Shown here: piece after piece, positions 1 to 64,000 of the stretch
Position numbering within the stretch: position 1 is the first letter of the stretch
Layout: every line of letters starts with the position of its first letter
Origin: Blastocystis sp. Blastoise
Lineage: Eukaryota > Protista > Bigyra: Opalinata
Reading direction: 5' to 3'
NCBI GenBank assembly: GCA_039096225.1
Contig: JBBPEB010000014.1
Coordinates: forward strand, 1,674,001-1,738,000
Length of the DNA: 64,000 nucleotides
Program-made: the position numbers and the translations under genes
Notes under the pieces: model-generated
Database searches by the model: none
The model's input: only the letters and a program-made list of their open reading frames with translations
Told to the model about the DNA's origin: nothing

Positions 1-23
1 AAATTTATAGTATAAGAATTAAA

Positions 24-167
24 TTATTATTGATTATAAAATAATATTTATATATAAATTAGTATTATAAAAATTATATTATTATTGATTATAAAATACT
101 ATTTATATATAAATTAGTATTATAAAAATTATATTATTATTGATTATAAAATACTATTTATATATAG
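24..167 (+). repeat. ~55-bp intronic tandem repeat (about 2.6 copies) ending at a splice acceptor
   Basis: Unit TTATTATTGATTATAAAATA(A/C)TATTTATATATAAATTAGTATTATAAAAATTATA repeated; the last copy ends in TATATAG. Confidence 0.8.
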
Positions 168-4093
<3,926 letters not shown>

Positions 4094-5009
4094 AGTTTTT
4101 TTTTTAAATATTTAAAAAACTTTGAATTATTCACTGATTTATTATGTATATATATATAATCTCTTTTTTTTTTAATATTTATTATTTATTAATTCATTTT
4201 TAATTATTAATTTTAATTATTCAATAATCTATTTATATTTTTTTTTATAGTAATATCTCAATACTTATTATTATTTTTTCAACTATTTCGTATTTTAATT
4301 ATATATAAAAAAATAATCTTATTTGAACAAATTTAGATTGTTTATTCTTGTTTATTTTTTTAAACTCTACAGTATATATATCTATCACATATATATATTA
4401 TTATAAATCAGATTTCTTAGTTATTTTAATTTTGTTTTGCTAATTAGTCATATTCAATTATTTTTTAACAACATTCTTAATACTATTTGATAAATTTAGA
4501 GAAATAATATTTAAATTTTAAATTAATTAGGAATAATTTGTATATTACATTACACAGTCACATCTGAAATGTGTTAAATTTCTAAAGACCGAATCGAGAT
4601 GAAGCTATATTTTGAACTAACTGCGATTTTAGAGTGCATTTACGATGTGTTGATAGAATTTTAGTTGATAACCAATTTATCTTTTCAAATTTCATGGAAT
4701 TTTGCTTTCTAGGACACTAAATAAATCATTTATTATACGTAATTAATTAGAAAAACCATTTTTTTGTTGAAATAATAAAACTGTTTAAGAAATTCATGAA
4801 AATCGAAGATTTTATAGTCAAGAATTAGAATTGATCAGCTTTCGTTATAACGATTCCTTAATTTTGTATGGTTTGGTTGTTTGCTTTTCAAAGGAAACTG
4901 TAATTTCATTTCTAATATATTCCTTATTAATATATGTAGACCTTGTCGTGAAACCCAAATTCGACTGTTGAATCGTGTATTTTTACAATCCGAATTATTA
5001 TTATTCACA

Positions 5010-7217
5010 ATGAATCAACAAAATAATGTATATTTTTCATCAATCAATTATCTAAGGAATATCTAATTACTAAAACTATTATATATATAGAATCAATTTC
5101 AAGCTTCAAGTATTTTATTATTTAATTTTTAATAAGATTATTAAAATCATTTAAAAAATGCGATTTCATGTTTTATGAAAAACTATTTTATGTCATAAAT
5201 TACTTTTTTTAAATCTAGAATTGATGAATTTGTCATCATCTGTTCCAGAATTTCATCCTAAGAACCCTCTATCTTATACTCCATTTTATCCAAATCAAGC
5301 AACAGTAACTTATCAATCAAATTCAAATGAACAAGTCAATCAACCAATTTCATATGTAAATAATACCCCTGTAGTAATTTATCCAACTACTATGAATTAT
5401 CAAACATATACACAAACAAATGGATATCCTATATCTTCTATTAATTCAGCTACAACAAATTATATGATGAATTCACAATTTAGTCAACAGTCAAATGTCA
5501 CTGTATCACCAAAATTTATGACAAAAAATACGAGAAAAAATAATAAATTTGTATATATAGTTATATGTGTTTTTTAATGATATTTATAGAGTAAAGACTC
5601 AAATAATGATGTATATCAAAAAGTTACTCAAGAAATATTAGGTATATATTATTATATATATTTATTTATATATTTATATAGATAATCTTCCTAATGAATA
5701 TACTGAAGAAGAAACAAAACGTTTATTATCTCAAAATATATATTCAATTGATGTTGAATGTGTTGCTACAGGGGTGCGTCATTGTGACCGATCCCCTGCA
5801 CGTGTTGCGTTAGTTGATTCATGCTCACGTGTTCTATTTCTTTCATTTATTAAACCGACTGAACCAATCAAAAGCTATCTTACTCCTCTTACTGGAATTG
5901 TGTATATATATATATTTATTATTTTTATTATTATATATTATATATTATATATTATATATTATATATTATATATTATATATTATATATTATATATTATATA
6001 TTATATATTATATATTATATATTATATATTATATATTATATTTATATATATTATATAGTCCAAGTGATTTAGAGAGTGCTCCATGTCTTTCCGAAGTTCT
6101 AATAGAAATGAAACGTCTTTTACCCTCTGATTGTATACTAGTAGGCCAATGTATTAAACATGGTATATATATATATATATATTATTATACTTATTATTCT
6201 TCTACTTATTATATTTATTATTATTATTGTATATAGATATTGACTGGTTAGGATTAAAGAAAAATATTGATTATGCTGATTCTATCGATTTAGCGAAAAT
6301 ATTAAGATCTCCTTCTTCTTATGCTGCTGCTCATATATTTACGATTTTCAGCTTACGACACGAAGTTGAACAAATATTAAATGTTGATATTCAAAGTGGT
6401 ATACATAATCCTGCTATTGATGCGGCATATAGTATGAAACTATATCATGCGTATATATATATATATATATATTATTATTATTATTATTATTATATAGTGT
6501 AGAATCATTAACTCAACAACAATTAGATCAATGGAGACAACAATTAGTATATATATATAATTATATATAATTATATATATAGGCATCTATAAAATCTCCT
6601 CAGGGTGCGTCAGCTATGTATCCAAATGGAATTGATGGCGTGTCGTTAAAAGGATCATCTTCATGTGGATCTGTATATATATATATATATATATTATTAT
6701 TATTATATTTATTATTATTATTGTTATTATTATTACAAATATAATTTAATACTATCAAATAATCATTATATATATATATATATAGGGTTGTAGAGATCCT
6801 CCTCAGCCAGAAATTGATATTGATGATAATTGCTCCTTATATACCCCTCTTCCTGATAGATTACAACCCTATATATCATCTATTATAGGTAATACTAAAT
6901 TTAATGAACGAACTTTTAAAAAGAATTTACAACAAAAAACAAAAAATAATAATAAAGTTATAAAAACTGTAAAACCTAAATTGAATAATCGTGGGAATAT
7001 GAATAAATATAAGAATGAATCAAATATGAATATTTCACGTAGTATACATAGTGCTAATGTAGATACTAATAATACTTATTATAAAGCATTTATTGATATT
7101 ATTAATGCTTCTAAAGAAAAAGATAATAATGATAATACTTCAGATAATAATAATGGTAATAATAATATCTCAGATAATATTAATAATGATAATAAATCTA
7201 TTACCCAAGAAGAGTAA
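5010..7217 (+). CDS. DEDDh 3'-5' RNA exonuclease, REX4/ISG20-like, multi-exon
   Basis: Spliced motifs YSIDVECVATG, ARVALVD, SYLTPLTGI, ILVGQCIKHDIDWL, FSLRH, HNPAIDAAYSMKLY. ATG 5010 is followed by two short exons. Confidence 0.85.
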
Positions 7218-8271
7218 AAATATTATTACTATATTTATATATATATTATAGAATTTCTTATTTGTTTTTTGTGTTGTTCTAGTCTTAATATATGTAAATT
7301 TAAATCCTATATATATATTAAATATTTTAAATATTCTTTATATTTTTTTTTCTAAATATTGTTTACTTTTTTTTTTGAAGAGAGAAATATCTTCTATTTT
7401 TTGAATATTTTCATTCTTTTTTTAAGGTAAATATTTTATATACTATATTTCATTTTAATAAGTTCATTTTTTAATGAATTTTTTTTTGTTTTTCATATGA
7501 CAAATATATTTATAATAGTCTCATTTTTTATTTATAAATTTCTCCTTTGATATAGTTTTCAATAGATTATTTTTCTAAAAATATTGAAAAAATATTATTC
7601 AATAGTATGCTTATGATGACTGAATTAAATACTTATACAAATAAAATGTCTACTATTAAAGAAATGAAATGAAAGTCATGTCATTGTTAGCATTTTACAT
7701 GTATATCATTTCACTAAAATCTTTGAGACATTTGTTCGTATCAAGCATTTCTATAGACACAAGATCATGACGACTATTTCTTTTTTAAAGACAATTTACC
7801 AACGAACAGACAATACTATGTGTTTGAATATACTGTTATCACTATTTTTATATGATCTACATGATATCTAAGATACTACATACTTCTTACTGAAGTTTAG
7901 GCCATTTATTAAAGAATCTAATGATTATCTTTTTATTATTTTTAATTTTTCCATAATGTACACTATCTTGGAGTACTCAAGTTCACTTAAATACACACAA
8001 ATATCATTTCCTAACAATAATTAACTACAAAATGATAAATCAAAAAGAATTTTGAATTATAAGAAACCTAGAAATTTCTTCATTATTCAAAACATTTCTC
8101 TATTTTTCAAGCAAATAAGAAATATTCTTTGTTTGGGAAATTTTTAAAAATATTATTTGAACAAATAAAATAATAACGGTAAAAAATTTGACCAAAACAA
8201 AAGATTTAAAATTGTCTAAATAAGGTTTGTATATACAACTTTTTTATCTTATTTGTGATAAATAAGTATCT

Positions 8272-15054
<6,783 letters not shown>

Positions 15055-15368
15055 TAAACAAAATATTTAATACTATTTATATGATTTATATATATATATA
15101 TTTTTTTTTTTCATTTTTCATTTTTTCATATGTTCTGCTTTATTGTTGCATGTTTATTGTTACATTTTATGTTTTTTTTGATAAAAACTTTTATGTCTTT
15201 ATATAAATATTATAATTAATAATAATAGCAAATGTTTCTATTATTCAAAGATTAATTGAACCTAAATATATAATATTTTCTTAAATAGAAACAAAACTAT
15301 TATTTTTTAAAAACGAAACTAATAAAATGGCAATAATAATGCTATAAGAATCATTCCATGATATAGTT

Positions 15369-17846
<2,478 letters not shown>

Positions 17847-18227
17847 GGTATAACAAATATATTATAAACTATTTTTTAAAACATGGTCTTTTTCCTTCTG
17901 CCAACAAAAAGGTGGAAATGGGGAACCCAATTATTATTTTTTTGGTTACATTTCTTAATAAATAAAGATAAGGAAGCAAGATAGAATATGGATATGACAA
18001 CGAATATATAAACTAAAGAATTTATATTTTTAAAATGGTTTTAAAATCTGATTATAAACGATGTTGATTGTGAATGCCAAAAAACATTTTATCTAGATTA
18101 AGAATATTGTGGAATATATAGCGTATTGATTCTATCAGACATCTTGATATTCTTATTTTGTCTGAAAAAGAAGTACAAACAATAATTCAACACAATTCTT
18201 ACTATTTTCTAAAAATAAATGATACAT

Positions 18228-20461
18228 TTAATGTTTATTTTTAAACCAGTAAGCGAATTTACCTTTAGACTTCTTCGAACTAACGGAAACAGTTGTTTGT
18301 TTTTCTTCTATAAAATGTTTTATATATACTATAATTTATATAAAATACTTTTTTTGGATATGGACTGTTTAGTATTTATAGTTGATGTTATTGATGATTT
18401 ATTTGTATCTTTTGTTAAATCAAGTGGTGCTATATTATTAGTATATGTATAATAATAATAATATAATAATATATATACAACTTGATAAATCTATAATTGA
18501 TTTTCTTTTTGATTGAACTTTTTTATTTTCTTCTTCTTTTATTACATCAAAAACTTGAATAGAAGACCTTTATATATATTATTATAAAGTTTTATCAAAT
18601 AATATATATAGAGTATTTTTATAGAATGATATTAAATAATATATACACAGAATTATTATAGAATGATATTAAATAAAATATATAAAGTATTATTATAAAT
18701 CTTATTAAATAATATATTAGAGTATTATTATAAACTGATATTAAATAAAATATATATATATACTTAGGTACACAAGTAAAAAAGCTATTTATTTTAGTTT
18801 GTGTTGTGAATGGTTTCATTTGTTGTTTCCATAAAGCAGGAAGAAGAGGAGATGTCACTTTATGTAATTCCTAGAGTATATATATATATACATATATGAC
18901 TTTAAAAACATTATAATAATAAGTATATCAGCTGAGAGTATATTAACAAGTATTATAACATCAAGAAAACATATTATTGTTATTTATAATATATATATAT
19001 ATATATATATACAAGATTAAAATCTATATAAATAGGTGCATGGTCACTTAGAGATGACGGAATAGACAAACGATCTGAAGAAACCAAATGAGGAAGAAGA
19101 AGAGGTGACATAAAAATATAATCAATTCTTAAACCACGATCAACATCTTGAAAATTTCGAGAAATATCCCAACATGTATATTTTGGTATATATGTGGATG
19201 AAACTTGAATTTGATTATTATTATTTATAATATTATTATCTTGATTAGTAGTAGATAATATAGAAGAATTTTGATTTATATTTATTGATTGCTGATTGTT
19301 TACTTCCTTTTCTGTTTTAGATGAATTATTATTATTATTATTATTATTATCTTGATTATTATCTTTTTTATCTTCATTATTATCTTCATTATTATCATCA
19401 TTATTATCTTTATTATCTTTCTTATCTTTATTATTACTATTATAACTAGCTATTCTTTTATCTGTAGTTGATTTATAATCATGTTTATGTAGATATAAAT
19501 AACTATCAATGTAGTCATTAGAATACTTCCTTAATATATTTAATTCTAAAGCAGTATAATACGAGCTTTTAGATCCATCAGGATTCTATATATATATACA
19601 ACTATTATTTTAAAAAAATAATTTATTATATATACATATAAACAATAATAATAAACATATATATACAGTTAATAAATAAGGATGAATATCATAATCTTCT
19701 GCAATATTAAAATCACCAACTAAAATAATCTTATTATCTATTTCTTTTTTATATTTCTCTACTAGATATATTTATAAATTTAATAATAATAATAATAATA
19801 TATATATATATATATATATAATACATTTTTCATATAAAGAATTTAAAAATGATAATTTATAATTTAATCGGCCGTTTTCAGGATCAATACCTTGAAAAGG
19901 AACATAACTATATATATATATATATGGTATTTATATAAAACTATATAAATAATAATAGATATACACAGAAATGACAGTAAATAATTTAAAACGAATAAGA
20001 ACAATTCTTCCTTCTTGATCATAAATAGTTTCTTCTATATTTATTTAATATTAAGATATATAATTATAGCAACACAATTATATACCAAAAAAATTATTTA
20101 TTGCATTTTCAATATCATAGCATGATTTTACATATATTCCTATTCCTGAATACCCTTTTTTCACTGAAATAAATAACCATTTACAACTAAAAGCAAATAA
20201 AAATAATATATACCTTTAGAGTAACTCCAAAATGAGTGATATCCTGATATCATTGCAATATCGTCAGTCAAATCTTGCTCTTGAATCTTTGCTTCCTATA
20301 TATATAAAGTGATTTCAAAACACATTTGTATATATATTTACTTGTATACAAAAGATATCTGCTTTACATGATTCCAAGAACTTTGTGATAGTTCCATAAG
20401 TTGTTTTCAAAGCAGAAACTGTTGGGCGCCACCCATTTACATTCCAACTAATTACTCTCAT
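18228..20461 (-). CDS. APEX2: AP endonuclease 2-like (ExoIII/EEP family) with PCNA PIP box, multi-exon
   Basis: MRVISWNVNG, DIFCIQE, KKGYSG, DQEGRIV, VGDFNI, YTCWD, GLRIDYIF, SDHAPI, PIP-box QTKINSFF; last exon ends KFAYWFKNKH-TAA. Confidence 0.88.
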
Positions 20462-20597
20462 AGAAATATTTTATATTCAATCTTGTATTTGAATGATATT
20501 ATATATCTTTGATTTGTATCAATGAAGAATTAAATGACTTTTTATAGAAAGAATTTTCTATTTTTGTTTTACACGATTCTTTATTTGTTTTCAATGT

Positions 20598-20641
20598 ATA
20601 TCTGTCAAACGCGTATTGTTTTTTTCTCAAACGCGTATTTT
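20598..20641 (-). promoter_or_regulatory. 44-bp element with two ACGCGT (MluI/MCB-like) boxes upstream of APE2
   Basis: ATATCTGTCAAACGCGTATTGTTTTTTTCTCAAACGCGTATTTT; inverted copy with 1 mismatch at 23346-23389. The function is inferred. Confidence 0.6.
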
Positions 20642-23345
20642 CTCAAGATTATTTTCTAAAATAAAAGAATAACTGTGATATTTTTTTCTTAGCTATATAA
20701 CTTTTTATGTCAAGCTTCAGTGCTATTACACACAACATATGATTAAATATTTCATTAGTGCCTTATGAAGAAGAAAAATAAGAGTCAAATTGTATTCATT
20801 TCAAGGGTGTACTCTGTCAAACTTTGTTAGGTCATTCTGATTTCGTAAATACACATAGAGAATGAGTTCTGACATAATCTTGTCGACAAATAAGTCTTTG
20901 AAACTGTCTTCTAGGTCGTGATACTGAACTTCATATTCTTTGTTTGTTTTAATTTATTATGATTTACTTTCTACAGAGTACTTTAAATATATTGTAATGA
21001 CTTAAAAGCTAAATATATGAGATAAAATTTTGAATGGGTTGAAATCCCTATTATAAATAATCAGATTCTTCTCAAATTGATTTCAACTATTGTACTATGA
21101 TTAAATGATTGAACTAATTAATAAAATAAATAAAACAATAAATATATTTGTCATGTCATAATTCTCATTTTCAGGTTTCTGTCTTTTATTTCAGACAGTC
21201 ATATTTTTATTTTTAGGTTGCATATGACGTGAATATTTTTCATAATAATTTTTGTAGATTATAAAATATTTTATAATTATTAGAATTGTAAATGATTAAC
21301 TTCCAATATCATCAAACTAAAAATAATTATATTTTCTTGAGTACCAAATACTTTTGACTACAACAATAAGCAAAAAACATAAAAATTAGTTCTTCATAGT
21401 TTATTAACACTAAACAGAAAATTTGATTTATTATGGATTTGCAAGCGTCTAGTTTCACCAAATTGATTTATTTATAATTTTAATTTATAGTTATAAGATA
21501 TATGTTATGTGAACTTTAATATTATGTTAATAAATATCTTTTTAATATTTTCCTTATGGAGAAAAATAATCATTTTCAATTGACGTTAAAGTGTTTTTCT
21601 AAAAAAGGGTTGTTACACTTAGTGATAGTTCTTGATAATTATTGAATTAAAAACAAAAAAAATATATTCTTATATATTTAACACTCTCTTATATAAATAT
21701 TCAAATGATATTTTAAAAAACAAATAATTCTTACTGGTATAAAGAAAGCTGCTAAAAGAAAGAAAAAGCCAAAAAAAAAATGATTTTTTTCTGTTATTAA
21801 TTAATGTCAGGTTACCTATCTCTTCATGTAGATTGGGAACAGTTTATATATATTAAATTAGTACAATGTTAAGTATCTCTATTTAGTAAAATATAGATTT
21901 ATATATAAATATTTTAATATTTATTAACACAAAAGAAATTATATGTATATGGCTTTTTGAGTTTTTTACACTTTTTTCTTTTTTCCCATATTGAAAAATA
22001 GAAATTCAAAAGTATGTGCAGTTTCAAACTGTTTATATGCTTGCTATTACATTATGATAGTGAAAATTCTAGAATCAATACATTATGATACAACACAATG
22101 AAATGCATTTTTTTCATACTTTTTGACAATAAAGTAATATAAATTATAAATAAATTTCAGAATTTTAAATTATTTAAAAATGATAGATATTCGACTATAG
22201 TTGCAAAAAATATAATAAAGAGAAATAAACACATAAAGAAAACATATATATATTTGACATAATATACATTTTTTAAAAACTCGTTTTAGGGTATTGTTAT
22301 CATGCCCTTGAATCAATAAATATTTCATTAATTGTTTTCAAGGTTTATATATATAATATAGATTGATAGATGCATAATATACCAAAATTTCAATACTCTG
22401 TGACTTATTATTAACCGTCAAAATATCATAGTTAGTTAGTGTTTTTATGAAAAACAATAAAAAATGTAAAAAAAAATAAAATCCTCTTTTTGAAACACTA
22501 AATTTAATTTCAAATATTTTAATATAAATAATATAAATAAGCACGGCTTATATTTTATACATATATAAAAATAGAAACTAGTTAATCATTCTATGAACTT
22601 CAGTAATCAGGAATATTCATGGAGTAAAGGAATGAGTGTGAAATTTTTTGTTGTCTTTTTCATTATTCTTAATTTTTATTATATGTTTATACATAGATAT
22701 TATTTTATAAATAACTTGACATATTATTTCTTTAACTAATTTATTTTATGAGTAGGATTGTTAACTCAATATATAAAACTATAAAAAACAGTTGTTAATT
22801 GTGTGTCTAAAGGTAGTGTATTTCTTAATGTTAAGTGATTATTTTATCATTTATATTAGTCTTGATTTAGGGTTGATTATAATATCCAACAAATAATGAT
22901 TTTTAATGATAATAATATGAGAATTAGCACTAAATTATTGATAAGATATTACTAATTTTTAAGATAGATACGTTAACAATAATTGCAGACGATATAGACC
23001 TCATTTATGTTGTAATAGACTAATTTTGAAAGAACATTATTCAAGTGATACTTGCTCAAACTCATTTGAGTGAAAATTATTTGTATATTCTTGAAGATAA
23101 ACATATTCTTATATATTTTTTAGATTAACTCTTTTTAATAAGTCGCTCTTGTCATTAAAAAAGTTGGTACTATAAAATAAGACGAGCAACTTTGTGTACT
23201 GATTTTTCATTGTGTATTATGTGTATACACTTCATATTTATGAAGTAGTCTCTGATAGATTAGAAAAGAGTTTATGCAAAAAATTATTTAAAAAAAATAA
23301 ATATCAACTGAGTTCAACCAAAAACAAAATATACACAAAAACATA

Positions 23346-23389
23346 AAAATACGCGTTTGAGAAAAAAACGATACGCGTTTGACAGATAT
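23346..23389 (+). promoter_or_regulatory. 44-bp element with two ACGCGT boxes upstream of ASK1 (inverted partner of 20598-20641)
   Basis: AAAATACGCGTTTGAGAAAAAAACGATACGCGTTTGACAGATAT, 78 bp before the ATG. Confidence 0.6.
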
Positions 23390-23467
23390 TTTATTATTTC
23401 CATGAAAAATAGTTCGTATCTTCTATTTAAATTATATACATTTTTGTTTTCATTACAAGATCAATAA

Positions 23468-24346
23468 ATGACTACATGTATGTTTTGAATATATTATAAT
23501 TCAATTAAACTATAATTACCAAATAAAGATGAAGATGAATTGATCGATAACCAAATCACACTTTTATTACAGAAATCAGATGCTAATTTTGAGAAAGCAA
23601 CAGAAATAGCATATGATATCAAAAAGAGTGTTAAAAATCTTACGAGTAGTATGAAGGAAATTCATAAAGCTTCAAAGGTATACTATAATTCTATCTTTTA
23701 TTTTATATATCATATTTTTCTTGTAGATATGGGTAGATTTTTTTGACTCGTTCAGTACTGTGTCTACGTCTCAACTCGTAAACAATGTATTTTTTATCAT
23801 ATAATTTTTTTTTATTATATATTTTTTTATTATTATTATTATATTTATTATTATTAATTATAGTTATATTAATAATTATATATTATATTACTGTACTATT
23901 TTAATAGATAAAATAATATGAAATATAATTTCTATATAGTCAGATATATTACCAGTAAAACCATGTATTGGTGATGATAGTGATCCAAGTTTTTTAGCAA
24001 TATCTCCTCAATATAAAAATAAACAAGAATTACCTACATATATGGTAGATATTCCATTTACTCCTATTCTTCCACCCAAACTGAATCATAAAGAAATTAG
24101 TTCTAATTTAAAAACTCCAGAAGCTACACAACCAACTATTGATATTAAAAATGTATATATTATTATTAGTTTATATTTTATTATAAATGTTTATTATTAT
24201 TATTATAAATATTTATTATTATTATTATTATAAAACATTCTTTTATTTAGAATTCTCTATTATCATCTATTGACCATGATATGTCATCCTTAGATATTTC
24301 TCTTCTATCCGATATTCCTCAATATAAACCTGAGTCTGATATTTAA
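23468..24346 (+). CDS. ASK1: DASH/Dam1 kinetochore complex subunit Ask1, 5 exons
   Basis: Spliced ELIDNQITLLLQKSDANFEKATEI...IHKASK|IWVDFFDS matches the DASH_Ask1 pattern (EQ.ITL.LQ.ID.NF...FWK.FFE); C-terminal SP/TP sites. Confidence 0.8.
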
Positions 24347-24649
24347 AAAAAAATACATTACTTTACTTAATGAAAATTATTTTGTTATATATATATTATC
24401 TAAAAAAATATATTATTAGCACATTATAAAAATAGTACTAAAATGTTAAACAAAACAACTAATTTTAAATTTGCAATTAACCATCCATGAGGCATATAAA
24501 TGCCCATAATTTATATAAAAAATAACAAAATAAAAATTTTACAAGAATCATAAAATATATGATATATATATGTATAATATATATACTACATGAAACAAAA
24601 TATATTATATATAAAATGATTCTATAATGATTTTTAAATAAAAAATCAT

Positions 24650-27600
24650 TTAAACCTTAACAGCCTTACTGTTAGTAGCAGCTTTAGGTTTTTCAGAAGC
24701 CTTCTTAGTAGCACCTAACTTCTTGCCTTTCTTGCTATTCTTACCTTTAGTACGAATAAAGACACAGAAAGCAACAACAGCTAAAATAGCAACAACAAGA
24801 ATGACTAAAACAACAATAAGAATAATAATACCAGTAGAAAGAGAATTACCCTTAGTAGTAATTTCACCATTAACAGTAGTACCAGTAACAGTCTTAAGAT
24901 TAGCATCAGAACTAGATCTACAAGCAGTAAGAAGAGCAGAATTAGTACCACTACAATAAGCACTCATATCACTCTTAACCTTATCCTTATCAGCATCATT
25001 AGCAGTAATTCTGACATTAGCAACAACACCAGCAGCATAAGTAGATACACTAGATACACTAATAATCTTTACACCAGAAGAAGGAATTGAATAAGCAGTA
25101 AGAGCTTGAACAATAAGAGTTCTGAATACTTCAGTAGTAGAAGGAGTATTGAAAGTAGTTTCAGTAAGTCCTTCAAGTTTAATAGGAACATTAATAAAGA
25201 TCTTATTATCACCAGGATTTTCTTTAGAATCATAAGTGTAACAGTTAGAAGTATCAGCAACTTGCCAAGTAGCAACACCAACACCAGCATTTTGACAAAC
25301 ACGACTTTGAATACCAGATTGACCAGTACAAGCAACATAAGCAGTAGTAGCTCTTTCAGTAGCAGGCCAAATACCATCAAGAGGACAGTTAACAACACTG
25401 ATATTAATAGTAATAACAGCAGTAGCTTGACCTCTAGCATTAGAAGCAGTTACAGTATAAGAAGAAGTAGAAGCAGCAACAGGAGTACCAGAGATTTGAC
25501 CATTTTGAGCATTGAAAGATAAACCAGTAGGAAGAGAAGGAGCAATAGTAAGAGCATTAAGACTACCACCAGTAACAGTAGCAATAACAGGATTAATAGC
25601 ATCATTCTTATAGCCAGTAATAGTAGTAGTAGAATACATAATAGTAGGCATCTTTAATTGACAACCATCAACAACAGAACCCCAAACAGCAGGATAACCA
25701 ACTTGACATAATCTAGTTCTAGAACCTTCATAATTAATAGTATCTAAACAAGCTAAAGTAGCTTGTTGACCAGCTTCAGTAATAGGCCAAGTACCATCAG
25801 CAGCACAAGAAGCAGTATCAACTTGAATCATAATCGTAGTAGTAACAGAACCAGCAGTATTAGTAGCAGTAACAGTATAAGTAGTAAGAGCAGAATTAGC
25901 AAGAGGAGTACCAGAAATAACACCAGTAGAAGGATTAATAGAAAGACCAGAAGCAAGAGCAGGATCAATAGTGAAAGTTAAAGCAGCACCAGTAACAGTA
26001 GCAGCAAGAGATACAGGAACATTCTTATGATAAGTATAAGGAGAACCAGCATAAGCAAGATTAGTAGGAGCAACTAAAGTACAAAGTTGTTGAACTTCAC
26101 CAAAAACACCAGCAGTACATAATCTTCTTTGAATACCTGTATAACCATTAGCACATTCTTGGAAGGAGAAACCACCTTCAGGAGCAGGTCCCCAAGTACC
26201 AGAAGCAGCACAAGCAGCAGGAGTATTAGTAATATATAAACCTAATTCAGATAATTGAATATTACCATCACCACAATTAAGACTATCAAGAGGAGTATTA
26301 GAACATTCAGTAACAACCATTCTAAAAGCATTATAAGGTTGAGCAGCATAGAAATTATAATCGAAAGTTTGTTTGAAAGAAGTGAAATATTGATTATGAG
26401 CATAATGTAATAAAGTCCAAGTGGTATCATCATTAGAACCTTCAATTCTCCAACCAGAAGGATGTCTTTGATTACAATCATTAGCATTACTTACTTTATA
26501 TTGATTAATAAATTCTCTACGACCTTGATTATAAGTCCATTTGAATATAGCACCAACACAACGAGGACCAGTTAACATCTTTGTACCAATATTATTATCA
26601 AATAACTTATCAATACCTTCAGAATCAGTCTTTTCAATATCAGACCATGAAACACCATCAGTTACTCTGTATTCACCAGAAGCAATAAAAGCAGCAAAAC
26701 CGGTGAAATCATTAGTAGTAGGAAGTGTATCCTTCTTATGAATTTCAACAGCTAATACATTAGTACCAGTAACAAGAATAGAATTAACAAGTGTAGAAAC
26801 AGAACCAGTAAAAGAAGCACTAGAAGTAAATTCAGCAGTAGCAGCAGTATTATAATTAACAGTACCAGTAGGCATATTAATTCTTCTGATTTCATTACCA
26901 TTAAGATAAACAATCATACCAGCATAAGTACTAGCACCAATATCAATACCAGCATAAGCAGGATCAATAGTAGCAAGAGTGAAAGTTGTTCTATAATATT
27001 GAGTAGTACCAGTAGGAGCAGATAAAGATCCAGCAATACCAGAAGTCCAAGCAGCATCAGAGAAAGTAGCAGTATTCCAACCAGAAGGAGCTTCAGCACC
27101 AGAATTTAAGTATTTCCAAGTAGCAGTACTAGAAACAATTCTACCAATATTAAGAGTAACAGTCTTAGGAGATTCACCTACAGCAAGAGAACCAGAAACA
27201 AGAGCAGTTGTACTATCTTCAACAAATACAGAATAAGTACCATCACCCCAACCATCATTCTTACTATCAGACATAACTAAAGTATAAATACCAGCAGCTC
27301 TACAATAAATGAAATTTTGAGTAGAATAGTTAATAGCAGTAGTCTTAGAATCAACAACTGTACCAGTAGAATCCTTAAGAGTCCAAGAAGCTTCATTAGC
27401 ATAAGTAGAGAAATAGAATCTTAACTTGAATAAGTTATTAGGATAAGAACAAGCAATTACAGAGAAAGTAATAGTAGTAGCTACAGGAGTACCTTGAATA
27501 TTCTTAGCACTAATAGTATAAGTAGTAGGAGATTGAAGTTGAGTAGCAATACCATTGAAATAACCATTAGAAGAATCCATAGAAAGACCAGTAGGAAGAG

Positions 27601-30600
27601 CAGGGGAAATAGTGAAATCATAATAATATTCAGAAGAAACTAAAAGAGCAGGAACAACAGCATCTTTATAAGCAACAAGATTAGAAGGAGTAAAACTAAA
27701 AGCAGGAATAACAAGAGAATTAACATCTTCAATTAAGAATTCCCATTCAGAGAAAGCATATTTGTTTTCAGCTTGAATAACAACAGCTTTAGTTACAGCA
27801 ATTTTATAATTAGTATAAGCTTGAGTAGTACCAAGAGCAAAGAAGCATTGTCTTTGTTGTCTTTCTTCCCAAGAAACATTAGTTTGAGAAGTAATAGAAG
27901 TCCAAGTAGTACCATCCATAGAACCATAAATAGTCCAATCAGCAGGATCATGACTAGGAGTATCTCTGTTGGAATAAATACAATATTTATTCATATAAAT
28001 AGCTCTCTTATTATTAAATTCAATAGTAACCCATTTTTCACTAACAGAATCATGAACAGGAGTAATCCAACGAGAATAAGGATTAGAATCGAAAAGATTA
28101 GCAGCGGCACCATCAGAGAAAACACCACTAGAAGTATAACTACCACCAGAAGAATTTTGAATAACACTAGAATCACCAAGAAGATGGAATAAACCATCAA
28201 AATCAAGTTCATAAGCATCAGTACCAAGATTAATAAGACCAATAGCTACAGTAACACTATTACCATTAGAAAGAGTAGTCATAGGACCCGATACAGATCT
28301 CCATAAGAAAGAAGAATCACCACCAGTAGCACCAGTAGCAGCAGTAATTTCACCAGCAATAAGATTATATCTATAGACTTCATTACCATTTACATAAATA
28401 ACGCAACCAGCTTTAGATTTAAAGAATAATTCCCAACCAACCATATTAGTCTTAGAAGTAATAGTAAAAGTATTTCTAAGAAGAATAATATTTTGAGTAA
28501 CAGAAACAAGAGGACTATAAGTTAAAGTTTGCCAAGCAGCATCAGAGAAAAGAGCAGTCTTCCAATTAACATCAGTAGGAGCACCTTGTTGATATTTCCA
28601 AGCAGATTTAGGAGCAACATCAAGACGAGTATTAACATAATAAGTAGCAGTAGTACCAGCTAATAAATACATACGAGCAATTCTATGTTCAGTAGTAAGA
28701 TCATACTTTAATGAAACATCAAGATAAGCACCTTTTTCCCAACCATCATTATTATCATCGAAAAGAACAAATCTCCAACGACCAGCAACTTGACATTCAT
28801 TTAATACTTGATTAGCACCATTATTAACACCAGTAAGTGTACCGATTTGAGTATTAGCTTCAGAATAAATAACAACACGTTCATCTTTAGAAGTTGATTT
28901 ATTGACTTTAGTAACAGTAACTTGAGCCATAGCAGGTTGTTGACAAACAGTAACACTAATAATCATAGAAAAAGTAGTAGCAGCATTAGTAGCACCATCA
29001 ATAGCACTAATAACATAAGCTTGACTAGTTACAGCAGTAGATACAGAACCATATATATTACCATTAGCAGAATTAAGATATAATCCAGTAGGTAATGCAG
29101 GAGATACGGTATAAGTATGAATACCACTTGAAATAGGAGAAACAGATACAGCAACATTAGTAGTGGTAGCAAGAGTAGGAGAAGGATATTGAAGACCAGC
29201 AGCAACAAGAGTTTGACTATTTACAAAAGTACGAATTTCAGCTAATTGAGTATAAGTTTCACCATTATTATTTAATATATCAAATTTAATTTGATTGAAA
29301 GACTTTCTATTAGAAGGAATATTGAATGTATAGCCAGTACTTCTAGCAGCAAACATATTTTCAGTAACATGATCTAAGAATATCCAAGTAATACCACCAT
29401 CTTCAGAACCATAGAATTTCCATTCTCTAGGATCTCTTCCTTGCATATCATTAGCAGAAGTAACTTGATAAGCATTAAACCAAGTTTTAGATCCATTAGG
29501 AAGAGCAATAGTAATAGTACTAGCAGTAGCTTGGAAATAATATTTAGTAGAATCAGAATTATCAGCAACATTACCACAAATTTCACTTGTATTAGCTGCT
29601 TCAACAGAACAAGTAGCAGTACCACCAGAAGTAACAACTTCACCACCTAGAAAAAAATTATTTTTAATTAAATAAGACTATTTTTAATATATAATTAATA
29701 ACATTATTGGAATAAAAATATATTTTAAAATTTGAAACAAATACAAATATGAATATAATAATAATATACTAGTAGAAGAAATAGTAGTAGCATAAGCATC
29801 AAAGACATCAGCAGTAGTTAATTGAGAAGAATGAGAGTGAACTTCAACAGCTACAGTTAAAGCAGTACCTGAGGTGATATAAAGAGAGAGAGGAACGACA
29901 ATACTATAATAATAATAATAATATTAAATATATATATATATAATAGATAAATTATATATTTACACTTTCCAAGTAGCTTCTTCTTCAGAAGTTAAAGAAG
30001 CAGTATTAGAATCAGATACACTATATATAAAATATATAATTATTTTATAATTATTATATATATGTTTATAAATAGAAAATAGTGATATATATGTTGTATA
30101 TAAATAAACAAAGAACACTTACGTAGGTAAACCAACACGAGAAGCTTCAACACCATTTATATAAATAACAAAACCAGAGTTTGTCTTGACACCAAAATGA
30201 AGAGCATAAGCAGCAGCATCAGAAATAGAAGAAGTATATCTATAATAACGAGTAGTAGTAGAAATAGCAGGGAAAGCACTAGGAGTAAGAGGAGTCCAAG
30301 CAGTATCACCAAAAGATATTTGAGTCCAAGAAGTACCAGTTTGAGCAGTAGTAGAAGTCTTCCAAGTAGCACCAGGAGTAACAGCAAGATTCACTATATA
30401 AAAATAGTATTATTTGTAATAATAATACTAATAAGTATAATAATAATAAGTATAATAATATACAAGTGAATTGTTGTAATTTAGGAACATTAGCAGAAGC
30501 TTCACCATAAGCAAGTCTTGTAGTTAAGAAAGTGACTCCATTATAATTAATATAAAGATAAGCACCAGTAGACCAACCATCTCCATAACTAAAATGAATA

Positions 30601-30992
30601 TATAATTATAATGATTATTTTATTAGTAAATGTATTAATTATGTAAAAACAAATCTTATAAATAGTAGCAATTACATACCTATCGTACATAGCAAGAGTA
30701 TAAACAGTGTTTAATTGAAGACAAACATCATATTCTTTGGAACTAGAGGTATCAGCAGAAGTACCAGCTCCTTCATGGACAAGAGTTCCAGTTGTATCAG
30801 TACCTTGAAATATTTTCCATGTTTCTTCATAAGCATAATAACCAAATGTTCTCTTAAGAATGAAAGGTAAACTAGGAGCAACACATTCCGATTGAACTAT
30901 ATATTCGTTATAACTCAAATTAATTAAACTATCACAAATATACCTAAAGATATCAATCCTAAAATACAAAAAAGAGCAACGAATTGTTTCAT
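24650..30992 (-). CDS. Large type-I surface protein, paralog B (signal peptide, repeated He_PIG/jelly-roll/F5-8C-like modules, three HormR-like Cys modules, TM)
   Basis: ATG 30992 gives MKQFVALFCILGLISL; several short 5' exons, then a ~5-kb final exon (24650-29647). Motifs YQVTSANDMQGRDPREWKFYGSEDG, SPALPTGL, CAADGTWPITEAGQ, TM IIILIVVLVILVVAILAVVAFCVFI, tail ending KAVKV. Confidence 0.93.
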
Positions 30993-33900
30993 TTCTTATT
31001 TCTAGTCTTAATAAAATAAAAATATAAATAAAGTTGAAATCTCAGTATTATCCAACCTGAATATTGACAACAATATCTTTCAAACTGAAGACTTGCTATT
31101 GAGAAAGCAACGCCATTTAGGGCATTTTCGACTGGGGAAAAAAAACAAATGAAATCACTTCTCCTCTTTCTTAGAAATGATATCTATTTCACAAATTCTC
31201 GCAATTCATGTATATAGGCAAATTAGCGGAATATACCGAGAATTGGCAGGGAGCGCGTCATTTGTTGTTTGAAAAAGCATGTGAATGTGGCAAAACTGAG
31301 AATCTGAACGGTAAAGTCATCATAGACTTATGTTCATTATATAATCACTTTTCTCAAGAAGTTATAAAAGACATTTTCTAGAAAAACAATTCTTTCCCAT
31401 GAAAAAACACTTCTTTTCTTGTGTTTTTGTGAATTGTTTTATTGTCATTTATACCTAAGATACGTTTATTAGAGAGGTTAATTTACTTAAATATAGACAG
31501 ATTCAATAAGAGCTTGTTGTTTCACTTGAAGATAATCATTTTGGATTGCACTTTTCTTAAACAACCCCATTTTAAAACTCAACAACTATTTTTATTTTTT
31601 AAATATATACAGCGCATAACAAAACACAGAATGAATTTGAATCTTTAAACAATTAACAAAAACTTTGCCACAAGAAACCGTTCTCATTTTATGCGTATTC
31701 TGTACAATCTATACAGTTTTAACAATATTTAATCGTTTCATTGTGTTTCGTATAGGGTTTGGTAACTTAATAATTTGATAAACTAGTCAAATATGTTAAT
31801 TATACTGGCATATACTGTCTTCTTTTTTGGTATTGTATCTTGATATCTATATACAACAAGTGATGGTTGCAAGCCAAATCAAGTTTGATGATTAATAACT
31901 TTAAAGATTCTGCATTTTTGCTTGTAAATGGAAATATATTAGAATATACGAGCCAATACTTATTGATATGATTGGCATTCTACCTCATAATGATATATAG
32001 AGGAAATAAAGAATTAAAAAGCAAATTCTTCAAACACATTTTAAATAATTAAAAAAGCAAAAAGGTCTTGTTGCCTTTCTAAACAAATTTTTTATAAGGT
32101 AATTTATGTAGTACTATTTGTTTGACAATATAAAGAAGCAGATTGTTGATCATAGTTGATATTATTTGTTCTTTGAATGTTTTTCAAGAAAAAGTTTCTT
32201 GATAATTTAAACAATAAACTATAATAATACTATCATTTGGGATAAACTACAATAAAAATAGAGAAAAATAAAAGCAATAAAAACCAAAGAGTATATATGA
32301 TCTTATTCTATCAAAAATCATATGAACAAGAATGGTAATTAGATAAAACAACCAAAATATAAAAGATATAAAAATGAGAAAAAAAGAAGCTCCTTGAAAA
32401 AAATCATTTTGACGGAGTCTGTCATGTTGTTTTGTCCTTGTGTTTTTATTGTATTTGGGTCAATTGGGTCCTTTTATCATTCTTTTCAGGATTTCTCCTT
32501 TTTATTTGTTTCCCTATTGTTTTTGTTAGTATTTCTCTTTAAATCATAAAGATATAGAATTGAATTGTGTATTCTTGGGTGTATTTAATAGAATTCTATG
32601 GTTTATTTGGTTAAAGCATAAAAACTTTTTTTATCAATGATAAAAAGAATGATTATGGAGTATTAAGTTATTCGTAAATAATGTCAATTATCTCTATAAT
32701 CGAGTCTCATGTGTTTTATTTTTTAAATAGTGAATTTGTAATTGAATTATTATATTTCATGCAAGTAAAGAAAAGTGGAGTATTATTATGTCATGTAAAA
32801 TAATTGGTTCTCAAAGATTTTCTATAAGAATCATTCATTTAGACCAGAATACTAATCATATTCTTCATAGAGAGACAGAATGAAACTTTTACTCACTTCT
32901 ATATTCGTCTTTATATCAGAGACATCTCACTGAAATTAGAATGCAATGAAATTTTGCTTGTTATAGATTAATCAGTACCATTAAACAATGACAACAAAAA
33001 CAATGATAATAACTAATTCATATAAATGAATATTTTTAAATATTTATAAAATATATTTTTTAAACCGCATAAATACATATATAAAGCAACTAAACATAAT
33101 TTTTTAAAGAAAATATTAGTTTTATATTTGTTGTGTTTCATGAGAATCTCTAATAGTGACTTGTTTTCTTTAGAGATTTACAAAAAACCGTATATGAATA
33201 TATCACCGGTTTTTTTTTGAGAAAACCGTATATACGGTTTTTTCATTTCTCAGTCAAAATTCCATATTCGGTTTTAAAACCGAATATGAATTTTATTTTA
33301 CTTATATAAAGTCAAATATTAATTTTTTAAAATTGTTTTTTGTTTTATAAGTGTTATATCAGGCTTATTCATATATTTAAATTATTTTTTGGTATGTTTT
33401 TAGAAATATTTTATTATTAATTAGATTATATAGACAATAAAGAGATATAAGCTTAATCTAGTCATATTATAAACATATAATAACTGTTTCTGATAATCTT
33501 AAGCAAGTTATTGGTAGATTAAACTCTATTGATAGTAATCACTTTTTGTCCATTTTGATTGAATCAGTTAATTGTTCTTATATCCTACTCTAACACGCGC
33601 TTATCAATATAAAATGAAGTAACTTCTTTTGGAAATACCATGAATCCGTAACTATAACATTTTTTTATATTATTGGCTATATTTGACTCTATATTATAAA
33701 TAATTACATAATATGATATATATCCTCACTCCTCAATGTGTTCTATTAAATATATGATAATTTCATTGAGATTTATCTATCATAAAATGAATGATGTTTT
33801 TTATTCTCTTAAATACTAGTTATAGCTATATTAAAAGCATGAAATATTTATATAGAGAGATATAAAGTATAAATGAATCATTATTACTATAAATGAGTCA

Positions 33901-34417
33901 AATAAAAATAGAATCAATGTACAATTAGTGAAAATGTAATATCAGTTATAATTTATGATATGTAATTATTTATGAAGATGTTGACATGATAGAGCACATT
34001 AATCTGAAAGATATTAAAAACATTTCACAGAATATGTAGTTTTTTAAAGCTCATCAAATGTTGATTATATTAGTTTATTGTGTATTAAATAGCATTTATA
34101 GTAAAGGAGAAATATTATAGTATAAAAAATATCAAATTAAATAATTAATTGCTTATAAAATAGTACTTATATCATGAGTATTTCAACAATATTAGTTTTT
34201 ACATATATACATAACATAATTAACATTATCATAATATAGTAAACAATAAATTCGAAGATACTTTGTGAACAATGTCAACAAATGGAATTGTTTCTTTTTT
34301 TTCTAAGTTTCTTTCTATTACAACTATAATTCTTATGAATATACATAATTAATAAACAATAAAAAAAAAACATTAAAAGAGATATAAGTAAAATAAAAAA
34401 CCGTATATACGGTTTTC

Positions 34418-42115
<7,698 letters not shown>

Positions 42116-42731
42116 TTGTATATGACAATAAAAAAGTAAAAGAATGAGAATTATATTCAATATCTTCTTCGGTATGACAATATCTTCTCTTATTTATTCC
42201 TTTGGGGTTCTTTCTCTTTTTAAAAACGATTCTTCTATGATGAACGTGAGCAAAAAAGAAAGTTTTTGTGATGTTTAGTCACTGGTATGATATTTATATT
42301 ATGTATTGAAAATATGGAGAGTGTTTTTTAAATATATGAGTATGAAATGACATGAAAATAATAATGAAATGATGACATTTTGAGTATATCAAGTGTAATT
42401 AGATTGGTTCTTATTAGCTTATAGTGCTAAAAATGTTTTATAATGAATTTATGGTTTTTATTATGGTTACTATCTAGATTAATTTCAATGATTTGACGTG
42501 TTTTGCGTATTCTAGATATTATTTTCGCTTCATTTAGTTTCAAAAAATTTTTATATTTGCAGCGAGTTGATTCATTTAATTTTTATATAGAGATTAGAAC
42601 AAATGAAATTATTTATTTCAGAAATAATAATGGTTGTTACATGAATAGCAAAAACAAAATAGTAAACGACAAAGAAATGTTAAATATGTAAAAATGAAGC
42701 TTAGAAAGCAAAATATTTATAGAAATTAAGT

Positions 42732-43039
42732 TTATTTTGCATCCCAAGTTGTTGTTCCCATAATTAAATAATGACCTGGCAAATCACCTATAACAATAGT
42801 TTATATTATATAGTATATTATAGTATATATATTGAAGATAATAATAATTATTATTATTATTATGAAGATGATAATAATAAGAATATATATATACCCGTAA
42901 AAGGTAATGATAATTGAACTTCTTGAGTTTCTTCATTAACTCGAAGTATATATACAAATCCATATATACTGCTATGTAATAATTCATCTACTCTATATAT
43001 TGATTAATGTATAAGAATATATTATTATAAATTCTATTC

Positions 43040-43099
<60 letters not shown>

Positions 43100-43485
43100 G
43101 ATTGTGCATTTGTTACAGCTAGTATATATTGATTTAAGGCAGAAGTTATTGGAACACTAATAGGAGTTATTTTCATATTATCCACTTGAGCAGTTTCTGT
43201 ATATAAATTAGCAGAACGTTTGACTTCTTTTTGATCAGGGTAGTGATATATATTTAATTCATTATATTGAAACCATTTAGTAACAGGTTGAAAGGTTATT
43301 CCTTCTACTGGTATACCTATATATTATATATTATATATTACATATAATATATAATATATAATATATATATATATATATACCATAAAAGTATTTATTAATA
43401 TTCCAATTTCTTTCATTTAAAAATCGTTCATTCCCACGGGATTCTGTACCATTAGATCCACGTAATTTACTTACCTATAAAATAG

Positions 43486-43519
<34 letters not shown>

Positions 43520-43596
43520 GTAGATTTTCAATATTATATTCTTTGATTTGATTCTAAATAGAAGAAAAATGTTACATCTATTCTTATAGATAAAAA

Positions 43597-43667
<71 letters not shown>

Positions 43668-43801
43668 AAGACGTTCTTGATCGATAACAAGAACACAATC
43701 GACGTTTAATAATGTTATAACGTCTTTTAACAGCTCTGGATTTTCTATTGGCCAATTCCCACCATTTATAACGATACCACTACTTCTAACTATATACATT
43801 C

Positions 43802-43870
<69 letters not shown>

Positions 43871-45065
43871 TGATTTATGTTCACAAAGAGAATTAATAGT
43901 ATTATTGATATCCTGGACTAATGAACAAAAACTATATATATATATATAGTGAAAAATACAATATATATATATATGAAATATTAACAATACAAAGAAGAGA
44001 ATAATAAAAAACAATATAAATGAAATATTAACAACAATACAAAAAAAAAATAAAAAACTATATATATATATATACTAAGTATAGTTTTCATTTGGGGTTG
44101 TCCATCCATAATAAAAAGGAATTGTATTCATTTTATTTAAGGATGTTATCTATATATATATATATATATTATTAGCATAAACTATCTTACTATTATTTAA
44201 ACAAATAATATATATATATATAATAAAAGAATAATAAGTTTATATATATATATGCATTTTCATATCTATGTGTTGAATCTAGAAGAGAAACAGTAATAGC
44301 ACCAGGTAGGCACGTATCTCCTCTCTCTAATTCCATATCTATATATACTGGAGTCTCACACTCACGTACCTATATATATATATAATTAAATAAAATCAAA
44401 TTAAAATTAAATTAAAATATAACAAAAACATATAAATATATAACATAATAATATAAAAATAAAATAATAAAAAAACATATATATATAACATAATAAAAAA
44501 AAAAAAGAAAAAAAAACACAAATATATACTGCATAACCTAAAAGAACTTTTGCTAATGTAGTTTTTCCAGAGTCTTGACGTCCAACAATAAGAATCTTTA
44601 AAAAACAAAAAGAATATAAAATAATTACAACAATAATATTTAAAAGAATACTCGTGGTCCATCTAAATGATCTCTTCTTGCAAGAAGTCTTCTTTCCTCT
44701 AGCTATATATATAATGTTTTCATATTTTAAATTATTCTGCACTATTTATATTAATGTAAGATACCTTTTCATGAATATTTGTATACATTGGAATACTGGA
44801 ATCACTTGCAAAGGCACTCTTGAATTCACCATTCAAAGTAACTTTTGCTCCACTCCAAGAAAAAATAGCAAACTAGAATCCGAAATTAACTTTAAAAAAA
44901 AAATGCATATACTTGAGAAAAATGAAATTTTTGAGTCATTGCTAATTCATTTCCAAATACTTCTGCATCACCCTCAATTTTGACTTCCACATTTTGATTC
45001 AAATCAAGTTGAATTCTTAATTCTGACTTTGGATCAATCTCAAACTTCTTAGAAACAAAACTCAT
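42732..45065 (-). CDS. CLP1: Polyribonucleotide 5'-kinase / cleavage-polyadenylation factor Clp1, multi-exon
   Basis: KSELRI, GDAEVFGNEL, FAIFSWSG, GPR|ILIVGRQDSGKTTLAKVLLGYA (P-loop), LPGAI, PFYYG, SSGIVINGGNW, VLVIDQERL, DLPGHYLIMG. Confidence 0.93.
44150..44255 (-). other. Probable GC-AG intron in CLP1
   Basis: Phase-0 join RYEN|ITSLNK needs donor GCATAT, the analogue of the locally dominant GTATAT; no in-phase GT before the next stop. Confidence 0.6.
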
Positions 45066-45468
45066 TTTCAATTAAATTTAAATAATAAGGATGAAAGAGA
45101 TTTAATAAGAAATATCTCAGAATCACGATTCTTTTCATTCTATCGAACAATATTTTAAAATAATCACAAATAGCCTAGGACTTATGAATTGTTTATTATT
45201 TTTGATAACAAAGTGTGAGTCGTTCAATTCAGTGTTTATTCAGGTATTCTTGTGAATGATGATTCATCTGTTACGCAATATTTTGCTCATAAAAAGTCTG
45301 ATGATCGTCTGTTTTTTTATTTCCATATTGGCAGTCAATTATTCTGCATAAAAAGATTTCAATTATAGTTTCTAATAAAATAAAAATATATTCAAAGAAG
45401 CAAACAACTTAAAAATAAAAACAGACATATCTTATTAAAATGTTAAAGCATATTATATGTTCTTTATC

Positions 45469-47521
45469 TTAAGAAACAACAGCAAAATCATTTTCATCAA
45501 GATGATCATACATATCATAACCTTGTTTATTAATGAATGTAAAGATTTTATTCCATATAGAAATTGCTTCATCACAAATATCGTTTTCATTCTCCTTTAC
45601 TATTAAAGCTAAGTTCTAAATAATGAATAGATATAAATAACGATATTTAAGAATTTTATAATATATTAATATTAATAATAATAATAATATATATATATTA
45701 TTCATTAGTATCATTATAAAAATATACCTGTAGGCATTCAATAATAAAAGTTGGTTTTTCGTCATCCGTAGAGAATATGAATTCTGTAGGCATATCTAAT
45801 AATTGATTATAAATACATTCTAATCCTTTTAGAATACATGTTTTATAAAGAGAAGAAGATAAAATAATATTGTTATTATATGTAGAAACAGGGAATTGTG
45901 TTTCAATAGATACCTCTGCTGAACTATTTATATTCTCATTTATATTTATAATATCCTTATTATCCATTGAAGAAATACTATGTTCATTTATAGAATCAGA
46001 ATTCATTAGTATATTTCGATGAATCAATAAGTCCACATGTGTAAATAAAAAGAAAAACTGCTTATACTGATTGAATGACTATATTTATATATATAGCTAT
46101 ATAGAGAAAGATAAATAATTTTTTTTACTGATTAAATGATTATATATATATAGATATATAGATATATAGAGAAAGATAAATAATTGTTTTTACTGATTAA
46201 ATTATTATATATATATATATATATAGATATATATATATATATAGAGATAATTATATTGAGTGAATTACAATATATGGTGTATATTATATATATAAAGAAT
46301 ATATATTATATAGAATATATTTATATCGAATATATATATTTAAAATTATAAGTATATACATCAAAGTCTTGACCTAAAAAAAAGCATATATATGAATATT
46401 GAAATTCGCCAAGAAACGAATATATATCATCATTATATTTACTAGATAGAAAGATATATTATAAATATAACAAAATATAAAAAGAATATATATTGATAAA
46501 TATATATATATAGAAAGAGAAGTTTAACATTGTATAAAATATATATATATAAATAAACATGTATATACATAATAAAGATATATAAAACACATAAATAAAA
46601 TTATACATAAAATTATGTATGAAAATGAAATATATAAATAAGCAAATGTTAATAAAATACATTCATATATATATACTTATGTATACATATTTGAATCGCC
46701 TCTGAAGTATCCATAACAAATTGAGTAATAAATTCATTTTTATAATCAGATACTTGAGGTAAATGTGTATAATAACTAGATATATATATATGAAATATAA
46801 AATAGGATTACTGTATATAATATAACTATTTTTGAAATATATTTATTAATAAGGGAACTATATATACTGTTTTTTTGCAACAGGTAAACCTTCTTCCTAT
46901 ATATATATATATATTAGCATATATATTAATATATATTAATATATATTAAAAGAAATTACTAATAATAATAACAAATATCTATATTTTAAAAGCTTTAAAG
47001 AATTACATTTCTTTCTGGAATAGTATTTCGAATGACGCCTGTGACAGGAACAAGTCGATCCAATAAGGATGGAGATATATAACATGAAAAAGAATTCCAT
47101 TTCGAATGGTTCTCCAAGGGATAAGGTGCCATAGATGTCTCAAAGAAATGAGATTTATATGATTCTCTATATTGAAAAATAACAGCGTTATCTAATTGAT
47201 TTTCTGGAACAATTTCTTCATTCCCTTTATCCCATTGTGAAATATATATCTATGCAGCAATTATTAACATAAATATTCTTTAATTACTGATTCAGATTCT
47301 ATATTTAAAAATAGAAGACATCGTGGTCCGAAATCATCAAAGGAACCGTGAGAAGAAGCAAACATTATATGAACTCCTTGAGGAATTTGTTTGATTCCAC
47401 TAAAAGAATCTCCAACAATCCACGAATTCAAATCAATTCCAAACTCACATCCCTTTGGCATACCTAAACACAGAAGACTACCTTCTTTTCTAGACGATAT
47501 GTTGGCTTGATCATCAAACAT
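45469..47521 (-). CDS. AAR2: AAR2 (U5 snRNP assembly factor), multi-exon
   Basis: LLCLGMPKGCEFGIDLNSWIVGDSFSGIKQIPQGVH, MAPYP...W, FLGEFQYSYICFFLGQ, YNQLLDMPTEF. Confidence 0.92.
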
Positions 47522-48489
47522 TGTATAATTCTTATATATTTCCAATATCAAATATATTTTCTATGTGTTCATTATAAAATTATATGAAAATAGAATAAGT
47601 ACAATGAGATATTTCTAGAATAAATAAACGAAATTTTTATTTCTGTGTTGTGTCCTTATCTTAAGAATAATTAACTCTAAGTTATCCTAGATGAATTATC
47701 TTTACTTATTTGATTATTGATGTATACTTCTAGGTAAAATATCAATTATTTTAGTCACTCATATGTTGATGATACTGTTCTTGATACATTATTTTTCAAT
47801 AATAGAATACTTTATTTATATTATTTATCGTGTCTATATCAAAAATCATGTTCAAAAACGCTTTTAGAATAGTAAGTATTCCATCAATCTAAATAATCAT
47901 ATTTCTTACAACAATATTCATCTAGAGATTCGCTCAACTATTCTTTATTCGTGAATTATCTTTAAGCATAATGATTATCAAACAGATGATCAATAATGAT
48001 CATAATACTCATATATTTCTGAATAAGTAATTCATATATGTATGTCTTAATACTTCAAGAGTGAACTACAAAATAATATGCATCCCTCAATTAATAAAAT
48101 GACTATTTTCAATACCAACATTTCAGATCTACATATTTCTTGTATATTTATCAAATGATTGATTATAATATATTTAGATTATCATTGAAATTATGATTGA
48201 ATGCTTATTTTATTCAAATAGACTATTTTCTTATTTATTTAATACTAAATCAAAGGACATGATGACTTTGTACCAAATAAAACCTATTTTCAATTATAAA
48301 TATGACTTAATTTAGAGACCATACAAATAGAATATGTTTCATAAATCATAGAATATAAAAACATCCAGTTTCAAGAGAGACAGAACGAATAATCAGAATG
48401 AAAACAATAACTGAATCAGGTTACATCTAAATTGAACTGAAAACATTCTTAAGAATTCTGATACAATATTTTATTTCTAGAGAATCGAC

Positions 48490-49197
48490 ATGTTTTCTTT
48501 TTATAAGAATATTCCAATGACAACAATACCCTCAGAGGATATAGTGATTCCCTATGTTCAAAAGATTTCTAGAGACGAAGATGGTGTAAGAGAATGGATT
48601 GACACTCTTCCTTATCATTCTCAAGTAGCTATCAAGAAATTAATGAGATACAATAAAGATATCCGAAAGCTAACTCCAGACGAAAATACTGATAGATATA
48701 ATGGCATCATTAATAATATTGATGAAAGAAAGAGACTTGGATTATATAAGCCTCTCTATGATCAACCTAGAACTCCAGGACGTATAGCTAGATCTGAAGA
48801 ACAAAGTTATCCTCGTTTTTTCTATAGAGCTCATTCTGCTAATATAGGTTGGACTGATTGGTATGAACTTCCTGATGCTATAGGAACAACAGAAAAAGGT
48901 CTCCGAATGGAAGCTTTTGAAGTATGTGGACCCAATGAATTTGATTTTTTTGCTTCTGTACATGTTCAGAATTATGGTTGGACGAATTGGGAATGGCCCT
49001 TTGATATATATGGAACAACTGGAAATGGTCTTCAAATTGAGGCTGTTAAAGTTATCCTTGAAAAAGTTAAATTTCACATTCAATATCGAGTTTACATTCA
49101 AGATTATGGTTGGACAGAATGGGTACGAGATGGTGCTCCTATTGGATCAAATGGTCAAGGCAAAGCTGTTGAAGCTATTCAAATGGATTTCTACTAA
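48490..49197 (+). CDS. Intronless protein with three clostridial hydrophobic-W (ChW) repeats
   Basis: YRAHSANIGWTDW..IGTTEKGLRMEAF, VHVQNYGWTNW..YGTTGNGLQIEAV, YRVYIQDYGWTEW..IGSNGQGKAVEAI match the ChW consensus Y.AHVQ..GW..W.....GT.G...R.EA. Confidence 0.88.
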   Translation: MFSFYKNIPMTTIPSEDIVIPYVQKISRDEDGVREWIDTLPYHSQVAIKKLMRYNKDIRKLTPDENTDRYNGIINNIDERKRLGLYKPLYDQPRTPGRIARSEEQSYPRFFYRAHSANIGWTDWYELPDAIGTTEKGLRMEAFEVCGPNEFDFFASVHVQNYGWTNWEWPFDIYGTTGNGLQIEAVKVILEKVKFHIQYRVYIQDYGWTEWVRDGAPIGSNGQGKAVEAIQMDFY

Positions 49198-49995
49198 ATA
49201 TATATTATATAATTATTGCTGCGTTTTATATATAACATCTTATTAGAGATAAATATGTTTTGTTAATAGGTGATATTAGTTGTATTCCTTGTTTTGTTTC
49301 TCATTTTATTATATATTACTCATCAATCTTCTTTTCGAAATAGTTTTATTTTTCTGAGGTTCATACATATTCAATTCATTGTATTAGTTTATTAAATGAC
49401 ATCAAAAGAAAATGCAAATCTATTTTTTTTTATTATATTTTCATTTACATTTTTTTAAATAGTTACATAATTATATTATTATTCGAAGTTTAGAAATTTA
49501 TATGAATGAAGTTTAAATAATAATACATTTAAACACAAAATCAACTTAAAATGCATAAATTGATTAATTAAATAAAGTTTTATCATAGATGAATTAGCAT
49601 ATCTTATATCTGATACACCAGAGTTAATAAAAACAAAATATATTTCAAAATGATTAGAAATTGATGTAAAAAATGAATTATCATTTGATTTGTAAGCATG
49701 TGCCTATCGTTAATAAGTGAACACGCCATAATTATGCAAAAATATGGTTTTTGTTTATTCTACTTTTAATGACCTTGTGATGGAAGGTAAAAAAAACTAT
49801 GTAATTCTAATTAATTATATGTATAAATAGATATTCATATTAAATCTACAATGTATAATTTATTCTTAATTTAATATATTTAAATCGGAATATACCCTAA
49901 ATAACATTATCAAAATTTATTCGCTTTTTAATTTTTGATTTTGTTTTAAACTTTAAAACTTTTTATTTGATTTTTATTCTTTTATAATACATATA

Positions 49996-52146
<2,151 letters not shown>

Positions 52147-52729
52147 GTTAAAAATAAATGGAAATTCAATTATATATTTATATTGCTAGTTTTGTTATTT
52201 TCATATATAATAATTATTATAAATCTATGTATCTTAATCTATATATATATATGAAATCTATTAAAACAGTATAAAAATGTATGATATTGTGAATTCTTTC
52301 GATATTTATATTATCAAACAAAATACAAAGAAAATTATGACAGTGATTATAAATATATGTAACATTATATATATATATATATATAGTAGACATAATTTAT
52401 AAAGTTAGAAATTTGAATTCCTGGCATATATAGAAAAGTATTATAAGAGAAAACAGAAGAAAATTAACATATTTAAAAGTGAAAAAGACAAAATAAAAGA
52501 AGATAAAATACATTTTTTGATGATATATAGTTATTATTTATACATAGTATATAGTAATTCATTTATATATATATGTAAGAAGAGATAGAATAGAATGATT
52601 AAAAGATATAGGGAAATCGAATAGAGTACAGAAACAAGTAATCATTATATATATAGACATAAAATGGAACCAAAAAATATATATTATTATAAAACATAAT
52701 TAGAAAAAGAATTACATTTGATAATAATC

Positions 52730-52788
<59 letters not shown>

Positions 52789-52806
52789 TATATAATATTA
52801 ATAAAA

Positions 52807-56888
<4,082 letters not shown>

Positions 56889-57156
56889 TATTAAAATTTG
56901 ATTTTTAATAATTATCAAAAAAAAGAAAAAAAAAAAAAGACACGTTTTTTTTTGGAAATCTTTTGCTGACAAAAAAAAAAGTATAGAAAACTTTCTTAAC
57001 AACAAAAAAAAAAAAAAAAACAAATCGTTTATATATTATGTTAAAACTGTCTTCTTGTATAATCATTTCTCCTGTTTAAAAATTAAAATAACAAAACAAA
57101 TTTTTATATTATATGAGTCAACCATAATTTATTTATTTAAATAAAAAGAGTTAAGT

Positions 57157-58476
57157 TTACTTCTTAGCAGTAGTATCACGGACAATGGACTTGACAATAC
57201 CGACAGCAACAGTTTGTCTCATATCTCTGACAGCGAATCTACCAAGAGGAGGATATTCAGTGTAGGATTCAAGAGACATAGGTTTAGAGGGAACCATTTC
57301 AGTCATCATAGCCTTACCAGCCTTGACAATATCAGGGTTTTCACGAAGAACCTTACCAGTTCTCTTATCCATTTCAGATAAGATTTTTTCGAACTTACAG
57401 GCGATGTGAGCGGTGTGGCAATCGATAACGGGACAATATCCGGCACGAATACCAGAAGGATGAGACATGACAATAACTTGAGCAGTGAAAGAATTGACTT
57501 TAGCAGGAGGATCGTTCTTGACATCACCACAAACGTTACCTCTGTGGACATCCTTGACGGAGATGTTCTTTACGTTGAAACCAACGTTATCACCAGGAAG
57601 AGCTTGAGCAAGTTGTTCATGATGCATTTCAATAGACTTGACTTCAGAAGTAACACCAACGGGGGCGAAGTAGACAGTCATACCGGGTTTCATGATACCA
57701 GTTTCGACTCTACCGACGGGTACTGTACCAATACCACCAATCTTATAGACATCTTGAAGAGGAAGACGAAGAGGCTTATCAGAAGGTCTCTTAGGTTCCT
57801 TACAGTTATCAATAGCTTGGATAAGAGTAGGTCCCTTGTACCAAGGCATGTTAGTGGAGGGTTCAAGCATGTTATCACCGTTGAAACCAGAAATAGGAAT
57901 GAAAGGAATTCTTTCTTCGACCTTGGTGTAACCAACCTTGGTTAAGAAATCAGTCATTTCAGCCTTAATTTCAGAATATCTCTTTTCAGAATATTGGACA
58001 GTCTTATCATCCATCTTGTTGATACAGACAATCATTTGCTTGACACCAAGGGTGTTAGCAAGAAGAGCATGTTCACGAGTTTGACCGTTCTTACCGTAAC
58101 CAGCTTCGAATTCACCAGCACCAGCAGCAATAATAAGAATAGCAAGATCGGCTTGAGAAGTACCGGTAATCATATTCTTGATGAAATCTCTGTGACCAGG
58201 GGCATCAATAATAGTACAGGTGTACTTTTCAGTTTGGAATTTCCAAAGGGAAATATCAATGGTAATACCACGTTCTCTTTCAGCCTTCAGTTTATCTAAA
58301 ACCCAAGCGTACTTGAAGGAACCCTTACCGATATCGTTAGCTTCCTTTTCAAAACGTTCAATGGTTCTCTTATCAATACCACCACAGGCATAAATAAGAT
58401 GACCAGTGGTAGTAGACTTACCACTATCGACGTGACCAATGACGACAAGATTAATATGAGGTTTTTCCTTACCCAT
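57157..58476 (-). CDS. EEF1A: Translation elongation factor 1-alpha
   Basis: [54 protein letters not shown]; intronless CDS with elevated GC; probable 5'UTR intron 58477-58609. Confidence 0.99.
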
Positions 58477-59036
58477 CTATAAAAGCAAATATAATTAGTT
58501 AAAGCCAATTAAAAAATAATCTAATGCAATTAACGAAAAATTTCAAAGAAAAACAGTATAGAGTAACAAGTATAGATTTAGATGATAATCCATATGAATA
58601 TATGCATACTTTGCAGAGTTCTTTACTATCTCAAAAATAAATTATGTTGGTAAAAATTTATTTGCTAAATAAATTGAGTATGATTACAAGTGTAAATTTT
58701 AATTTTTTAAAACTCTTAAGAAAACAAACTTTTTTCTAGAAAAGTCCTGTTTTTTTGTTAAAATAATGTAAGTTTCTAGGTTATTTTCAATAAATTAAAA
58801 AGTGATTGCTCTCCTTTTTATACATGTGGTAATTATTCATGTTTATCACAATAAATTCATTTTCCGTATTTCGTCATAATTCCTCAATAAAAACTCAAGG
58901 AATTCGATTATAATAAAAATTACAAAATCACGATTATTTTTTTTGGATGAAATCTGCTTAAAATATATCAGACAATTAAACTTTTTTTTCATTTTGACTA
59001 TATAAATTTGTGTATAGTATTGAGATAGATACGTGA

Positions 59037-60667
59037 ATGAACTCAATTACTGTCTCTATATGTGATACAAGAGAGATATCGTATGAAGATATCGAAAAAA
59101 CAAAAATTGTTGATTTTTTCACTGATAAGGAGAAGTCAAATTCAACAAAATATGTTCGTGAGCAAGACAAAAAAACTTCCATTCTCTCTAAGGTTTTGTC
59201 TAAATTGAAATGTTCGCTATATTTGGATAAGAAACCATCTGAAGTTCTTTTTACTAAGAGTATTTATGGAAAACCCTATTTAGATGTATATTTATATAAG
59301 ATTAATTATTGTCTTTTCTCTTGTATCATTTAAAATTAATATTATTTCAATATATATACAGGAAACTTATGATATATGCTCAGGAAATGAATTATATAAC
59401 TTTAATTATTCTCATCACAATCAATATATAGCTTTTTCAGATACATCTCATTTGTATATTTATCTATATAATATATATATTATTTATAGTTTAATTGGAA
59501 TAGATATATTATCACTTATTACTCTTCCTCGAACACCTATTCCATTATTCTTAAAAACAATGGAAAATACTTGTTCAGAAACAGAATGGAATTCTATTCT
59601 TTTGAAATCTGATGAAAATGAATTATGTATATTATTATTATTAGTATAGAATTATTAGTATTATTTATTATAGATCAATTAAAACATTTTTATATTTATT
59701 GGACCTTAAAAGAAGCTTATTTAAAAGTATATATAAATTTTTATGATTTTTTTGTATATTTGTAAATATATGAATTTTTATGTTTTTGTATATTTGATAA
59801 ATATATGAATTTTTATGATTGTATTTATTATATATATATATATATATATAGGCTATAGGTACTGGTATAGCTACGACTCCACTAAATAGTATTGAATGCA
59901 CTATTATAGCACAGGTATGCTATTATTAGTATTACATAATCATATTGTATAAACGTAGTTTACTCATAATGTCTTTTTATTTTTAACTTTAAGAATATTT
60001 TTTTTTATTTATTTTATTTTTTCTAAGATATCATTTTTTATTATTTCTAACATAATATTCTTGTATCCTCTAGCTATAATTATTATATTTCTTTCTTATT
60101 CTTTATTTACTCTCTTTTCATTTTCAAATCTTCTTTATTCATCGACAACAACAACTACAACTTACTTTTTTATCTCTTTCTAGTCTTCCTCTATTTATAT
60201 TTCTTCTCTCTCAGTTCGAGGTCAACCCTTAGAAAACTGGATTTTTATTACTTATTATTGTGACTCTTATATCTGTTCTACTGCTTTAGGGCCCTATCAA
60301 GATTCTAATGCATCAATACCACTTTTTTGTAATAATCAAATAGTATTTATTTTATTATTATTATTATGTTTATTATTATTATTATTATGTTTATTATTAT
60401 TATTATTATTTAGTTATTATTTAGAACACTTATGTTATCCTTTATTTATTTTATATTCTACATATATAATTCTTTGTATATTTCTATTAAAGTATGTCAT
60501 CTATTACTCTATTTATATAGATTACTCCTATTCCTTCATCAATACAAATCTATCCAAAAACAAACAATTCATTTATCATTACAGATAATCAAAGTTTTTC
60601 GTTATTATTCAACATAGACTCACTTCATTGCTGTGAAATTATGGATTCTTTCGTTTCTTTATGCTAA
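59037..60667 (+). CDS. 4'-phosphopantetheinyl transferase (Sfp/AASDHPPT/Lys5 type), multi-exon
   Basis: YGKPYL, FNYSHH, LIGIDI, FYIYWTLKEAYLK|AIGTGI. Confidence 0.9.
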
Positions 60668-61242
60668 GTTATCTTAGTATTTTCATATATGTTTGATTCC
60701 CTTTTTTTTTTTGAATTTGTAATTTTTATTTTATGATAGTTTCTTGATTCTTGTATCCTTTAGATTTTCTTTTATTATTCAGTATAATCCTCTTTCTATT
60801 ATTTTGAATCCTTTTGTCCTTTTCTTTATCTTATTATTCTATTTATTATTAACATTTATTATATAATCTTCTTTGAAACCATTCAGCCATGTTCGTATTG
60901 TTCTTTACTTCATTGTAGTAATATTTTATATCAATAAAATGCATTAAACTTCTAAAAATAAAACAATTATTCACTTCTAACGAATATTTTTATAAAACTA
61001 TATTTAAAACACATCACACATAAGTTGATAATTAATGATTGCAGACTATGCTTCAAATGTTTATAATCTTCAATCGCAAAAATGAAATAGATATAAATTA
61101 TAAAAATCTTTAAATATCTGCAATTTTCATGATAAATAATTATTTTTCGGAGAGAAAATGAAAATAATCTTAAAGGAATACAAAACAATTGCAAAAGTAG
61201 ATCTATTGTTGTTTTAATTGTAAATTATCAAGTGAATTAAAA

Positions 61243-62452
61243 ATGAGTGTTGAACCCTCAAATCCAGTTCTCCCACAACAACCTGTTGAAGTTATTCAAA
61301 CTCCAGTCCCAGTTATTCAGTCTACATCGTGGATTCCTTGTTGTCAGCGATGTTTAAAACAACTTGATTTAGATCCCGAAACATACACAAGTATATTTCA
61401 TATCACTTAGTTTATTATTACTTGATATAGGGTTTATTGAAGAAAATTCTATGAAAATCAAAACGTTATTAAAATCAAAATCTTTTGAAGGTTCATCATC
61501 TGATATAGAGATTCCTTCATCTGTTGAAGAATTGTTTTGTCTCATAACTGATATTACAAATGTTCAATTCCCTTTATGTACTACTTGTTGCAGTGATGTA
61601 CTTACAGATATTATTGATTCATTAAAAGAAGAAGAACGAAGTGTTAAATCTATAACAGAAACCATTGGCGTTCTTAGTAGTGATTCTAGTAATAATAACA
61701 CTCAAAATGTGTCTAAAAAAACTGAAGAAGATGTATATATATGAGTTGTCTTTAATTAATTATTATTATTATTATATTAATAGTTATTATTATTATATTC
61801 AATATATTTATAACTTATTCTAGTTATTTCTATTATATTAAATATATTATTATTATTATTATTATTATTATATTAAAAATATTATTATTATATACATAGC
61901 TGTTGAAAGAAAAAGAAAAAATTGAAAAAGAAATCGAATCTATAAAAATGAATATAAATAATCTTTATAATGAATTATTATATACTGATAAAGATTCAGA
62001 AAGAATAAAGAATGCTGAAGAAGATATATTAAAAGAATATAATAATATATATAGTATTATTGAAAAGAAACATATTGAAAAGAAAGATGTCGATATACAA
62101 AGAGATATTTTAGATTATAATGTATATATGATTATTTATTATTTATTATTTATTATTTATTTTGTTTTTTTTTTATTTATTTATTTATTCTTATTATATA
62201 GTTAGATACACTTAAAAAGTATAATGTTTTTAATAATTCATTTTTTATATGGTTTGATGGTCCAGTGGCTGTTATTAATAATTTTCATCTTGGTAAAATA
62301 CCTACAAAGAATATTGATTGGTTAGAAGTAAATCAGGCTCTTGGAGAAGTTATTAGTTGCGTTTATTCATTAGGATTATTCGCTAAATTCAGATTTAATA
62401 CGTAAACATATATATATTACTATTATAACGATAACTATTATATTTATTATTA

Positions 62453-62488
<36 letters not shown>

Positions 62489-62508
62489 TATAACTATAAC
62501 TATAACTA

Positions 62509-62559
<51 letters not shown>

Positions 62560-62977
62560 GTATAACATTGAATCCACTTGGTGCTTATTCATCTGTTAAT
62601 AGCAAACAGGATAATGTCAACTATGTTCTTAACTTCAGTGTGTCTAAAAATAACAAAAAACAATTTTTACAAGGCTTACAATATTTTATTATGGGTGTAA
62701 AAGAATTCTTAGAATACATGAGTACAAAACATAATATTGGTACTCCGTACGAAATTACAGAAACTTCTATTGGTGGATATGAATATACATTTATATATAA
62801 CAAGAAAAGACTTTCATATATTTTTAAATAATGATTTCTCATATATCTATATACCTTTATCTATAGGAATATAATATGCTTGATTTAGATGTATGGACAC
62901 ATGCTATGAAATTACTTATGATTGATATTAAGAAACTATATATATATACTTGTACACAACAAATATATATTCCTTAA
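61243..62977 (+). CDS. ATG6: Beclin-1/ATG6, multi-exon
   Basis: CQRC, FPLCTTC, coiled coil, LKKYNVFNNSFFIWFDGPVAVINNFHLG, IDWLEVNQALG, PLGAYS, WTHAMKLLMIDIK; the last intron boundary is uncertain. Confidence 0.9.
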
Positions 62978-63319
62978 ACTACTTTTCACTTTTTTTTATA
63001 TATGTTATTATTTTATTTATGTTATATATTTATTTATATATATACTATTATTCTCTTTCAAGTTTATTTTCCTTGACAGTTTCTTTATACATTGTAACTC
63101 ACTTTCTTTTATAACGTGTTTTTATTATTATATTCTTGACAAAATATTATCTCTATACTAAGTCTATTAATAATAATGAACCAGTTAATAATAATAAAAA
63201 CTTTGCTAAAAGAACAAAAGCAGCATAAAATGTAAAGAAATGATTCATATAGAGAATTAGAAAAAAAAATTATATAATAAAATAAGCATAAATAAAAGCT
63301 AAGAATAGAATGAATCAGA

Positions 63320-63659
63320 TTATAATTTAGCTAATTCTTGTTTAATTTCATCTGTATTATATAATTTATATCCTTCTTTTTCAGTAATAGTACATATATC
63401 AATATTATCAGCTGTAATTTCATCTCTCATTACTTGTTTTAATATTTGAACAGAAATGTCTTTTCCTTTTTCTAATGTTAAATCCTATATATATAATATG
63501 ATTATTCATAATAATTAATTTATTATTTATTATTAATATATATATAATGATATATATACATCATTATATTGTTCCTTAAGAATGGCCATAGCTCCTTCAC
63601 TACCACTTCCAATAGATATACATTTATAATAAGTTGAAGTACCAGAAGGATCACAACAA

Positions 63660-63707
<48 letters not shown>

Positions 63708-64000
63708 TTATAATAATAGTATATAAATAAGTAATATAGTTAATTATTCTAATAAACATTCATATAAAAAAATTCTTTAAAAAGTGATTCACTGGAAATA
63801 ATTAATTATAGTGAAAAAAAAGACTTATTTATATAGTAAATACTATATAATTAATAAATAGCATAATAAATAAACATAAAATAAATATAATAAATAAACA
63901 CAAAATAAACATAAAACAAACATAATAAATAAACATAAAATAAACATAAAATAAACATAAATAAACATAAATAAACATAAAATAAACATAATAAATAAAC
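63320..64000 (-). CDS. PSMA5: 20S proteasome subunit alpha-5, last two exons (5'-partial)
   Basis: DPSGT...SIGSGSEGA..LKEQY|..LTLE....ILKQVM; TAA at 63320-63322. Confidence 0.85.
63866..64000. repeat. ~10-11 bp tandem repeat (AAATAAACAT) in a PSMA5 intron
   Basis: Multiple degenerate AAATAAACAT(A) units. Confidence 0.8.

Follow-up and report, generated by a model that had tools for sequence, protein, structure and literature searches.

Paired ACGCGT cassettes in a Blastocystis promoter region very probably mark the ends of a non-autonomous piggyBac-like transposon

The 64,000-nucleotide stretch of the Blastocystis sp. Blastoise genome analysed here (the window) contains a short cassette that occurs twice, in inverted orientation, between two divergently transcribed genes, one ExoIII/APE2-like and the other Ask1-like (DASH). 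Each cassette holds the hexamer ACGCGT twice, which raises the question of whether the pair belongs to the host as regulatory sequence or to a mobile element as its ends. The initial annotation had proposed both, an undescribed cell-cycle/DNA-maintenance regulon motif on the one hand and the terminal inverted repeats (TIRs) of a decayed transposon on the other. Our analysis of repeat structure, target-site duplications, copy identity, and transposase homology and fold makes it very probable that the cassette is a 40-bp TIR plus an ATAT duplication, belonging to a 2784-bp non-autonomous piggyBac-like transposon that lies in the APE2-like/Ask1-like promoter of this tortoise-gut Blastocystis.

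The cassette pair and its genomic distribution

The arms at 20598-20641 and 23346-23389 form an inverted repeat of 44 nt in which 43/44 positions match (98% complementary), as originally described, and they enclose a spacer of 2704 nt. The earlier view of this spacer as lacking a recognisable gene also stands, with no open reading frame longer than 68 aa between the arms, and Rfam and tRNA scans of the window element returned no match and so offered no hint that an RNA gene is carried. Exact CAAACGCGTAT units occur four times in the window, at 20606 and 20628 on the forward strand and at 23349 and 23371 on the reverse strand; with one mismatch allowed there are five matches against 0.31 expected, a number reached in 0/100 shuffles. 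A match at 9298-9308 (TAAACGCGTAT), within coding-like sequence, was put down to chance. The tetranucleotide CGCG, previously called very rare in this DNA, is indeed scarce but is not depleted, with 19 occurrences in the window versus 11.9 expected from base composition.

The cassettes lie close to two start codons. The first coding exon of the APE2-like gene occupies 20341-20461 on the reverse strand, with its ATG at 20461, and a later exon (19013-19585) matches Exo_endo_phos weakly (E 0.003). The first two exons of the Ask1-like gene span 23468-23675 on the forward strand, with the ATG at 23468 and an intron at 23478-23528, and exon 2 scores 20.1 bits against PF08655 (DASH_Ask1), just under the cut-off of 20.7. 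The distances first reported, 136 nt from the APE2-like start codon to 20598 and 78 nt from the Ask1-like start codon to 23389, both hold. A doubled ACGCGT hexamer near start codons is a likeness to fungal MCB/E2F sites, and one could therefore read the cassette as a host MCB/E2F-like cis-regulatory element of a cell-cycle/DNA-maintenance regulon, positioned by selection ahead of APE2 and ASK1, the more so as orientation relative to each gene matches and the functions of both genes concern DNA or chromosomes. The matching orientation, which had been noted at the outset, follows from TIR geometry, however, and would be seen for any TIR pair placed between divergent genes.

The genome-wide scan speaks against such a regulon. 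A single repeat family holds, within its ends, 76 of the 78 exact CAAACGCGTAT units in the genome, with just 2 elsewhere; this genomic distribution is unlike that of MCB/E2F sites and typical of a transposon end, and no independent occurrence of the ACGCGT unit was found upstream of functionally related genes (2/78 units fall outside transposon ends). The 38 twin cassettes resolve into 18 inverted pairs and 2 solo ends; the pairs are 2565-2779 nt apart (most ~2.78 kb), and the reversed control pattern gave 0. The twin arrangement is found only as the ends of this single 2.6-2.8-kb family, whose members carry target duplications and have unrelated flanks at 18 sites. The regulon motif is thus extremely improbable, and a tempting false lead is removed: ACGCGT here denotes transposon ends.

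Besides 1 autonomous copy on contig C23, the family has 17 non-coding copies that are nearly identical and 2 that are truncated. The 17 non-coding copies have one common interior at 98.7-100% identity and form two subfamilies (n=11 and n=6) with 0-8 substitutions within and 28-37 between them. The window copy, ~22% GC and on the forward strand, is identical to a copy 233 kb away (L036, C8:1927237-1930020), which contradicts the earlier picture of a decayed element. Because the flanks differ at every one of the 18 sites, the insertions are independent, and none interrupts a long open frame. Segmental duplication was ruled out for three regularly spaced copies on contig C8, whose flanks differ, and a 19-mer at C23:375906, which has 2 mismatches and is separated from the autonomous copy by 9 kb, was rejected as a TIR since no 40-mer with <=12 mismatches was present there. 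The genome paper of this isolate gives bulk repeat percentages only (PMC10690189).

Target-site duplications and the disrupted promoter region

Perfect 4-bp direct duplications flank all 18 inverted pairs, with ATAT in 11, ATAA in 4 and TTAT in 3 cases, so that the inverted pairs with target-site duplications anticipated for a transposon are indeed present. Non-palindromic flanks of the form TTAT...TTAT and ATAA...ATAA cannot belong to an inverted repeat, and the 4-bp repeats are therefore target-site duplications rather than the outermost part of the TIRs. This places the element at 20602-23385, with 40-bp TIRs starting CTGT, between ATAT copies at 20598-20601 and 23386-23389. The originally described 44-bp repeat accordingly remains valid as a pair of inverted arms, but its outer 4 nt (ATAT) are target-site duplication and the true TIR is 40 nt. 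The transposon proposal was right in essence and wrong in its details, namely in the decay and in allowing only a TA as possible duplication, where a perfect 4-bp WTAW is found. The duplications have a central TA in 18/18, an A at -1 in 16/18 and a T at +1 in 17/18 cases, and the insertion consensus is A-WTAW-T. TTAA makes up none of the 18 duplications, an absence that is not significant alone (~1.7 expected, given that in the window only ~9% of the WTAW tetramers are TTAA).

The left TIR (20602-20641, forward) starts CTGTC and the right TIR (23346-23385, reverse) matches it as an inverted repeat at 39/40 positions, the sole difference being position 16 (C on the right, T on the left), where a C/T polymorphism is common across the whole family. 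Within each TIR an exact direct repeat of the 12-nt unit TCAAACGCGTAT, with its ACGCGT core, recurs with a period of 22 nt. The outer and inner units of the left TIR lie at 20605-20616 and 20627-20638 on the forward strand, and the inner and outer units of the right TIR at 23349-23360 and 23371-23382 on the reverse strand. These units are presumed transposase-binding sites.

Insertion occurred in a former 218-bp divergent promoter region and parted the two divergently transcribed genes by 2.8 kb, with 82 nt, duplication included, now separating the Ask1-like ATG from the element. The Ask1-like transcript has transposon DNA immediately upstream of it, and the locus amounts to a natural, small-scale experiment in disrupting a promoter. 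Transcript data came from Logan contigs of three runs from one study, which carry neither strand, transcript starts nor allele polymorphism and whose RNA status is assumed. In these data a spliced Ask1-like contig starts at 23384, within the element's final 2 nt, a position that contigs of this kind cannot identify as a transcript start. The APE2-like contig extends to 20535 and leaves a gap of 66 nt to the element. Two depth peaks, at 22337-22497 and 23303-23463, were rejected as expression, being low-complexity matches of 90-95% likeness.

These observations bear on whether the TIR, in addition to being a transposon end, has been exapted as the core promoter or start region of the Ask1-like gene. 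Such exaptation would be compatible with the transposon explanation and is suggested by the short 82-nt distance, by the contig edge just within the element in a gene that is still expressed and spliced, and by several other copies that lie 20-270 nt from open frames pointing away from them (a rough measure). The same contigs, however, show neither starts nor strand and come from a run whose RNA status is a guess, and the APE2-like contig ends before the element on the other side. The original 82 nt may also suffice as a promoter in a compact genome, and insertions near 5' ends are expected as well from selection against exon hits. We therefore consider promoter exaptation rather unlikely.

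The autonomous copy and its transposase

The C23 copy (2573 bp) carries the same ends, 97-100% identical over 40 nt to those of the non-coding copies, around an intact gene of 531 aa that lies within C23:364284-366864 and has three exons and two GT..AG introns, reading in frame; the public model P0001, also 531 aa, agrees with this three-exon reading at every residue. Its TIR measures 52 bp versus 40 bp in the non-coding copies, and the sequence that the C23 copy has in common with these is limited to the terminal 40-63 nt, the interiors being unrelated. P0001 matches Pfam PF13843 (DDE_Tnp_1_7) at 28.3 bits against a cut-off of 22.4, and no other PF13843 match occurs in the genome; searches of exons 2 and 3 by themselves against Pfam, and of exon 1 against the PDB with phmmer, returned no match. 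A family profile built from 15 relatives matches the piggyBac structure 6x67 at 1.1e-11 and piggyBat 9c0f at 2.4e-10. A Foldseek search of the AF2 model (pLDDT 76.5) placed 6x67_C at the top at 9e-11 (TM 0.52/0.57), with 9c0f also at the top and Tn5 next. By Pfam, profile and fold, the C23 transposase is a member of the piggyBac superfamily.

Three aspartates, D192, D284 and D466, are invariant across the 15 sequences. The profile alignment equates D192 with piggyBac D268 and D466 with D447, and D284 probably corresponds to D346, an assignment based solely on where it follows a strand in the model. A SAP-like insert, at about residues 385-425, separates the second Asp from the third, and to this insert the family profile responds with a match to the Ku70 SAP domain at 1.1e-7; the stretch is not significant in P0001 by itself and becomes so only with the profile. 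The Cys-rich C-terminal domain is not present, as P0001 ends 65 residues past D466 with a single Cys in its tail, and its relatives end alike. The residue aligned to piggyBac N440 is His in P0001 and variable in the clade.

Might the element nevertheless belong to another superfamily, such as Tc1/mariner with its TA or PIF/Harbinger with its TWA target, with the C23 gene as unrelated cargo? In favour of this, the TA at the centre never varies, and Tc1-type elements can have termini resembling CAGT/CTGT. A 2-bp TA duplication, however, leaves mismatched terminal bases in 7/18 pairs where the 4-bp repeat fits 18/18, Pfam, profile and fold all class the sole gene enclosed by such ends as piggyBac-like, and relatives of that gene lie between the same kind of ends. 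Another superfamily is, on these grounds, very improbable.

Shared ends, together with its standing as the sole candidate, suggest that the C23 transposase moves the non-coding copies, and the window element is best described as one that at no time carried a transposase gene itself and is the non-autonomous counterpart of the one autonomous, piggyBac-like copy. In such a scheme the transposase would bind the two 12-nt TCAAACGCGTAT units at each end and cut at the CTGT termini, integration with a 4-nt stagger at A-WTAW-T sites would yield the WTAW duplications, and the non-coding copies would be mobilised in trans. By analogy, the chemistry may follow that of piggyBac, with hairpin intermediates and seamless excision. 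The coexistence of one intact transposase gene with zero-difference copies suggests that the system is active now; the window element itself has been recently mobile, and it is ordinary in class, with the non-TTAA variant its notable feature. Across the single assembly and the contig-level runs covered, neither a transposition event nor an excision site nor an empty allele was seen.

Relation to known elements and to distant relatives

The family resembles piggyBac of Trichoplusia ni and other piggyBac-like elements (PBLEs) in its DDE_Tnp_1_7 core and fold, with a DDD triad aligned to D268 and D447, in its 4-bp target duplication, in an element of ~2.5 kb with one transposase gene, and in ends that begin with C and bear an outer and an inner repeated motif. 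According to a survey of 157 elements (PMC5381638), piggyBac ends consist of a 13-bp TIR and a 19-bp sub-terminal repeat, and TTAA is a general feature of the superfamily, the few exceptions being single copies ascribed to mutation. The inner piggyBac repeat carries transposase-bound TGCGT/ACGCA motifs (PMC5861402), which the ACGCGT core of the Blastocystis ends recalls.

The Blastocystis duplications differ, being WTAW (ATAT, ATAA, TTAT) and never TTAA in 18 insertions. Against a usual piggyBac TIR of 12-19 bp with an initial C and sub-terminal repeats, the ends described here are C-initial and hold two units each, but the TIR is 40-52 bp, compared with a superfamily average of 14 +/- 2. Unlike piggyBac, the C23 transposase has no Cys-rich domain, the domain that reads TGCGT in piggyBac, has a SAP-like module between its second and third Asp, and is encoded by a gene with two introns. 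N440 of piggyBac contacts a TTAA base (PMC7351741), and here the aligned position is His. Since TTAA is not the target, the family is filed as a variant lineage and not as a canonical piggyBac member.

The non-coding copies behave in part like MITE-type elements, having only the terminal 40-63 nt in common with the autonomous copy, a non-coding interior, high identity and a copy number of 17 versus 1. Unlike those, they are larger than their autonomous partner (2784 bp versus 2573 bp) and thus are not miniature deletion derivatives, and their interior is unrelated to it. Ciliate PiggyMac/Tpb2 offers another parallel, as piggyBac-family catalytic cores that act at non-TTAA sites. In Paramecium, the cuts of excision are staggered by 4 nt around a TA that never varies, the same geometry as the central TA seen in 18/18 duplications. 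PiggyMac and Tpb2 are, however, host genes without TIRs that perform programmed elimination (PMC6143343, PMC3861120), whereas the C23 gene lies inside a TIR-bounded, duplicated mobile element.

The 18 perfect WTAW duplications, taken with the ATAT and ATTT duplications of distant relatives, argue that a natural lineage exists whose target rule and end-binding module are different. We regard it as an evenly balanced proposition that tortoise Blastocystis and metagenomes harbour a distinct, currently active piggyBac-like lineage defined by a SAP insert, the lack of a Cys-rich domain, CTGT ends with paired palindromic hexamers, and an A-WTAW-T target (typically ATAT) in place of TTAA. The value placed on piggyBac rests on how strictly it targets TTAA and on its seamless excision. 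If real, such a lineage would supply a naturally occurring template on which piggyBac vectors could be retargeted, as well as a native transposon tool for Blastocystis, an organism with very few genetic tools.

Among the distant relatives themselves, L053 (P0005) and L057 (P0019) have no convincing TIRs within their short contigs. CTGT-type termini mark the ends of other distant relatives, together with palindromic hexamers in pairs and duplications of ATAT or ATTT. In L052 the termini are CTGTG and TTTACGCGTTTT occurs twice at the left end and once at the right, and its flanks AAAT / AATT match imperfectly where the contig stops. L055 has ATTT duplications. L054 (ATAT|CTGTAGA...|ATAT) and L056 (ATAT|CTGTT...|ATAT) are both flanked by ATAT, a palindrome that on its own might be counted within the TIR, and L056 carries two GGATCC hexamers per arm.

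Confinement of the twin cassette to one repeat family

The 44-nt inverted repeat recognised in the initial annotation was located in full, with arms at 20598-20641 and 23346-23389 of the window that match at 43 of 44 positions and enclose a spacer of 2704 nt. CAAACGCGTAT is present twice, without mismatch, in each arm at a spacing of 22 nt, in keeping with the two ACGCGT-type units described for each cassette, and the spacer was rightly said to lack a recognisable gene, as its longest ORF is 68 aa and resembles translated AT-rich filler. Rfam and tRNA scans of the element interior gave no match. With up to one mismatch allowed, CAAACGCGTAT occurs 5 times in the window against 0.31 expected, a count reached in 0 of 100 shuffles. 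CGCG, which had been called very rare, is low in absolute number, yet its 19 occurrences exceed the 11.9 predicted from base composition, so it is not depleted. On the minus strand at 9298-9308, TAAACGCGTAT departs from the 11-mer at one position; it lies within coding-like sequence, outside any TIR context, and was taken as chance.

A search of the genome (33.3 Mb, 34 contigs, with the window at C8:1674001-1738000) revealed 38 occurrences of the twin pattern and 0 of a reversed control. These 38 cassettes resolve into 18 inverted pairs, 2565-2779 nt apart, and 2 solo ends, and 76 of the 78 single 11-mers genome-wide fall inside twin cassettes. The twin cassette does not exist outside one repeat family, and for this reason the main idea of the initial annotation, that it is a motif of a cell-cycle or DNA-maintenance regulon, is refuted.

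Element boundaries, copies and target sites

Each copy was taken with 2 kb of flank and the junctions were lined up. All 18 pairs follow the form WTAW-CTGTCAAACGCG...CGCGTTTGACAG-WTAW with an identical tetranucleotide on each side, ATAT in 11, ATAA in 4 and TTAT in 3. Because TTAT...TTAT and ATAA...ATAA are direct rather than inverted, the outer four bases represent a target-site duplication and lie outside the TIR. The proposal that the cassettes are the TIRs of a transposon is thereby upheld by 4-bp duplications at 18 of 18 pairs, whereas the TA suggested as its only possible duplication is not, since a 2-bp model leaves mismatched tips in 7 copies. The window element spans 20602-23385 (2784 bp), with 40-bp TIRs (39/40) and an ATAT duplication; its sole arm-to-arm mismatch (TIR position 16, T or C) is an inherited polymorphism shared by family members. 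The consensus of the reconstructed empty sites is A(16/18)-W-T(18/18)-A(18/18)-W-T(17/18). None of the 18 insertions carries a TTAA duplication, an absence that is not significant alone because TTAA makes up ~9% of WTAW tetramers in the window and ~1.7 would be expected. The insertion rule of this family nonetheless clearly differs from that of canonical piggyBac, which targets TTAA almost exclusively.

Seventeen copies share a common 2.7-kb interior and form two subfamilies, one of 11 copies (0-7 substitutions among members) and one of 6 (0-8), separated by 28-37 substitutions, or ~1.1%. The window copy is identical to that at C8:1927237-1930020 and differs from four others by 0-1 substitutions. 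Flanks are unrelated at every insertion site and, by a rough measure, no long open frame is interrupted by an insertion and many copies lie 20-270 nt from open frames. One incomplete copy, on C13, is cut by the contig start. Another, at L034:2997-3459 (C7:363026-363488), retains 463 nt of the element 3' part at 99.6% identity with one intact TIR and an ATAT flank before unrelated sequence begins, and no second end was found in the 3.6 kb of downstream sequence examined. Three copies on C8, at 1694598, 1927233 and 2161070, are spaced by 232.6 and 233.8 kb, and two of them have identical sequences in opposite orientations. As their flanks differ, the trio is not a segmental duplication; its spacing may reflect coincidence or local hopping.

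A piggyBac-type transposase between the same ends

The eighteenth pair (locus L047, C23:364288-366860) has the same ends around an unrelated 2.5-kb interior and has only the terminal 40-63 nt in common with the non-coding copies. Its plus strand holds three open stretches (L047:2146-2960, 3128-3441 and 3576-4042) and two GT..AG introns (2961-3127 and 3442-3575), the exons being joined by reading into 1596 in-frame nt. When the exons were searched separately, one at a time, exon 1 alone matched PF13843, the DDE_Tnp_1_7 family of piggyBac transposases, with 24.3 bits where the cut-off is 22.4. Because this call was marginal and a word search was blank, an exhaustive HMMER search was run with exon 1, which returned P0001, a public 531-aa protein whose sequence is that of the three-exon reading (NCBI KAK8797550.1, hypothetical protein, Blastocystis sp. 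'Blastoise'), and 44 distant relatives at ≤27% identity. No PF13843 match beyond the C23 gene was found in the genome. The genome paper for the Russian-tortoise Blastocystis isolate Rus-B describes 33.3 Mb at 23.1% GC with longer introns, and gives transposons as bulk percentages only (PMC10690189).

Full-length P0001 scores 28.3 bits against PF13843 and several relatives 41-50 bits. P0001 residues D192, E193, D284 and D466 are invariant among 15 aligned full-length members, and the profile built from them matched the piggyBac transposase structure 6x67 at 1.1e-11 and piggyBat 9c0f at 2.4e-10, placing D192 opposite D268 and D466 opposite D447 of piggyBac. The same profile matches SAP domains (Ku70, 1.1e-7; also THO1) in the region that separates the second Asp from the third. 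Several relatives score near or above the Pfam SAP threshold, and P0001's own stretch is SAP-like only by alignment. A Cys-rich C-terminus is absent from P0001 and the aligned relatives. An AlphaFold2 model of P0001 (pLDDT 76.5, pTM 0.73) gave piggyBac 6x67_C (9e-11, TM 0.52/0.57) and piggyBat as its best structural matches, with Tn5 a distant next.

The window element falls in an ordinary class, the non-autonomous DNA transposons, and on transposase sequence, catalytic triad, predicted fold and 4-bp duplication it belongs with piggyBac. The family departs from piggyBac in its target, which is not TTAA, in lacking the Cys-rich domain and in its much longer TIRs. In a survey of 157 piggyBac-like elements, the only ones with non-TTAA duplications were five present as single copies, a departure ascribed to mutation (PMC5381638). 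Our literature search, incomplete in coverage, returned nothing relevant on non-TTAA lineages, SAP-bearing piggyBac transposases or piggyBac in Blastocystis. In piggyBac, N440 contacts a TTAA base (PMC7351741); P0001 H459 aligns with it at a position that is variable in the clade, and this non-conserved position could, as a lead rather than a result, be related to the different target rule.

TIRs bound the members of this family, whose copies are near-identical and flanked by perfect 4-bp duplications, and one intact gene for a piggyBac-type transposase lies between those same ends. By extension from the piggyBac family (PMC7351741, PMC5861402), the transposase would assemble on both ends, free them via hairpin intermediates and join them to the target at a stagger of 4 nt. 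Each end has two TCAAACGCGTAT units as putative transposase-binding sites, which by analogy would correspond to the terminal and sub-terminal repeats in piggyBac, and the 2784-bp non-coding copies would be moved in trans. The TGCGT/ACGCA motifs of piggyBac repeats (PMC5861402) are read by the Cys-rich domain; as this domain is missing here, recognition of the units would fall to the SAP-like insert or to the N-terminal region.

End structure was also read in a few relatives with DNA. L054 (encoding P0007) reads ATAT-CTGTAGA...TCTACAG-ATAT, with CG-rich motifs immediately internal to its ends, and L056 (P0025) reads ATAT-CTGTT...-ATAT, with 47-nt TIRs at 66-112 and 1888-1934 and two GGATCC palindromes per arm. 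Their ATAT is palindromic and alone indistinguishable from TIR sequence; the duplication reading is secure because of the Blastocystis family. L055 (P0020) has CTCTGG...CCAGAG ends with ATTT on both sides. L052, encoding the closest relative (P0002, 26% identity), has CTGTG...CACAG termini, TTTACGCGTTTT twice on the left and once on the right, and flanks (AAAT/AATT) that are ambiguous owing to the contig end. CTGT-type tips, A/T-only non-TTAA 4-bp duplications and two palindromic hexamers per end thus recur across a deep clade. ACGCGT is the palindromic hexamer in two clade members, and pairing of such hexamers may characterise the ends of the clade in general. At L055:3988-5863, P0020 adjoins genes with reverse-transcriptase and RNase H matches on a metagenomic contig, a neighbourhood rich in transposons.

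Flanking genes and local effect

The APE2 and ASK1 identities proposed for the flanking genes held up. The minus-strand gene with its ATG at 20461 has a typical ExoIII/APE N-terminus and, in a later exon, a weak Exo_endo_phos match (E 0.003); the plus-strand gene has its ATG at 23468, then a 51-nt intron, and its next exon matches DASH_Ask1 at 20.1 bits, under the cut-off of 20.7. Before insertion, 218 nt separated the start codons: 140 nt to the left of the insertion, counting the target ATAT, and 78 nt to its right.

Contigs of sequencing run X1, whose RNA kind is a guess, carry GT..AG gaps of 46-51 nt at window 20034-20341 and 23477-23725, indicating that both flanking genes are spliced. 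Such lengths fit reports that introns in tortoise Blastocystis are longer and variable, as opposed to the constant 30 nt seen in human subtypes. The APE2-like contig extends to 20535 and the Ask1-like contig starts at 23384, two bases within the element, so that transposon DNA now immediately precedes the Ask1-like transcript. Contigs do not reveal transcript starts, and we give modest odds to co-option of the element end as the Ask1-like promoter. Two low-depth exact X1 contigs inside the non-coding element, at 22574-22838 and 22987-23178, could reflect DNA carry-over or weak transcription from at least one copy among the 17.
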